Of a DNA stretch of 64,000 nucleotides, positions 1 through 64,000 are shown piece after piece. Position numbers and translations under genes: made by a program. This DNA is from an uncultured Phycisphaerales bacterium (GTDB lineage Bacteria; Planctomycetota; Phycisphaerae; Tepidisphaerales; Tepidisphaeraceae): positions 32,001-96,000 of the forward strand of contig CAWJPJ010000007.1 of assembly GCA_963844715.1 (NCBI GenBank), read 5' to 3'. The first letter of the stretch is position 1. Each line of letters starts with the position of its first letter. Under the pieces are notes generated by a model that saw only the letters and a list, made by a program, of their open reading frames with translations, had not been told where the DNA came from and ran no database searches.

Positions 1-1264
1 ATCCGGTCAGTGATGTTCTCGATGTCGGCGAGCCGGGTTGCGCCGATTTGCGAGATGATCCCCATATTTTTGTGCAGCAGATGCCCCTGCCACCCGGCGT
101 AGACCAGCGCCACCAGGACAATTGGAAGAATCAACCAATGCCGAATCACGATGTACTGCGATGGAGCGGCCATCGACCATGCCCAGGCGATCATCCAGCA
201 GACCACCGGCAGCAACGGCAGCAGGTGATGAGCGCCCGCGCCGCGCTTGGCGGCCACGGGCAGCGTCACCAGGATCGCGGCGCCCAGCGCGCCCGCCGTC
301 ATCCACCAATCTGCGCCTCCGCGAATCATCCGATTGGCCCGACCAGATCGAAGGCAAACTTCCAAGCAGGCACAGTCCGGCCAACCACCCCGCGAAAACA
401 AGCGAAGCGGGCAACTCGCCGGCGAATGGATGCCGCGATGCCAGGCGCATCCACTCCTGGTAGTTTTGCAGGGAAATTTCCGGCAGCGAAAAGGGCGCTA
501 TCGCCACGGCGGCGGCGACGACCCCCGCCAGAATCAATGGACGCCATTTGCGGTGCCGCAGGTAAAAGGCGGTCGCGATAGGAATCGTGTATGCTGCCGC
601 GTTGATCTTCATGTTCACATCGATCCCCGCCGCCGCGCCCAACACCAGGGCGGCCCACCACGGATTCGAAAGCGTCAGGGCAAATACATTGAGCGACATC
701 AGAAAGAGCTGATGGCTGTCGGGCCGGCACCAGAATGAGCCGGCCCTAAACGCGAGGAAAACGACGGTCGCCAGCGCCGTGCACGCCAACCCTGCCCACC
801 GCCCCGCCACGCGCCAGCACGCCGCCAGAAGGAATCCCACGCCGGCCAGCGCGGAAACCGCCGTGCTCGCTTTAACGGCGAGAATTGACGGCCCCATCAA
901 CCAGCAATAACCCGCCGTCCAAAGATAAGTGTAGGGGCCATACGGCAGCGCATACTGCTCCGCCGCCGTCGGCGCCGGATAGACGCGCCTTTCCGCGCAT
1001 GAAAAGGCAGCTCACCGCGGCAATCTGTGGTTCAACGTGATCGGAAAACGCCGGACTCAGCGCATATTCGATTACAAAGCAGGCATAAAGGACGATGAGC
1101 CCGCCCGAAACCGCGCCCAGCGCCCACCCGTATTCCCGCCGATTTTTCACACCGACCCCGCGCAAGACAAATCCCGCCACCAGCGCCGCCGCGACCAGAG
1201 CAGCCAGCCATAGCACCGGGTAATCAGCAACCCACTCCATGCCCGGCCAAACCCCTTCCCGCAT
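1..1264 (-). CDS. Polytopic membrane protein, GT-C/ArnT-like glycosyltransferase (frameshifted; 3' end at or beyond the window edge)
   Basis: ORFs 872..1285 and 7..900 join across apparent indels; many hydrophobic segments; DHVEP and RPD motifs in loops, as in lipid-carrier-dependent transferases. Confidence 0.45.
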
Positions 1265-1373
1265 GAATCGTCGGACGTTTTTCAATCGCGCGCACGCCGC
1301 CGCGCCGGCTTGTGCAAATCAGCCGGGCACGATACATCATCCCCCAGGCGAGTTCCAATTCAGCAAATAAACC

Positions 1374-2393
1374 ATGAGCGAACCCCAATCGACCGACCCC
1401 AAAGCCGCCCTCCCGCTGGTCGTCGATTTGGATGGATCGCTTCTTCGCACCGATTCCCTCGTCGAATCGATTCTCGATCTCGCCCGCCGCCATCCTCTGC
1501 ATTTGTTCGTGCTGCCAATCTGGATCCTCCCCGGCCGCGCCGCCTTCAAGCGCCGCCTCGCCGAGTACACTAGCCTCGACGTCGCCACCCTCCCCTATCA
1601 CGCCGGGTTCCTGGAATATCTCCGCCAGCAGCACGCTCTTGGGCGCCGGCTCGTGCTCGCCACCGGCGCCGATCAATCCATCGCCCGCGCCGTCGCCGAT
1701 CATCTTGGGATATTCGACGAAGTGATCGGCAGCGACGGCACGCGCAATTACAGCGGCCGCGCCAAGCGCGAAGAACTCAACCGCCGCTTCGGCGCGAAGA
1801 ATTATGTCTACGCCGGGAACGCCCGCATCGATCTGCACGTCTGGCGCGACGCCGGCGCCGCCGTCCTCGTCGCCTGTTCCCCGATCCTGATGCACCGCGC
1901 TTCGTCCCTGACGGGAATCGAAAAGAACTTCCCCACCGAACACGCCCCCGGCTCGATGAGCCAGGCCATGCGCCTCGGACGACTGGTCCTGAACCTGCTC
2001 GTCTTCGTCCCCCTCTTTTCCAAAAATCATCCTCACAAGGGCCTGGCCCTGTTCCTCGCCTTTATCGCATTCTGTTTCATGTCATCTTCTGTTTATCTGC
2101 TCGACGATCTGCTCAATCTCAAGAAAGATCGCCGCGACGATTCGCGCCGCTTTCGCCCCTTCGCCGACGGCCGCGCCTCGCTTCTCCCCGCCGTCGCCCT
2201 CGCCGTCGCGCTCTTCGCCGTCGCCTTCGCCGTCGCGGGGCGCCTTCCCGTCAAGTTTGTCGCCATCCTCGCCCTCTATTTCGTCGCCGCCCTCGGCTAC
2301 GCCCTCTTCCTCAGAGGCGTCCCCGTCCTCGGCACCCTCGTCCAATTCGCCCTCCTCGCCCTCCGCATCATGGGCGGCTACTCGGCGATCTAG
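1374..2393 (+). CDS. HAD-like domain fused to a UbiA-family prenyltransferase domain
   Basis: N-terminal PLVVDLDGSLLRTD HAD motif; C-terminal SSVYLLDDLLNLKKDR...RPFADG UbiA motif with TM helices; appears shorter than usual for this fusion. Confidence 0.8.
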   Translation: MSEPQSTDPKAALPLVVDLDGSLLRTDSLVESILDLARRHPLHLFVLPIWILPGRAAFKRRLAEYTSLDVATLPYHAGFLEYLRQQHALGRRLVLATGADQSIARAVADHLGIFDEVIGSDGTRNYSGRAKREELNRRFGAKNYVYAGNARIDLHVWRDAGAAVLVACSPILMHRASSLTGIEKNFPTEHAPGSMSQAMRLGRLVLNLLVFVPLFSKNHPHKGLALFLAFIAFCFMSSSVYLLDDLLNLKKDRRDDSRRFRPFADGRASLLPAVALAVALFAVAFAVAGRLPVKFVAILALYFVAALGYALFLRGVPVLGTLVQFALLALRIMGGYSAI

Positions 2394-3891
2394 ATCGCCC
2401 GTCAATTTCATACACCCGAATCTCCGGATTCGTATAGGCGCGCAAATTGAAATCCGGCTTGCTCCACCAGACCAGCGGATACCTCCGGAACAATTCCCGA
2501 TGCCAATCCACGTGCTCCTTGAACCAATCCAGCGAATCCGGGGCCGCCATCGCCTCCGGAATAAAATATCGCTCATACGCCGTATCCGCGACCGCGACAT
2601 ACGAGTATCCCTCCAGTCGCAGCAATGCGATCGACCCCAAATCCGGCCCACTCTGCACCACCGTCACTTCAATCCCATTCCCGATCGTTTTGGAAACCGG
2701 CAGCTTATGAAAATTCTCCTCCGCCAGCAGCCCCGCATAAAAATCCGCCGCGATCCGCGTCCCCGGCGGAAGATTCGCAATCGCCCAGGCCCGAAACCGA
2801 TCCCGGCTGTCGTCTCCAAACTGCTCAATCGCCGACGCACACCGCGGCACGCCAATGCCCAGAAAAATCGCCGCGAACAAAACCGTCGTCACCACCCGCC
2901 CTCTCCTGCCCATTCCCTCCATGATCCAAACCGCCGCCAGCGCCGCGGTCACATGCCCCATCAAAACCACCGGCAGCACATAGCGATGAAACGGAATCAC
3001 CGAAAACGAAAGCATCGCCAAAAACCCCGGCCCGATCAGCAGCGCCACCAAATCCCAACCGTTCCTCTTCCGCCAGGTGAGAATGAAAACGATCCACGCC
3101 AAAATCCCGCCCGCCAAAATCCACCAGGTCGCCTCGTCCGGCAATATGCGCAGAGAAAACAGATTCGGCCGATGCATCGTCAGCCCAAAATGGCTGGTCA
3201 CGCTATGTTCCACTTCCCCCTCGAACGATTCCCGAAAATTCGAAAGCCGGTTCAAAGCGCGATAATTAATCCCCGCCGATAAAATCGCAAAACAAGCCAG
3301 CATGACCCCCACCCGCCCCAATCTCACGAGCCAATTCTTCGCCGGCGTAACCAGAACCACCGCCAGCCCCGGAACCAAAAACACCAATCCCGCATATTTC
3401 GCCGAAGCCGCCACCGCACACGCCAATCCCACCAGCCCCGCCCCCGTCCACGACCTCCTCACAAACGCCCATCGCGTCATCAGCAGCACGAGCAAAAGCC
3501 CCATCGCCAGCCCCGCGTCCTCCTTGAAGTAATGCGCATAAACCAGCAGTGAAGAGCAGCACATCAGAGAAACGCCGACGAGAATTTCCCCAAAAATTCC
3601 CCCGCACAAAAACCCCAGCGCGCACCCAGCTGAGATCGCCACTGCCGCGAACACCGCCGAAACATCCCGCCCCGCATGCGCCACCGCCTGCGTATTCCGC
3701 GCCACTCCGCCCCAATCGACCACCCGCTGCGTGCACTCCAGCAAGAGCTGCGGATGCAAAAAATTCCGAAACCCCTCAGAAGAAAGAATCTGCTCCGTCT
3801 TCGTAGGCTCGTCCGGGTGATACCCAAAAGGAAAATCGTTATGCCGCGTGCAAAGCCAGAGTTCGGCGGCAAACGCCCCTACGAGGATCAA
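2368..3891 (-). CDS. Phospholipid carrier-dependent glycosyltransferase (GT39/ArnT-like)
   Basis: HPDE loop motif after the first TM helix, AHYFKED, ASAKYAG, RYVLP motifs, multiple TM helices. Confidence 0.75.
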   Translation of the reverse strand: MILVGAFAAELWLCTRHNDFPFGYHPDEPTKTEQILSSEGFRNFLHPQLLLECTQRVVDWGGVARNTQAVAHAGRDVSAVFAAVAISAGCALGFLCGGIFGEILVGVSLMCCSSLLVYAHYFKEDAGLAMGLLLVLLMTRWAFVRRSWTGAGLVGLACAVAASAKYAGLVFLVPGLAVVLVTPAKNWLVRLGRVGVMLACFAILSAGINYRALNRLSNFRESFEGEVEHSVTSHFGLTMHRPNLFSLRILPDEATWWILAGGILAWIVFILTWRKRNGWDLVALLIGPGFLAMLSFSVIPFHRYVLPVVLMGHVTAALAAVWIMEGMGRRGRVVTTVLFAAIFLGIGVPRCASAIEQFGDDSRDRFRAWAIANLPPGTRIAADFYAGLLAEENFHKLPVSKTIGNGIEVTVVQSGPDLGSIALLRLEGYSYVAVADTAYERYFIPEAMAAPDSLDWFKEHVDWHRELFRRYPLVWWSKPDFNLRAYTNPEIRVYEIDGRSRSPSSRP

Positions 3892-3898
3892 AAGAAAC

Positions 3899-3984
3899 GC
3901 TGAATGCTGAATGATGAATGATGAATGATGAATGAGATGCGCCGTCTTCTTTATTCATCATTCGGCGTTCATCATTCAGCATTT
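3899..3984. repeat. Imperfect palindrome built of TGATGAA/TTCATCA heptamers
   Basis: tgaatgctgaatgatgaatgatgaatgatgaatga ... ttcatcattcggcgttcatcattcagcatt. Confidence 0.85.
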
Positions 3985-3986
3985 TC

Positions 3987-4878
3987 TTACGGGTGCATCA
4001 GCGGCATCGATCTGGCAAACCGCTCCGCCAATATCTGCCCCGTCGGATCGTTCATCGCCACGATTTCCGCCCGCACCTTTTCCACGCGGTCTTTCATGTC
4101 CGGATGGGTGCTCATGATCGACCCGCCCCCGGCCATTCCCTGCAATTGCTCGAGTCGTTCCAGGAAGTGGAGATAGCAATGCGGGTCGTAACCCGCCGCC
4201 GTCATGATCTGCACGCCCGCCTGATCCGCCGCGAATTCCTGCGGCTGCGTATACCCCGTCTTGGTGACCGCGTCGATGCAAGAGTCCGTCAATTGCGAGA
4301 ACTGCGCCGTCGGCCCCGCGGCGCTCAGCGCATCGGAAAACCCTGCGTTCTCCTCCGCCTTCTTCACCTGGTTCAATCCGTCGTGATGGCAGACATGCCC
4401 GACCTCATGCGCTAAAACCCCCGCCAGCTCCGCCTCGTTCTGCATCTTCTCCAGCGCCCTGCGCGTCACAAACACATATCCGTTCGGCCCCGAAAACGCG
4501 TTCACTTCGTCCGTGTTCAAAACCCCGAACACATAGTTCCCGCCGGGGTTCGGGCTCTGCGCTGGCCACCGTCAATCCCACCAGCGTCACATACGTCTCG
4601 ACCCGCACATCCTCATACACGCCGTAATGGCTCGTCAGTTGCGCCCCCACCGCCTGCCCCATGGCGTCCTCGTCCTTTTCACTCAGCGCCATGGCATTGG
4701 CTTCATGCCCGCCCGCCTTGATGAGCTGTCCCGTCGGCCCACCCACCATATTCCCCAGATTCTCCGAGTTGAACGGGCTGTTCGCCCCGCATCCCCCCGC
4801 CACCAGAAGCGCCGACAGCGCCCCAATTCCCGCCGCGGCCGTCAATCCCGATATAAACCATGCGCGTTTCATCTTCAT
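3987..4878 (-). CDS. M48-family metallopeptidase, probable lipoprotein (frameshift near 4540)
   Basis: VNAFSGPNGYVFV, EAELAGVLAHEVGH (HExxH), QEFAAD, STHP motifs; N-terminal signal ending LLVAGGC. Confidence 0.85.
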
Positions 4879-4894
4879 TTCCCTCGATTGCGGT

Positions 4895-5392
4895 TTATTG
4901 CGCGCCCGGCGCGTCAGGTCCCACTTTTCCCTCGGCGGTGAATTTCTCCCACAGCTTCGGATCGAAATGTTTCCGGAAGTCGATCAGCTTATTCATCGGC
5001 CCCGGATCGATGTTCTTGCTCGCCGCCCAGTCGTCCGCTTCCGGCGCCAGCCCCTTCCCCGCCGCGCCGCTGCTCATGTTCGACGCATCCGCTCCGGCCC
5101 CCAAACTCGCCAGCAGATTTCCGCCGCCCCCGACCTTCTCCGGCGAAGTCGCCCCGTCAAACACATATCCCTGTTGATCGTTCACCTGCACTTTGATCCA
5201 GTGCCCCTCGCGATCCACGACGGTCAATTCCGCCCCCTTCGTCGCCGTCGCGATCACCGGATAGACCGCTCCTTTGCCGGAGCGAATCTGTACCTGCTCG
5301 CTTTTGATCCAAACCGAATCCGCCAGCGCCCCCGCCGCCAGCATGCCCGTAGCAAAAAACATCACCCACGACGCCCTGCGTCCTTTATTCAT
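4895..5392 (-). CDS. Exported SH3b-domain protein
   Basis: Signal peptide then IRSGKGAVYPVIATATKGAELTVVDREGHWIKVQVNDQQGYV, a bacterial SH3 pattern. Confidence 0.75.
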   Translation of the reverse strand: MNKGRRASWVMFFATGMLAAGALADSVWIKSEQVQIRSGKGAVYPVIATATKGAELTVVDREGHWIKVQVNDQQGYVFDGATSPEKVGGGGNLLASLGAGADASNMSSGAAGKGLAPEADDWAASKNIDPGPMNKLIDFRKHFDPKLWEKFTAEGKVGPDAPGAQ

Positions 5393-5424
5393 AACCGCGA
5401 CCCTTTCATTTTTCTGGCGCTTTT

Positions 5425-5468
5425 CCCCTCTCCCCGTGTACTCACGGGGAGAGAGCAAGGGTGAGGGG
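5425..5468. repeat. REP-like hairpin (CCCCTCTCCCCG...CGGGGAGAG...GGGTGAGGGG)
   Basis: Stem-loop; related copy at 8518-8557. Confidence 0.75.
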
Positions 5469-5486
5469 CGGTATTTCGAATGCCGC

Positions 5487-7505
5487 TCACTTTTCCTTCG
5501 CCTCATAAGTTCCATCCCAATCACTCGCCGGCGGATGGCTCCGCAGCGCCGCAATTCGCGCCAGCAAAGCCTTCGCAGGCCCATCATCCGCGAAACGCTT
5601 TCCAAGCTCAAGCAATTCTTGCTCCGCCAAGTCCCACTTCTGCGCCTGATAATTCCCAAACGCCGACTCATAACCGCGAACCAATTCGTTGAGCGGTCCC
5701 CCATCCTTTTTTTCGGAAATCAACTCAAAAACCGCCATCGGCTTGCTCTTCCCCTTCACCTTCAGCAGGTCCACCCGCCGAAGCAAAAACTCATCCTTAA
5801 CCAGATCCGCCGTCGTCTGTGCCAGCAATATCCGCGTCCCGTAGAGCTTATTCGCTCCCTCCAATCGGCTCGCCAGATTCACCCCATCCCCCAGTGCCGT
5901 GTAGTTGAATAAATGGGATGATCCGACAAACCCCACCGCCGCGTCGGTCGTGTTGACCCCGATTCGCGTGAAAAGCTGCTTCGCCCCCAGCGCCGCCAGA
6001 TCCTCGCGGATCACATCCTCCCTCTGCGCGATCGCCAGCGCCGTCCGGCAAGCCCGCGCCGCGTGATCCTCCTGCGGCAGCGGCGCATTCCAGAAACACA
6101 TGATCGCGTCCCCGATGTACTTATCCAGCGTCCCCCCGTGCACCAGAACCTGATCCGACATCTCCCCCAGATACCGATTCAATAGTTCCCCCAGTTTCTG
6201 CACATCGATCGACTCGCTCATCGATGTGAAATTCGCCAAATCCGTGAAGAGCAGAGTCACATGCGTCCGGATCGTCCCCAGCGCCAGCCTCCCCGGCTCC
6301 CGCGCCAGTTCCTGCGCCACCGCCGGCGACACCACTTTCGACAATGCCTTCAGCATGAATTTCCGCTGCCGATCTTCCGCGAAGTAGGTCCACCCGAATG
6401 CCGCCATCCCCGCCACCGCCACCGCGATCAGCGGCCCCGTCGGCGCCAGCCACTGAATCTCGGGGCGCAGGAATAACTCCGCCCCCATGGCCACAATTCC
6501 GCCGATCCCCAATATCGGCCCCAGCAACTTGATGCCCGCGGGCCGCGGGAAGACGACCAGCAGCGCCGTAATTCCCGCCGCCAAAAGCGCCGCCCCCGCG
6601 CGGGTGCCGCGCGACACCGGCTGGACCGATTCGCCCGAAATCAAATTCTCAATCGCAGTCGCCTGAACCTCCACCCCCGGATATTCCGACGACAGCGGCG
6701 AAGCCTTCAGGTCGTACGTCCCCGCTGTAATCGCACCGACCAGCACGATCTTGTCCTTGAACCAGTCGGGCGAAATCCCGGTCTGCTTTTCCGACCCCGG
6801 CGTCAGCGCTGTCGCCAATACGTGCGACGCCGATACAAATCGAAACGTCGATTTCCCATCCGCCGTGACATGCGGCCCATAGTAATGCAGTAAAAACGGC
6901 CGATCCGTTGGCAGTTTCGCCTCGTCCCCCGCCGCCAAAACCGCCGCCAGCGCGATGCTCGGTTTCCCGTATACCTCGGGTTCATAGCGCCGGTAAGTCA
7001 CATTGTTCCCCACATTCACCGCCCCCAAACTCGCCCGCGTCGCCGGCGGCGCAAAATGGTCCCAGCTCCCGTCCTTCTCCACCAGCGACCCAAACACCAC
7101 CGGCGTCTTCAATCCCCCCACGATCGTCGCGAACGTGTCATCATCCCCCGTGCTGTTTTCATAAACGCTCGTCTGATCGAAGATCAAATCCAGCGCCACC
7201 GCCTTCGCCCCGCACTTCTGCGCATACTCCGCAATATGCCCCCAAAACTCCCGCGGCCACGGCCACCCGAACTTCATCCCCTCATCCACTTCCGCCAGGC
7301 TCTTGTCATCCACCGCCACAATCACCACCGGCCCATCCACCCGGCTGTCCACCGGCCGAAGCCGGTAAAACGCATCGTAAAATGCGTTGTCCCCCTTCTC
7401 CACCACATCCCGCAGCAGAGGCGCCCGCTCGCAAACCCAGGCCGCAAGCCAGGCCAGGGCCACGATCCCCAGACAAACCGAGATGCGCCGAAAAAAGTGC
7501 TTCAC
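5487..7505 (-). CDS. CHASE2-domain class III adenylate cyclase
   Basis: CHASE2 motifs WPWPR, DKIVLVG, PGVEVQA; three TM helices; catalytic LFTDLANFT, DKYIGDAIM, YTALGDGVNLASRLE (Lys/Thr residues typical of ATP specificity); GTG start chosen 9 nt after a TACACT -10 box. Confidence 0.92.
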   Translation of the reverse strand: MKHFFRRISVCLGIVALAWLAAWVCERAPLLRDVVEKGDNAFYDAFYRLRPVDSRVDGPVVIVAVDDKSLAEVDEGMKFGWPWPREFWGHIAEYAQKCGAKAVALDLIFDQTSVYENSTGDDDTFATIVGGLKTPVVFGSLVEKDGSWDHFAPPATRASLGAVNVGNNVTYRRYEPEVYGKPSIALAAVLAAGDEAKLPTDRPFLLHYYGPHVTADGKSTFRFVSASHVLATALTPGSEKQTGISPDWFKDKIVLVGAITAGTYDLKASPLSSEYPGVEVQATAIENLISGESVQPVSRGTRAGAALLAAGITALLVVFPRPAGIKLLGPILGIGGIVAMGAELFLRPEIQWLAPTGPLIAVAVAGMAAFGWTYFAEDRQRKFMLKALSKVVSPAVAQELAREPGRLALGTIRTHVTLLFTDLANFTSMSESIDVQKLGELLNRYLGEMSDQVLVHGGTLDKYIGDAIMCFWNAPLPQEDHAARACRTALAIAQREDVIREDLAALGAKQLFTRIGVNTTDAAVGFVGSSHLFNYTALGDGVNLASRLEGANKLYGTRILLAQTTADLVKDEFLLRRVDLLKVKGKSKPMAVFELISEKKDGGPLNELVRGYESAFGNYQAQKWDLAEQELLELGKRFADDGPAKALLARIAALRSHPPASDWDGTYEAKEK

Positions 7506-7536
7506 CGGGGGGATAGTGTAACGCCAAATCCTGGCC

Positions 7537-7699
7537 AATGACGAAATTCGAATGACGAATGTGCGATAGCATCCGCCGTGGCGGGACGAATCAATGAACG
7601 AATGCTCGAACCGCCATTTTCGAACATTGGAGCATTGGAATTTGATTCGTCCCGCCACGGCGGATGCTATCGCACATTTGTCATTCGAATTTCGTCATT
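7537..7699. repeat. 163-bp palindromic element with 58-bp arms
   Basis: 7537-7594 is the reverse complement of 7642-7699 at 57/58 positions; diverged arm copy at 19109-19160. Confidence 0.92.
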
Positions 7700-7940
7700 C
7701 CCCAATTCAACCGCGATCCGGTGCCGTAGAAAAATGATGCGCGGTTTCCCATGAGTATATTTTTTTTGTCGAGAACATTGCGCCGATTTCCGATACCTTC
7801 TTCGGACAGGAGTTGTGCATTTGTACGCTGGGGCATCGATGGGCCGTTCCCGCATTCCTTAGATTCAACCGCGCACTCTGGGGATCGTTCAAGTGTTCAA
7901 TATTTTAAGCCGCCCCGTTTCATTTTATGGGGTGCGGCAT

Positions 7941-8495
7941 ATGAAAGGCGTTCGAGCGATGATGTTTGGTTTTTTGAAAAAAGCAGAGTCGAAGCAGTGT
8001 CCGGAACTTCCGCACCCGCGAACCATTTCCAGCGAAATCGTCGACCAGCTCACCGAGGCCGGCGCCCCGGCCGATCCCGATCCGTCCGATCGCAGGGAAG
8101 CGGTTCGCATCTGCGTCGGCACACGCGCTAAAATTCGCGTCGGAAGTCCCGACGCCCCTCTCGTCACCGGCATGGTTCGCGATCTTTCCTGCAAGAGCGT
8201 CGGCCTGCTCATGGAATTCCCGCCGCGCCTGAATGAACTGTGCTGGATCTACATCCCCAAGCGCATCGACCCCACCGACCACATCGCCATGGCCGCCACC
8301 ATTTCCCGCTGCGCTCGCGGCGGTTTGGACAAGTCCATTTTCCACGTCGCCGCCATGTTCGTAGAGGGAGAAGCCCCAGCCCTCCCCAAGCCGCAGGAGC
8401 CCGAACCCGCCAAAGCCCCCGTCATCGCGCGCACCAGCTTCAAGTCGTCCCTCTTCGCCCCACAACACCCGTCGATCGCGCCCGACCCAAAATAA
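7941..8495 (+). CDS. PilZ-domain protein
   Basis: DRREAVR (RxxxR) followed by VRDLSCKSVGL (DxSxxG-like, Gly replaced by Ser); Pro-rich tail. Confidence 0.7.
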   Translation: MKGVRAMMFGFLKKAESKQCPELPHPRTISSEIVDQLTEAGAPADPDPSDRREAVRICVGTRAKIRVGSPDAPLVTGMVRDLSCKSVGLLMEFPPRLNELCWIYIPKRIDPTDHIAMAATISRCARGGLDKSIFHVAAMFVEGEAPALPKPQEPEPAKAPVIARTSFKSSLFAPQHPSIAPDPK

Positions 8496-8517
8496 ACGAA
8501 CGATGTGCCGCGCCTTT

Positions 8518-8590
8518 CCCCTCTCCCCGGTATGCCGGGGAGAGGCCGGGTGATGGGCAATTCGTCATTTGTCATTCGAATTTCGTCATT
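8518..8590. repeat. REP-like hairpin plus a TTCGTCATT-type half repeat
   Basis: cccctctccccggtatgccggggagagg hairpin followed by ttcgtcatttgtcattcgaatttcgtcatt, which matches the end of the 7642-7699 arm. Confidence 0.75.
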
Positions 8591-8648
8591 CCCCCAAAAC
8601 CCCTCCCCTCGACGCCCCGCCCCAATTCGGTCAAAATCCCCCTTCGCA

Positions 8649-10230
8649 ATGCCGCTGGCGGAACTTCACTTCAATCTCGAAGAATGGATTCCCACCTTTT
8701 CTGAGGTCATCCGTGCCCTTTCCACCGGCGTCGCCGTCTTCGTCATCGGGATGCTCGTTTACCTCGGACTCCGAAAATACATCCTCCGCACCCGCCTCAC
8801 CGCCGCCTCCCTCGTCACCATCATCGCCCTGGCGATCTACTTCGGATTCATCGCCGGCAAGCCCAAGCAGATGCTCAGTGGCGAGGACACCATCGCCATC
8901 TGGATCCACCGCTTCTTCGCCGCCGCCATTCTCTTTGCCGCCCTCCGCGCCCTCGACCGCCTGCTCATCGTCCCCATCCTCTCGCGCGGCGGCCGCGTCC
9001 CCGTCTCCCGCTTCATCCACCAGATCGTCAACATCGTCATGGCCTGCTTCGCCGTTCTCAGCTTCGGAGCCTGGGCCTTCGGCTGGAACATTCAGGGCTT
9101 CCTCGCCGGCTCGGCGGTCGTCTCCATCGTCCTCGGCCTGGCTTTCAGGAAACCCTCGGCAACTTCTTCAGCGGGCTGGTCATGCAGGCCGCCAGCCCAT
9201 TCGCCATCGGCGACTGGATCGTCTGCGCCGGCGTCGAAGGCCGCATCGTGGACATGACCTGGCGGGCCGTCACCATCCACACGCTTGAGGACAACCACGT
9301 CATCATCCCCAACGGCACCGTCGCCGCGCGCAAATCGTCAACTTCAACACCCCCACAACCGCCACCGCGCGAACCGTCCAGGTCGGGCTCCACTACGACC
9401 ATCCCCCCGCGCAGGCCATGCAACTGCTGAAAAAAACCGCCCTGGAAACCGAAGGCGTCGCCTCCAAGCCGGAACCGATCGTTTTCCTCGATTCCTTCGA
9501 CGACTCCGCCATCACCTACGTCGTCAAATTCTGGATCACCGAGCCTCCCAATCATGTCAGAATCGAAACCGAGGTGCGCACCAACATCTGGTACCGCGTG
9601 AAGGAAAAGGGGTTCAGCATCCCGTTCCCCATGCGGACCGTCGAGCACATCGACCTGGACAAGAAGACCCAGGCGCAGGCCGAAACCACTGCCCGCGACC
9701 GCTACAACGCCATCAAAAATCTCTGGCTATTCACCCCCCTCTCCGAAGACGAAAAGCTCAAGCTCGCCAAAGGCGCAACCGACCTCTTCCTCGCCAATGG
9801 GCAGGTCCTCTTCCGCCAAAACGACGCCGGCGATTCGCTTTACGTCGTCCGCTCGGGCGCCGTCGACGTCCTGATCGACCAGCCGGACGGCTCCCAGGCC
9901 AAAGTCGCCACGCTCCCGGCCGGGAATTTCTTCGGCGAAATGTCCGCCCTCACCGGACAGCCCCGCACCGCCACCATCCGCGCCAGCGGAGAACTCTGCT
10001 GCGTGGTCATCGGAAAAGACGACTTAAACGCCGTCTTCACCGCCGACCCCGCCATGATGGAAAAAATCAGTGAGGTGATCGCCGAAAGAAATGCCCACCG
10101 CGCCAAAATCCAGGCCAGCGCCACCGCCAGCGCCGCAGCCAAAACCGAGGACGTCAAGACCGAACAGAAATCTCTACTGGGACGGATGCTGAAGTTTTTC
10201 GGCCGCGGCGCCCCCGATGATTCCCATTAA
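8649..10230 (+). CDS. MscS-family channel with C-terminal cyclic nucleotide-binding domain (two frameshifts)
   Basis: SAVVSIVLGLA(xQ)ETLGN, PFAIGDWI, TWRAVTI, IIPN MscS motifs; cNMP domain LFRQNDAGDSLY...FFGEMSALTGQPRTATIRA; pieces 8505..9257, 9182..9430, 9418..10230. Confidence 0.88.
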
Positions 10231-11151
10231 CGCCCCCCCGTTATTTCCCCCGACATTACTTCCCCCGACATTATTTCCCCTGGCCACGCGCTTCCGCCCG
10301 AAAGCATCCGTCTCCGTCATCACGCGCGACGCCCGGTCCGTCGAAAAATCCCGCCCGTTTTTAAGCTCTCGCAATCGCTTCCGAGCCTGCGCCACGTATT
10401 CGTTGCTCTGATCGATTCCGAGATAGCTCCGCCCCAATCGCGCCGCCGAAACGCACGTCGTCCCGCTCCCGTTGAACGGATCCAGCACCAAATCCCCGGG
10501 GTTGCTGCTTGCCAGCACAATCCGGTCCAGCACGCCCAGCGGCATCTGACAACCGTGCCACCCCTCCCGCTCCCCAAACGTCCCGCACACCCGGCTGACG
10601 TTCCACGTGTCGGCTTCCGCCTGGAACAATTCCCCGTTCGTCTGCTGCGGCCGCAGATACCAAACATCGTCGGGCAGCTTCCCCTTCGGGTTCGCCCGCC
10701 GATCCGCATACGTCGTCTGCCGAGCGCTCGCCACGCGAACCGCGTCTGCATTAAACGTGAACCCCTCATCGCTCTTCGTAAAATACAAAATATGCGTATG
10801 GCTCTTGGCAAACATCTTCTTGGTCTGCTGCCCGAACGTGTAATGCCAGATGATCCAATTCCGCAGATGAAACCCGATCTTCCGCCGCGCGATCACGCAT
10901 AAATCCGCCGCGTATTCGTCCCCAATCGCGAGATAAAACGACCCCGAAGGCTTCAGCGCCCGCCACACCGACCGCATCCACTCCTCGCTGAATTGAAGAT
11001 AGTCGTCCGTATTCCGTTCATCGTTATATCCATGATACAGGTACCCGATATTGAATGGCGGGTCCGCGAAAACCAGGTCCACCCACCCCTCCGGCTCCGC
11101 GTTAAGCAACTTGATGCAATTCCCTTTATGAATTTTGTTCGCTTCCAGCAT
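10174..11151 (-). CDS. Site-specific N6A/N4C DNA methyltransferase (beta class)
   Basis: VDLVFADPPFN (motif IV) precedes VLDPFNGSGTT (motif I); no restriction endonuclease adjacent. Confidence 0.92.
   Translation of the reverse strand: MLEANKIHKGNCIKLLNAEPEGWVDLVFADPPFNIGYLYHGYNDERNTDDYLQFSEEWMRSVWRALKPSGSFYLAIGDEYAADLCVIARRKIGFHLRNWIIWHYTFGQQTKKMFAKSHTHILYFTKSDEGFTFNADAVRVASARQTTYADRRANPKGKLPDDVWYLRPQQTNGELFQAEADTWNVSRVCGTFGEREGWHGCQMPLGVLDRIVLASSNPGDLVLDPFNGSGTTCVSAARLGRSYLGIDQSNEYVAQARKRLRELKNGRDFSTDRASRVMTETDAFGRKRVARGNNVGGSNVGGNNGGALMGIIGGAAAEKLQHPSQ
10241..10280. repeat. 15-bp tandem repeat, about 2.7 copies
   Basis: ttatttcccccgaca / ttacttcccccgaca / ttatttcccc; encodes GNNVG-GSNVG-GNN in the methyltransferase tail. 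Confidence 0.8.
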
Positions 11152-11217
11152 GGGCGGGCATTTTACACACCGCCGCGCACGTTTATCGACTTTCATCTCC
11201 GTTATAATCAGAGCATC

Positions 11218-12310
11218 GTGTCCGACCCCGATCGATCCGTCCTCCGCCTCCTCGACGCCAACGCCAACCGCGCCCGCGAGGCCCTCCGCGTCCTCGAGGA
11301 CGCGGCCCGTTTCATCCTCAACCGCGCCGATTTGACGGCCCAACTCAAATCCCTCCGGCACGACCTGACGCAAATCCTCCTCCCCTTCCTCCCCGGAGCC
11401 CTGATCCAGCGCGACACCCCGGGCGACGTCGGCACCGACATCAAAACTCCCGCGGAACAATCGCGCCCGGATGTCCAAGCCGTCGCCATCGCCGCCGGCA
11501 AGCGCCTGGGCGAAGCCCTTCGCTCCCTCGAAGAATTCCTAAAAACCGCGAGCCCCGAATCCGCGAGAAATATCGAACGCCTCCGCTATCGCTTCTACGA
11601 TGTGGAGCAAACCCTCACTCTCGCCCTAACCCCCAATCGTTTCGCCACAGTCCGCCTCTACGTCCTAATCACCGAATCCGCCTGCAAAAACCCCTGGCTG
11701 CAAACCGCCGAAGAGGCCATCGCCGGCGGCGCCGATTGCCTCCAGCTCCGCGAAAAAGATCTCCCCGCCGCCGAGCTGCTTTCCCGAGCCCAAAAGCTAG
11801 CCGACCTCTGCCGCAAAAATCGCGTCCTCTTCATCGTCAACGACCGCCCCGACATCGCCGCCCTTTGCGACGCCGACGGCGTCCACCTGGGCCAGCAAGA
11901 CCTCCCCGCCAAAGACGCCCGAAAATCCTGGGCGCTCAAAAATCATCGGCGTCAGCACCCACAACCCCACCCAGGCCCACCAGGCCGTCGCCGCTGGCGC
12001 CGATTACATCGGCGTAGGTCCAATCTTCAAAAGCCCCACCAAACCCCGCGATTTTTTGCCCGGCCTGGAGTATGCTGCCGCCGTCGCCGCCGACCCAGCG
12101 ATCCCGATCCCGAAAATCGCCATCGCAGGCATCGGACCTGGAAATATCGGACAAGTATTGGCGACAGGAATCAGGTCAGTAGCCGTAACCAGCGCGGTCA
12201 CTGAAGCCGCCGACGTTCGAGCGGCCGCAAGGAAATTGAAGGAGCTAATAACGAATGAAAACCCGAAACCCGAAACCAGAATGACGAATCAAGCCCGAAT
12301 GCCCAAATGA
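11218..12310 (+). CDS. thiE: Thiamine-phosphate synthase with N-terminal ThiD2-like domain (frameshift near 11930)
   Basis: RLLDANANRAREALRVLED N-terminal domain; LQLREK, FIVNDRPD, DGVHLGQQD, GVSTH, AIAGI motifs. Confidence 0.9.
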
Positions 12311-12390
12311 CCGAAACGGCATCTGGCTTATTCCGTCATTCGGTCATTCGGATTTGATTCGGATTTCGGGTTTCTGGTTTCGGATTTCAG
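12254..12390. repeat. Imperfect palindrome of CCGAAAC/AATGAC-type short units
   Basis: aaacccgaaacccgaaaccagaatgacgaatcaa ... ttcggatttcgggtttctggtttcggattt; related element at 41614-41750. Confidence 0.85.
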
Positions 12391-12428
12391 TTCGCCATCG
12401 ATCGATCAGCAGCTCGAAAAGGACAAGG

Positions 12429-14115
12429 ATGTCCACCGCAACAATCCCATCCCCAACCCCAGCCCCTTCCCGCGCAACCCCCGCCGCCTCCTCCCCCTCC
12501 TTCGTTTCCCACGCCAAGCTCATCTCCGCTCTCACGCTCCTTAGCCGCATCACCGGCATGCTGCCGCGAATCCGTCATCGCCACCTATTTCGGCGCGGGA
12601 GTCGTCTCCTCGGCCTTCACCGTCGCCTTTAAAATCCCCAACCTCTTCCGCAAACTGCTCGGCGAAGGCGCGATCTCCGCCGCTTTCATCCCCCTCTACG
12701 CCCAGGCCATCAAATCCGGCGACCTTAAAGAAGCCAACCGCTTCGCTGCCGCCAGCGTCAACCTCCTCACCGCCATTCTCCTCGCCCTGACCATCTTCGG
12801 CGAACTGGTCCTCTGGGCGATCGCCCATTTCATCCACCTCCGTCCCCAGGACCTCCTCATCGTCCGCTTCACCGCCATCATGCTCCCTTACGTCCTGCTC
12901 GTCTGTCTCACCGGCTTCCTCAGCGGCGTCCTCCAGGTCCACAAACGCTTCGGTCTGCCCGCCCTTACCCCCGTCCTGCTCAACATCATCCACATCGCCG
13001 TCATCGTCGCCGGCGCTCGCATCCTCTTCCTCTCCGCCTCCACCGGCGACGCAAAAATCGAAAAGCAAACCCAGCTCGCCTATTGGCTGGCCGGTTTCGT
13101 CCTCGTCGCTGGCGTCCTCCAGATCGCCATGCTCCTCCCCAGCCTCCGCGCCGTCGGTTTCTCCTTCGCCTCCGTTGCCGATATCTGGACCCCGCGCATC
13201 AAGAAAATGCTCCTCCTCTCCTTCCCCGTCGCCCTCAGCGCCGGCGTCCTACAAATCTCCGTCATCGTCGACACCGCGATCACCGTCTTCCTCACCCGCG
13301 GCCAAAACCCCGCCGACCATCTCCACTTTTTCGGCTTCTCCGCCCCCTATCCCCTGGCCCTCGGCGCTGTCCCGCGCCTGAACTGGGCCCAATTTCTTTA
13401 CCAATTCCCCCTGGGCGTCTTCGCCACCGCCCTGGCGACCGCGATCTTCCCCGGCTTAAGTCACGACGCCTTTGATGCCGACCGCAAAAAATTCAATCGA
13501 GTTCTCCAGGCCGGAATCCTCTTCGCCCTTCTCGAATCCATCCCCGCCAGCGCCGGCCTGGTCCTCGTCCGCTACCCGGTCACCCGCCTCCTCTTCCAGC
13601 ACGGCAGCTTCACCGCGACGGACACCCATTGGGTTGCCCTCTCGACGCTTTTCTACGCCTCGGCCATCTGGGCCTTCAGCCTCCAGCAAGTCCTCAACCG
13701 CGCCTACTACGCCCTCCACGACACCATGACCCCTTTCATCCTGTCGATTGTGACAATCGTCGTGAATACAGCCGTGGAAATCCCCCTCTGCTTCACCAAA
13801 CTAGGCGAAGCCGGCATGGCCGTAGGCACACTCGCCAGCTTCGCGGTCCAGGCCCTGGTCATGCTCTGGCTCCTCAACAAAAAGTCCGGTGGCCTGGGCC
13901 TCCCAACGATCCTCACCGGCGCACTAAAAATGCTAATCGCCTGCGCCGTCATGATCATCGCCTGCCGACTAGTCCAACAATCCCCCCTCTACCCGCACGC
14001 AACTACTCACCTAGCCAGCATCCAGCAACTAGCCATATTGCTCCCCATCGGCGCAGCCACCTACCTGGGAATCTGCTGGCTCCTAGGCGTAAAAGTAAAA
14101 CCGGAAGAATGCTGA
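12429..14115 (+). CDS. murJ: Lipid II flippase MurJ (frameshift near 12560)
   Basis: TLLSRITGM, AFKIPNLFRKLLGEGAISAAFIP, LYQFPLGVF, RAYYALHDT motifs. Confidence 0.93.
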
Positions 14116-14181
14116 ATGATGATTGCTGAATGCTGAACGGTGAACGGAATTCAAGCAGCGGAATTTACTGGCAACTGGCAA

Positions 14182-15011
14182 CTAGGGCCTGTCTGATGAA
14201 TCCAAAATCCTGAAATAGCGACGGATCATGGCGAGCTTGGCCATGGCCTGAAAGTTCACCGCCAGTTTCTCGTAACGCGTGCCCAGGCGGCGATTCTCCT
14301 TCATCCAATTCACGCAACGCTCCACCACGTTCCGTCGGCGATACGCCTTGCGATCAAAGTTCTCCTGCGGCGGCTGATTCGATTTCGCCGGGATCACCGC
14401 TTGGATTCGGTGGCGACGCAGCCATCGCCGCACATTTCCGTAACTGTATCCCTTGTCGCCCGCCAGCCTCCTGGGGCGACGACGGCGGCGACCGATGCGC
14501 ATCGCGTTCATCACCGGCTCCACGTACCGGCTCTCGTGGCATTGGCCGGCGCTGGCCTCGACGGCGAGCGGAACTCCCTGGCCGTCAGTAACCAGGTGGA
14601 GCTTGCTGCCCCACCCGCCTCGGCTGCGGCCCAACGCGTGATCCGCCGGTTCTTCCGGGGCGGTTTTGATTTTCTGGCTCCGGCGGCGGATCGACTGGCT
14701 CGCACATTGGTGCCGTCGATGCACCACAGGTCCCAGTCGATTCGTCCTTGCTTGTCCAACCTCATCTGCAGCCGCTGGAGGATTCGATCAATCGTTCCGT
14801 CCTTTCTCCAGCGGTTGAAGCGGTCGTAGACGCTTTGCCATCTGCCGTAACGTTCGGGCATCTCGCGCCATTCAGCGCCCGAGTGCAGAATCCAGAACAT
14901 GCCGTTGAGCGTGGTGCGGTGGTCGTTCCACTGCCCGCCGCGCTTGCCGTTGCCGGGCAGCAGATCGCCGATCAACTCGTACTGCTCATCCGTGAGCTCA
15001 TAACGTCGCAT
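14182..15011 (-). CDS. IS5-family DDE transposase in two overlapping frames
   Basis: OrfA MRRYELTDEQ...SGAEWREMPERYGRWQSVYDRFNRW...IDGT; OrfB LGRSRGGWGSKLH, AGDKGY, YRRRNVVERC, RRLGTRYEK; frame switch near 14670. Confidence 0.93.
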
Positions 15012-15070
15012 CCGTGACACCTCGTCTGAAAACCGCTATTTATAACCAAAAGCGATTCATCAGACAGGCC
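14186..15070 (-). mobile_element. IS5-family insertion sequence (IS427-group-like), 885 bp
   Basis: 17-bp perfect terminal inverted repeats GGCCTGTCTGATGAATC (14186-14202; 15054-15070) flanked by CTAG on both sides (14182-14185; 15071-15074). Confidence 0.95.
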
Positions 15071-15111
15071 CTAGCCGAAGGGTCGCCGCGGCGGCCAACT
15101 GCCAACTATCC

Positions 15112-15351
15112 TCATTCCATAAACTTCGCCAACCCCGCGAGCGCTCCGGCCGCGAGGACCATCCCCAGCACGATCAGCACGAACAACCCCGCCGCCTCGC
15201 CCGGCACCTTCGACATATCCTTGCATCGGATCGCCTTGTATACCACCGCCACCCCCGCGCTCAGCGGCAGCAGCAGCGTCGGCCAAATCCACTTGCTGGA
15301 CCAGATCGGCAACGGATCAAAAAACAAAATGTAATCGGCCAAAAAATGCAT
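15112..15351 (-). CDS. Small two-TM hypothetical membrane protein
   Basis: 79 aa; LLLPLSAGVAVVYKAIR and a second hydrophobic helix; co-oriented with the two upstream genes. Confidence 0.65.
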   Translation of the reverse strand: MHFLADYILFFDPLPIWSSKWIWPTLLLPLSAGVAVVYKAIRCKDMSKVPGEAAGLFVLIVLGMVLAAGALAGLAKFME

Positions 15352-15385
15352 AAATCATCTTCTTCAACTGATACCAAAAAAACAT

Positions 15386-15503
15386 TGGCACAGAGGGCAC
15401 TCCAGATCACAGGGCACACAGAAATGAATTGAAATTCATTTTTTGTTTTTCTCTGTTCATCTTTCTTCTCTGTGCCCTCTGTGATCTCTGTGTTCTCTGT
15501 GCC
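15386..15503. repeat. Imperfect palindrome of CTCTGTG-containing nonamers
   Basis: ttggcacagagggcac...cacagggcacacagaa versus ttctctgtgccctctgtgatctctgtgttctctgtgccaa. Confidence 0.85.
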
Positions 15504-15523
15504 AAAGCTTTTAGGACGACGTT

Positions 15524-16147
15524 TCACGCGCGTCCCGTCCTCAGTTGATCCGACCGAAACGCCGCATCGATCATTACCAGCAGATTCAGCATTCCCGCCA
15601 CGGCCGTGTATAGCGTCCCGATCTCCCAGGATCGCGCGTGCGAAATCGCCGCCGCCTGCATCGGCGCATCGGCGTTCCCTGCATTCGTTCCCCGCGGCCG
15701 GGCCGCCTGCACCGACACCCATGCCGCTCCCAACGCGATCGGACCGCACAAAACCTGCCCGACAAACCAAGGCTTGTCACTCAATTCCGCCATCGGCTGG
15801 TACCACAGCGCCGTCACCCAGGACCGGTCCCGATCGTCCGCCGCGGGATTCTCTTCCTGATCTTTGGTCATCGGGTCCACGATCCGAAGCTCAAACCGGT
15901 CCGCCCCCACCTCTCTCTTCACGATCATCGTCATATACCCATAATCCCCCCACCCCGGCGGATCCATCACCCGAATCCCCCCCACCAGCAGCCCCATCAA
16001 AAACACAAAAACAACCGCGACCCCCACTGTGACGCCGTGCGCCCGCTGTCCGATGATCCAGTATCCTCCCCCGGGAATGATCCAGGAAAAAATAGCCGTT
16101 ATCGCCGGCGAAGGGACTTGCCTGGTTGCCTGGGTTTCCATCGTCAT
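15524..16147 (-). CDS. Planctomycete-type membrane protein (resembles DUF6677, recalled rather than searched)
   Basis: SWIIPGGGY N-terminal motif and EIGTLYTAVAGMLNLLVMIDA C-terminal motif. Confidence 0.65.
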   Translation of the reverse strand: MTMETQATRQVPSPAITAIFSWIIPGGGYWIIGQRAHGVTVGVAVVFVFLMGLLVGGIRVMDPPGWGDYGYMTMIVKREVGADRFELRIVDPMTKDQEENPAADDRDRSWVTALWYQPMAELSDKPWFVGQVLCGPIALGAAWVSVQAARPRGTNAGNADAPMQAAAISHARSWEIGTLYTAVAGMLNLLVMIDAAFRSDQLRTGRA

Positions 16148-16455
16148 GAGCGCCGCGTAGCCGCCCCACTCAGTTCCCCCCCGCCCGCCCCCGCGGACTC
16201 GATCTCCACAACACTATAATCGTCCAGATTCAGCGTCGTGATCTCCCCATCCTCTTTGCGAATCGTCAAACGATCCAGCCAGAGCTTGTCATCCTTGCTA
16301 TGCGCAAACCAACTCCCCGTCCGCTGTTGCTCGAACTCGACGACAATCCCGCGCACCTCGCTGGCCCAGGAATAATTCCGAGCCCCGATCTGCTGAACGA
16401 CTTTCACACGCGCACCCGGCACCAGCTTCTGCCGAATAGAGAGGTCCACTGCCAT
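16144..16455 (-). CDS. Hypothetical small beta-rich protein
   Basis: 103 aa, TGSWFAHSKDDKLWLDRL...DGEITTLNLD; ATGA overlap with the downstream gene. Confidence 0.7.
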   Translation of the reverse strand: MAVDLSIRQKLVPGARVKVVQQIGARNYSWASEVRGIVVEFEQQRTGSWFAHSKDDKLWLDRLTIRKEDGEITTLNLDDYSVVEIESAGAGGGELSGAATRRS

Positions 16456-16574
16456 AGAGACAAAAGACTAAGGGCCGGACCCCCCAAAGGCAACTGACGC
16501 TCCGGCAGAGGGGTCCGTTAGCGACTTCGAATGGTTTCCTTCAACCGAGCGATTAACACCCGTAAAATGGGTTG

Positions 16575-16856
16575 ATGCCCGCCGCCCCACGATGCCTCTT
16601 TAAAGTATCCGCCACCTTCCTTGTATCGACGCATGGATTGGTATTGGTACGGGGCATCGCTCCGATCGGTGACGAGCGATTCCGCGTAGGAGATTTTGTA
16701 GAACTTCGCCGCCCCGATGGAACAATTTTAAGAGTAAAAATAACGGGGATTGAAATGCTGAGTCCCCCACCGGCCGACCATTCAATGCCGATTGTGATAA
16801 AGGAACTCACCCGAAAAGAAGATGTGCCAATCGGAACCGAAGTCTGGTCGATTTAA
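16575..16856 (+). CDS. Small protein resembling a stand-alone EF-Tu domain II beta-barrel
   Basis: FKVSATFLVSTHGLVLVRG...RVGDFVEL...VKITGIEM pattern; TAAAAT 6 nt upstream of ATG; lower GC than flanks. Confidence 0.55.
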   Translation: MPAAPRCLFKVSATFLVSTHGLVLVRGIAPIGDERFRVGDFVELRRPDGTILRVKITGIEMLSPPPADHSMPIVIKELTRKEDVPIGTEVWSI

Positions 16857-16959
16857 GCGAGCTGCGATGCGCGTCTTTGAACACGCCTTTGAATTTTGCA
16901 GTCCGCGCAACAATCCGCAGATGCCGCAAACCCCCAATCATGCCAATCGCCGCCTCCCA

Positions 16960-17083
16960 TTTCGATCACTCGATCATTCGGACTTGAGTCGTCATTTATC
17001 ATTTAAAATTCGTCATTCTCCTTTCCTGACCCTGGTTGAAGCCCCCTCTTCTTCGCGCCTTCGCGCCCTTCGCGGTAAAAAAA
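16960..17083. repeat. Cluster of TCGTCATT-type and CTTCGCG-type short repeats
   Basis: tcgatcactcgatcattcggacttgagtcgtcatttatcatttaaaattcgtcatt; cttcgcgccttcgcgcccttcgcggtaaaaaaa, similar to 19006-19040. Confidence 0.7.
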
Positions 17084-17096
17084 TTAAGTCGCTCCC

Positions 17097-17737
17097 CTAC
17101 TTCGCACCCCTCCGGAAAACCCCCTGAATCTCCTGCTGATACCAATCATGGAACCGGTCCAGCGTCAGGCGGCGGAAGATCCGCGCGATCTTCTCCCGCC
17201 GCGGTCCGGAGAAACCGATCTCGTGATCGAACCACCGCTCGAGCCGCAGTCCCGCCGCATCGCACCAGCGGAGCAATCGCTTATGCGTCATGAACTGCAC
17301 GTGCGTTGAATCAAAAATCCCCAGCCGTTCCTCCGGCCAGTCGCCCCCCCGAAAAACCGTCTTCAGCACCGTCAGATTCCGCATGTTCGGCACGCTGATC
17401 ACCAACCACCCCCCTTCCCGCACGCAAGCGGCAAACCCCTTCAGCACCTCCCACGCCTGCGGAATATGCTCGATCACATCCGCCAGAATCAGCCCGTCCA
17501 GGCTCCCCGCCTCAAAAGGCTGTTCCCCCGGCGAAATCACCCGCGCCTGGTAATTCGTCCCCGCGCCACTTCGATCGCCCCCGGCGAAATATCCACCCCA
17601 TGCACTTCCCTCCCCCCGGCCACCAGCTTCGCTTCCGTCCCCGCATACCCGCACCCAATCGACCCAATCACACGCCCGTCCGGCGGAATCATCTTCAAAA
17701 TGTCCCCACGCTCGATATCCAAATAGGGATAGTCCAT
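17097..17737 (-). CDS. Class I SAM-dependent methyltransferase (frameshift near 17550)
   Basis: SIGCGYAG, VHGVDIS, DVIEHI, LVISVPN, GIFDSTHVQF motifs. Confidence 0.85.
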
Positions 17738-17825
17738 CGCCGCATCGTCCTCAGCCCCAGCCCCCCGCCATTCAATTCTACAGCCAAGACACGAAAACGC
17801 AGCCCGGACAAGGATCGTCGGCCCG

Positions 17826-18284
17826 TTAGTTCGAAATGACTTTCTGATTTGCAGGTATTGTCCCACACTCCGGACACCGCTCCGGCGTGGCCCGCAGGTC
17901 GTCGCCGCACTTTTGGCAGCACCCGCTTGGCATTCGCCGCCGAAACAGAAACCCAAACACCCAACTTGCCGGAAACACAAGCAAAAGGGCCGTGGCATAA
18001 ACGTACCCGATGCTGAAGTAATTTCGCCCGGCAATGTAATGAAACGTCCAAACCCCATTGCCTGACGTCGGCGGAAGAAGCTTGACGGGAGCATGCAGCG
18101 AAATCCAGCCGTGAAAGGATTCCAGCTCCACGGTCTTTTGACCCCGATGGAAAACCCACCTATCGCCAAATTGAACAGGAGGAAAAAACGAATAGCTCCG
18201 TTCCCAAAGCACCGCCGTCACCAGGCAGAGCAGCAAAGAGATCGCCGCAAGCCCATTGAACACCCATCGCCGGAAGCGCTTCAT
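17826..18284 (-). CDS. Membrane protein with C-terminal Zn-ribbon
   Basis: N-terminal TM (GLAAISLLLCLVTAVLW), second TM, then CQKCGDDLRATPERCPECG. Confidence 0.8.
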   Translation of the reverse strand: MKRFRRWVFNGLAAISLLLCLVTAVLWERSYSFFPPVQFGDRWVFHRGQKTVELESFHGWISLHAPVKLLPPTSGNGVWTFHYIAGRNYFSIGYVYATALLLVFPASWVFGFLFRRRMPSGCCQKCGDDLRATPERCPECGTIPANQKVISN

Positions 18285-18314
18285 TCGAAACAGATTCTAC
18301 CGCGCCGCAATCGA

Positions 18315-18470
18315 TTAACTCGACCAATCTTCGGCCCCACCGGCCCTAATGGCCCTCTCTTCAATGCCCGCAGTACCCATGCGCAAGCAGAAAATACAAC
18401 CCGCGATCAGAATCCAAAGCAGCAGCAAACTGAACGAACACCGCAGGCAACAGGTGCCAACGCTTCCCAT
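18315..18470 (-). CDS. Possible 51-aa single-TM peptide (below ORF-track cutoff)
   Basis: MGSVGTCCLRCSFSLLLLWILIAGCIFCLRMGTAGIEERAIRAGGAEDWSS; TAGGAT -10-like box 6 nt upstream; fills the gap between two co-oriented genes. Confidence 0.3.
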   Translation of the reverse strand: MGSVGTCCLRCSFSLLLLWILIAGCIFCLRMGTAGIEERAIRAGGAEDWSS

Positions 18471-18522
18471 GGCTCCATCCTACCAACCGCGCACAAAAAA
18501 CTCCCCACGGGCAGCTTGCCGG

Positions 18523-18939
18523 CTATTTTGAGTTTTCCGACTGAATCAGCACAGTTCCGCATTCCGGGCACCGCTCCGGCGCGGCCCGAAGGTCATGCCC
18601 GCATACCGCGCAAGTCCGGGCGCCCGCGTCGCAAGCCTTGGGAAGAAGCTTACGAAAAATATAATGTGAGAAGATTCCTATCCCAATCAAGAGAACGAGG
18701 TCCAGGGGAATTGAAAACATTGAACAATCCGGACCTTCGTGAGCGGCCAGCGTGTCAAAAAGAAATCCGATTGGTATCCCGAGTATTAAAGCCAAAACGA
18801 ACAGCGGCAGCCGCCGGCGCTTGGGGCAGACAAACCCAGCCACCCCGAAGGCAACGGCTATTAACACGACAGAAATGTTGACTACGATGTCTTTCAAGAG
18901 CTCGAGAGTCCTCGTGCCGCACACCTCTTCTCGCCCCAA
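18523..18939 (-). CDS. Three-TM membrane protein with C-terminal Zn-ribbon
   Basis: Hydrophobic helices then CAVCGHDLRAAPERCPECG; AT-richer than flanks; start uncertain. Confidence 0.75.
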   Translation of the reverse strand: MGREEVCGTRTLELLKDIVVNISVVLIAVAFGVAGFVCPKRRRLPLFVLALILGIPIGFLFDTLAAHEGPDCSMFSIPLDLVLLIGIGIFSHYIFRKLLPKACDAGARTCAVCGHDLRAAPERCPECGTVLIQSENSK

Positions 18940-19089
18940 GAATATTATCAGAGCGGTCCGATCAACCCCCTAGCAAACAAGCCCAGCCGACTACGATCTT
19001 CCATTTCCTCGCGTCCTTCGCGGCTTCGCCGTAAAAAAATCCCTCCGCACGTTTCCCAAGAGCGCCATGCCTCCGTGCGAACGCGATCC

Positions 19090-19160
19090 GGTCATTCTGA
19101 AATTCGGATTTGATTCGCCCCGCCACGGCGGATGCTGGCACACATTCGGATTTCGTCATT
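19090..19160. repeat. Single diverged arm of the 7537-7699 palindromic element
   Basis: ttgattcgccccgccacggcggatgctggcacacattcggatttcgtcatt closely matches 7642-7699. Confidence 0.85.
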
Positions 19161-19236
19161 AGATTTGCACGGGACTGATTTGATCGAGGAACTGAACGCC
19201 ATGTGGTCGAACTGCCAGGCGAACCTCCAATTGTTC

Positions 19237-19371
19237 TCACCCCGCCTTTCGTCGTCTGGATCCCACTGTAGACTTCCGGATCGCCTTCTCCAGCTTATCG
19301 ATTGTTCGCAACGTCGCCGTGTGAGCACCGGATTCGATCCGGGAAATCGTCTCCTGCCTGACTCCGGCCAT
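19237..19371 (-). pseudogene. 5'-truncated XRE-family helix-turn-helix gene
   Basis: Reads MAGVRQETISRIESGAHTATLRTIDKLEKAIRKSTVGSRRRKAG*; has the recognition helix but lacks the preceding helices; the ATG lies in the adjoining repeat. Confidence 0.65.
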
Positions 19372-19741
19372 TCGAACATTCGAACTTGATTCGTCATTCC
19401 TCATTTATCATTAGTCATTCGCCGAAGAACCCCCTCTCCACACGAGCCAAGTAAGCGCACTTACCGCCACTCCAACCCAGAACAGACTATAAGATGTTAA
19501 TTGCTATAGACTTACCGATAATTAAGTCCACCCCCGCATTTCCAAAAGCGCTTACTTTTGTATCCTCATGCCCCGCCCCGCCCCGCCCTATCCACTGCTC
19601 ACCTGCTCGACTGCTCACCTCCTCTCGCGAAGCGGTCCCATCCCCCGCCCAATTTCAAAACGGGACATTTCGGGACTTTTTGGAACCCGCCTGCCCTGAG
19701 GGAACTCGAAGGGCCCCTCCCTTTCGAGCCTTTCTTCCCCG

Positions 19742-19780
19742 CTGGCAACTGGCAACTGGCAACTCGCAACTGGCAACTAG
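19742..19780. repeat. CTGGCAA heptamer tandem repeat
   Basis: ctggcaactggcaactggcaactcgcaactggcaactag; same unit as the left flank of the IS5 element. Confidence 0.85.
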
Positions 19781-19791
19781 AATGCCCTTCC

Positions 19792-20298
19792 TCACCCCTT
19801 TAGGGCAGCCAAGAGTTCATCGTAGAGTTGTTCGATCGCCTGCGGGACAACGCGCGTCTCTCCCACGATGCTCATGAAGTTGATATCCCCGCCCCAGCGC
19901 GGCACCACGTGCTGGTGCAGATGCCCCGGCAGTCCGGCCCCGGCCACGCGGCCGATGTTGATCCCGATGTTGAATCCCTGAGCTGAGACCGCCCGGCGGA
20001 GAAGCTCCATCGCTCCGATCGTCTGCTTCGACAGATCAAGCTGCTCCGCATCGGTGAGCGTCTCCATCTCCCCCTTGTGTGCCCGCGGCGCGACCAGCAG
20101 ATGCCCGTTGGCGTAGGGGAACCGGTTCAGAACCACGATCGTCAGTTCCGTCTCCCACAAGAGAAGCCGCTGGCGGCGGACCGCCGGATCGGCTCCCGCG
20201 GCCGCGGCGCTGCATAGAAAGCACTCGGATTTGTCCTGCGACTGAAGCGAACGGATGTAATCCATTCGCCAGGGAGCGTGTAACGTCGGCTGTTCCAT
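19792..20298 (-). CDS. HIT-family hydrolase (Ap4A phosphorylase/hydrolase-like)
   Basis: LHAPWRMDYI, CFLC, LNRFPYANGH, AGAGLPGHLHQHVVPRWGGD. Confidence 0.92.
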   Translation of the reverse strand: MEQPTLHAPWRMDYIRSLQSQDKSECFLCSAAAAGADPAVRRQRLLLWETELTIVVLNRFPYANGHLLVAPRAHKGEMETLTDAEQLDLSKQTIGAMELLRRAVSAQGFNIGINIGRVAGAGLPGHLHQHVVPRWGGDINFMSIVGETRVVPQAIEQLYDELLAALKG

Positions 20299-20354
20299 AG
20301 GATCGGATACCGTAGCATCGGATGCGGTAGGATCGAAGCCGCGCGGCGGAAATC

Positions 20355-21196
20355 CTACGCCACCGCCTGCGGCTTGAACTCCGGCTGCACCGTCACCTGC
20401 ACGCGCGGCGCCATCTCGATCACTTCCTTGGCCAGCACCCGGTAATCGCTCGCCCCGTGGCTTGCCGGTTCATATTGAAAGATCGTCTGCCCGAAGCTCG
20501 GGCACTCGGCGAGTTTGATATTCCGCCGAATCCGGGTGGCGAAGATCTTCGCGTTCGACCACGGCGTGTTCTTGCCGTGCGCGTCGCGGATGAATCCGGA
20601 AAGATCTTCGACGACTTCGGTGCTGAGTTTGGTTTGCGCATCGAACATGGTGAGCACGATGCCGGACACCTTCAAGCGGGGATTCACGCGCCGGCTGACC
20701 AGCGAAACCGTCTCCAGCAGTTTCCCGACCCCTTGCAGCGCCAAAAAGTGCGGCTGCATCGGCACGATCACTTCCTCCGCGCACGCCAGGGCGTTGATGG
20801 TGAGCAACCCCAGCGACGGCGGGCAATCGAGGAGGAGAAAATCAAAATCGTGCTGCGCCGCCTCGATGCGGCGCTTCAGAAGCGTTTGCGCCCCAGAACG
20901 CTGGCCAGTTCGACTTCCGCGCCGGCCAGATCGATGTTGCCGGGAACGATGGCGATGCAATCGCTGATTTTCTGCACCGCCGAAAGAAACGGCGCCTGTT
21001 CCATCAAAACCTGGTAGAGCGACGTTACGTCCGCCGCGCCGGGATCGACGCCGTAATTGATGGTGAGATGCGATTGCGGATCGAGATCGACGAGGCAGAT
21101 TTTTTTTCCCTGCTCGGCTAGCGCGGCGCCGAGATTCGCCGTCGTCGTTGTTTTGCCGACCCCGCCCTTTTGATTCATCAGCGCGATGATGCGCAT
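20355..21196 (-). CDS. ParA/Soj-family ATPase (frameshift near 20885)
   Basis: NQKGGVGKTTT, VDLDPQ, DCPPSLGLLTINAL, IRRNIKLAECPSFG; GGAGG SD upstream; no parB adjacent. Confidence 0.92.
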
Positions 21197-21308
21197 ATCG
21201 CAGCCTCCATGCTCACGACTTTGTATCCTCATTATCGAGTTATTTCGGGTTTAAAACAAGGGATCGGGCCCGCGCGAAGCGGTGAATATGCGAAAAAACA
21301 AGCGGCGG

Positions 21309-21347
21309 AAAAAGAAGAAAGCTTCCGCCGTGGCCGGGAAGCTTTCT
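21309..21347 (-). terminator. Intrinsic terminator
   Basis: 11-bp stem agaaagcttcc/ggaagctttct followed on the minus strand by TCTTTTT. Confidence 0.75.
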
Positions 21348-21359
21348 ATTTCGTTGGGA

Positions 21360-21465
21360 TCCGCGGACCTTATTTTTGGAGCCAAAGGTTTCGCGGAAGA
21401 ATCCGACGGCGGCACATGCGCGAGCATCGCGGACGGTTTTTAGAGTTTGGAGCCACGCGTCCGCG
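21360..21465 (-). ncRNA. Candidate structured 3' UTR or sRNA with twin hairpins
   Basis: Stems 21360-21371/21385-21397 and 21428-21435/21458-21465; both loops carry the same 10-mer (UGGCUCCAAA on the minus strand). Confidence 0.5.
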
Positions 21466-21486
21466 CGCCGCGACAGGTGCGGCGAT

Positions 21487-21552
21487 TTACTTCTTCTTGG
21501 TCGTCTTTTTCCTCTTCGACGACCGCTTTGCGGCTTTCTTCTTCTTTGCCAT
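21487..21552 (-). CDS. 21-aa Lys-rich small basic protein
   Basis: MAKKKKAAKRSSKRKKTTKKK*; AAAGGAGGTGAT SD at 21559-21570, 6 nt from ATG. Confidence 0.75.
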   Translation of the reverse strand: MAKKKKAAKRSSKRKKTTKKK

Positions 21553-21581
21553 GGCGCTATCACCTCCTTTCACAATTGCCA

Positions 21582-21609
21582 AATGTATGTCGCAGGAATC
21601 TCCAGTCAA
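21582..21609 (-). promoter_or_regulatory. Sigma70-type promoter of the small basic protein gene
   Basis: TTGACT-16 nt-TACATT with an A-rich tract upstream. Confidence 0.5.
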
Positions 21610-21699
21610 TGCTTTTTTGTAAAAATCAGCCGGGCATTTTTTCGAAAGCGCGTTGGACGTAGAATTGAATTCTGATCTTTTTTCTACTCGAGGAACATC

Positions 21700-23277
21700 A
21701 TGGCAGTCATTTCAAAACGTCCCTGCGTGATCATCGTTCGCGACGGCTGGGGAAAAAATCCTCATCCGGAATGGAATCGCGCCAACGCGGTTTATCTCGC
21801 GAAACATCCGGTTGCGGATCGAATTATGCAGAAATATCCCGTCACGCTGATTCACACCAGCGGGTTCGACGTCGGTCTTCCCGAGGGAACGATGGGGAAC
21901 AGCGAAGTGGGACACCAGAACATCGGCGCGGGGCGGATCGTGGACCAGGAATCGGTCGCAATCACCAAGCAAATCCGCAACGGACAATTTTTTGCGAATC
22001 CGGCGCTGAATCAGGCAATCGACTCGGCGAAGCTGATGGGCGGCGCGGTGCATTTGTTCGGAATTGTCAGCGACGCCGGCGTGCATGGATTGCTTGAACA
22101 TCTCTACGCGTGCCTGGAACTGTGCAAGCGCAAGGGGCAGGCGCGGGTGTTTTTGCACGCGTTTTCGGACGGTCGCGACACGCCGCCGAGCAGCGGATTG
22201 GGATACGTGCGGGCTATCGAGGAAAAAATGAAATCGATCGGCGTGGGGGCGGTCGCGACGGTGAGCGGAAGATACTGGGCGATGGACCGGGACAACCGGT
22301 GGAACCGCGTGGAAAAGGCGTACCGCGCCATCGTCTTCGGGGAGGGGGAGAAATATTCCTCGGCGACGGCGGCAATTCAGCATTATTACGATCATCCCAC
22401 GTCGCCGAATATGACGGGGGACGAATTCATCACGCCGTCGGTGATTTGCGACGATGGCAAAACGCCGCGCGCGACGGTGAAAAATGGGGACTCGATTATT
22501 TTTTATAATTATCGCGGAGACCGGCCGCGCGAACTCACCAAGGCGTTTGTGATGCCGAAGTTCGAGGGATTCGATCGCGGGCCGAAGCTGGAAGTTTTTT
22601 ATTGCACGATGACGGCGTATGAGCAGAGTTTGCCGGTGCATGTGGCGTATCCGAAGCCGCCGAAGATGAGCAACATCCTGGGTCAGTATGCGAGCGATCT
22701 TGGACTCAAGCAGTTTCGCTGCGCGGAGACGGAGAAGTTTCCGCACGTGACATTTTTCTTCAACGACTATCGGGAGGAGCCGTTTCCGGGGGAGGATCGG
22801 CAGATCATTCCCTCGCCGAAGGATGTGTCGACGTACGACCAGAAGCCGGAGATGAGCGCATACGATGTTTGCGACGAAGTGGTGAAGCGGATCGAATCGC
22901 GGGCGTATGACCTGATCGTGGTGAATTTCGCCAACGGGGACATGGTGGGCCATACGGGCGTGCTCCCGGCGGCGATCAAGGCGGTGGAAATCGTGGATGA
23001 ATGCGTTGGGCGGATCCTGGATGCGCTGAAGAAGACGGACGGCGTGGCGATCGTGCTGGCGGATCACGGGAACTGCGAGCAGATGATCGACCCGGGCACG
23101 GGAGCGCCGCATACGGCCCATACGACCTATGACGTGGAATTGATCGTCGTGGACGACCGGTATGTGGGCAAGAAATTGCGCCAAGGGGGGCGTTTGGCGG
23201 ATGTCGCCCCCACGGCTTTGACGATGATGGGACTGCCGCAACCGGCGGAAATGACGGGTGTGAGCCTGCTTACGTGA
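21700..23277 (+). CDS. gpmI: 2,3-bisphosphoglycerate-independent phosphoglycerate mutase
   Basis: DGWG, MGNSEVGH, DGRDT, GRYWAMDRD, AETEKFPHVTFF, NGDMVGHTG, ADHGN. Confidence 0.97.
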   Translation: MAVISKRPCVIIVRDGWGKNPHPEWNRANAVYLAKHPVADRIMQKYPVTLIHTSGFDVGLPEGTMGNSEVGHQNIGAGRIVDQESVAITKQIRNGQFFANPALNQAIDSAKLMGGAVHLFGIVSDAGVHGLLEHLYACLELCKRKGQARVFLHAFSDGRDTPPSSGLGYVRAIEEKMKSIGVGAVATVSGRYWAMDRDNRWNRVEKAYRAIVFGEGEKYSSATAAIQHYYDHPTSPNMTGDEFITPSVICDDGKTPRATVKNGDSIIFYNYRGDRPRELTKAFVMPKFEGFDRGPKLEVFYCTMTAYEQSLPVHVAYPKPPKMSNILGQYASDLGLKQFRCAETEKFPHVTFFFNDYREEPFPGEDRQIIPSPKDVSTYDQKPEMSAYDVCDEVVKRIESRAYDLIVVNFANGDMVGHTGVLPAAIKAVEIVDECVGRILDALKKTDGVAIVLADHGNCEQMIDPGTGAPHTAHTTYDVELIVVDDRYVGKKLRQGGRLADVAPTALTMMGLPQPAEMTGVSLLT

Positions 23278-23340
23278 TGACTTTTGCATTCTTGCCAGCG
23301 GGTCTCATCTCCCTATAATTTCGGTCCTAAGGAGTTCTTC

Positions 23341-23601
23341 ATGGCCCACATCATTGCCGAGCCCTGCATCGGCACTAAAGACACGGCCTGCGTGGCCGTT
23401 TGCCCGGTCGATTGCATCCATCCGACGAAGGACGAGGCGAGTTTCGCGTCGGCGGATCAGCTTTTTATCGATCCGGACACCTGCATCGATTGCGGGCTAT
23501 GCGTGGATGAATGCCCGGTGACGGCGATCTTCCCGCAGGAGGATTTGCCGGCGGAATGGGCCTCTTTCATCGAGAAAAACACGGCTTATTACAAGAAATA
23601 G
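23341..23601 (+). CDS. Dicluster ferredoxin (FdxA/7Fe-type)
   Basis: EPCIGTKDTACVAVCPVDCI and CIDCGLCVDECPV; AAGGAG SD. Confidence 0.93.
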   Translation: MAHIIAEPCIGTKDTACVAVCPVDCIHPTKDEASFASADQLFIDPDTCIDCGLCVDECPVTAIFPQEDLPAEWASFIEKNTAYYKK

Positions 23602-23692
23602 CCGGTTTCCCGCCTTGGAGCAGCTTTATCTGCTCCAGATGTAACCTGCCTGACGCTGTCTCCCACTATTGAGAGTGAAAGGAGACAGTTTT

Positions 23693-24214
23693 ATGAAAAA
23701 GAGTCTTTTGGTTGTGTTGCTCGCGGTTGCGGGCCTTTGCGGGGGTTTTGGGACTTACGCGTTATCTGATGTATTGGGGGCCGATTCTCCGGCGACCCAG
23801 CCCAGTTTCGGGTATGGCTGGCATCAGGGCGTGCTGGCGCGGTTTGTCCGCGCGGAGATCGGACGATGGATCACCCTTCGGAATGAGTTGGATTTGACGC
23901 CGGCCCAGCGGGAACAGATCCATGACATCCTGCTGTCGCACAAAGATCAGATCGTCGCGGTGATGCAGCCGGTCGCCCATGACCGTCAAGCCCTTCGGGA
24001 TGCGATCGCCGATCCGAATTCGGACGAACAGACGATTCGGGCGGACGCGGACAAGCTTGGCCGTTCACTGGGCGACGCGGCGGTTCTAGCGGCTCAGATC
24101 AAGAAGGAGATTGCCCCGGTCCTGACGCCGGAGCAGCTACAGAAACTAAGCGACTTCCGCGCCCAGTCGGACCATGCGGTGGATGAGTTCTTCCAGAAGG
24201 TTTCGGCCGAGTAG
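23693..24214 (+). CDS. Spy/CpxP-family periplasmic protein
   Basis: Signal peptide; two LTxxQ motifs (LDLTPAQ, VLTPEQ); AAAGGAG SD. Confidence 0.85.
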   Translation: MKKSLLVVLLAVAGLCGGFGTYALSDVLGADSPATQPSFGYGWHQGVLARFVRAEIGRWITLRNELDLTPAQREQIHDILLSHKDQIVAVMQPVAHDRQALRDAIADPNSDEQTIRADADKLGRSLGDAAVLAAQIKKEIAPVLTPEQLQKLSDFRAQSDHAVDEFFQKVSAE

Positions 24215-24298
24215 GGTGGCATGACCGCAGCCCTTTGCTGGTTCGAGATTATATTGGCATCGGTGGATCAATCGTCGCCGTTGCCGGATCATGGGTGC

Positions 24299-24840
24299 AT
24301 GGACGACTCGGCCGATGGGGCCGACATCTCCCGCACCTTATCCGGCGACGGCGACGCCTTTGCGCAGATCGTCCGGAGGCATCAAGCAGCCGTGGCGCGG
24401 CAACTTCGGCATTTTGGGCGTGGGGCGGATTTGGAGGAGCTGGTTCAGGAAGTTTTTGTGCAGGCGTATTTGAGTTTGAAGGGATTTTCGGGAAGAGCGC
24501 CGTTTTCGCACTGGCTTAGCCGGATCGCGACACGGACGGGATATGCGTGGCTGAAAAAGCGGAAGCGGAATGCGTTCGTGGAGTTGAGCGACCAGACGGC
24601 GGCACGAAGCACATCCGGCGATGTGGGGCAGAATCGGGAACTGCTGGAGCATTTGCTTTCCCAGCTTTCGGCGCGGGATCGGCTGGTTTTGACGCTGTTG
24701 CATCTGGAAGAGCATTCGATCGCCGAAACGGCCGAGCTCACGGGATGGAGCCAGACGATGGTGAAGGTTCAGGCATTTGCGCTCGGGGGAAATTGAAGAA
24801 GCTGATCAAAAATTCGGGTCTTGACGGAGGCGAATCATGA
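24299..24840 (+). CDS. ECF RNA polymerase sigma factor (frameshift near 24780)
   Basis: GDGDAFAQIVRRH, EELVQEVF, FSHWLSRIA, region 4 SIAETAELTGWSQTMVKV; ATGA overlap with the next gene after frame correction. Confidence 0.9.
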
Positions 24841-25085
24841 AGGAAATCGACATCCTGAAAAAATTGGCTGGGAATCCCGCGGAAGAGGGAATCGAAGTGA
24901 CGGATCGCGTGATGCGGCAAATCCGCGCGATGCGGCGGGAGACGGAGCCGAAGGGAATGTGGCTGGCGGCGCTGCTCAGTTCGGGGGCGGCGCTGGCGAC
25001 GGTTCTGCTGGCGGTTCAGTCGATTGCGGATTTTCAGGATCCGTTCGGGGGATTTCTTAATTCGATCTGGACGGTGCTGCGATGA
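24837..25085 (+). CDS. Small single-TM protein, putative anti-sigma factor
   Basis: Coupled to the sigma gene; cytoplasmic VTDRVMRQI segment then one TM helix. Confidence 0.65.
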   Translation: MKEIDILKKLAGNPAEEGIEVTDRVMRQIRAMRRETEPKGMWLAALLSSGAALATVLLAVQSIADFQDPFGGFLNSIWTVLR

Positions 25086-25546
25086 CTCAATACCCGGGAT
25101 ATCCACCGCCGCTTCCGCAAGGATACACGCTGCCGGCGCGGCGGCCGCGGCGTTGGGTGCGCGTTCTGCTGGCATTCGTGATCTTCTTTGGAGGCGTGAC
25201 GGTGGGGAGCGCGGGGACGATCATCGTGGCGGTCCACCGGATTCGTTATATCATTCAGCATCCGCAGGAAGCGCCGCAGCGCCTCACGGCGATGCTGCGG
25301 CGGCGGTTGGATCTGACGCCGGATCAGGCCGACCAGGTCGAGGCGATTATTGCGGTGCGGCAGCGGCATTTGCAGGAGATTCGGCGTGAGAATCAGCCGC
25401 GTGTAGACGCGGAACTGGAAGGGCTGCGGCATGACATTGACGGGGTTCTGGACCCCGAACAGCGGGATAAGTGGGACACGATGTTTGACGACGCGATCAC
25501 GCGCTGGCTGCCTCCGCCGCCGCCGCTTTCGGCGACCCAGCCGTGA
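25082..25546 (+). CDS. Membrane-anchored LTxxQ (Spy-like) periplasmic protein
   Basis: TM segment LLAFVIFFGG, LDLTPDQ and VLDPEQ motifs; ATGA-coupled. Confidence 0.7.
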   Translation: MTQYPGYPPPLPQGYTLPARRPRRWVRVLLAFVIFFGGVTVGSAGTIIVAVHRIRYIIQHPQEAPQRLTAMLRRRLDLTPDQADQVEAIIAVRQRHLQEIRRENQPRVDAELEGLRHDIDGVLDPEQRDKWDTMFDDAITRWLPPPPPLSATQP

Positions 25547-25569
25547 AGGTGCTCTATAATCTGCCGTAA

Positions 25570-27783
25570 ATGAGTATGGCGACGGTCAATATCGATGGCA
25601 TGAACTGCGCAAGTTGCGTCAGCCACGTGCAGAAGGCGGCGCGGCAGGTGCAAGGGGTGGAAGCGTGCGAAGTGAATCTGGCGACGGGGCGGGCGACGGT
25701 ACGGTTTGATCCTGGGAGGACCGATCCGGGGAAAATAGCGGCGGCGATCACGGCCGTCGGATATGCGGCGGAGCCAACCTCGGCACCGGGGCATACTCAT
25801 GGGGGGCGCGACGATCACAGCCGGGCGTGGGGCCGTCGGGCTATTGCGGGGATTATTCTTTGGTTTCCGCTTGAACTGACGCATTGGATATTGCGGGTGG
25901 CGTCGTCGCATCCGCATGCGGGGTGCGAACTCAACGATTGGATGACCTGGGCGAGCCTGGCGTGTTCGACGCTGGCGATGCTGTATGTCGGCCGGGCGTT
26001 TTACGCCAGCGCATGGCGTTCCCTTCGTCACGGGACGAGCAATATGGATACGCTGATCGCGATGGGGGCGACGGTGGCGTACGGGTACAGCATCATCGCG
26101 CTGCTTGGGCATTGGCTGGGGCGATGGGGAGCGCCGCCGGCGCTTTATTTCATGGAATCGAGCGGGTTTTTGGCGCTGATCAGTCTGGGGCATTGGATGG
26201 AGGCGCGGGCGCGGCATTCGGCGGGAGATGCGATCCGGCAATTGATGAATCTGGCGCCGGCGACTGCGTTGAAGCTGGATGAGCAGAACTCGCCGCGGGA
26301 AATTCCGGTGGCGGACGTGCAGGTTGGGGATCGAATTCTGATCCAGCCCGGGGATCGCGTGCCGGTGGATGGGGCGATTCTGGCCGGGCAGTCGGCCATC
26401 GACGAATCGATGCTGACGGGGGAATCGCTGCCGGTGTTCCGAAAGATCGGCGATGAAATCGTCGGGGGAACGCTCAACACGGACGGGCGCATCACCATTC
26501 GCGCGACGCGGATCGGGCAGGAGACGGCGCTGGCGCAAATCGTGCAATTGGTCGAGTCGGCGCAATCGGCAAAGCCGCCGATTCAGCAACTGGCGGATCG
26601 AATTTCGGCGGTATTTGTGCCGGCGGTGCTGTGCATTGCGCTGGTGACGGGGGCGGGATGGTACGTGTGGGGAGCGTCGCACGATTGGGCGGCGGGTCGA
26701 ACCTGGGCGACGCTGGCAAACGCGGCTTGCAGCGTGCTGATCATCGCGTGCCCCTGCGCGCTGGGGCTGGCGCTGCCAGCGGCGCTGATGGTCGGGACCG
26801 GAATGGGCGCGCGGCGGGGAATTCTATTGCGCGACATGGACGCGCTACAGAACGCGGAGCGGATTGAGACGGTCGTGTTGGATAAGACGGGAACCGTAAC
26901 GCTGGGGAAGCCGACGGTGGAAGCGATCCTTCCGGCGGATGGAATTTCTACGGAGAGACTTCTGGAGATGGCCGCGGCGGCGGAGCAGTTCAGCGGGCAT
27001 CCGCTGGCCAAGGCCGTGGTGGCGGCGGCGCGCGAGAGGGGACGAGCGCTGGCCGAGCCAACCGGGTTCAACAATGAAGCGGGGTTGGGAGTGGTCGCGG
27101 AATTCGGCGATGCGACGGTGTTGGTGGGGAGCGCCGGGTTGCTGGAGAAGTACGGCGCGAAAGTGCCGGGGGCGGGATCGGGCAGCGTAGTGCATGTCGC
27201 GGAGAAGCGGAATGGGGAGGTTCGATATCTGGGGCACATCGCGCTGGCGGACCCGGTGAAGCCGGAATCGGCGGCGGCGGTTGCGCAATTGCATGCGATG
27301 AAATTGCGGACGGTGCTGCTCAGCGGTGATGGACCGGCGGCGGTGGAGGCGGCGGCGAAGGCTGTGGGGATTACGGAAGTTCGGGCGGGGGTGAAGCCGG
27401 GCGAAAAGGCGGATTTCGTCCGGTCGCTACAGAAAGAGACCACGGTGGCGATGGTGGGCGATGGAATAAACGATGCGCCGGCGCTGGCGGCGGCGGACCT
27501 GGGAATCGCCATCGGGTCGGGGTCGGACGTGGCGAAGGAAGTGGGCGGGATTGTCCTGGTGGGCGGAAGCCTGCTGGGGGTGGCGGCGGCGATCCGCCTT
27601 TCGCGGGCCACGATGCGCTGCGTGAGGCAAAATCTCTTCCTGGCGTTCGTCTACAATGTGCTGGCAATCCCGGTCGCGGCGATGGGTTTACTCAATCCGC
27701 TGTGGGCGGCGGCGGCAATGGCACTTTCGGATGTGACGGTCATCGGGAACGCCCTGCGACTCAGAGGTAAAAAACTGGATTGA
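25570..27783 (+). CDS. copA: Cu(I)-translocating P1B-type ATPase
   Basis: GMNCASC metal-binding domain, TGES, CPC, DKTGT, GDGIND, YN in TM7 and MALS in TM8. Confidence 0.92.
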   Translation: MSMATVNIDGMNCASCVSHVQKAARQVQGVEACEVNLATGRATVRFDPGRTDPGKIAAAITAVGYAAEPTSAPGHTHGGRDDHSRAWGRRAIAGIILWFPLELTHWILRVASSHPHAGCELNDWMTWASLACSTLAMLYVGRAFYASAWRSLRHGTSNMDTLIAMGATVAYGYSIIALLGHWLGRWGAPPALYFMESSGFLALISLGHWMEARARHSAGDAIRQLMNLAPATALKLDEQNSPREIPVADVQVGDRILIQPGDRVPVDGAILAGQSAIDESMLTGESLPVFRKIGDEIVGGTLNTDGRITIRATRIGQETALAQIVQLVESAQSAKPPIQQLADRISAVFVPAVLCIALVTGAGWYVWGASHDWAAGRTWATLANAACSVLIIACPCALGLALPAALMVGTGMGARRGILLRDMDALQNAERIETVVLDKTGTVTLGKPTVEAILPADGISTERLLEMAAAAEQFSGHPLAKAVVAAARERGRALAEPTGFNNEAGLGVVAEFGDATVLVGSAGLLEKYGAKVPGAGSGSVVHVAEKRNGEVRYLGHIALADPVKPESAAAVAQLHAMKLRTVLLSGDGPAAVEAAAKAVGITEVRAGVKPGEKADFVRSLQKETTVAMVGDGINDAPALAAADLGIAIGSGSDVAKEVGGIVLVGGSLLGVAAAIRLSRATMRCVRQNLFLAFVYNVLAIPVAAMGLLNPLWAAAAMALSDVTVIGNALRLRGKKLD

Positions 27784-27930
27784 AGAAGCGGGATTTTGTC
27801 CCTTGACGGCGTGGGATCGGGCCGCTTCAATACCGGCCGCCTTGGTTAAATTCGACCATTTTGTGATGTGCAAACCGCGCCTCGCGCTGTTGCGACGAGC
27901 CGGGGCGATTACCCATGAATTACTATATCG

Positions 27931-28377
27931 GTGCCAACTATGAACGCTTCATCGGATGAACGCGGAATGACTGCATTGATCGGGGCTCATCTCGGGGTTC
28001 TGGAACTGGCGGAATTGTCGCTGGGGGGCGATCTGGATTGCTCGCTGGCGGGCGCCGGGTTGCCGGAGGAGATCGAGGACGCCAAGAAGAAGCCGCGCGA
28101 GGAGCCCGAGGAAGAAGGAGAAAAGGGCGGCGGGAGCGAAAAAGAGGAAGATGAGGACGTCGGGTTCGACGACGATGAGGAGGAAGAAGAGGAGGAAGAG
28201 GAAGAGGCCGCGGAAGGGCCGGAAGAGGAGGAGGCCGTCGAAGACGAGGAGTTCGACGAGGAGGACGACGAAGACGAAGATGAAGACGAGGATGACGACG
28301 ACTTCGACAATCCGGATGACGACGACGACTACGATGACGACGATGATGACGAAGACGAGTTCGAAGACGATGAATAG
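27931..28377 (+). CDS. Highly acidic low-complexity protein
   Basis: C-terminal ~80 aa almost all Asp/Glu, encoded by mixed GAA/GAG/GAC/GAT codons in one frame; start uncertain. Confidence 0.65.
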   Translation: MPTMNASSDERGMTALIGAHLGVLELAELSLGGDLDCSLAGAGLPEEIEDAKKKPREEPEEEGEKGGGSEKEEDEDVGFDDDEEEEEEEEEEAAEGPEEEEAVEDEEFDEEDDEDEDEDEDDDDFDNPDDDDDYDDDDDDEDEFEDDE

Positions 28378-28429
28378 TCGGCGGCGACCGTCGTCACGCT
28401 GATTCCCCCGCACATCCCAGCGAAAACTG

Positions 28430-28853
28430 TCAGCCCTGGCCCGAGCGGCGGGCTTTTAGTTCCGAGCGTTTTCGTTTGGAATCGAGGCGGCGCTGTCTGG
28501 AGGCGCGCGAGGGCTTGGTTGCGCGGCGCGGCTTGGGCTGGATTTGGGCGGTTACAATCAATTCCCTCAATCTTTGGAATATATGCTTTCGATTCCCCTG
28601 CTGAGTTCGGAGGGCGTCGCTGCTGAGATGGATTTCATCCCGGTCGGTGAGGCGCGAGCCGGCGAGATGGCGCAGGCGGGTCAGGGCGCGGGGAGAGAGA
28701 CCCTGGATTTGAGAAAGCTCGATCCAGAGTTCGGCTTTGGTGTTGACCTTGTTGACATTTTGTCCGCCGGGCCCGCTGCCGCGCAGCGAATTGGAGGCGG
28801 ATTCCGTGCTCCGGGATGCGAACGCCGGGGGCGAGATCAATCGCGGCGCTCAT
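28430..28853 (-). CDS. arfB: Alternative ribosome-rescue peptidyl-tRNA hydrolase (frameshift near 28785)
   Basis: GSGPGGQNVNKVNTK, RTQQGNR, PKPRRATKPSRAS and a basic tail. Confidence 0.92.
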
Positions 28854-29404
28854 GGGGAATTGTGCTCGCTAAATGTGGGGGGGAGATAGGGATGGCGCAT
28901 CCAGGCGGAGAGGCGCGCTTGGCGCGTGACCGAGCCGAGGAACATGACCAGCAGCAGGACGACGAGATTGAGGCGCATCCATCGGATCGGGCGCGCGGGC
29001 GGGACCGGGCCGATGGTCAGGCTCAGCGCGATCAGGACGGCAACGATGCCGGTGCTGGCGTGGGCAACCCACCACCAACCGGGCCGGCTGCCAGGGGGAA
29101 TTTCCTGCGGAACCGGGCCGGTCAGGCCGGGGATTATTGCGTAACGGTCGCTGCTGTATTGGTCCCAATGTTCGAAGGTGTTGATGACGCCGCTGAAAAT
29201 GATCAGGCTGGCGGAGACCCAGACGATCCATTTGAAGACCCACCGGGTACGGGCGAAGATGAGGAGCTGCTGCTCCGGGCTCAACTCGTCGATGGCGACG
29301 GGAACAACCATTTCATAAAAGAGCGTGCCTCCGACGAGCGCGGTGACGCAGACGATGTGAAGGTATCTGGCGAGGAAATAGACCGCGAACTCGTAGGTGG
29401 ACAT
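28850..29404 (-). CDS. Four-TM membrane protein with TM histidines
   Basis: ARYLHIVCVTALVGGTLF, WWVAHAS; similar in layout to the adjacent gene. Confidence 0.7.
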   Translation of the reverse strand: MSTYEFAVYFLARYLHIVCVTALVGGTLFYEMVVPVAIDELSPEQQLLIFARTRWVFKWIVWVSASLIIFSGVINTFEHWDQYSSDRYAIIPGLTGPVPQEIPPGSRPGWWWVAHASTGIVAVLIALSLTIGPVPPARPIRWMRLNLVVLLLVMFLGSVTRQARLSAWMRHPYLPPTFSEHNSP

Positions 29405-29419
29405 GGGTTTGTTCCCGGG

Positions 29420-29883
29420 TCAAGGCGTTGTGTTGTGAGGGGCGGCGGTTACGGATTCGCGGGCCGATTTGAGCGTTGACGCCGCCGCCACGGCGGCCAA
29501 AAGAACGAGAAGATTAATCGCCAGCCATTTACGATGGGTTTTGCGGGGTCCGGCCGGCCAGAAGGTAAATCGCTATCGACATTGCGGTCAGCCCGAGCAG
29601 GACATGCACGCCCCAGAGGGGATGGAGCAGGGGCGGATCGAGATTATATTTTCCCCAGGCGGCCGCACTGTTGTAGGCGCCGCTGAGAAGCAGGAAGAGG
29701 ATCATGGTATGCATGACCATCTTGAACCGGCGGCGGATTTTCAGCAGCGCGGTCCTGCGCCTGTTCGGCGGGCAATATTTTTAAGCCGGCGGGGAGGACG
29801 ACGTAGATGAAAAAAACGCTGCCTAGAGTGATGCATGCCGAAACGACGTGAACCCAACGCGATAGAATGGTCAGCCAGGGCAT
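29420..29883 (-). CDS. Four-TM membrane protein with TM histidines (frameshifted; end approximate)
   Basis: SRWVHVVSACITLGSVFF, LLLSGAYN, HPLWGVHVLLGL across ORFs 29644..29910 and 29529..29720. Confidence 0.65.
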
Positions 29884-29991
29884 GATTTTTGCGCATAATC
29901 TGTATCCCAAATCGGGACCTTAGTCCAAAAAACGGTTTTTTGCCCCCGGACGGTCGGACAGCTAAATTGTTGCTCTTTCACCGGTAAACGT

Positions 29992-30753
29992 ATGGTTCGA
30001 GCCATTTTATTCGATCTCGGCGACACGCTGCTGGATTTTGAGAAGATGGACAATGATCGCATTTCCCGCGAAGGGGCGTCGGCGGCGTATGAGTTGCTTC
30101 GCGGGGCGGGATGCAAGCTGCCGTCGGTGGATCGATACCGGCGGGCAAATGTCGCGTCGATCCGCTGGGCGCTGATCCGGTCGAAACTCAATGGCAGGGA
30201 GTTCAACGGGCAGCCGATCATGTGGGGGCACGCACTGCGCCTGGGGGCGCCGAACAACGAAGAATTTATGCGTGAGCTATCGTGGCTTTGGTACAAGCCG
30301 GTGGTGCCGCACAGCAGCATTGAGCCGGACTTGATCGAGACGCTGATCAAAATCCGGGACGCGGGGATCAAAATTGGCATCGTTTCCAACACGTTCATAC
30401 CGGGAGCGCTTCTGGATCGGCATTTGGAGATGATGGGATTGCTGGAGCATTTGCCGGTGCGGATTTATTCCAGTGAGGTCGGATTCCGCAAGCCGCATCC
30501 GGTGATTTTTTACCGCGCGCTGGCGGCAATTCAGACGAAGCCTCGGGACACTCTTTTTGTCGGGGACGTCGTCAAGAACGACATCGTGGGGGCGGCGCGG
30601 CTGGGGATGCGGACGGCACTGAAGCTGAAGAATGGGAACGGGCACCTCCAATCGCCGGCGGATTACGAGATTCGGAAGATCTCCGACCTGGTGCCGATCT
30701 TGTTCGCTAAATCAACTGATCCAGACCCGAAAAGCCAAGAACCTCGTGGGTGA
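29992..30753 (+). CDS. HAD-superfamily hydrolase
   Basis: FDLGDTL, IVSN, RKPHP, FVGDVVKNDIVGA. Confidence 0.9.
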   Translation: MVRAILFDLGDTLLDFEKMDNDRISREGASAAYELLRGAGCKLPSVDRYRRANVASIRWALIRSKLNGREFNGQPIMWGHALRLGAPNNEEFMRELSWLWYKPVVPHSSIEPDLIETLIKIRDAGIKIGIVSNTFIPGALLDRHLEMMGLLEHLPVRIYSSEVGFRKPHPVIFYRALAAIQTKPRDTLFVGDVVKNDIVGAARLGMRTALKLKNGNGHLQSPADYEIRKISDLVPILFAKSTDPDPKSQEPRG

Positions 30754-31381
30754 AGAAGGGCTCCGCGTAGGGCGTGCCGATGCGGCCGCCGAAATACCCG
30801 CAGAGGGTTCGGACCATTTCCGGGACGGGATTGTCGTTCCAGCCGAATTGAGATGCGTAGGCGGCGACGGCCTTCATTTTTATGTCCATCTGCGCGCTGA
30901 CGTCCAGGCAGAAGGTGGGCTGAATGGAGAGGCGCAGGTGGGTGCAAAAGTAATAGATGATTCGCTTGGGATACCAGGGCTCGCCGGGGATGGAGCTGCG
31001 CGTGAGCTTGGCGTCGAAGCGGGCGTCTTCGCCGATTTTTGTCACGGCGACGTGGTCCGGATGAGCGTCCAGCGGATAGGGGAGAAATAAGATTTCCGGC
31101 TTGTGGATGCGGATGACGGCGGCGAGTTTATGGCGGCTGGGGATGTCGTGGACCACCTGCCGGTTGACCAGGCCAAGCTGAGTCCGCTCGACGCCGAGGA
31201 TTTTCGCGGCGGCGGCGGATTCGGCGGCGCGGGTTTCGGGGGAGCCGCGCGGGGTGGGCTCGCCATCGGTCATATCGACGATGTGAACGCGGTGGCCTTG
31301 TTCGACGAAGCGGGCGATGGAGCCGCCCATGCCGAGTTCCTGGTCGTCCGGATGGGGGCCGATGACCAACAGGGATGCCAT
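30707..31381 (-). CDS. bshB1: PIG-L/LmbE-family deacetylase, BshB1-like
   Basis: GPHPDDQELGMGG, TDGEPTPRG, DAHPDH, AYASQF, YAEPF. Confidence 0.75.
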   Translation of the reverse strand: MASLLVIGPHPDDQELGMGGSIARFVEQGHRVHIVDMTDGEPTPRGSPETRAAESAAAAKILGVERTQLGLVNRQVVHDIPSRHKLAAVIRIHKPEILFLPYPLDAHPDHVAVTKIGEDARFDAKLTRSSIPGEPWYPKRIIYYFCTHLRLSIQPTFCLDVSAQMDIKMKAVAAYASQFGWNDNPVPEMVRTLCGYFGGRIGTPYAEPFFTHEVLGFSGLDQLI

Positions 31382-31426
31382 GGGGGACATTGTAGCGAAG
31401 GTTGTGATTCGGTGCCCGGCGGCTCT

Positions 31427-32598
31427 CTAAACTTGCTGAGCCGGATTTTCCGCCGCGATTTCCGCGTACAACTTTTCCAGGGCATCGACCATCACGGGTG
31501 CATCGAACCGCCCCAGGGCAAACTCGCGCCGGCGCGGCCCATCGTGCGGCGCAATTCGGGGTCGCCGGCCAATTTGGAAATCGAATCCTGCAGCTTTTCC
31601 TTCTGGAATGGCGGGAGAATGAATCCGGTGATGTTGTCGCGCAGGCCTTCGGCGTTGCCGTCGATGTCGTAGGCGATGACGGGTTTTTGGGCGAGTTGGC
31701 CTTGCGGGAGGGAGCGGGCGAGGCCTTCGCGGCGCGAGGGATGAACCAGGATGTCCATCGCGCCGGTTAGTTCGGGAACGCGGGTGGGGGGAACCATTCC
31801 GGTCAGAATGAAACGGTCGCGGAGCTTCATTTGGCGCATGCGATCTTCAAATTTCCCACGAAGCGTTCCGTCGCCGACCCAGAGGAATTTTAGATTTGGA
31901 AACTGTGCGCATAATTTAGGCGCGATGTCCAACAGGTCGTCGTGGCCCTTGAGATCGAAGAGGCGGGCGATAGTACCGACGACCAGATCGGATGGGGCCA
32001 CGCCGAGTTCGCGGCGGACCTCGTCGCGGGGGACGGGCGGATTGAGGAAGGGGGCGGTCTCCATGCCGCTGTAAATGGTGACGTATTGTTCACGGCGGCC
32101 GATGCCGGCGGCGAGGGATTGATCGCGCATGGCGTCGGCAACGCAGACGATCCGGGCGGTGAGGGGCGCGGCTTGTTTTTCCAGACGCTTATACGCCCAG
32201 TTAATCCATGGACTGACGGAAGCCGTGAACGCCAAGCCGTGAATTGTATGGACGACGGCGGTCAATCCGGCGCGGCGGGCAGCCCGGCGGCCCAGGATGC
32301 CCGCCTTGCTGGAATGCGTGTGCACGATGTCGGGGCGGAGTTCTCCGAGCAACCGGGTGAGACGCTGAAGAACGCGGATATCGCGCCATGGGTTGATGGC
32401 GCGGCGCATGTCGTTGATGACCACAATCCGAAAACCGGCCGCCGACGCGCGGTCCATGAGAGAGCCTTCCGGACCCAGGGCAGGACCGGTAATGAGTGTG
32501 ACGTCGTATCCGCGGGCGCGCTGGCCGGCGCAGGAAAGAAGGGTATTTTCCTGCGCGCCTCCGATAATCAGGCGGGTGATGATGTGAACAATTTTCAT
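31427..32598 (-). CDS. GT4-family glycosyltransferase (frameshift near 31530)
   Basis: HIITRLIIGGAQENT, HTHSSKAGILGR, KGH, HPSRREGLARSLPQ. Confidence 0.92.
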
Positions 32599-32841
32599 GG
32601 ACGCCGGGGCGAATTTTACGGGGATTAGGGGCCTCATGATAGCCGCGCCGGCACGTCCGAATTGCGCGGGGCGGGGGCGATTTTTAATCCCCGCCAAAAT
32701 GCGCTCAAGCCCGGAAAATCAGGCGTTTTTCCCTTGTCGTTAAGGCACTTACATCGGTAGCCGACATCGTAATAGCGGTCCACTCCGAAGTCCGGGAAGG
32801 CCGCAAGCTGGACGGCGTTGCGCCAGGGAGATTTGCGCTGA

Positions 32842-35800
32842 ATGACTCGCACCTCGGAAGACACGAAAACGAAGATCAAACCGTCCGCGCCCGTGGCGGG
32901 TCGAACGGAGCCGCAGCCGCGGCGCGCGACCATCGGAGTGCTGCTGACACTGGGGATGGCGGCGCTGGTGGGGGCGGCGGCGTGGAGCGACTGGGTGAGC
33001 GATTTGTCGGCGATGCGCCACAGTGAACAAATGCGCGTCTCGGCAATCGCGGAGACGGTTGCCGCGGGGATCAACGGGGACAACCTCATCGATATCTGGA
33101 ACGAGAACCCGGACAAAAATGAACTGACCGAGTGGAGCCCGACTTCGATGCAGTCGCGGCATATTCTGGGGACGCTGACGGAAGCGCGGCAGGCGAACGG
33201 GTTGCCGGCGCAGATTTCGCTGCTGAGACCGCCGCCGAATTATGTGCCGGGGAAGTCCCCTGCTCCTTTGCCGGCCGCGGCGGGAAATGGATCGGGTTGG
33301 TTGTGGGGTTGTGCCTCGGTGCGCGATTCGAATCTGAATGTGACGGCGATCGTGGCGGTGGGCGGAACGGTGGATGCGCGGATGCTCGACGTCCGCGGGC
33401 AATTCGTTCAGCAGGCGGGCGCCCTGGGGCTGTGCTTCATCACCGCCGAGGTGATGATCGTCCTGCTGATGGGGAGCAAGAACCGCAGCGAGCGTGAATT
33501 GCGAAAGCTGGCCCTGGTCGCCAGCCGGACCGACAACGCGGTCATCATCACCGACGCCGAGGGGTTGATCGAGTGGGTGAACGAGGGATTCACGCGGATC
33601 ACGGGATATTCACAGCGCGAGGCGATCGGCCGCAAGCCGGGGTCGTTCCTCCAGGGCGCGGCGACCGATCCGGCGACGGTGCAGCATATTCGGTATCAAC
33701 TGAGCCTGCACCGCGGATTCACGGCGGAACTGGTCAACTACGCGAAGGACGGGCGGGCGTACTGGGTATCGATCGACGTGCAGCCGATTTACGATCGCCG
33801 CGGGCGGGTGACGAATTTCATTGCCATCGAGCGCGATGTGTCGCAACAGAAGGCGACCGAGCAGGCGCTTCGGGAAAGCGAAATGCGGGTGCGCCTGGTG
33901 ATGGACAACGCACCGGGGGCCGTGATCACAGCGAATTCGATCGGACGGATCGTGGACTGGAACGCACAGGCGACGGAGCTTTTTGGATTCACGGCGGAGG
34001 AGGCGATCGGCCGGCCGGCGGACCGGATGATCTTGCCGGGGCGGATGTGGGAGAGCAGCGAGGATAAATTGCTTCGGCTGCTGCAAGTCGGACCGGATAT
34101 GCCGCAGAGACGGCGCCTTGAGACCGACGCGGCGCGCCGGGACAACCGGGAATTTCCGGCGGAAGTTTCGATCTCGCCCCTGCATGGGGCGGGGCGAGCC
34201 GCGTTTAGCATCTTCGTACAGGACATCAGCGAGCGGCGGCGGACCGACCAGCGCCGCGAAGTGCAGTATGCGGTGACGCGTCTGCTGGCGGAAAGCAGCA
34301 CCATTGACCACGCCCTTTCGGAGATTCTCTCCTCTGTATGCCAGATCATGCACTGGAAGGCGGGATCCGCCTGGATGGTCGAAGGGGACGGACGGTCGCT
34401 GCGCTGCCGGCACTTCTGGCAGGACAAGGATTCGGACACCGCGCGGCTCGAGGAGGCGTGCCGCGAACTAACCGTCACGCGCGGGCAGGTATTGCCCGGA
34501 AAGGTCTGGGACACCGGCAGCGGGCAATGGATCGAGCAAATCTCCGCCACCCCGGCCCTGCTTCGTCAATCGGCAATGCTCACCGCACGGATGCAATCGG
34601 CGTTGGCATTCCCGATCAAGTTTGGCGGGGAAGTGGCCGGCGTGCTGGAGTTCTACAGTAATTTCCCCTGTCCCGAGGATCGAAGCCTTCTGGAACTTCT
34701 GGAAACCCTCGGCAGCCAGATTGGGCAATTTTTGGAAAGACAGCGGGCACAGGCGGAGTTGTCAGCCGCGAAAGAGACGGCGGATGCCGCTAATCGTTCC
34801 AAGAGCGAATTCCTGGCGAACATGAGCCATGAGATTCGCACGCCGCTGAACGGAATCATCGGGATGACCAATCTACTGCTGCGCTCGACCCTGACGGCGC
34901 AGCAGCGGAGGTATGCATCGATTGTCAATTCTTCGGGCGAAGCGCTGCTGGGGCTGGTGCGGCAGATTCTGGATTTTTCGAAAGTGGAAGCGGGAAAACT
35001 GGAATTGGAATCGATTCAATTTTCGCTGCGGCAAGTCGTCGAGGATGTCGTCGAGATGCTGGCGCAAAAGGCGGCGCAGAAAGGCCTCGAATTGGCCTGC
35101 CAGGTGGAAGAAGGGCTGCCACGGGTTCTGATGGGCGATCCGGAGCGGCTCAGGCAGATTCTGGTGAATCTCGTGTCCAACGCGATCAAATTCACCGAGC
35201 GGGGGGACGTCCTGGTCCGGGCGGGATTGGAAAAGCGGCGCGACGATGGACGCCTGGTTGTGCGATTCTCCGTGCGCGACACGGGAATCGGCATTCCCGC
35301 GGAACGGCTGGACCGATTGTTCAAAATGTTCTCCCAGGTCGATGCCTCGACCACGCGAAAATACGGCGGGACTGGCCTGGGGCTGGCCATTTCCAAACAG
35401 TTGGCGGAATTGATGGACGGGCAGATCGGGGTGACCAGTTCGGTTGGAGCGGGTTCGACGTTCTGGTTCACCGCCGCGCTGACCGAGGGCCGCGAGACCG
35501 GCGGCGAAGCCAGTTTGCAGGCCCACGCCTCCAAGAATTTGCGCGGGTTGCGAGTCCTGGCGGTTGACGACAACAGCACGCATCGCGAATTGCTTCGCGA
35601 GCAATTGCTGGGCTGGGGCGTGCAATCGGTGGCGGCGGCGGGGGACGGAGACGAAGCGCTGGCGCTGATGCGCAAGCAAGAAGAGACGGGCGAGCCGTTC
35701 CATGTCGCCCTGCTCGATCTGGTGATGCCGAAGATGACCGGCTTGCAACTGGCCAGGGAAATCCGGTCGGATGACAAACTCGGGGAAACAGCGCTGATCA

Positions 35801-36814
35801 TGCTGACTTCGATGGACATCAGCATGGACCCGGCGGAGGTCGCCCGCGCGGGATTCGTGCGGCAATTGACCAAGCCGATCAGGCAGTCGCAGCTTTTTGA
35901 CGCGGTGATCGAATCGGCGGCGGGAATTCCCGCGGCGGAATCGGCTCGCGAGCCGGTTGCGGATGCGACCCAGGCGCCGCGCCGGCGCAGTACCGAATCG
36001 GCGCGCCCACATCCTGCTGGCCGAGGACAATGAAGTGAACCAACTTGTGGCGCAGGAAATTTTGACGGGGGCGGGGCATACGGTGGAAGTCGTCTGCAAC
36101 GGCAAATTGGCGGTGGAAACACTTCTGCGGCGGAAATTCGACCTGGTGTTGATGGATTGCCAGATGCCGGAGATGGATGGATTCGACGCCGTGGCGCTGA
36201 TTCGCAAGCACGAGTCGGAGGGGCGCCTGTCCGCGGGCGGGCGGCCGCTGCCGCTGATTGCGCTGACCGCGAACGCCGTTAAAGGGGATCGCGAGCGCTG
36301 CCTGGAGGCGGGGATGACAGGGTATGTGAGCAAGCCGGTGAAGGAGGAAGAGTTGCTCGGCGCAGTGGACGAGGCGCTGAACGGCCGCGCGGCGGAGACA
36401 GCGCCCGCGCCAAAGCCGAAAGCGCGTTCGCACGAGCACAACGGCGATCGCCCGATCGATATTGAAGATCTGCTGCGGCGGTGCCGCGGTAAAACTTCTT
36501 TGGCGCAAACGCTGCTGGGAAAATTTGAGGGCCAGCTTCGGAGTATGTTGTCGCAGGCAGTGCTGTTGCTCGGTGAGCATGACGCCCCGGCCCTGGCCAA
36601 ACTGGCACATAACGTAAAGGGAACGGCGGCGAATCTTTCGGCGGAGAAATTGCGCCAGTCGGCGGCGGAACTGGAGAAACTGGGCGTGGCCGGCGACGCC
36701 GACGCGCTGCCGGCGGCGCTGGAGGCGTTGGAGGCGCAGGCGCAGGAAATCATCGAATTTTTGCCCGAGGCGACGGCTGAAGTGTCCGCCGCCGGAAAGA
36801 GTGCCAAGGGGTAA
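32842..36814 (+). CDS. Hybrid sensor histidine kinase (PAS-PAS-GAF-HisKA-HATPase-REC-REC-Hpt; frameshift near 36000)
   Basis: [32 protein letters not shown], two receiver domains (LLDLVMP; LMDCQMP), Hpt [10 protein letters not shown]. Confidence 0.93.
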
Positions 36815-36817
36815 GCC

Positions 36818-37839
36818 ATGAAGATTTTGATTGTCGACGACGATGCGATCGCGCTGGAACTTCTGAAGGACCTTCTGGTCGACGGGGGACACGAGGTGAG
36901 CTGCGCGAGCGATGGGCGCGAAGCGCTGGAGATTCTCAGCCGCTCGCCGTATCGCGTGATCATCACGGACTGGGAGATGCCGGAGATGGGCGGCGTGGAA
37001 CTGTGCGAGTCCGTGCGCGGAGCGCCGTCGAGTACGAGGGGTACATCTATATCATTCTGCTCACCGCCCACGGGAGCATGTCGGAGCGGGTGGCGGGGCT
37101 TTCGGCGGGAGCGGACGATTTCATCAGCAAGCCCTTCGAGCCGGCGGAACTGCTCGCGCGCGTGCAGGCGGCGGAAAGAATCCTCTCCATGGAGACGCGC
37201 GACGTGGCGATCTTCGCGATGGCAAAGCTGGCCGAGTCGCGCGATCCGGAAACGGGAAGCCATCTCGAGCGGGTGATGAATTATTCGAGAATTCTGGCCA
37301 AGCAGCTTCCGGCGATCGGGCGATTGACGGATCAGATCGATGGCGATTTCGTTCGCGCCATCTACGCGACCAGCCCGCTGCACGACATCGGGAAGGTCGG
37401 GATACCGGATTGCGTGCTGCTGAAGCCGGGCCGGTTGAGCGACCGGGAATTTGAGATCATGAAGACGCACACGACAATCGGCGCAAAGACGCTGGACGCG
37501 GCCGTGCAGCGATTCCCCGGCACACGATTTTTGGAAATGGCGCGGAACATCGCAGCGTCGCATCACGAACATTGGGACGGGACGGGGTATCCAACCGGCT
37601 TGCGCGGGTCGGATATTCCGCTGGCGGGGAGAATCGTCGCGGTGGCGGATGTGTATGACGCGATGACGAGCAAGCGCGTGTACAAGGAGGCCTTCGGCCA
37701 CGACATCGCGCGATCGCTGATCATCAAGGAGGCGGGGACGCATCTCGATCCGGATGTGGTGGACGCGTTCATGGCGGCGGAGCAGGCTTTGCTGGCCATT
37801 CGTGAGCGGTTCACCGAATCGCACGCGGCTGCGGCGTGA
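36818..37839 (+). CDS. REC plus HD-GYP response regulator, c-di-GMP phosphodiesterase-type (frameshift near 37025)
   Basis: [46 protein letters not shown]. Confidence 0.92.
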
Positions 37840-37964
37840 TGCGGGAATTTGATGGGATTGGGTGAGATGCCGGGCGCAATCGAATCGACGTCCGCGGGGA
37901 AAAACAGATTTCCCGTTTTGAATCACCTTCAACAGAATAACTCGGCCGGCGCGATCCCTGCGAT

Positions 37965-38555
37965 TCAGCCGTTTCTAGTCCAAAGGACCGCCGCCAAGAT
38001 CAAATTGGTTAACCCCAAGGGATGAACGAACAAAAGATGAAACAAATTGGGGCGCGGATTGTCGCCGCGTGGGAGTAGAACTTGTATGGTCCCGGCGTAC
38101 ATTTCTGAATAGAGTTGCCTGGTCTTTTCACTGGCGCCTCGGAAGTACGGAATCCACCAAGACGTGATGGCCCCGAATACGGTCACGGCACAGTAGATGA
38201 GCCAATAGGTCAACACGAACGCGGGCTTATGCGGTTGGTTCCAATAGTAGATTGCATACGCGGCAGCGAGCCCGGGGAATAATCCGTTGATGAACGTCGC
38301 GATTAACACCCTGGTCGGCCCCAGCGTCGCTCGGACCTGGCGGCCATGAGTCCAACCGGGGATGTCTACCCAATCGTGCAGGGAGTTCACCAAAAACTGA
38401 AGTACGATGAGAATTGAAAAGATGGTTTCGAGCATATTGCTGGGCTCCGGTAATCCGGATCGATCATCGGGTGAAAGCTGAAAGGTCGGCAGCCCGGACG
38501 CCGCCGGCAAAATCGCCGCCAATTGCAGCAACCATCGCACAATTCTGACACTCAT
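37965..38555 (-). CDS. Hypothetical membrane protein
   Basis: Several TM helices, LHDWVDI and RPNLFH motifs; ATGA overlap with the PadR gene. Confidence 0.7.
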   Translation of the reverse strand: MSVRIVRWLLQLAAILPAASGLPTFQLSPDDRSGLPEPSNMLETIFSILIVLQFLVNSLHDWVDIPGWTHGRQVRATLGPTRVLIATFINGLFPGLAAAYAIYYWNQPHKPAFVLTYWLIYCAVTVFGAITSWWIPYFRGASEKTRQLYSEMYAGTIQVLLPRGDNPRPNLFHLLFVHPLGLTNLILAAVLWTRNG

Positions 38556-39109
38556 TTGCCGCTCTGCATCTGGCGCAACGTCGCCAGTGATTCATCGGCC
38601 CATTCGACGAAGGCTTTGGACATGGCAACGCCGCCGCGAAGGGTGATGATTTGAAAAGGCGTATAGCTCTCGTTTTGGGCTTTAAGCATGTTCAACCAGC
38701 CGGCGTATTGATCGGCGATTGCTTTGGCGGCGTTCCGGCGCACTTCCAGATGACGAATCAAGACGGGAATTCGGGTCTTGCTGCCGAAGAAAAGTTTCAA
38801 GATGAGTTCTTCGCGTCGGGGTCCCTCGGCGGGCGGAATTTCCAGCCACGCCGCCAGCCGCTTCTCGCCTTTGGCGGTCAGGGTGTAGAGAACCTTTTTT
38901 CGGCCTTTCTCGCTCGTCGACTTTGCCTGAATCCATTTTTCGGCGGCGAGTTTTTTGAGCACCGGGTAGATCTGCCCGAAACTCTCGGCCCAGAAGTGGG
39001 AGATGGTTCCGTCGATAATCTGCTTGATGTCGTACCCGGAGAGGGCCTTGGGTTCGAGAATGCCGAGGATACCCAGGATGACGAAGTGAGTGCGGGATTC
39101 GCGTTGCAT
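38552..39109 (-). CDS. PadR-family transcriptional regulator
   Basis: SGYDIK, FWAESFGQIYPVL, YTLTAKG, EELILKLFF C-terminal domain. Confidence 0.92.
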   Translation of the reverse strand: MQRESRTHFVILGILGILEPKALSGYDIKQIIDGTISHFWAESFGQIYPVLKKLAAEKWIQAKSTSEKGRKKVLYTLTAKGEKRLAAWLEIPPAEGPRREELILKLFFGSKTRIPVLIRHLEVRRNAAKAIADQYAGWLNMLKAQNESYTPFQIITLRGGVAMSKAFVEWADESLATLRQMQSGK

Positions 39110-39144
39110 ATATCTATTAGACATATCTAACAGATATATGTCAA
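39107..39144 (-). promoter_or_regulatory. PadR gene promoter with overlapping palindromic operator
   Basis: TTGACA-17 nt-TCTAAT-6 nt-ATG; 15-bp arms catatatctattaga/tctaacagatatatg (1 mismatch, 4-bp spacer). Confidence 0.8.
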
Positions 39145-39174
39145 GACCCCCCCGCCCGTCAGGGGCACGGGGCG

Positions 39175-40176
39175 TCAAATCAGCTTTTCGGCGATTTGCA
39201 CGGCATTTGTGGCGGCGCCTTTGCGGACCTGGTCGCCGCTGACGAAGAGGTCGATTCCGCGGCCGTCGTCGCGGCTAATGTCCTGGCGGATTCTTCCGAC
39301 TAAAACATTGTCCTGGCCGCTGGCTTCGAGGGGCATGGGGAAATGATTTTTTTCCGGATCGTCGACGATTCTCACGCCGGGGGCTTTGGCGAGAATTTCC
39401 CGTACTTGCTGGGGAGTAATGGGGCGCTCGAATTCGAGATTGATAGCTTCGCTGTGAGCGCGCGGGATGGGGACGCGGACGCAGGTGGCGGTGATCATCA
39501 TTTTTGATTCGCCGAAGATTTTTCGGGTTTCGTTGACCATTTTGTTCTCTTCCTCGTTGTAGCCGTTGGCGGCGACTTTGCTGTTGTGGCTGAAGAGGTT
39601 GTGAACAATTTGGTGCGGGAAGAGAGTGCGCTCGATGTTCTTTCCTTCGGCGTAGGCGCGGATCTGCTGCTCAAGTTCGTGCATGCCGGCGGCGCCGGCG
39701 CCGCTGACGGCTTGATAGGTGCTGACAATGATGCGGCGGACGCGATTGGCTTTGTGAAGGGGCCAGACCGGCACGTTCATGATGATCGTGCTGCAATTGG
39801 GATTGGCGATCAGGCCGTTGTGCTTTTGAATCTGGTCGGGATTCACCTCGGGGACGACGAGGGGGACGCCGTCTTTCATTCGGAAGGCGGAGGTGTTGTC
39901 GACGACAATGGCGCCGGCTTCGACGGCGGCGGGGGCGAATTCCTTGCTGATCGAGCCGCCGGCGGAGAAGAAGGCGATGCGGACGCCGGCGAAGCTGTCT
40001 TTGGTCAGGGTTTCGACGGTGTGGGTCTTGCCCGCGAAGTTAATCTGTTTGCCCGCGCTGCGGGAGCTGGCCAGGAGACGCAGGGACTTGATGGGGAAAC
40101 GCCGTTCGGCGAGGACGGCGAGGAACTCCTGGCCGACGGCGCCGGTGGCTCCCACGATGGCAACATTGACTGACAT
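39175..40176 (-). CDS. asd: Aspartate-semialdehyde dehydrogenase
   Basis: GATGAVG, DNTSAFR, IANPNCST, STYQAVSGAG, TCVRVP, DQVRKGAATN. Confidence 0.97.
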   Translation of the reverse strand: MSVNVAIVGATGAVGQEFLAVLAERRFPIKSLRLLASSRSAGKQINFAGKTHTVETLTKDSFAGVRIAFFSAGGSISKEFAPAAVEAGAIVVDNTSAFRMKDGVPLVVPEVNPDQIQKHNGLIANPNCSTIIMNVPVWPLHKANRVRRIIVSTYQAVSGAGAAGMHELEQQIRAYAEGKNIERTLFPHQIVHNLFSHNSKVAANGYNEEENKMVNETRKIFGESKMMITATCVRVPIPRAHSEAINLEFERPITPQQVREILAKAPGVRIVDDPEKNHFPMPLEASGQDNVLVGRIRQDISRDDGRGIDLFVSGDQVRKGAATNAVQIAEKLI

Positions 40177-40213
40177 GCTCTAACTCCGCGATTTACAGGT
40201 AGTTGAGTGCTAG

Positions 40214-40488
40214 GGCCTGCCTGATGAATTATCCGGGCCGCGACGCCGGGAATTTCGGCCCCTGACAAGGCGCGACGGCGAGGCGACTCAAATAGGTCGA
40301 GTCGCTGAGGAGGAGCAACGCAGTATGGGGCCGAAATGCCCGGCGTCCCTCCGGGTTGGCCCGGAAATGGCCCATCTGCGGCGTTGTCGCGACTCAACGA
40401 CTCGCTTCACATGAGTCGCTTCGCCGCTCCGCCTAGCATCTGGGCCATTTCCGGGCCAACGCAGCCCGGATAATTCATCAGGCAGGCC
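40214..40488. mobile_element. 275-bp non-autonomous MITE with IS5-like ends
   Basis: 25-bp perfect inverted repeats GGCCTGCCTGATGAATTATCCGGGC; CTAG on the left flank; no transposase; long internal hairpins. Confidence 0.85.
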
Positions 40489-40686
40489 GTGGATTGCCGC
40501 TGGGGCGATGAAGGACTCTGGGGGAGATTATACCTTGTGGATGGGGGAAGTCTTGTGAGAGATTGACTCGGCAAATGCGGACAAAAGTTGGCGCTTTTGC
40601 GTCTGGTGGGAGGTTGGGAAGATGAGGTGGGTTGGGGGATTGGGTGGTATTTGCATGATTCAGGCGCACTTGAAGGGAGCCAAAAT

Positions 40687-41499
40687 ATGCAACGGTTCAA
40701 TTGGATTTCTGCGCTTATCGTCGCCTTGGTGGTGGGAGTAATTTTGCCGACGGCATGGTTTGGATCGAGGGTGCTTGCGGGTGATTATTCGTCGCGGGCG
40801 CTGCCGGATGAGGATCGGCAGACGCTGAGCGAGTATCTGGGGAACGGCGTGGTTGGGGAGGCGATTGCGCCGCCGGCGTTGCCGGATGGGATTAACGATA
40901 TGCTGTCGATCGGGGATGGGATGTCGTGGCGCGTCCGGGTGACTTCGGGGCGAGCGCAGGGGAAGATTCAGTGGGGGTCGGCCAGCTTGCTCAGTCGAAG
41001 CGACGGAGGGAGCGGGTTTCGAATCGATACGGGGGATGGGCGGAATGTGCTGTATGGGCAACTGGATGCGAAGGGGAACGTTTGGTGTTATGCGTCACAG
41101 GATAATCGGGAGGGAGTGATGTCGCGGTTTACGCCGCCGCAGCCGATTTTTCTGGCGGACATGAAGCCGGGAGAGGCGCGGCACGTGAAGTGTCAGGTCG
41201 CGGTGGCGGATTTGTCGCGGCCGGATGTCGAGACACACTCGGGAGAACTGGACGTGGAATTCACTTATGAGGGGGCGTATCAGTTGCACGTGCCGGCGGG
41301 GACGATCGATTCCGTGCTGTTTAAGACGCGTCTGACGGGCAAGGTTGGGCCGGCGACGGTGGACGACACGATTTACCGATTTTATGGCAAGAATTGCGGG
41401 CCGGTGGCAATCGTGGAGACGAACGATGTTTCGGCGCTATTCGTTTACCACGAGAAGACTCGGATTGGGAAGGTGCTGGTCGGGACGGACGCGAAATGA
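40687..41499 (+). CDS. Hypothetical exported beta-rich protein
   Basis: N-terminal hydrophobic segment, GGAG SD, VPAGT motif near the C terminus. Confidence 0.7.
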   Translation: MQRFNWISALIVALVVGVILPTAWFGSRVLAGDYSSRALPDEDRQTLSEYLGNGVVGEAIAPPALPDGINDMLSIGDGMSWRVRVTSGRAQGKIQWGSASLLSRSDGGSGFRIDTGDGRNVLYGQLDAKGNVWCYASQDNREGVMSRFTPPQPIFLADMKPGEARHVKCQVAVADLSRPDVETHSGELDVEFTYEGAYQLHVPAGTIDSVLFKTRLTGKVGPATVDDTIYRFYGKNCGPVAIVETNDVSALFVYHEKTRIGKVLVGTDAK

Positions 41500-41501
41500 A
41501 G

Positions 41502-41574
41502 TGGGCGATAAGGGATTCGAACCCCTGACTTCCACCTTGTAAGGGTGGCACTCTAGCCGCTGAGTTAATCGCCC
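41502..41574 (-). tRNA. tRNA-Val (anticodon TAC), CCA not encoded
   Basis: GGGCGATTAACTCAGCGGCTAGAGTGCCACCCTTACAAGGTGGAAGTCAGGGGTTCGAATCCCTTATCGCCCA folds as a cloverleaf. Confidence 0.97.
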
Positions 41575-41613
41575 GGCTGGATATATTCTATCGGCGAATC
41601 CGCCTTTCGGCCA

Positions 41614-41750
41614 AAATCGGAAACCCGAAACCAGAAACCAGAAATCCGAGCCAAATCCGAATTCCCGAATGAGCGAAAAGGCCTTTTTGGACAATCGGTT
41701 AATCAGTCATTCGCATTTGGTTCTGGTTTGGGGTTTCGGGATTCTGGTTT
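41614..41750. repeat. Imperfect palindrome of CCGAAAC/CCAGAAA-type heptamers
   Basis: ggaaacccgaaaccagaaaccagaaatccg ... ttggttctggtttggggtttcgggattctggtttt; overlaps the gpsA 3' end. Confidence 0.8.
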
Positions 41751-42751
41751 TCGCCGCCCTCGGATTTGGACTGGCGGTTCATGAGATCGGTGAGGGCGGC
41801 GATGGCGTCTCTTCCTTCGAAGAGGACGGCATGGACGGCTTCTGTGATGGGCATTTCGACGTTGTGGCGGAGGGAGAGTTCGTGGACGGATTTGGTGGTG
41901 GGGACGCCTTCTGCGACGGAGTCCATGTGGTCGAGGATGTCGTGGAGTTTTCTGCCTTTGCCGATGAGTTCGCCTACGGTGCGGTTTCTGCCTTCGGGGG
42001 AGACGCAGGTGGTGACGAGGTCTCCCATGCCGGCCAGGCCGTGGAAAGTCGTCTCGTGCGCGCCCATGGCTACGCCCAGGCGGGTGATTTCTACGAGGCC
42101 TCTGGTGACTAGGGCGGCTTTGGCGTTGTTTCCGGCGGCGAGACCGTCGAGGATTCCGGCGGCGATGGCGATGACGTTCTTAGTTGCGCCGGCGAGTTCG
42201 GTGCCGATGAGGTCGGTGTTGGTGTAGACGCGGAACCACTGCGTGGAGAAGGCGTTTTGGACGATCTGTCCGAGTTCGGCGTCGTCGGAGGCGGCGACGG
42301 CGGTGGCGGGGAGATAGCGGGCGAGTTCGGCGGCGATGTTGGGGCCGGAGAGCGCGGCGAGGCGGCGGCGCTTGCCCAGGACGTCGGCGATGATCTGCGT
42401 GGGGCGAAATAGCGTGTGGTTTTCGATTCCCTTGGCGACGGAGACGATGGGGACGCCGAGGGGAACGTGAGGCTCGAGGCGTTTCCAGACGCCGCGCATG
42501 AATTGGGTGGGGACGGCGGAGAGGATGAGGGTGGAGCCGGTGAAGCAATCGGCGTCGTGCGCGGTGAGGCGGACGGAGGAAGGGACTCTTACGCCGGGAA
42601 GGAAGCGCTGGTTTTCGCGGTTTTGGAGGAGCTGCTCGATGGAGTTTTCGAACGCGCCCCACATGGTGACTTGATGGCCGCCCTGGTGGAGGAGAATGGA
42701 GCAGACGGTGGCCATGGCGCCGTCGCCGACGATGGTTACGCGTTCGGGCAT
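41699..42751 (-). CDS. gpsA: NAD(P)H-dependent glycerol-3-phosphate dehydrogenase
   Basis: VGDGAMAT, KGIE, LSGPNIAAE, KNVIAIAAG, GMGDLVTTC, RNRTVG, AEGVPT. Confidence 0.95.
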   Translation of the reverse strand: MPERVTIVGDGAMATVCSILLHQGGHQVTMWGAFENSIEQLLQNRENQRFLPGVRVPSSVRLTAHDADCFTGSTLILSAVPTQFMRGVWKRLEPHVPLGVPIVSVAKGIENHTLFRPTQIIADVLGKRRRLAALSGPNIAAELARYLPATAVAASDDAELGQIVQNAFSTQWFRVYTNTDLIGTELAGATKNVIAIAAGILDGLAAGNNAKAALVTRGLVEITRLGVAMGAHETTFHGLAGMGDLVTTCVSPEGRNRTVGELIGKGRKLHDILDHMDSVAEGVPTTKSVHELSLRHNVEMPITEAVHAVLFEGRDAIAALTDLMNRQSKSEGGENQNPETPNQNQMRMTD

Positions 42752-42760
42752 GGGGGCATT

Positions 42761-44385
42761 CTAATCCCGTGGAAAATTGTCCGAAAGGCGACTGAGGGAA
42801 TCTTCGAGTCCGCCGGGGCGGTTGCGGGCCAGCCAGCAGGCGCGGTGGGATTCGATGATGGGCGGCAATTTTTCGGAGTTTTTTTTGCAGGCGTAATCTA
42901 GCATGGCGGCGGCATTGGAGAATTCGGAGAGGATCAGGGCGGCGTCGGGGCGGTTCATGCGGGATTGGGGGAGGGGTTCCATGATTCGAGCAATCGTGGA
43001 GGCGGCGGTTTCCAGGTTGGCGGAGGTGATTCCTTCCATGGGGTCTTTGCGGGCGGCGCTGGGGACGAGGAGATTGAAGAGAGTGGAGCGATTGGGGATG
43101 AGCTTGCCGACGAGTTGGTAGACGTTCCCCAGGTCCATGGCGAGTTTGCCCATGACTTGCGCGGAATCCTTGAAGAGGTGGGCATCGAGGGCGGCGGGGA
43201 GATCCAGATTGCGGTTGGAGTCCGCGCACCAGCTTAAAGCGGCGCCGGCGGCGATGCCTGCGAAGCTGACGGGCCAATATTGGAGATGGCCAAAGTCACC
43301 CCAATCGGTGTTGAGGTAGCCTGCGGCTTTGTGGCGGAGGCCGGCCTCGGCGGCGGCGCGCTGATTGGCGAGCATGTTATCGGTCCTGCCGGCGATGCTG
43401 CACCAACTGCTGGTGCCGGGGCAGACGTAGAAGGGAAGATTTGCGGCGGCGAGGGCGGCGGCATTTTTGTCAAAGGGATCATCGGCTTCGTAGCCCCAGA
43501 GGAGAGCGGTTGCGCCGGGGGGGACTTGGGGGATGAGGTCGGGGTGGTCGAGGATGCCGTCGGCCCAGAATTGGATTTGGCGGTTGTGGGCGGCGGCGAG
43601 GTGGGAGATTTTTTGTAGGAAGTGGATGTAGGCGTCGGGTTTGCCGCGGCTGCGGCCCTGGCCGATGTCGAAGGTTTCGTCGCAGCCGACGTTGAAGAGT
43701 TTGCTGGAGAAATTCGGGAGGAGTTGGGCGTATAGATCGGCGATCAAATCCAGACTCGCGGGATCGGTGGGACAGAGGCTGAAGGGGCCGTTCCAGCGGA
43801 AGCCCCAGGGGGAATCGGCGCCATCGGGGCATTCGGCCAGGGGGAGATAGCGCGGGTGCTTGAGCCAGCGCTCCATGTGGCCGAGGGAGTTCTGGTTGGG
43901 GACGAGATCGATGAATCTTGTTTTGCAATAGTCGTCCAGGCGGCGGATTTCTTCGGCGGTCATGGGGGAGGCTTGGCGCCAGACTTCCTCGTGGCCGGCG
44001 TAGGCGAAGGTGTGCTCGGTGTAGAGCTGGAGCTGGTTGATTTTGAGTTCGGAGAGCTGGTCGACGATCTGGAAAAGGGTTGCCATGGTGGGGACTTTGT
44101 CGCGGCTGATGTCTAGGAGGACGCCGCGGACGGGGAAGTCCGGGGAATCGGCGATTTCCAGGCAGGGGAGAGTTGGCCCGTAAATGCGGCGGAGCTGGGC
44201 CAGGGTTTGGCGGGCGTAATACGTTGCCTGGGGGTCGCGGGCGATGACGGCGAGATGATCGGGCGTGGCGGAAATGGTGTAGCCCTGCGGAAGCAGTTGG
44301 GAATCGATGGCAAAGCTCGGCTGTTGCGTGCAGGTTCCGGGCGCAGGTGGAATTGCCTGGGGATGGGGAACAAGGGGGCGGGCAC
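42761..44385 (-). CDS. GH20-family beta-N-acetylhexosaminidase-like protein (frameshifts in the 5' part)
   Basis: DSPDFPVRGVLLDISRDKVP, QLYTEHTF, NQNSLGH, NVGCDE, TDWGDFGH. Confidence 0.85.
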
Positions 44386-44433
44386 GGAAAAGAGTTTACC
44401 GATTGATGCGGGGAAGCGAAGATAGCGGCCCGG

Positions 44434-46353
44434 ATGGAAAGCGACTCGTCAAAACGCGGCGGCGGCGACGAGACGGCGCGCCAGCGCGCGATGGAGACGA
44501 TCGCGCCGGGGACGGGGTCGAGCGGGGTTTATCGGGAGTTGCCGCCGGCGCCGGAGATTCGGATCGCGGGGTATGCGCTCGGGCGCGAGCTCGGGCGCGG
44601 GGGGCAGGCGGTGGTGTATCTGGCGCTACAGCAGAGCACGGGGCGGAAAGTGGCGATCAAGGTGATGAGGAAGCAGGCGCTGGAGGACGAGCGGGCGCTG
44701 GCGCGGTTCAAGCGCGAGGTGCAGGTGCTGGCGGCGCTGGATCATCCGAACATCGTGGGGATTGTGGACACGGGGACGGCGTCGGACGGGAGCCAATTCA
44801 TCGTCATGAGCTATGTGGCGGGGACGGCGCTGGATGAATATGTGAAGCAGCAGGCGCAGGAGGCGAACAATCCGGGGAAAGTGCTGAGATTGTTTTTGAA
44901 GATTTGCGGGGCGGTGAACGTGGCGCATTTGCGGGGGATCGTGCATCGGGATTTGAAGCCGTCGAATATCCGGATCGACGAGCGCGGGGAGCCGCATATT
45001 CTGGATTTCGGGCTGGCGCATACGGCGCTGGATCATCTGGCGGGAGGAGAGGGTCCGGTGAGCGTGACGGGGGAATTTCTGGGGAGTTTGCCGTGGTGCA
45101 GTCCTGAGCAGGCGGAGGCGGAGCCGGACCGGATCGACATCCGGAGCGACGTGTATAGTCTGGGGGTGATTCTGTATCAGATTTTGACGGGCGGGGAATT
45201 TCCGTACGTGGTGGTGGGGAATATCCGGGACGTTTTGGACAATATTTTGAGGGTTGCGCCGACGCCGCCGAGCCGGCGCGTGAGGGAGGGGGAGCGCGGG
45301 CGGATGGGATCGCCGCCGATCAATCCGGTGATGGAGCGGATTGTGTTGAAGGCGCTGGCGAAGAATCGGGAGGAGCGGTATCAGTCGGCCGGAGAATTGG
45401 GGCGGGATATCGCGGTGTATCTGGGCGGACAGAAAGCGCCGGCAGCTGGGGCGAAATTGGAGGAGCCGGCAAAAGAGGTTGCGAAGAAGGGAAGGAGTAA
45501 AGCTATCGCGGGCGCGGTGACGGGGGCGGCGCTGGTGGCGGTGGGAGTTTGGGTTTGGGGGATGGTGAGGACGCCGGCACCGCAGCGGAATCAGGCGGCG
45601 GCGGGATCCGCGCCGGTAACGAATGTGGTTGCCGTGGGTCCGGCGGCGAATTCCCCGGCGAATCCGGTGGCGGCAGCGGCGCCGGCGTTACCCGCGCCTC
45701 CGAGCCCGGCGGTTGCGGCGCCGGCACCGGGCGCGGCGTCTATCGTCAATGTGAGCGCGCCGGTTCCGGCTGCGCCTCTCAATGGAGAGCTTTTCATGGC
45801 GGCGGGAACGTGCCATCTGGAGGGGGATGCGCTGGCGCTGACGCCGGGGGTTAAAGGGACGGCGGCGCTGCAATTCGGGGGGGCGGGATGGCCGGATTTC
45901 GACATGAGCTTTGAGGCGAAACTCAATGCAGGGCGAGGGTTCTGGGTGGAGACGAATGTGGGGCCGGGCAGCTTTTGCCAGATCGTGGTGAACACACTGG
46001 GAGACAATCTGGCGGTGCTGTGGCACCACGAGCGGGAGGCGCAGCGTGTCGTGCCGCTACAGCATTTCCAGCTCGAGCCGGACCGGTGGTACGCGATGAG
46101 CGTGCGCGTGCGCGGGCAGCAGGTTCGACTATCGATCGACGGACGGGAGTACTTGAGCGCTGACGAGAATCAGTTGCTGAGCGGGCGGGTTGGGATTGGC
46201 ACGCGGAATCCACTGGTGCGTTTCCGGGAGATCAAGGTGGTGTCGCCGAGCGGGGTGGTGCTGTGGAGCGGGCCGCCGGACTTGTCGGAGCTGGCGCCGA
46301 CGGATTTGGACAGCGCCAGGGCCGCGACGGCGCCGTCGGCGACGCAGCCATAA
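44434..46353 (+). CDS. Hanks-type Ser/Thr protein kinase with TM helix and C-terminal beta-sandwich domain
   Basis: GRGGQAVV, VAIK, HRDLKPSN, DFG, SPEQ, SDVYSLG; TM helix, Pro/Ala linker, GRVGI...VRFREIKV (concanavalin/DUF1080-like). Confidence 0.92.
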   Translation: MESDSSKRGGGDETARQRAMETIAPGTGSSGVYRELPPAPEIRIAGYALGRELGRGGQAVVYLALQQSTGRKVAIKVMRKQALEDERALARFKREVQVLAALDHPNIVGIVDTGTASDGSQFIVMSYVAGTALDEYVKQQAQEANNPGKVLRLFLKICGAVNVAHLRGIVHRDLKPSNIRIDERGEPHILDFGLAHTALDHLAGGEGPVSVTGEFLGSLPWCSPEQAEAEPDRIDIRSDVYSLGVILYQILTGGEFPYVVVGNIRDVLDNILRVAPTPPSRRVREGERGRMGSPPINPVMERIVLKALAKNREERYQSAGELGRDIAVYLGGQKAPAAGAKLEEPAKEVAKKGRSKAIAGAVTGAALVAVGVWVWGMVRTPAPQRNQAAAGSAPVTNVVAVGPAANSPANPVAAAAPALPAPPSPAVAAPAPGAASIVNVSAPVPAAPLNGELFMAAGTCHLEGDALALTPGVKGTAALQFGGAGWPDFDMSFEAKLNAGRGFWVETNVGPGSFCQIVVNTLGDNLAVLWHHEREAQRVVPLQHFQLEPDRWYAMSVRVRGQQVRLSIDGREYLSADENQLLSGRVGIGTRNPLVRFREIKVVSPSGVVLWSGPPDLSELAPTDLDSARAATAPSATQP

Positions 46354-46384
46354 AAGGAAAGCGGCGGCCGTTTCGGGCCGCCGC
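46352..46384 (-). terminator. Probable intrinsic terminator between the convergent kinase and wzc-like genes
   Basis: gcggcggcc/ggccgccgc stem with a T-rich tail on the minus strand. Confidence 0.55.
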
Positions 46385-46414
46385 GGGGTTATTCGAAATA
46401 AAGTTCGGACGTAA

Positions 46415-48673
46415 TCAGGCAGCGCGACCGCCGCCGCCGCCGGCGGGGCCGCCGCTCTGGTACTCGTAGTAGGTGCGGATGTTTCGTCCGTAGTATCCGC
46501 CGCCCTGGGCGCGGACGGCGTTGAGGACGATGCCGAGGTGCTCGGCTTTGACTTGACGGAGATTTTCCCGCATTCGGCTGAGTACGCCGCGGCTGTTGGC
46601 GCGGGCACGGACGACGGTGACGACGCCGTCGACGCGCGGGGCCAAGGCCACGGTTTCCGAGACGAAGAGGAGCGGGCCGCTGTCGAAGATTACGTGATCG
46701 AATTCCTCCAAGGCCCGCTCGATGAAGTCGATGAGCAACTGGCTTTCCAGAAGCTCGGTGGCGTTGGTGGGCTTGGGGCCGCTGGGGAGCACGAAGAGGT
46801 TGGGAACCTGGGTTTCGTGCATGGTGGTTTCGAAGAGTTCAAGGCTGCCGAGGACGTCGGAGAAGCCCTGTTCGTTGGACAGATTGAACACACGATGCAA
46901 TTCCGGACGACGGAAGTTGGCGTCGACGAGGAGAATTCTGCGTCCGTTGAGGGCCAGGCCGCTGGCGAGGTTGCAGGCGATGGTGGATTTTCCGTCGCCG
47001 GGCGAGGGGCTGGTGACGAGAATGCTTCGGGTGGTGTCGAGGGAGGAACTGTGCTGGAGGCGCGTGCGCACCTGCCGCAACTGCTCGGCCATCATCGAAT
47101 GAGGGGCCTCGAAGATCACGACGGGGAGACGAGCGCCCGCGGACTGCGGATCGTCGTCTTCGTGCGGGACCATCCCGAGGACATTCATGTTTCCGACCCG
47201 CGTGATATCGCGCGGGGAACGGATGCTGGTATCGAGGAATTCGCGTAGGAAGGCGATGCCCAGGGCCAAGCCGAGGCCGGCGAAAACGGCCAAGGTCATG
47301 GTGACGCTAAGCTTGGGGAAACTTGGCGCATCGGGAGTTTCGGGTTTGGCGGCCCACTGAATGCTGCTGAAGTCGCGCTTGACGGCATAATTGGCGATTT
47401 CATCGAGGCGATCGTCGATGGTTTTGAGCTTGGCTTCGTAGCCTTCCTTCTCGCTTTGCTTCTGGAGAAGGGTGGTCATGACGTCGGTAAGATGCGCCAT
47501 ATCGCCACGCAGGGTGTCGATGCGGGCGTTCATCGACTTGAGCGCGCGATCGCCCTGTGTGACGGCTTCTTTGGCATCCTCGATGGCTTCGGTGCGATAG
47601 CGGATTCGCGCCTCGGCGGTAGCGGCGTTGAGCTTGCCTTCCAGAAGTTGCTCACGGGCCTGGAGATCCTTGACGCTGGTGTTGTTCGCGCCCAGGTTCT
47701 CCATCGACTCGGCGATGGAAAGTTCGATGTTATTCACGGCCTGACGATATTCGGAGACTTCGGGGTCGACGGCGATGTCGGTGGCGACTTTGGGGGGATC
47801 CTGATCGGCGCTGATCTGGTCGTAGAGACTCTTGTAGAGGTCCTGTGAGGTGGCCAGATCGAGCTGGATTTTCAGAGAATTCTCGATGAGCTGGGACAGT
47901 TCCATGTCTTTGGTGCTGACCTTGCTGAGGGTGCCGGTGATGCCACCCTCGTTGAGCTGAGATTCGAGGTCGGCAATTTCGCCGTTGACGCCCTTGAGAT
48001 TCATTTCCTCGCGGACCTGGCGGGCTTCCAAATCCTTGTGCCGGTCGTATTCCTTGCTCTCGTTCTGCTCCTTCTGATTCTTCATGTACTGTTCGGCGAA
48101 GGTCTCAACGATGACGCGCGCCGAATTGGGATCATTGCAGGTCATGGAGATTTTAAGGAGCCTGGAATCGGCGAAGGGGTTCACCTCGAGATTGTCCGCG
48201 AGGTCTTCCTTGGCCAACTGATCGTTTGGAAATTGCTGGTACCAGGCACAATGATGGATTTCGTCGTAGTCCTGATTTTGAAGGACCTGGGTGGCGAGGG
48301 AAGGATCTTTCAAAAGAAGGGCATGAGTTTTGAGATCGAGTTCGAGGCTGTTGGTGTCGATGGATTGACCTGTATCGGTGACGTCGGGGGCTTCAACCTT
48401 AAGGGTGCCGATGGCGGTGTACTTGGAATGGTTTTTCTGTAGCCAGTAATTGATCCCGTAACCGGCGACCCCACCGACGACGACGAACAAAATAATGAGC
48501 CAAAGGTTGGATCGGATGACGCGCCAGACGTCACCGCCGGACATTTGGGCGCCAGCCTGGACCTGGGCGACCATGCCGGGCATGGGGGCCATGGGTCCGG
48601 AGGGAATGGTTAAGGGCGTGCTGGGTGCCGGCCTCGGCAAACGTAAAGGCGCAGCTTGGGGCAACGTCGTCAT
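46415..48673 (-). CDS. Wzc-type polysaccharide co-polymerase/tyrosine autokinase
   Basis: Two TM helices around a coiled coil, SPSPGDGKST, LLVDANFRRP, IFDSGP, Tyr cluster YYGRNIRTYYEY. Confidence 0.92.
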   Translation of the reverse strand: MTTLPQAAPLRLPRPAPSTPLTIPSGPMAPMPGMVAQVQAGAQMSGGDVWRVIRSNLWLIILFVVVGGVAGYGINYWLQKNHSKYTAIGTLKVEAPDVTDTGQSIDTNSLELDLKTHALLLKDPSLATQVLQNQDYDEIHHCAWYQQFPNDQLAKEDLADNLEVNPFADSRLLKISMTCNDPNSARVIVETFAEQYMKNQKEQNESKEYDRHKDLEARQVREEMNLKGVNGEIADLESQLNEGGITGTLSKVSTKDMELSQLIENSLKIQLDLATSQDLYKSLYDQISADQDPPKVATDIAVDPEVSEYRQAVNNIELSIAESMENLGANNTSVKDLQAREQLLEGKLNAATAEARIRYRTEAIEDAKEAVTQGDRALKSMNARIDTLRGDMAHLTDVMTTLLQKQSEKEGYEAKLKTIDDRLDEIANYAVKRDFSSIQWAAKPETPDAPSFPKLSVTMTLAVFAGLGLALGIAFLREFLDTSIRSPRDITRVGNMNVLGMVPHEDDDPQSAGARLPVVIFEAPHSMMAEQLRQVRTRLQHSSSLDTTRSILVTSPSPGDGKSTIACNLASGLALNGRRILLVDANFRRPELHRVFNLSNEQGFSDVLGSLELFETTMHETQVPNLFVLPSGPKPTNATELLESQLLIDFIERALEEFDHVIFDSGPLLFVSETVALAPRVDGVVTVVRARANSRGVLSRMRENLRQVKAEHLGIVLNAVRAQGGGYYGRNIRTYYEYQSGGPAGGGGGRAA

Positions 48674-48858
48674 CGCATTTCTCCTCCCGAAACAATCTCT
48701 CCCTTGGCCCAAGAGCGATTCGGGGAACTCATGGGGAAACCATTACCACCCAGTAGGAGTGAGCTATCTGCGCTCACGAGCTTAGTGTTTTCAATTATGG
48801 CGTTCATAATGGGACTTGTTCAAGCATTTTTTAATTTCGGCAGCATATTCTCAAGTGT

Positions 48859-51800
48859 TTATGGGACTTGAGCTTGTTGTTTAGATTTCATCATCTCCTG
48901 AGATCGGTCGTTTAAATCCTGTAGCTTAGTTTTGAGCTTAAGGTCTTGATCCTGCGGGCTTTGCTTCGCGATCATTTCCAGTCCCAGTTGGGCCTGTTTA
49001 TTGGCTTCGTCGGGATATTGGAGGGATAGGTAACCTTCTCCGAGGTGAAAATAGGCGGTTGGGGACTTTTGTATGTCTAGCGCCTTATTTACCAGATCCA
49101 CACCTTGGGCAGGAGAACCGGAAAGGATGAGCAGCCAACCCTGGGTGTCGAGGACGGTGTTGTTGACACGTCCCATGTTGGTTTCGAGGTCGGCGGCCTT
49201 TTGGGCGTAGTTCATCCCCTCGTCGATGCGCGGGGAGAATAGTCGTCGGCGAGCAGACAGGCCAGATTGTTGAGGGCCGAGATATTGTTGGGATCGAGCT
49301 TGAGGCAATGCTGATAGGCGTCGTAGGCCCGATCGGTGAGGGATTGGGTGGTGCAGGATTGATCGATGAGTCCGGCGGCGAGCAGCGCGGCGATCTGATC
49401 GCCGCGCTGGAGCTGATCGAACCCGGACATGACGGATTGGATGGTCGCCAGCGCATCGGTTTCGTCGTGGTTGCGGATGTACATCTGCGCCAGGGCGAGC
49501 TTGGTGCCGATCCTGTCCTTGGCATAAGGGGCCACGTCCGCGATGGCTTGGGGAAGGCCGACCACGGCGACCAGGTCCTGGGCGATTTGATTGATGGCCG
49601 ACGAATCGTTGGCGGCGTCTGCGGCGGCGAGGGAGGCCCGATGATCGGCGGCGGCGGCGTCGGGGGAGCCGAGATTCTGTTCGGCGTCGCCGCGATCGAG
49701 CAGAGCCCACCAGGATGCCCGCATCCCAGGATCAAGACGCCCCACTGCATCGATGACATCCTGAAATTGCTGGGCCTGAAGCATCAGCGTCAGATGACTT
49801 TTCCAAATGGCGGGGTTATGCGGGGCGAGAGCGAGGGCCTTGTTGCTCTGGTCCATGGCGCTGGCGAGGTCGTGCAAATCCGCCATGAGTATCGCTTCGC
49901 CCTGGAAAATGTCGGGATCGCTGTCGAACGGAGGCGTGGAGTCGATCTCCTGAAGGAGATGGAGAGCCTGCGTTTCCTGCGGGTGAGGCGAGGTGCAATA
50001 CAGTTGGACGAGTTCCATGCGCGCCGGTTTGTCGCCGGGATTGGAGCGCAGCTCGGCTTCCAGTTCGGAGGCGGCGTCGTCATCCATATTAAGCTGGAGA
50101 TAGGCGGTGACCAGGTCGAGGCGGACCTGGGAATTGCCGGGCTCAGCCTCGTGAAGGCGTTTGAGGTCGTCCAGGGCGCCCTGCGAATCGGGCGGGGAGG
50201 TGCGCAATCGAGCGCGGCCGCGGATGTAGAGGACCTGAAGGTCGCTGGCATCGCGGGAGAGGGACTGATTGGCGCGATCGACGGCGGCGGCGTAGTTTCT
50301 TTCGGCGAAGGCAAGTTGCGACCAGACGCCGTAGAGGCGGGCGGTATCAGGGGGATTTCCCTCGAGATCCTGCTGAATTTGGGAGTCGGCGGCTGAAACC
50401 CTGCCAGCGGCGAGGAGGACATCGATGAGCGTGAGGCGAATCTCGGGCTTGGTGGAATTGGCGCCGCGGAGCAATTCCAGGGCTTCGTCGAATTTTTTGT
50501 GCGCGGTCAGAAGCTGCGCCATCTCGACTTCCATGCCGACGCTGTAGTCGGACCGGACGAGTGCCGTGCGGAGTTCGCTTTCGGCGGCATCCGGATGATT
50601 GGTGCGTTCGTAGAGGTCGGCGAGGCGGACATAAGGCTCGGGGCGATATTGCCACGCGGGGCGATGGACCCAGGAGCGGAGGATATTTTCCGCGTCGACG
50701 GGCTGTTCAGCAGCCAAGGCGGCGTCGGTGAGGGCGACGTATAGTTGCGCCTCGTCGGGCCATCTGCGGACGGTGTCTTCAAGCATGTTGACGGCGGACT
50801 GGAGCATGGCGTGGGCGTCGTCAGGATGGAGTTGCTGCTCTAATACCCGCGCCACGCGGACGTACACCTCGCCGAGAGAGGCATAGAGTTGGGGATCGTC
50901 GGGATTCATCGCGATCTGTTCTTTGAGAACCTGGACGGCATCCGAGGGATTTCCGTAGGTCAGCACGTGGTCAACAAGTTTGCTGCGCAGCTCCGGATTT
51001 TGCGGATCCTTCTTCAAACCCTGCCTGATGTAATCCTCGGCGTCGGAGGGACGGTGGAGGGCGTAGGAGCAGTTGATCAGTCCAAGGATGGCGTCGATGT
51101 TGTTGGACTGGCGGTCGAGGGCGGAGGTGTAGGCGACCATCGCTTCGTCGTAGGAACCCTGAGCCTCGGCGACCTGACCGAGCGCAACCCAACTGCCGGG
51201 TAGATCGGGCTTTTCCTGGGTCATCTGGCGGGCGATATCGCGAGCGCGGGAGGTATCTCCGCGGCGTCGGGCCACGAGAAATTCGCACATGAGTCCGCCG
51301 GCCTGGTCGTAATCGACGCTGGCGAGCTTGGAGACGTAAGGCTCAGCGGCGTCAGGGCGGCCGGCGTTGAGATAAAAGACGAACAGTTCGTTCCAAACGC
51401 GCGGGGAATTGGGGCTGGCGGCCTCGGCGGCTTTGAGATGTTTTTCCTGCTCCTGGGCGTCGCCATGTTCCTTGGCGATTTCGGCCAATTCCATTTCGCG
51501 GGCGACGGGATCGGGATTTGCCTGGGCGAGCTTCTCGCGCAAGTGCTCGATGATCTTGGCGTCTTCTCCCTTGATGGAGGGGATGAGGAGCTTGAGGGTT
51601 TCGTTGTCCGGGACAGCGGCGACGCCGCGCTGGGCTGCGTCCAGCGCCTCGTCCTTATTGCCCATAACCAGGTAGACGAGAGCGAGATTGGCGTAAGCGC
51701 CGGCCTCCTTGGGATCGTTGGCGATATTGACGTTCATGAGGCGGACGGCCTCATCGTAATTTTTCATAAAGATGGCAACCCGCGCCTTGGCGACGACGTT

Positions 51801-53552
51801 TTCGGGCGTGTCTTCGGGCATTTTGGGATAGAGGGATTGCATCTCGGGCTTGCCATGGCTGGGATCGGTGGCCATCAGATACGAGATGCGCAGGCCGGGG
51901 AGTTCCGGGTCGGCGGGATCGCGGCGCATCAGGAACTGGAGGGGAGCGGCGGCTTTTTCAGGAGCGTCGTGGACCAAAAGCTTGCACAGGAATTTCTGGG
52001 CTTCGAGATCGTTGCCGTTGTCGCGCAGCATGGATTCAACGACGGAGATCGCACGGCTGATCTGGTTCAGATTGGCGTAAGCGTCTGCGACGCAGGTCAG
52101 AATGATGGGGTCGTGAGTGACCTGTTCGTCGTTGGCAATAAGGGGAGCGAAAGTCTGGATCAATTCCAGGGACTCTCCCTTGAGCAGCATGACGCGCGCC
52201 TGTTCGCGGCGGAGATCGATTCCGATGCCGCTGCGATAGGTGCCGGGGGCGACCTGGATTTCCGCGGGTGCGGCGGCGATGAGCTGATCCAGTTGCTGCT
52301 GGATCTGGTCCATGAGGGCCTTGCGTTGATCGGCCGAATGAGCGTGGACGTAATCGACGATTTCGAAATCGACCAGCTCGGTCATGATGGCGGCGCGAAG
52401 TCCGACGATGTGATTCGGATCATCGTGTAATTGCGCCATCATCGAATTGAGAATCTGCTCGGCATCGGGACGCGTGTTTTCCATGCGGGCCAGGAACTGG
52501 GCGAGCATCAACTTCGAGGAGGGAAGATTCGGAGGAAGGGTGCGGCAGATTTTGACGGCGCCTTCGTAGTCTCCCTGCTGGTCGGCGACCTGGATGGCGG
52601 TATTCAGGATCGAGCTATAGTCGGGATCCTTGGGACGGACCAAGGCGCGGGCACGTTCGATTTCCTGTCTGGCCATGGCCCAATATTTGTCGTGAAGGGC
52701 CTTGGCGGCGGGTGACATGACGGTCGGGTCGTCGTTGGGCCCCACGGCGGACTGATCGAAATCAGCAAGCAACTCGAGAATCAGCGCGAAGCGATGATGT
52801 ATGGAGGCGTTGTTGTCCTGGGAGGGAAAGCCGTCGCCTTTGATCAACTTTTGGAACATGTCGACAGTTTGGCTGTAGAGGGCGGTGGCCTCGGGCGGCT
52901 GAAGGCGCAGGGGAGATTCGCGCGTGAGTTCCTGGGCCTGGAACAGGTTGGCCTTGGCGATGTGGAACGGGACGTCGGCATCGCTGGGGTCTTTCTGCAT
53001 GAAGTTTCGGAGATCAGCCAGGGCCTGTTGGACGGACTCCTGATCGCTGGTGAGATTTCCGATCCATTCCTGAATGATCATTTCCGCGGGCATGGCGGCG
53101 AGCTTTTGATCGGTGGGATCGATCTCGTGGGCGCGCTGTGAGTAGTCGATCAAGCGTGTATAGGTATAGGCGATGGGGGGAGCGCTGGACTGCCACCAGG
53201 AAATCAGGGCGCGAATGGCGGGGAGATAGTGGGGATCGATTTCCAGGGCGTGCTCGTAGGCGGCGCGTTCCTGGGCGGGGGCGTCGAGACTGGATTGGCC
53301 TTCCTGGTGCAGTGCGGCCCCAAGCATCATGCAGATGTCGAGATTATGGGGATCGAGGGAGGAAGCTTTTGCGAAATATCCGGCGGCCTCGGCCCAGCGT
53401 CCTTCCTCGGCGGCAGCCTTTCCGGCATCGATGTAAGGACCGGGATGTTCGTGAATCAGGAATTTTTGCGCGGCGAAAACGACGACCCAGAGTCCGACCA
53501 GGACGCAGAGGAAGATGGTGAGGAACCGGGTGTTGACTCGACGTCGTGCCAT
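48859..53552 (-). CDS. Very large membrane-anchored TPR protein (frameshift near 49230)
   Basis: N-terminal TM, many TPR-like helical repeats, ALNNLA...DTQGW C-terminal motif as in PrsT-type proteins. Confidence 0.85.
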
Positions 53553-53711
53553 GAATGGATTTCCGCTATTTTGGACGAACTAAAGACGAACTAAAAAGAA
53601 CCCTGAAACTCTCCCACTCGTGGGTGGAGGCAACTCCATCCAACATCACCCGTTGAATGGGGCAAAGTTGCTGGGAAAAGGGTGTTTTAGACCATTTTAC
53701 CCATTTTCCGG

Positions 53712-54683
53712 TTAGGGATGGGCATGGATCACTTTTTGCCAGTCCGGTAAACAGGCCTCGATTTCGGGCCTGGCAGCGGTCAGGAAGCTGCGCATCGTAT
53801 CGGAGGCCACTTGTGTATCGTCCCCGATGACCATCAATTCAATTTTTGCGTAATACCCATAACGCTGGGTGAGGCTCTGTAATCGTTGGCGGACCGCGAG
53901 GGGATCGCTCTCATAGGCGCCGTCCACATGGAAGACGTATGCGACGCATTTTGGTTCGGCGTTGCGTCCGGTTTGATCCTCAAAGCTGATGAAGCGAACG
54001 CCGACGAGAACGGGTGCGGCGGATCCTGGGGGCGTCAGGTCCCAGGTGGGTTCGTTGTAGGAAGAGGGCTCGTAACCGTCGGCGATATAGCAGCGGTCGG
54101 GAATGTGGGCGACGGTGTCGACAAGCCCGGTGTAATAAGTCAGGCCCATGTTGATGACGCCGACGGTCCGCTGTCGCTGGAGCCCGTAGCTGATTTTTTT
54201 GCAGTCTTCGGCGGTCTTGCCTAGCAGGGCATGCTCGACCATCGCTTTCTGCTCGGCGAAGGTCGCGGCCTGGAATTTGACGCGGAGCGCGGTGACGGCG
54301 GGATCCTCGGCTGGCGCATCGGCGACGTCGTCGTCTTTTTGCTCGGGCCTGGGGTGATTCAGGTTCCAGACATAGGCGAGCAAGTCCGCACCGCGCGTCG
54401 GGACGTCGATGTAATCACGATAAACGTATTTTTCGGTGCCCAGGACGTCCTGAATTTCCTTGTCGAGTTTTTCGTCCTGGGAAATTTGCAGCCAGGTTCC
54501 CATCAGGGCGGGAATTTCGTGAAAATCGCGCGGCTGGGGAACGGGCTCCTTCTTGAAATGGAGCCGCAGGGCTTGAGTGGCGGCGTTGAGGGTGACGGCG
54601 GCGACGAGCAGGATCGCACAAACGACGAGAAACGCGGGCTGCGACAGTGCACGGCGAATCGGCGAAACATTCGGGTTACTCAT
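53712..54683 (-). CDS. Exosortase-associated EpsI-family protein
   Basis: N-terminal TM, VLGTEKYVYRDY, YYTG...HIPDRCYIADGY; adjacent to the exosortase. Confidence 0.8.
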   Translation of the reverse strand: MSNPNVSPIRRALSQPAFLVVCAILLVAAVTLNAATQALRLHFKKEPVPQPRDFHEIPALMGTWLQISQDEKLDKEIQDVLGTEKYVYRDYIDVPTRGADLLAYVWNLNHPRPEQKDDDVADAPAEDPAVTALRVKFQAATFAEQKAMVEHALLGKTAEDCKKISYGLQRQRTVGVINMGLTYYTGLVDTVAHIPDRCYIADGYEPSSYNEPTWDLTPPGSAAPVLVGVRFISFEDQTGRNAEPKCVAYVFHVDGAYESDPLAVRQRLQSLTQRYGYYAKIELMVIGDDTQVASDTMRSFLTAARPEIEACLPDWQKVIHAHP

Positions 54684-56294
54684 ACGGCCTCCCGTTTTGA
54701 ATCCGGAGGAATGGGTTTGGGTGCTTGATTACCTTTGGGCGCCGCGGCGGCTTTGGGAGAAAGCGGGGGAACGGCTTTAACGGGTTTTGCGGCGGGGTTC
54801 GGAGGAACGTGCGCGGCGCGGGGCCTGCCGACGGCCAGATGCGAAAAAGGAGGCGGCGCGGGATACGCGCCGCGCCGGAAAGCGGCCCGGACGGAGGAAT
54901 CTTTGCAACGCCGGGTTTGGCCGAAGCGGGAGCGGAAGCCGGTCTGGCGGCGTTGTTCCTCGGAACGGCGGATGGCGCGGCGGATCTCGCGGCCATGGGG
55001 GGGGAGGCATTGGGGATCACCGGGGCGCGATCGACGGCGGGGGCTCGACGGATGATCGACCCGGCCGCGGGGGGCGGCACGATGGTCGGCGTCGCGGCGC
55101 GGCGGACGACCCGGGTGACGCCGCGGCGGTGGTCGGCTTCCTCAACGAATATCTGGTCCAGCACCCATCCCACCAGCAAAATGAGGAGGAAGGCGGGAAC
55201 CAGCATGATCATTCCGACGAACTGGTGCGCGAAATTTTCGGATAGCTGCTGACTGACATAGTGATCGAGCAAACCTTGTCCGGAGACGCGCATGACATTG
55301 CAGAAAATGGCGATGGGAATGGCGGAGAGGGTGATGAATATTTTTTGCCAGAGGGCGCGGCCGGAGAGGAAAGCGACGGCGCCGCCGACGGCGATGAAAG
55401 TCATGAGGGAGCGAAGACCGGCGCAGGCTTCAGCGACGTTGAGGGTTCGCATGACCCCGCCGTGGCCGGCGATGAAGATTTTGGTTCCAGCGGCGTGCGC
55501 CTCGACGCCGGTGATTTCCAGAGCGCGTACGGCGACGTTGGCGGCGAGCTGCTGAAGGGGACCGGCGATACGGCTGTACATGAGTCCGGGCCAGGGGATG
55601 CCGCAGACGAGAAAGGCGATGGGAAACCAGGCGGTCTGCATGACGCCCCAGTCGGTGAGTGCGAGCACGACGCCGAAAAGGGTGACGACCATCCCGAAGT
55701 CTTTGACGAAATCGTTTTGGCCGGGGTAGATGCCGTAGCCGAAGAGGGCGATTCCGAAGACGACGACGAACCCGCCGAACCAACCGGCGGAATGGGCTCG
55801 CAGATATTGAGCGGGCTTGGAGATTGGGAAGAACCAAAGTCCCGCCCCCAGGGCGGCGGAGGCGACGAGAGACAAAGCGGCGCCGATGCGGAAGAATTCG
55901 CCGGCCAATTCATGGACCAAAGCGAGCGTGAGCAGCATGGCCAGAGTGAGCAGCGCCCAAATGCGCATTGCGGCATTGCGCGGCGCGGCGCGGGCGGGAG
56001 CTGGGGATGAAGGAGCAACTCTCGATTCACATAGAGGTAGTAGAGGCCGATGATGGGCACGCCGATGGCGTGGCCCCAATTGGCTTCGCCGTAGAAGGGA
56101 TTTGTCTTATCCCAAAGGCGGCGGAGATTGGGCCAGAAGAGGGCACCGAAGAGAGCGGTGACGATGGCGATGCGGATCCAGACGGCCTGGGGAAGTCCGA
56201 GCCAATCGGGGGCTGGAGCGGCGGCCGCGGCATCGACGGGAGCGTCGGCGCCGCCGCTGTTGGCGTTGAGATCGATGGATTGCGGACTGCTCAT
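54676..56294 (-). CDS. Exosortase (EpsH-family) with Pro/Ala-rich tail (frameshifted)
   Basis: NWGHAIGVP, VAEACAGLRSL (Cys), NVMRV (Arg), AHQFVG (His); multiple TM helices. Confidence 0.9.
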
Positions 56295-56527
56295 CGGACG
56301 CCGATCGGTTATGCGCTGGCGCGAGCCTCCGGAACTCGAGCCAAGCGTATTTCCTTGCCATTCCCGCGCCGAATCGGCGGGCGTGGCGTACATCGCCAGG
56401 GAAAGAAGCGGCGCACACACACGCCGTTTGTTCGCGCCGCGTCATGCGGCGTCAAACCTTTCCCGACCAGCCTCCCTTGCAATCCCTGAAAGAGATCAAC
56501 CTGCGACAACTTCGAGTCGCCTGGGCG

Positions 56528-58091
56528 TTACAAGCCCAGGTCATTGCTTTGCGAACCGAAGTTGCGGTCATACAGGAATCCGAATCCGTAGTCGATGCGG
56601 AACGAGTTTCGAACGGCCGCGATAAACGGAGTCGCCGATATTCGTTCCGACGTACACGATATCGTTTGGCTTTAGATAAATATCGGGCATTTCTCCGCTA
56701 AGGACCTTGGTCAAGTCGATGCGGACGAAGACTTCCTTGTCGTTTCCGAGCTGTCGGATGATTTCCGATCGCCGGGGGATGGCCAAATCGTCACCGCCGC
56801 CGGCGGCGATCCAGGCTTCCTTAATGGTGACGGGCGTTCCGGTAAGGCTATAAACACCGGAGCGAAGAAGATGGCCGCCCATGTAATAGAGGCCGGTGAT
56901 GGGATCGGGCACGACGATCATATCGCCGGGTCGGACGACGATGTTGTACTTGAGTTCGCCATAATGCTGGAGGCGATAGATCGGGACGCGAATTACGCGG
57001 ACGTCGGTGGGTTCCTTGGGTCCGTTGAATTCAAACTGGCCCGGTTCCTCGGGGGCGCCCGGGGCGGCGGGTTGTTGTTCCGGAGGAATTGGGGCAGGCG
57101 GCGCGGCTTGCTGATCCTGCTGTTGCTGCTGCTGCTGATCCTGCGGGTTTGGAGCGGGCGTGGGGTTATTGGGGTTGGGAGCGGGCTTGCCCTCGATAAC
57201 GCCGGAAGCGCCTTCGTCGGAGCCGGGGGCGAGCAAGTCCTTGTTTGAGGAGCTGGTGGATTGATCCATCAGGACGACCTGCCTGGGATGGGACGACGGA
57301 TCGAGTTGCGATTGCGGACCGGGCGGAGGCGCCAGCAGATCGCCCGGAGGCGTCGTGGGCTGGGTGGCCGGGGCCGGGGTTTCAGGCTCGGGAGCTTCCG
57401 GTTCGGGTGGTTTGTCCGCGCTGAGTTTTCGAATGACGTAGACATAATCGACGCCGATGGTGGTTGCTGGACCGTGGGCGGCGACCATCGCATCGAGCAT
57501 GCGATAGTCGGGGCGAGTCAATTCATATTCGCCGACAGCGCCGACATTGCCGGTTACGGTGAACGTGCGTGCGCGGGCTTCGGCTACGGTTGCGGTGACG
57601 CGGGCTCGCTTAATCAAGTTTGCGTCTTCATAGGCCTTGGCGACGGCGTCTTCCAATTCATGTTCGGTGAGACCTTCTGCTTTGACGGGCCCGATGAAGG
57701 GAAGGCTGACCATGCCGGTTTCACTGACGCGGACGACCTTGGGAACCTCGCCGGTGCCTTCACCCATGAGGTCGAAGATGGTGATGCTGACGACGTCGTT
57801 TTTGCCGATGCGGTAATCGGAAATGATCGGTTCGAGGTCGGCTGGGGCGACGTCAACGGCCTGTGAAAAGACGGTGCTGGGCTCTTCGACGCTTCGATCC
57901 AGGGTGCTGAGAATAGGTACGACGAGATTTTTGGAATTGGGCGGGCGAATTTGCGGTTCAGCAGGAGCGATAAAGTCGTTGATTTCACCGACATTTGAAT
58001 CGCAGGCGGTGAGGGCAAACAAAAGAGGCAGGCACACTAGCGGCACCAAGGCGTACCGTATCTTGGATTGTAAACCGATTCCCCAGTGCAA
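56528..58091 (-). CDS. Wza-like polysaccharide export lipoprotein with SLBB domains (frameshift near 56635)
   Basis: LTAC lipobox, DYRIGKNDVV, GMVSLPFIG, SLBB repeats, Pro/Gln-rich insert, C-terminal YGFGFLYDRNF in the shifted frame. Confidence 0.88.
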
Positions 58092-58317
58092 GATGCGCTC
58101 CTTTCACGTGAACGCGAACGCCGGCGATGTGTTTTTGCGCCGGACCGCCGTCAGACTGGACCAATTCGACAAGATTTGGCCTGCCCAAGGGCTACAGATT
58201 TATGACGGCGCGGCTATTTTGCAGAATATAGGGCCGATTAGCAACCGGGGGCCCAGTCTTCCTGAAAATCTCTTCCCTGGCCGTTTATCGACATCCGCTC
58301 AAATCCCCTTCAACGGG

Positions 58318-59855
58318 TTATCCAGCTTCTCTGGGGCTCCTCAAGCGGCGATGCTGCCGCTTGGGAATGGCGCTGGATATGGGACGCCGTTCAATCTTCA
58401 TGGACTGGGCGGGCAAATGTTTCAGCAAAAATGCGGGGCGATCGGTGCGTCCGCCCTGCTGGTAGTCGTCCCAAACGGTATACGCGATTTGGGCGGCGGA
58501 CTGGGCCATGGGACCGGTGAGAAAGTCGAATACGGCTTCGGCTAGGCGGTGAAGGGATATTCCATGGCTGGCGCTATGGCGGGCGTGCAGCCATTGGGAG
58601 AATCGCAGGAACCCCTGGAACGGGGAGCCCTTTTGCCAGATGAGGGGGGCGGAGCGGAGAAAATTGCCGCTGTTGGAGACCAGGTCCCAGTGGCGGGCGA
58701 ATCGGCGCAAGTGCTGCATGGTGGCGAAGTCGATGCATCGGGTTTGGAGGATTTCGTAGGGGGGATTGGGGCTGTAGACCATTTGCCATTCGTGGTCGTG
58801 GCGGACGATGGGCGTTCCGCGGAGGCGTTTGAGAAGGCCGACCTGGATTTCCTGGGGCCCGAGGGCAACGAGGCGATCGAAGCCGGCGGCGAAGCCGGGG
58901 ACGTCTTCGCCGGGAAGGCCGACGATCAGATCGGCGTGGACGTGGACGCCGGTTTCAGGCGCGGAGGAATTTCAAATTTCTCGCATAGGCGATCGACGTC
59001 CTGCTTTCGGCTGATGCGCGCGGCGACTTCGGGATTGAAGGTCTGGACGCCGACTTCAAATTGGAGTGCGCCGGCGGGAAGCGTCGGATGGCGGCGCGCA
59101 GGCCTTCGGGCAGTCGGTCGGGGATCATTTCAAAGTGGAGAAAGAGGCCGGCCGAATAGCGGTCGAGAAAGAATTCGAGAATTGCGCGGCTGAAATTGAG
59201 ATTGAGATTGAAAGTTCGGTCGACGAACTTGAACAGACGCACGCCGCGGTCGAGCAGGCGCTGCATGGCAGCGAGGAAGGATTCGAGGGGGACGTTGCGC
59301 ACGGGGATGTCGAGCGAGGAGAGGCAGAATTCGCAGGAGAAGGGGCAGCCGCGCGAGGCTTCGACGTAGATGACGCGATGGGCGACGTCCTGATCGTCGT
59401 AAAAATCGTAGGGGAGGAGGAGTCTGGAGAAGTCGGGCAAGTCGGCCGTGAGGGTGCGGACAAGGGGCTTTTGGCCGGCGAGGAGCTTTTGGCAGAGATC
59501 GGCGAAGGCGAGATCGGCCTCGCCGCAGAGGACAAAATCGGCCTGGCGGCAGATTTCGTGGGCGTCGGTCTCGTAGCTGACTTCGGGGCCGCCGAGAACG
59601 ATTTGGAGATCTGGGCGCAGGCGTTTGAGATCGGCGACAAGTTGCGCGGAGGGAGCGGCGTTCCAGATATAGACGCCGAGGCCGACGATTTTCTGGCGAG
59701 GATCGCCTCGGCGACGTCGAGAGGGCTTTGGGTGATTTCGAATTCGAGGATTTTTGCGCGGGGCGCAGAGGGCCGAGGTTGGCCAGGAGATAGCGCAAAC
59801 CGAAGGCCGCGTGGGCGTATCGAGCGTTGAAAGTGGTCAGGACAATTTCGGCCAC
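58318..59855 (-). CDS. B12-binding-domain radical SAM protein (several frameshifts)
   Basis: [55 protein letters not shown]. Confidence 0.88.
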
Positions 59856-59858
59856 GTC

Positions 59859-60604
59859 TTAATCCACACGGAAATCGCTGCAGGCATAGAGAATGGCGCG
59901 GCGGGGCCAGGCGGGATCGTAAAGGACGATGGCCTGATCCCCCTTGGAAAGATTTTCGCAGCGCCAGGCGGCGACGCCTTCGACGGCGTTGATGGTCTGG
60001 CCGTCGCGGGTGTTGAAGGTGAATTGGAATCGCGCGGTGGCGGAATCGCGGCCGATGACCTCTTTATCGATAATTCGACCGACGACGGCGGTGCCGCGCT
60101 CGATGAGGCGGCGCGGGATCGATCGAACGCGCAGATGGAGGAAGAGAACCAGGTTCCAAACGACGGTAAGGACCCGAAAGGGACCAGTGCGTGGTCCAGT
60201 ATTCGGGGGCGGGCTTTTCCATTTCGCTGATGCGACGGGAGCCGATGGTGACGGCGTGGACGCGCACTTCGGCGCCGATCATGAGATTTTTGTAGAGTTT
60301 GGGGGTGACGCCGTCGGAACCGGTAAGGGGTTTGGAGTTGGAGATGTAACCGTACTTGGCGCGATAGGCGATTCCACCGTGTCCGCTGGTGGTGGTGTAG
60401 AGCTGGACGACGCGGCCGTCGAGGGCGGGAGTGGCGAAGATGAGGAGCAACTCAGCCAGCGGAAACGCGAGCAAGCCGATGCCGACCAGGACGTAGGGTA
60501 AGAGGAGGAGTGCGGCCCATTTTCTGCGATAGCGGCGTGCGCGGCGCGGTGGCGATGCGCAGCTCCGCAGGGACGGCCAGGTTGGTCTGCGCGTCAGTGC
60601 CCAT
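59859..60604 (-). CDS. Membrane protein with two beta-rich modules (DUF3592-like; frameshifted)
   Basis: TM plus GRVV..GAEVRV module, second TM plus GTAVVGRI..GDQAIVLYDP module, read across two indels. Confidence 0.55.
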
Positions 60605-60655
60605 GGGGGGGAAGTATACGTATACGGCGGCCTGCCGTCGCACTAAAATCGGATC

Positions 60656-62432
60656 GTGCAGGGCGCCCCGCAATATTGTCGCAAGCGATGGCAAATTGAG
60701 CCGGCGCATCCGGAGGCGGGGGAATTGGCGGCACGGCTGAAGATATCGCCGCTGACGGCGCAGGCGCGTGCTATTGCGCGGCATGGGGGAAACGGAGGCG
60801 GCGGAGGCATTTTTGCGGCCGAATTTAAAGATGCTTGCGGAGCCGGGGCTTTTGCCGGGACTGACCGCCGCGGCGCAACGCATTGCCCGCGCGATCCGCG
60901 AAAAAGAAAAGATCGTCATCTACGGCGATTACGACGTGGACGGCATCACCGGAACGGCGATTCTGTGGCACGCGATCACGTTGCTGGGGGGAAATCCGGC
61001 GACTTACATCCCCCACCGCCTCGAGGAGGGATACGGGCTGAACGCGGATGCAATCAATCAAATTATCGACAACGGCGCGAAGTTGATCGTTTCAGTGGAT
61101 TGCGGGATCACGGGGATCGCCGAGGCGAAGATCGCGCGGGAGCGCGGGGTGGAGATGATTGTGACGGATCATCACGAGTGGCATGCGGACTCGGAGGGGA
61201 AGCCGCTACTGCCGGAGTGTTTTTCGATCGTGCATCCCCGGCTGAAGGGGGAGGCGGAATATCCGAATCCATTTTTGAGCGGCGCGGGGGTGGCGTTCAA
61301 ACTCGCATGGGCGATCGGCCAGGCGGCGGGCGGACAGGAACGGGTGAGCCAGACCTATCGGGAATTTTTGATCGAAGCGACGGCGCTGGCGGCGCTGGGG
61401 ACGATCGCGGATGTGGTGCCGCTGGTGGGGGAAAATCGGGCGCTGGCGGCGTTTGGACTGGGGGGATTGCGCGAGAGCAAGCTGACGGGGTTGCGGGCGC
61501 TGATCGAATCGGCGGCCCTGAGTGGGAAAAAGTTGGATAGCTATCACGTCGGGTTTCTATTGGCTCCTCGACTGAACGCGTGCGGGAGAATGGGGCACGC
61601 GGCGTTGGCCGTCGAGATGCTGACAACGGCAACGGAGGATCGGGCACGCGAAATCGCGGCGTATCTGGACGAGCAAAATCGGGCGCGGCAGGATTTGGAG
61701 AAGAAAATATTGGGCGAGGCGATGGCGCAGATTGAAGCGAATCATTGGGGAGATTCGACGCATCGGGCGCTGGTTCTGGCCGGGGAGGGATGGCATGCGG
61801 GGGTGATCGGGATCGTGGCGGCGCGGATCGTGGATCGCTTCCGCCGCCCTACCGTCATGATCGCGCTATCCAACGGCGTGGGACAGGGGAGCGCGCGATC
61901 CGTCGCGGGATTTCATTTGTCGAAGTCGCTGGAGCGGTGCAAGGAATATCTCCTGGCCTGGGGGGGACATGAAATGGCGGCGGGGTTGCGCATTCAGTCG
62001 GATCGGGTGGAGGCTTTCCGCGAGGCGCTGGACGGGGCGGCGCGGGAGACCGTTACAGACGAGATGCTCGTGCCGCAGCTTCGATTGGAGTGCGTGGCGG
62101 ATCTGGGACAGATGACCGAGGCACTGGTGACGGAGATGAGGCGGCTGGGGCCGTTCGGGCATGGGAATCCGCGGCCGGTTTTGTGCGTGCGGGATGTGTC
62201 GGTGGCAGCGGTGCCACGGCGCGTGGGGAAAACGGGGGAACATCTTCAGCTTATCGTGAAGCAGGGGCAGAGGAGCATTCGGTGCATCGGGTTTCGATAT
62301 GGGGAATTGTTCGATCGATTGGGGCCGGGAACGAAAATTGATTTGGCGGTAGAGCCGTCGCTGAATGAATTCAACGGGCGGCGGAATGTGGAATTGGAGA
62401 TCAAGGATTTGCAGTTTTGCGGGTCGGATTAG
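60656..62432 (+). CDS. recJ: Single-stranded DNA exonuclease RecJ (frameshift near 60765)
   Basis: YGDYDVDG, EGYGLN, VDCG, TDHH, GTIADVV, APRLNACGR, GGHEMAAG, PFGHGNP. Confidence 0.96.
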
Positions 62433-64000
62433 CGTTGGCTTCACACCAATCGCGCCAGATCTGGCGGTAGATGGATTCTAAATTGCGGGCGAGCTTGGGG
62501 CCGTCCATGAGGGGGCTGCGCTCCATTCGGGGGCGGAGGTCGGATCGTAATTGGGAGAGGCGCTGGAGATCGGAGGACCAATCGATCGCGATGCGCCGAA
62601 GTCGTCTTCGGTTTGGGCACACAACTGCATTAAATCGAGATTGGCGGCGAGGCTGAGTCCGGCGCGGCCTACGGGGGTGCGGCCGACGAGGGTGATGACG
62701 GGGACGCCCATCCAGAGGGCGTCGAGGCTGGTCATGTGGCCGTTGTAGGGCATGGTGTCGAGGCAGAGATCGATCTGGTTGTAATACTCAAGATAGGGGC
62801 GGCGGAGTTCGCGGCTGACGAAGTCGATTCGTTTCGGATCGACGTCCAATTTTTCCAGGACCCAATTCTGGGCGCTGCGGGCGGTGTGATGGAGGAGGAT
62901 GCGCGAATTGGGGACGGATTTGAGGATGCGGGACCAGAGGGCGAGGACGCCGTCGTTTATTTTGCAGAATTTGTTGAGGCTTCCGAAAGTGATAAAGCCG
63001 TTGCGCAATGCGGGGAGGGGCTGGACGGGCGGGGGATCGTCGATGAGGGGGTCGTAGCACCAATAGCTGTCGGGGAGACGGATGGATTTTTCGCTGTAGA
63101 AGGCGTCGTTTTGGCCGGGGGGATCGAGCCATGGGTCGGTGAGGCGGTAGTCGACGGTTTGCAGGCCGGTGGTGCCGGGGCAGGCTATGAAGGTGGCTTG
63201 CACCGGGGCGGGCTTGCGGGCGAAAGCGAGCAGGCGATTTTCGGAGGTGTGCATCGAAAGGTCCATGAGGATGTCGATGTGGTCGGCGCGGATTTGATCG
63301 GCCAGTTGCTCATCCGAAAGGTCGGCGCAGTTCCGCCAGACGTCGGCGCATTTTTTAGGCGCTGGGTGACCCAGTCGGAATCACGGACGGAGGAATAGCA
63401 GAAAATTTCTTGGGCAGCGTGATCGTGATTTTCCAGGAGGGGGACGGTGCAGAAGGACGTGGCGTGCTGACGGAAATCGGGGGAGACGTAGCCGATCTTG
63501 AGGCGGCCGGTGGGGTCGGGTGTATTGTAAAATGGGGGGAGGACGACGCGCAGGTGCTGGGCGTGTTGGCGGTCCCACTTGCGATGCTCTTCCAAAATGA
63601 TGGCGGGGTCGTAGGCGGGGTCGTACCAGAGACAGAAGACGAGATTGCTGTGGGCGACGGCGTTGTTGGGATTGAGTTTGACGGCGCGGCGGTATTCGGC
63701 GATGGCCTGGGGGACGCGGGCGACGTTTTTGAGGGCGCCGGCGAGCGCGTTGTGCAGATCGTCGGAGCCGGGCGGGTTTTCGGCGATCAATTTTTCGTAG
63801 AGGTCGATCGCTTCTTCAAGATCGCCGCGCGCGGCCAGGGCGTCGGCGAGGCCGCGGCGGGCCTGGGTGTAATCGGGCTTGAACTTCAGGGCGGCGCGGA
63901 AGGCGTCGACGGATTTGTCGAATCTACGCCAATCGAAGAGCGTCGTGCCGAGATTATTGTAGATTTCGGGAGTGGGTCGTAGGGCGATGGCGCAATTGAA
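62401..64000 (-). CDS. TPR plus GT41 (O-GlcNAc transferase/SPINDLY-like) protein, 5'-partial and frameshifted
   Basis: TPRs, AHSNL, LKIGYVSPDFRQH, DLSMHT, KPAPVQ, FGSLNKFCKIN, LDTMPYNGHMTSLDALWMGVP. Confidence 0.9.

Follow-up and report, generated by a model that had tools for sequence, protein, structure and literature searches.

A family-wide, apparently undescribed structured 3′ domain on the gene of a small, putatively H1-like peptide in Tepidisphaeraceae

What role do two neighbouring GC-rich hairpins play that lie between a very short reading frame and a terminator in the genome of an uncultured Phycisphaerales bacterium (family Tepidisphaeraceae; source genome G000)? The locus lies in a stretch of 64,000 nt that we analysed as a whole (contig CAWJPJ010000007.1, positions 32,001 to 96,000; called the window, to which all coordinates refer), and the initial annotation had proposed for it a twin-hairpin RNA that might act as a dual-function small RNA (sRNA). 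The hairpins are part of a predicted monocistronic minus-strand unit of ~265 nt, which comprises, in this order, a sigma-70-type promoter, a perfect Shine-Dalgarno (SD) sequence, a 21-aa Lys-rich ORF, hairpin 1, hairpin 2 and a terminator:

21582..21609, minus strand: sigma-70-type promoter TTGACT-16 nt-TACATT, the sole promoter-like site in 20500-22300 (0.5 in shuffles)
21560..21570, minus strand: extended SD AAAGGAGGUGA, complementary to the 16S 3′ end of G000
21487..21552, minus strand: 21-aa Lys-rich ORF for an H1/Hc2-like repeat peptide, stop codon at 21487-21489
21424..21468, minus strand: hairpin 1 with a loop starting CGUGGCUCCAAA (21446-21457); in G000 the stem reaches about 21408-21483
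21361..21396, minus strand: hairpin 2 with loop (U)UGGCUCCAAA (21375-21385); YYGGCUCC ahead of the terminator in 93/99 family modules
21309..21346, minus strand: intrinsic terminator and U-tract with the invariant tip GCCACGGC (21327-21334); GCCACGG in 98/99 family modules
21352..21536, unstranded: metatranscriptome contig (184 nt, 0 mismatches, 1 gap) that bridges the ORF and both hairpins

The unit occurs once in G000 and is flanked by a divergent gpmI on one side and by parA downstream, the latter being found in 61/101 family modules. (The parA gene of the window, 20355-21196 on the minus strand, consists of two overlapping frames near 20880, each half matching AAA_31, which reflects either an assembly error or a pseudogene.) A promoter of the form TTGAC...TA[ACG][AG]TT is present within 80 nt 5′ of the ATG in 76/99 relatives, and G000 contains just 4 instances of AAAGGAGGT with an ATG after it. 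As initially described, the 10-mer TTTGGAGCCA (plus strand) occupies 21375-21384 and 21446-21455, with no third copy in the window, and on the minus strand both copies are in hairpin loops between the peptide stop codon and the terminator. The CGCGGAC arm shared by the two stems is likewise found, this heptamer or its complement occurring three times (21459-21465, 21428-21434 and 21362-21368). Both observations hold for the window but not for the family: UGGCUCCAA is present twice in just 20/99 modules, and the shared arm in 1/99, i.e. in the window itself. A repeat of at least 10 nt within these 178 nt is found in 36/1000 dinucleotide shuffles and is thus only modestly unusual by itself. The 146-nt region folds with a z-score of -3.18 (0/200 shuffles fold equally well). 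The opposite strand folds about equally well, the sense strand being the more stable one in 58% of 99 modules, so that folding alone does not give the strand; we assign the unit to the minus strand because promoter, SD, ORF and U-tract are all located there. The case from the single sequence is moderate, and it is conservation that establishes the feature.

Relatives of the unit were found by DNA similarity and, to keep recruitment independent of 3′ features, by an SD-plus-start pattern alone, which gave matches in 101/141 family genomes. Pooling both routes yielded 101 family modules; the 99 with at least 200 nt of downstream sequence come from as many genomes in 62 genera (at the level of Tepidisphaeraceae), and about two dozen of the modules were first recruited by a similarity that included the 3′ part. 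Among 10 well-assembled genomes missed by the pattern, the module is present in 4 and was not found with the query used in 6. The full module also occurs in records labelled Tepidisphaerales or Tepidisphaeraceae (L216, L245, L258). Two rows, L009 (one of the 99, left out of the alignment A1 described below) and L366 (a row of the rpsM comparison), derive from the unpublished genome G004, and no claim depends on either. A metagenome scan whose pattern specified just loop 2 and the terminator's 5′ arm returned 70 loci, which correspond to 50 unique modules with an ORF; the remaining loci were duplicates, had no ORF found (mostly because they were cut short) or were chance matches. In viral contigs we obtained 7 pattern matches, none of which represents the ORF or the module. 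All twin-hairpin copies with sufficient upstream sequence are preceded by a Lys-rich ORF, and among the 120 loci listed in a terminator scan of all GTDB prokaryotes, the 19 with an upstream K-rich ORF are all in records titled Planctomycetota. Two family genomes in which the module was not found hold Lys-rich repeat ORFs of about 65 and 105 aa (L457, L460) with a different SD and 3′ region.

The terminator loop GCCACGG is found in 98/99 family modules and in 49/50 metagenome modules, where the search pattern did not fix this loop. For loop 1 the conserved word is CGUGG(CUCC); its CGUGG part is present in 47 of the metagenome modules and in 96 of the 99 family modules, 88 of which have CGUGGC. 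For loop 2 the conserved word is GGCUCC(AA), and GGCUCC occurs at least once in 98/99 and twice in 61/99 modules. Extra hairpins are seen in a few members: in L106 both the CGUGGCUCC and the GCCACGG hairpin are present twice, and L118 and L119 have two CGUGGC sites. Stem halves taken from the same genome pair better than halves swapped between genomes (n=92; -14.1 vs -9.6 kcal/mol for stem 1, -13.4 vs -10.0 kcal/mol for stem 2, and -18.2 vs -13.6 kcal/mol for the terminator). The motif of hairpin 1 is closed by at least 5 pairs in 68/94 modules (35% with shuffled flanks), that of hairpin 2 in 94/97 (53% with shuffled flanks). On A1, a MAFFT alignment of 65 of the 90 eligible rows, the terminator stem has two-sided changes at 7/10 pairs with 93% of cells paired, and the entire structure under test has 58 cells with two-sided changes vs 20 in shuffles (0/500). 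RNAalifold recovered only the terminator from A1 and missed hairpin 2 because this hairpin slips by one column between members; the alignment-free stem tests (half-swapping and flank shuffling) were used in its place. The terminator tip can close as a GC-CACG-GC tetraloop, presumably of the YNMG class, and G-U variants of its G-C cap are found in 5/65 rows. Taken together, these comparisons show three covarying stems with fixed loop words in one predicted transcription unit with a conserved, apparently coding ORF. The conserved, structured module of peptide and 3′ UTR that had been proposed is thereby borne out.

The peptides of the family are 15-37 aa long (median 23) and contain 52% Lys, the remainder being mostly Ala, Thr and Ser. 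Across the family, the putative ORF has a conserved SD, start, stop and composition, with use of synonymous Ala/Thr/Ser codons. In the other Phycisphaerae families the peptide ranges from 18 to 118 aa, with the same SD; for the class the range is 16-118 aa. Short Lys-rich repeats of variable number, a trait of Hc2 and H1, are present. A 118-aa homolog matches Pfam HC2 (PF07382) with an E-value of 5e-4 and 20.6 bits, which is under the 40-bit cut-off, 4/5 peptides including that of the window gave no Pfam match, and none of the 5 matches DUF1127 at E 0.1. In the Atlas the corresponding clusters are unnamed or ‘hypothetical’, and HC2 makes up 17% of the nearest named cluster; by exact-sequence look-up, 0/5 peptides (again including that of the window) were present in a large protein collection. 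In 200 genomes sampled from the phylum, 8 short K-rich ORFs of other classes lack a GCCACGG loop. The peptide appears to belong to a class-wide H1/Hc2-like Lys/Ala repeat family, a relation that the initial annotation had missed; from composition only, we infer an H1-like binding of nucleic acids.

The metatranscriptome contig stems from one public run of contigs, is unstranded and may reflect DNA carry-over; the flanking genes have no near-identical RNA contigs in that run, which we do not count as evidence. The initial annotation recognised no known family and had named unconserved loops or stems, or an Rfam match, as grounds for abandoning its proposal. Loops and stems are conserved in the 99 modules, and with Rfam 15 at the gathering threshold the whole window gives one tRNA only, i.e. 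tRNA-Val(TAC) at 41502-41574 on the minus strand. Up to E 10 only generic terminator matches appear, the best being ctRNA_p42d with 25.5 of 50 bits, confined to the terminator. Elsewhere in G000, an array of about 24 tRNA genes occupies 3.5 kb (C6:952626-956065), and 13 places have copies of an element, probably an IS, whose 134-aa ORF is identical and whose SD is strong. Neither the module nor any regulatory RNA of this class was found described in the literature searched, most subscription papers lying outside that search. The main text of PMC11109978, as far as it was available, does not mention Planctomycetes. The Rhodopirellula-1 motif, a single long hairpin, was rejected as a relative; its alignment rows and consensus differ entirely in the available supplements of PMC2864571.

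How might the 3′ domain act? Tentatively, and with a confidence a little short of even, we favour the reading that the hairpins make up a structured 3′ half of the peptide mRNA and act mainly in cis on this same mRNA. The peptide would bind DNA and RNA non-specifically and help to compact the nucleoid, and its dose would have to be limited because of this proposed binding and compaction. After termination, loop 1 would dock on the terminator loop in a kissing pseudoknot of 5-6 bp, and in about half of the family the C/U-rich linker would fold back on the SD, so that a compact and stable full-length RNA would result that is poorly translated. The CCACG tip of the terminator would be an older, class-wide recognition signal for a trans factor, masked by loop 1 in Tepidisphaeraceae, and the duplicated GGCUCC(AA) loops may be bound by a factor that unfolds the RNA or drives its turnover. 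Cis control by itself leaves the duplication of GGCUCC unexplained.

The central element of the favoured cis reading is a complementarity that had escaped the initial annotation, as had the invariance of the terminator loop GCCACGG itself: CGUGG(C) in loop 1 and (G)CCACG in the terminator loop complement each other exactly. A kissing helix between the two is, judged from the loop sequences, somewhat more likely than not. We examined its register in 145 unique modules, in which four core positions were used in parsing and hence are not evidence. The C of CGUGG pairs in 143/145 (139 C-G, 4 U-G), and 131/145 have a pair at the outer position on the other flank; the positions just outside pair in 41/145 and 36/145. 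In L045 the terminator loop is GCCGCGG and the helix with loop 1 is preserved via G-U; in L354 the local two-pair cap is broken and both CCACG and CGUGG are retained. Two-sided compensatory changes between loop 1 and the terminator loop were not observed, and the support for the helix therefore consists of invariance plus wobble; loop duplex energies are the same for same-genome and swapped combinations. Exceptions are L453, where loop 1 reads UUUGGCUCC without CGUGG beside an intact GCCACGG, and the family members L063, L105 and L082, whose first position is A or G and mismatched. The G-U cap variants also fit a closed CACG tetraloop without kissing. As for the fold-back, ensemble folding predicts the SD to be paired with the inter-hairpin linker in 49/93 modules (mean P 0.43 vs 0.17 with a shuffled linker); the window's own copy has no anti-SD in its linker. 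Covariation between SD and linker is weak (p 0.024 with all rows, 0.12 with one per genus, independent pairs not significant) and loses significance when kinship is allowed for. Pairing of the terminator loop with the own start codon was rejected, same-genome and swapped energies being -12.9 vs -12.8 and a C-A mismatch being fixed.

Outside the family the terminator loop has a different context. None of 18 modules found in other families of the class has the twin hairpins; 9 of these modules carry GCCACGG, 1 GCCACGC and 3 UCCAC, and 5 have none of these words. The terminator word thus appears to be older than the twin hairpins, which would be a family-level addition. The conservation of GCCACGG without a cis partner in other families therefore points to a trans factor. 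In another family (L035, L036, L037), the terminator loop UCAUCCAC is accompanied by a small upstream CCAC/GUGG hairpin, so that the complement is again found in cis. A palindromic repeat, CCGCC-(A/G)C-GGCGG or its complement, lies at 7573, 7652, 19120 and 29485 of the window; its CCGCCACGGCGG form has 32 copies in G000, often near short tandem intergenic repeats. It resembles the terminator tip and may have been its source.

The layout has partial parallels in known systems that control basic or small proteins at the RNA level. Chlamydia, also a PVC bacterium, encodes the H1-like basic proteins Hc1 and Hc2 (hctA/hctB), and according to the available part of PMC4355289 HctA expression is lethal in E. 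coli and restrained by the three-stem-loop RNA IhtA, which pairs with CAUGGCG at the hctA start. GCCACGG resembles the complement of this target. However, as far as described there (PMC4355289), IhtA is a trans RNA encoded separately, and it is through its loop 1 instead of the terminator loop that it pairs perfectly with the AUG region, whereas here the hairpins are in a cis 3′ UTR, loop 1 is CGUGGCUCC and a central C-A mismatch to the own start exists. Compared with Hc2, the peptide of the window has 21 aa and falls under the HC2 cut-off. A further parallel is offered by type I toxin-antitoxin systems. Their toxin mRNAs combine a short ORF, a very strong SD and a long structured 3′ UTR with inhibition by fold-back, the toxin being hydrophobic and opposed by an overlapping antisense RNA. 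Short ORF, strong SD and a 3′ UTR predicted to fold onto the SD recur here. In contrast to such systems, the peptide is not hydrophobic but made almost only of K, A, T and S, an antisense promoter was not found (by consensus scan, a weak test), no phage copy was found, and a single chromosomal copy with conserved synteny is present.

The main alternative, which we regard as possible though less likely, retains the initial idea of a dual-function or 3′-UTR-derived sRNA similar to ccaF1-CcsR or RNAIII. Here the GGCUCC loops would be seeds for ribosome-binding sites of the GGAG(Y)(Y) type, the 3′ part would act whole or after cleavage by RNase E in A/U-rich linkers, the terminator loop would perhaps be a further seed, and the basic peptide could serve as chaperone, Hfq and ProQ not being found in the 85%-complete G000. 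The duplicated loop word is invariant and exposed on variable, covarying stems, with at least one GGCUCC in 98/99 modules, and the predicted accessibility of the CUCC seed agrees with the original proposal, CUCCAA of loop 2 being unpaired with P 0.86-0.94. RNase E/G is present in G000 (its match is split in two pieces), and CUUC/UUCU directly follows the stop codon in 77/145 modules, similar to the RNase E sites ACUUC/CUCUUC of CcsR in the accessible part of PMC8034643. What speaks against the sRNA is the outcome of target searches of limited extent, none of which gave anything conserved. GGAGCC is not enriched near starts (93 genes vs 46-142 for nine control hexamers, in a crude call of 4356 genes), the best-looking candidate, rpsM, retains it in 5/29 orthologs, and TTGGAGCC-N-ATG occurs 96 times vs 72 for the reversed control in 5 genomes, 30 translated sites of the 96 having no gene in common. 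The seed is only 6 nt long and mismatches the strong SD GGAGG, and the sole RNA contig joins ORF and hairpins. Two further candidate targets were rejected: the tRNA-Asn genes of G000 do not end in GGAGCCA, and RNase P RNA contains no complement. Intergenic CGUGGC hairpins in G000 yielded no convincing trans partner. Cis control and a trans sRNA can coexist.

Comparison with the two model systems of the sRNA reading shows a resemblance in layout and differences in detail. The ccaF1-CcsR1-4 (cuckoo, ar14) RNAs of Alphaproteobacteria likewise combine the gene of a small basic protein with a pair of 3′-UTR hairpins per unit, whose loops each contain CUCC, and with RNase E-like CUUC sites, as far as the available part of PMC8034643 describes them. 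Their loop is CCUCCUCCC, whereas GGCUCC and CGUGG are found here by loop profiles, and their peptide is a DUF1127 (CIN1) protein instead of a Lys/Ala/Thr repeat; unlike in the CcsR units described there (PMC8034643), the two loops here differ in their invariant core, the terminator loop complements loop 1, and the organism belongs to another phylum. S. aureus RNAIII also consists of a peptide ORF and 3′ hairpins with C-rich loops, three in number with the terminator among them, and its 3′ end is implicated in delaying its own translation (PMC8383071, accessible part). RNAIII has 514 nt and 14 hairpins vs 265 nt and three hairpins here, where the peptide is basic and not of the membrane; there is no sequence relation (Rfam negative), and for the present module no conserved target was found. 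The layout resembles both systems, but the module falls outside either family.

A more far-reaching extension, which we consider rather unlikely, joins the cis control with the conserved terminator word. Metazoan histone mRNAs end in a 3′ stem-loop that is conserved in sequence. By analogy only, as we claim no homology and the stem-loop here is that of an intrinsic terminator in bacteria, Phycisphaerae would make an H1-like peptide of protamine size that gene callers have missed, and its mRNA would end in a terminator stem-loop recognised in a sequence-specific manner by a dedicated factor, as a bacterial counterpart of the histone-mRNA stem-loop. Tepidisphaeraceae would have added a kissing-loop switch and the twin GGCUCC loops, so that one 265-nt RNA would gate its own translation and also work in nucleoid condensation, either by acting in trans or by forming, together with the peptide, a self-pairing scaffold.

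It is improbable that the loops are decoys for protein or rRNA, with GGCUCC(AA) titrating an RNA-binding protein (a CsrA paralog, for instance) or imitating or pairing with an rRNA element, either GGAGCCAA in the L1 stalk of the 23S or the GGCUCAAC loop of the 16S. In 8/9 family genomes the 23S reads GGAGCCAA, complementary to UUGGCUCC, ahead of UGAAAUACCA, and G000 has two CsrA genes. But GGAGCC at the 23S site occurs also in families without the hairpins, a 6-mer match in about 4.5 kb of rRNA is expected by chance, and in 23/97 modules the GG of loop 2 is preceded by C, not by U. Pairing with the G000 16S stem CCACGG/CCGUGG was rejected too, as this stem varies freely and differs between genomes whose loops stay fixed. 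CsrA binds GGA, whereas the three loops hold GGC, and no set of loop GGA motifs as in a CsrB/RsmZ-type sponge was found on the transcribed strand. The CsrA-type GGA that the initial annotation had placed on the opposite strand finds no support. It would need an opposite-strand transcript, and a consensus scan of 20500-22300, albeit a weak test, gave no plus-strand promoter. The A-rich stretch that precedes the terminator stem, with 6.7 A per 12 nt on average, would tend to halt such a transcript before the hairpins. In parA leaders (L015, L019, L022, L053), the ribosome-binding region is often CACGGAGG, which we take to resemble a CsrA site.

Still less likely is a role of the RNA itself as a component of the nucleoid, in which chains or rings held by loop 1 and the terminator loop and coated by the Lys-rich peptide would help to condense DNA. 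Complementary loops at opposite ends permit intermolecular as well as intramolecular pairing, L106 carries two hairpins of either type, parA lies downstream in 61/101 family modules, and planctomycete nucleoids are condensed, with no histones detected in Gemmata according to the available part of PMC3440768. This scaffold lacks direct evidence, the parA synteny may reflect history alone, the peptide occurs without loop 1 in other families, and the Gemmata work (PMC3440768, as far as available) concerns another class. We give the least credence to hairpins that merely stabilise an abundant short mRNA, with loop words kept by descent or as a stable tetraloop cap: the tip can indeed fold as GC-CACG-GC with G-U variants and CCGCCACGGCGG recurs 32 times in G000 as a repeat palindrome, but the loop words are fixed across 62 genera while the stems diverged and covary, L354 lacks the cap and keeps CCACG, and three modules keep CCAC in an open loop.

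On comparative grounds, the module represents a real, family-wide and apparently undescribed structured 3′ domain on the gene of a small H1-like peptide. A terminator loop that is fixed in sequence across several families implies a binding partner. In PMC3440768, the agent of nucleoid condensation in planctomycetes is treated as an open question. For this question the locus supplies a concrete candidate, a tiny Lys-rich peptide whose gene looks strongly expressed, together with its probable control at the RNA level.

Follow-up and report, generated by a model that had tools for sequence, protein, structure and literature searches.

Mycobacterial HupB carries a lysine-rich tail, and tails on planctomycete HU proteins were reportedly described by Yee et al. 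in 2011. The Csr/Rsm systems use RNAs as protein decoys, with the same word present in the mRNAs and in the small RNA. Hc2 is described as a protein of basic pentapeptide repeats, variable in number, that binds DNA and has a role in nucleoid compaction (PMC3088116). PVC nucleoids are described as condensed, with the condensing factors named as an open question in 2011 (PMC3177640), and a condensed nucleoid is also described for a Phycisphaerae isolate (PMC10945688). Two known systems of regulation resemble parts of what follows. IhtA, a hairpin-loop small RNA of Chlamydia, pairs across the AUG of hctA (PMC4355289). In Bacteroidota, a Shine-Dalgarno (SD) energy below -13 kcal/mol marks rpsU (PMC9976891), the gene for bS21, which is autoregulated in Flavobacterium johnsoniae (PMC9976891; PMC10931766).

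Here we describe a gene of 21 codons in a window of 64,000 nucleotides (the whole stretch of DNA analyzed) from an uncultured member of the Tepidisphaeraceae. Judging from its sequence and that of its relatives, it probably encodes a free-standing polycation of the histone H1 type, a putative DNA binder; that is, a 21-residue peptide, half of it lysine, that would bind DNA by charge and help to compact the nucleoid. A preliminary description of this DNA had reported a 21-residue peptide with 13 lysines and arginines and no acidic residue. This is what we find on the minus strand, where the reading frame runs from an ATG at 21552-21550 to a stop codon at 21489-21487 and encodes 11 lysines, two arginines and no acidic residue. 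What the peptide has in common with Hc2 (HctB, PF07382) and the Burkholderia H1-like proteins (NF038053) is a pattern of basic repeats with small spacers, a variable number of repeats, and occurrence in the PVC superphylum. It differs from both in length, with 15 to 47 residues in the family compared to about 195 positions in the models, and in its repeat, which consists mostly of two lysines and two small residues. The features of the locus are collected in Table 1.

Table 1. Features of the peptide gene, its surroundings and related genes. Positions are those of the window; entries beginning with G000 are positions in the source genome.
Feature	Position	Strand	Remarks
21-codon ORF, Lys/Arg/Ala/Ser/Thr peptide	21487..21552	-	Translation; homologues; codon pattern
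Shine-Dalgarno sequence, 13 nt	21559..21571	-	Complement of the genome's own 16S 3' end
Sigma-70-type promoter	21582..21609	-	-35 at 21609-21604, -10 at 21587-21582, spacer 16
3' UTR hairpin 1	21429..21464	-	K1 and a copy of W in the loop
3' UTR hairpin 2	21361..21396	-	W in the loop at 21383-21378
Intrinsic terminator	21309..21347	-	11-bp stem, U-rich tail, 10-nt loop with K3
parA promoter-like site	21259-21231	-	Own site upstream of parA
ParA-family ATPase	20355..21196	-	ATG 21196; frameshift near 20880
gpmI (BPG-independent phosphoglycerate mutase)	21700..23277	+	Divergent neighbor
Metatranscriptome contig	21352..21536		Wholly inside the predicted transcript
Stand-alone RNA gene, about 65 nt	G000:C6:1086860-1086960 (L285:2361-2460)	+	Promoter, hairpin, U-run
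HU orthologue	G000:C7:287835-288140; loci L466-L511		SD unusually well kept

Ribosome-binding site, promoter and conservation of the gene

The SD was correctly described as the complement of the 16S 3' end, but its length had been given as 12 nt, while the genome's own 16S gene yields 13 nt. The 12-mer first reported occurs only twice in the 4.55 Mb of the genome, counting both strands: in this SD and in the 16S gene. The duplex energy of the SD is -19.2 kcal/mol. Among 1,147 gene starts, a conservatively chosen sample from the same genome, the longest SD match is 9 nt and the best energy is -15.7 kcal/mol. Energies below -8.4 kcal/mol occur at 12.7% of these starts and in 7.3% of control windows, and strong SDs are therefore rare in this genome. 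Short SD cores, on the other hand, are enriched about fourfold at starts (147 versus 35 for 2,317 starts of the same genome), which indicates that the anti-SD is not generally hidden.

An exceptionally long SD on one gene for a small basic protein recalls rpsU (bS21) of Flavobacterium johnsoniae, and the peptide might by this analogy be an unrecognized ribosomal component whose synthesis, like that of bS21 there, is governed by how much free anti-SD is available. The energy of the SD, well inside the class below -13 in a genome poor in strong SDs, is consistent with this. We nevertheless consider it very unlikely, given that the enrichment of short cores at starts does not fit a hidden anti-SD and that a tenfold range in the length of simple repeats is ill-suited to a defined pocket. 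Unlike bS21, the product here is a low-complexity repeat, and the source genome uses short SDs. A comparison of the peptide, as a possible 30S platform protein, with Pfam, NCBIfam and the solved structures of the PDB gave no match, which for a query of 21 residues is weak evidence. Of the observations made here, the extreme SD is the only one that speaks, weakly, for the ribosome-associated peptide proposed in the preliminary description.

The promoter matches at 9 of 12 positions, which by itself is at the level of chance (one found, with a mean of 1.0 in shuffled sequences). That the gene has its own promoter, as had been claimed, is nonetheless suggested by relatives in which the site is visibly kept: the layout can be seen in the 58 family loci described below, although it is cut off in one of them, and in 45 held-out loci. 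Transcription would start near 21575, placing the SD within a few bases of the inferred 5' end. With a near-consensus promoter and a maximal SD so close to that end, the peptide would be expected to be made in large amounts.

A pattern combining the SD with the start of the gene was found in 54 of 141 family genomes, though the pattern misses some, and homologues of 15 to 26 residues with the same promoter and SD layout are present at 58 distinct loci. As an independent route to the gene, we used a covariance model of its 3' untranslated region (UTR), built on 46 sequences. The model matches 120 of the 141 family genomes at E <= 1.2e-8, essentially once in each, with one further weak match. 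Through this RNA model alone we retrieved 46 loci that the ORF pattern had missed. In 45 of these held-out loci a lysine-rich ORF of 16 to 47 codons follows an SD of 9 to 14 nt, and the single exception sits at the end of a contig. Conservation of SD and frame in relatives, whose absence would have counted against the gene according to the preliminary description, is therefore observed, and the gene is a real, conserved, stand-alone small gene, found in planctomycetes from soils and wetlands. The family tallies for the UTR, the small RNA, csrA and the longer complement discussed below include one unpublished genome (G062), counted once in each; none of its sequence is used, and no claim depends on it.

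The composition of the peptide is held while its codons vary. Across the 58 loci, which comprise 1,269 residues, there are 651 lysines, 233 alanines, 228 threonines and 66 serines, only two acidic residues and no aromatic ones. All four alanine codons are used, and lysine is encoded by AAG 575 times and by AAA 76 times. A constant composition with varying synonymous codons indicates selection on composition rather than on a fold.

Across the class, the same start pattern was found in 64 of 251 genomes, compared to three control matches. The class-wide products are Lys/Ala repeats of 18 to 118 residues, except for one of 46 entries, which is an unrelated gene of 300 codons. A scan of all species genomes gave at least 120 loci. 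Among the matches listed, the ORFs encode 11 to 129 residues; locus ends truncate three of the ORFs in these 120 loci, and about five others have non-repeat tails. The shortest, of 11 to 13 residues, come from several phyla. By record title, these 120 loci comprise 95 from Planctomycetota, eight from Rokubacteria/Methylomirabilia, five from Omnitrophota, four from Patescibacteria and eight others, with no Bacillota among them. Records with the full layout are titled Tepidisphaeraceae or Tepidisphaerales, and include the cultured Fontivita pretiosa B-254 (L155). One Rokubacteria record (L141) has two tandem lysine-rich micro-ORFs, each with its own long SD. Gene callers miss such genes: an exact look-up of the peptide and three long homologues among 15 billion predicted proteins returned no match.

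Identity of the peptide

Among the candidates put forward in the preliminary description, an H1- or protamine-like nucleoid peptide appears to be the best supported, through the length-variable Lys/Ala/Thr repeats and through fusions of such repeats to HU and to a histone fold. Two HU proteins (L434 and L436; PF00216) have the lysine-rich repeat as an N-terminal tail of 30 to 40 residues. In a planctomycete record (L211:721-936), the same long SD precedes a gene in which a lysine-rich tail is joined to a histone fold of the bacterial type (PDB 9QT0, E 6.7e-18). These proteins resemble the known lysine-rich HU tails and bacterial histone folds (PDB 9QT0, 8CMP and 8FVX), while the repeat described here is encoded by a free-standing gene, and the HU protein of the source genome has no lysine-rich tail. 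Because lysine-rich low complexity can arise by convergence, the long repeats and the fusions show a shared use rather than shared descent; the homologue searches also preselected the same first residues.

Profile searches do not place the peptide in a described family. No Pfam or NCBIfam model scores above its cut-off for the 21 residues. The 118-residue homologue reaches 20.6 bits with Pfam HC2, for which the cut-off is 40 bits, and 18.1 bits with NCBIfam hist_H1_lk_Burk, for which it is 80 bits, and five other long homologues have no match to the H1-like models. Membership in Hc2 or the H1-like family (PF07382, NF038053) is thus not indicated by profile score, whereas the repeat pattern is the same: small residues, aliphatic or with a hydroxyl group, separate the basic ones, and the number of repeats varies. 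By analogy, then, the peptide may work like Hc2 without being a member of that family by profile. The reading of the repeat as an H1-like tail draws together its variable length, the fusions to HU and to the histone fold, the likeness to Hc2, and the condensed nucleoids of PVC bacteria.

A polycation need not act on DNA. The peptide might be a general binder of polyanions such as RNA, bulk ribosomes or polyphosphate, similar to an encoded polyamine, and not a chromatin protein. The limitation of conservation to charge and small residues would agree with such a role, as would the members of only 11 to 13 residues in several phyla. We regard this as improbable, in view of the fusion of the repeat to two DNA-binding folds, the frequent adjacency of parA, and the presence of a word from the UTR in HU leaders (see below). 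For an H1-like polycation, the main ligand would be DNA rather than RNA or polyphosphate. The gene is in any case a candidate for the condensing factors of PVC nucleoids that can be synthesized, and a cultured relative (L155) has the full layout. In the literature listings covered, which include few subscription journals, we found no paper on the peptide, the UTR or the small RNA.

The 3' UTR, the small RNA and the word W

The downstream terminator of the preliminary description is present, but it is not adjacent to the gene: it lies about 140 nt past the stop codon. The intervening DNA encodes a conserved, structured 3' UTR, which that description lacked and which, with the terminator, has three hairpins. 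The whole transcript folds with a z-score of -2.2. In the alignment of 46 UTR sequences, 90.2% of cells are compatible with pairing, and both partners vary in 17 of 30 pairs; compensatory pairs make up 7 of 7 in hairpin 1, 3 of 4 in hairpin 2 and 7 of 13 in the terminator. This covariation exceeds that of all 500 shuffles and of all slid controls, with the structure having been derived from the same 46 sequences. Rfam has no family that matches the UTR at its gathering score, the best being a terminator-like ctRNA at 25.5 bits versus the required 50.

Two of the loops hold hexamers that are complementary to one another: K1 (21457-21452, in hairpin 1) can pair with K3 (21334-21329, in the terminator). 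A kissing contact between these loops is plausible as a predicted pairing without covariation, since 98.9% of cells pair in the 46 sequences and none shows a compensatory change. The heptamer of the terminator loop occurs in 37 of the 120 loci listed from the species scan, 22 of which lack the octamer of hairpin 1, and in none of the 25 listed records not titled Planctomycetota. From this distribution, the heptamer is apparently older than the rest of the UTR. It does not represent a generic loop used throughout the genome, which contains only one such terminator.

The loop of hairpin 2 carries a six-base word, W, that is invariant in the 46 aligned sequences and present in all 45 held-out UTRs. 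A second copy, in hairpin 1 at 21454-21449, overlaps K1, and the hairpin-1 octamer that contains it is complete in 21 of the 45 held-out UTRs. The same octamer forms the tip of the hairpin in a separate small RNA of about 65 nt, which consists of a promoter, 20 to 30 variable bases, one hairpin and a U-run. The pattern for this RNA was found in 109 of the 141 family genomes, nearly always once, compared to seven control matches, and 9 of its 15 stem pairs show compensatory change in 29 aligned copies. Its gene is often flanked by galU-like or sugar-kinase genes on one side and by a PolX-like gene on the other. A search of five of its loci against Rfam gave no matches. Outside the family, the pattern occurs in 18 of 212 genomes, which is not above the reversed-pattern control, and the ten such matches that we inspected are not the same hairpin-terminator.

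The UTR and the small RNA tend to be found together. Both are present in 102 family genomes and neither in 14, while 18 have the UTR only and seven the small RNA only (Fisher p 3e-6, a value that, like all p-values here, is overstated because related genomes are not independent).

These findings raise the question of which product of the gene matters. RNA might be the main one and the peptide secondary; the maximal SD and the short ORF would then load ribosomes in order to shield the 3' UTR, itself a decoy or regulatory RNA. Conservation of the UTR extends to 120 of 141 genomes and is accompanied by covariation, its loop word is common to a non-coding RNA with which it co-occurs, the SD lies close to the inferred 5' end, and the single RNA contig found (see below) is mostly over the UTR. 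We judge this reading unlikely all the same, because synonymous codons vary under a tightly constrained amino-acid composition, and because the gene is retained outside the family, where its 3' regions are unrelated or very short and its repeats reach 129 residues. The ribosome-loading leader of the preliminary description has some plausibility, given that the 3' UTR is conserved as RNA, but selection acts on the composition of the protein. With the peptide as an H1-like polycation, the structured UTR likely carries a regulatory signal that is common to HU messages and to the separate small RNA.

The evidence for HU comes from the leaders of its orthologues. W is present in 12 of 30 HU leaders, about 30 to 100 nt before the start codon, compared to 2.8% of 2,373 leaders genome-wide. 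In control leaders it occurs in 1 of 43 for gpmI, 0 of 40 for parA, 0 of 20 for csrA and 0 of 9 for IHF-type genes, and its reverse complement is in none of the 30 HU leaders. W was also the most enriched hexamer in the first 21 HU leaders parsed. Only 2 of the 12 leaders with W have it in a predicted loop, 18 of the 30 are without W, and the HU leader of the source genome has the first five bases of W, twice. W can also be found where both the UTR and the small RNA are missing: two such genomes have it in the leaders of tailed HU genes and of long H1-like genes (L432, L437, L434 and L436), but it is absent from three further long H1-like genes of genomes of this kind (L433, L435 and L438).

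Searches for further carriers of W added little. Before lysine-rich starts across the class, W was found in 17 of 401 genomes versus 11 control matches. In nine class-wide loci that we inspected, the only new lysine-rich micro-gene is L450, the second such gene of its genome (G048), with W in its leader. In the source genome, W is present in 43 of 2,766 leaders compared to 20 to 28 for three control words, and no further member of a regulon emerged; in five genomes examined for a wider regulon there were 12 matches to W and 10 to controls.

The small RNA and the mRNAs carry W in the same orientation and so cannot pair with each other through it. Such an arrangement is, instead, that of a binding site for a protein together with a decoy RNA. 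By analogy we tentatively propose that W is such a site: a putative sequence-specific protein would bind W, and the RNA of about 65 nt would act as its decoy. A somewhat more speculative extension is a chromatin regulon of the Tepidisphaeraceae, in which the putative protein might read W in the peptide message and in HU leaders and be titrated by the decoy RNA, tuning the compaction of the nucleoid. If this is true, the peptide would be a long-sought condensing factor of planctomycete nucleoids. The regulatory link between chromatin genes formed by W, the small RNA and the HU leaders is directly testable. The RNA layer as a whole (UTR, small RNA and link to HU) is previously undescribed and could prove to be categorically new.

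The resemblance to Csr/Rsm lies in a single word that mRNAs share, on the same strand, with a small RNA that has a gene to itself, complete with promoter and terminator. Unlike the Csr/Rsm RNAs, which have several loops with the CsrA consensus, the small RNA here has a single hairpin with a single site, and W is not the CsrA consensus. The source genome has two csrA genes (G000:C5:110044, with a paralogue on C7).

These genes bear on a different reading of W, as the seed of antisense pairing to ribosome-binding sites, first of all that of csrA, so that the UTR and the small RNA would be base-pairing repressors. The exact complement of W is found in 49 of 66 csrA-like start sites of the family, with seven more compatible through wobble pairs (hand count), compared to 24 of 430 SD cores of the source genome. 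However, outside the family, where matches to the small RNA do not exceed the control, 48 of 109 sites also have this csrA sequence (hand count), and it is explained in cis as the stem that closes a CsrA-type loop. A sequence that is common without the small RNA and closes a hairpin in cis does not provide independent evidence for a seed. Upstream of start codons in 41 genomes, a longer complement was no commoner than the control (150 of 327 matches listed), and the antisense reading leaves the sense-strand W of HU leaders unexplained. We therefore consider it doubtful and retain the protein-binding site as our working proposal. In the csrA leaders themselves (L309-L348), the SD is covered class-wide by a hairpin whose loop is of the CsrA type, and more such hairpins lie upstream, which suggests autoregulation.

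The pair IhtA and hctA offers another comparison, in that a hairpin-loop small RNA is tied to an H1-like gene and the terminator loop of the peptide gene has partial complementarity to the start region. However, the small RNA described here is in the same sense as the word in the mRNA, and its loop is not complementary across the start codon. Closure of the terminator loop on the start codon in the manner of IhtA was rejected: the A of the AUG is mismatched and the flanking bases are not kept class-wide, whereas the loop fits hairpin 1 perfectly.

Neighboring genes and transcript support

The preliminary description placed the gene directly upstream of a ParA-family gene. parA is indeed downstream, but it begins about 290 nt past the stop codon, behind the terminator and its own promoter-like site. 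The arrangement is found in 40 of the 58 family loci, compared to 6 of 41 loci of other families, and gpmI is the divergent neighbor in 44 of 58 family loci but in none of the 41 others. In the source genome, parA is split by the frameshift into two AAA_31 pieces, possibly an assembly error; other genes of the same genome also look frameshifted.

A metatranscriptome contig of 184 nt, more than 99% alike, matches the predicted transcript, mostly over the 3' UTR, with no match on the other 1.5 kb compared. As support for expression this is weak, since it comes from one run of one study and from contigs only. The contig is without one base at 21411 (depth under 5), which may be a strain difference or an error.

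Three further observations concern ORFs outside the locus. A pair of overlapping ORFs at 14182-15020 of the window, on the minus strand, probably encodes a transposase, which from the translation would be IS5-family-like. In the source genome, an ORF of 24 codons rich in arginine and lysine, with a clear SD (G000:C4:116588-116663, minus strand), resembles the bS22/AURKAIP1 type of small ribosomal protein and is a candidate for it. Finally, about 6 kb from the polycation gene, an ORF at 27931-28377 of the window (plus strand) encodes an extremely Asp/Glu-rich protein, a possible polyanion partner or chaperone of the polycation.
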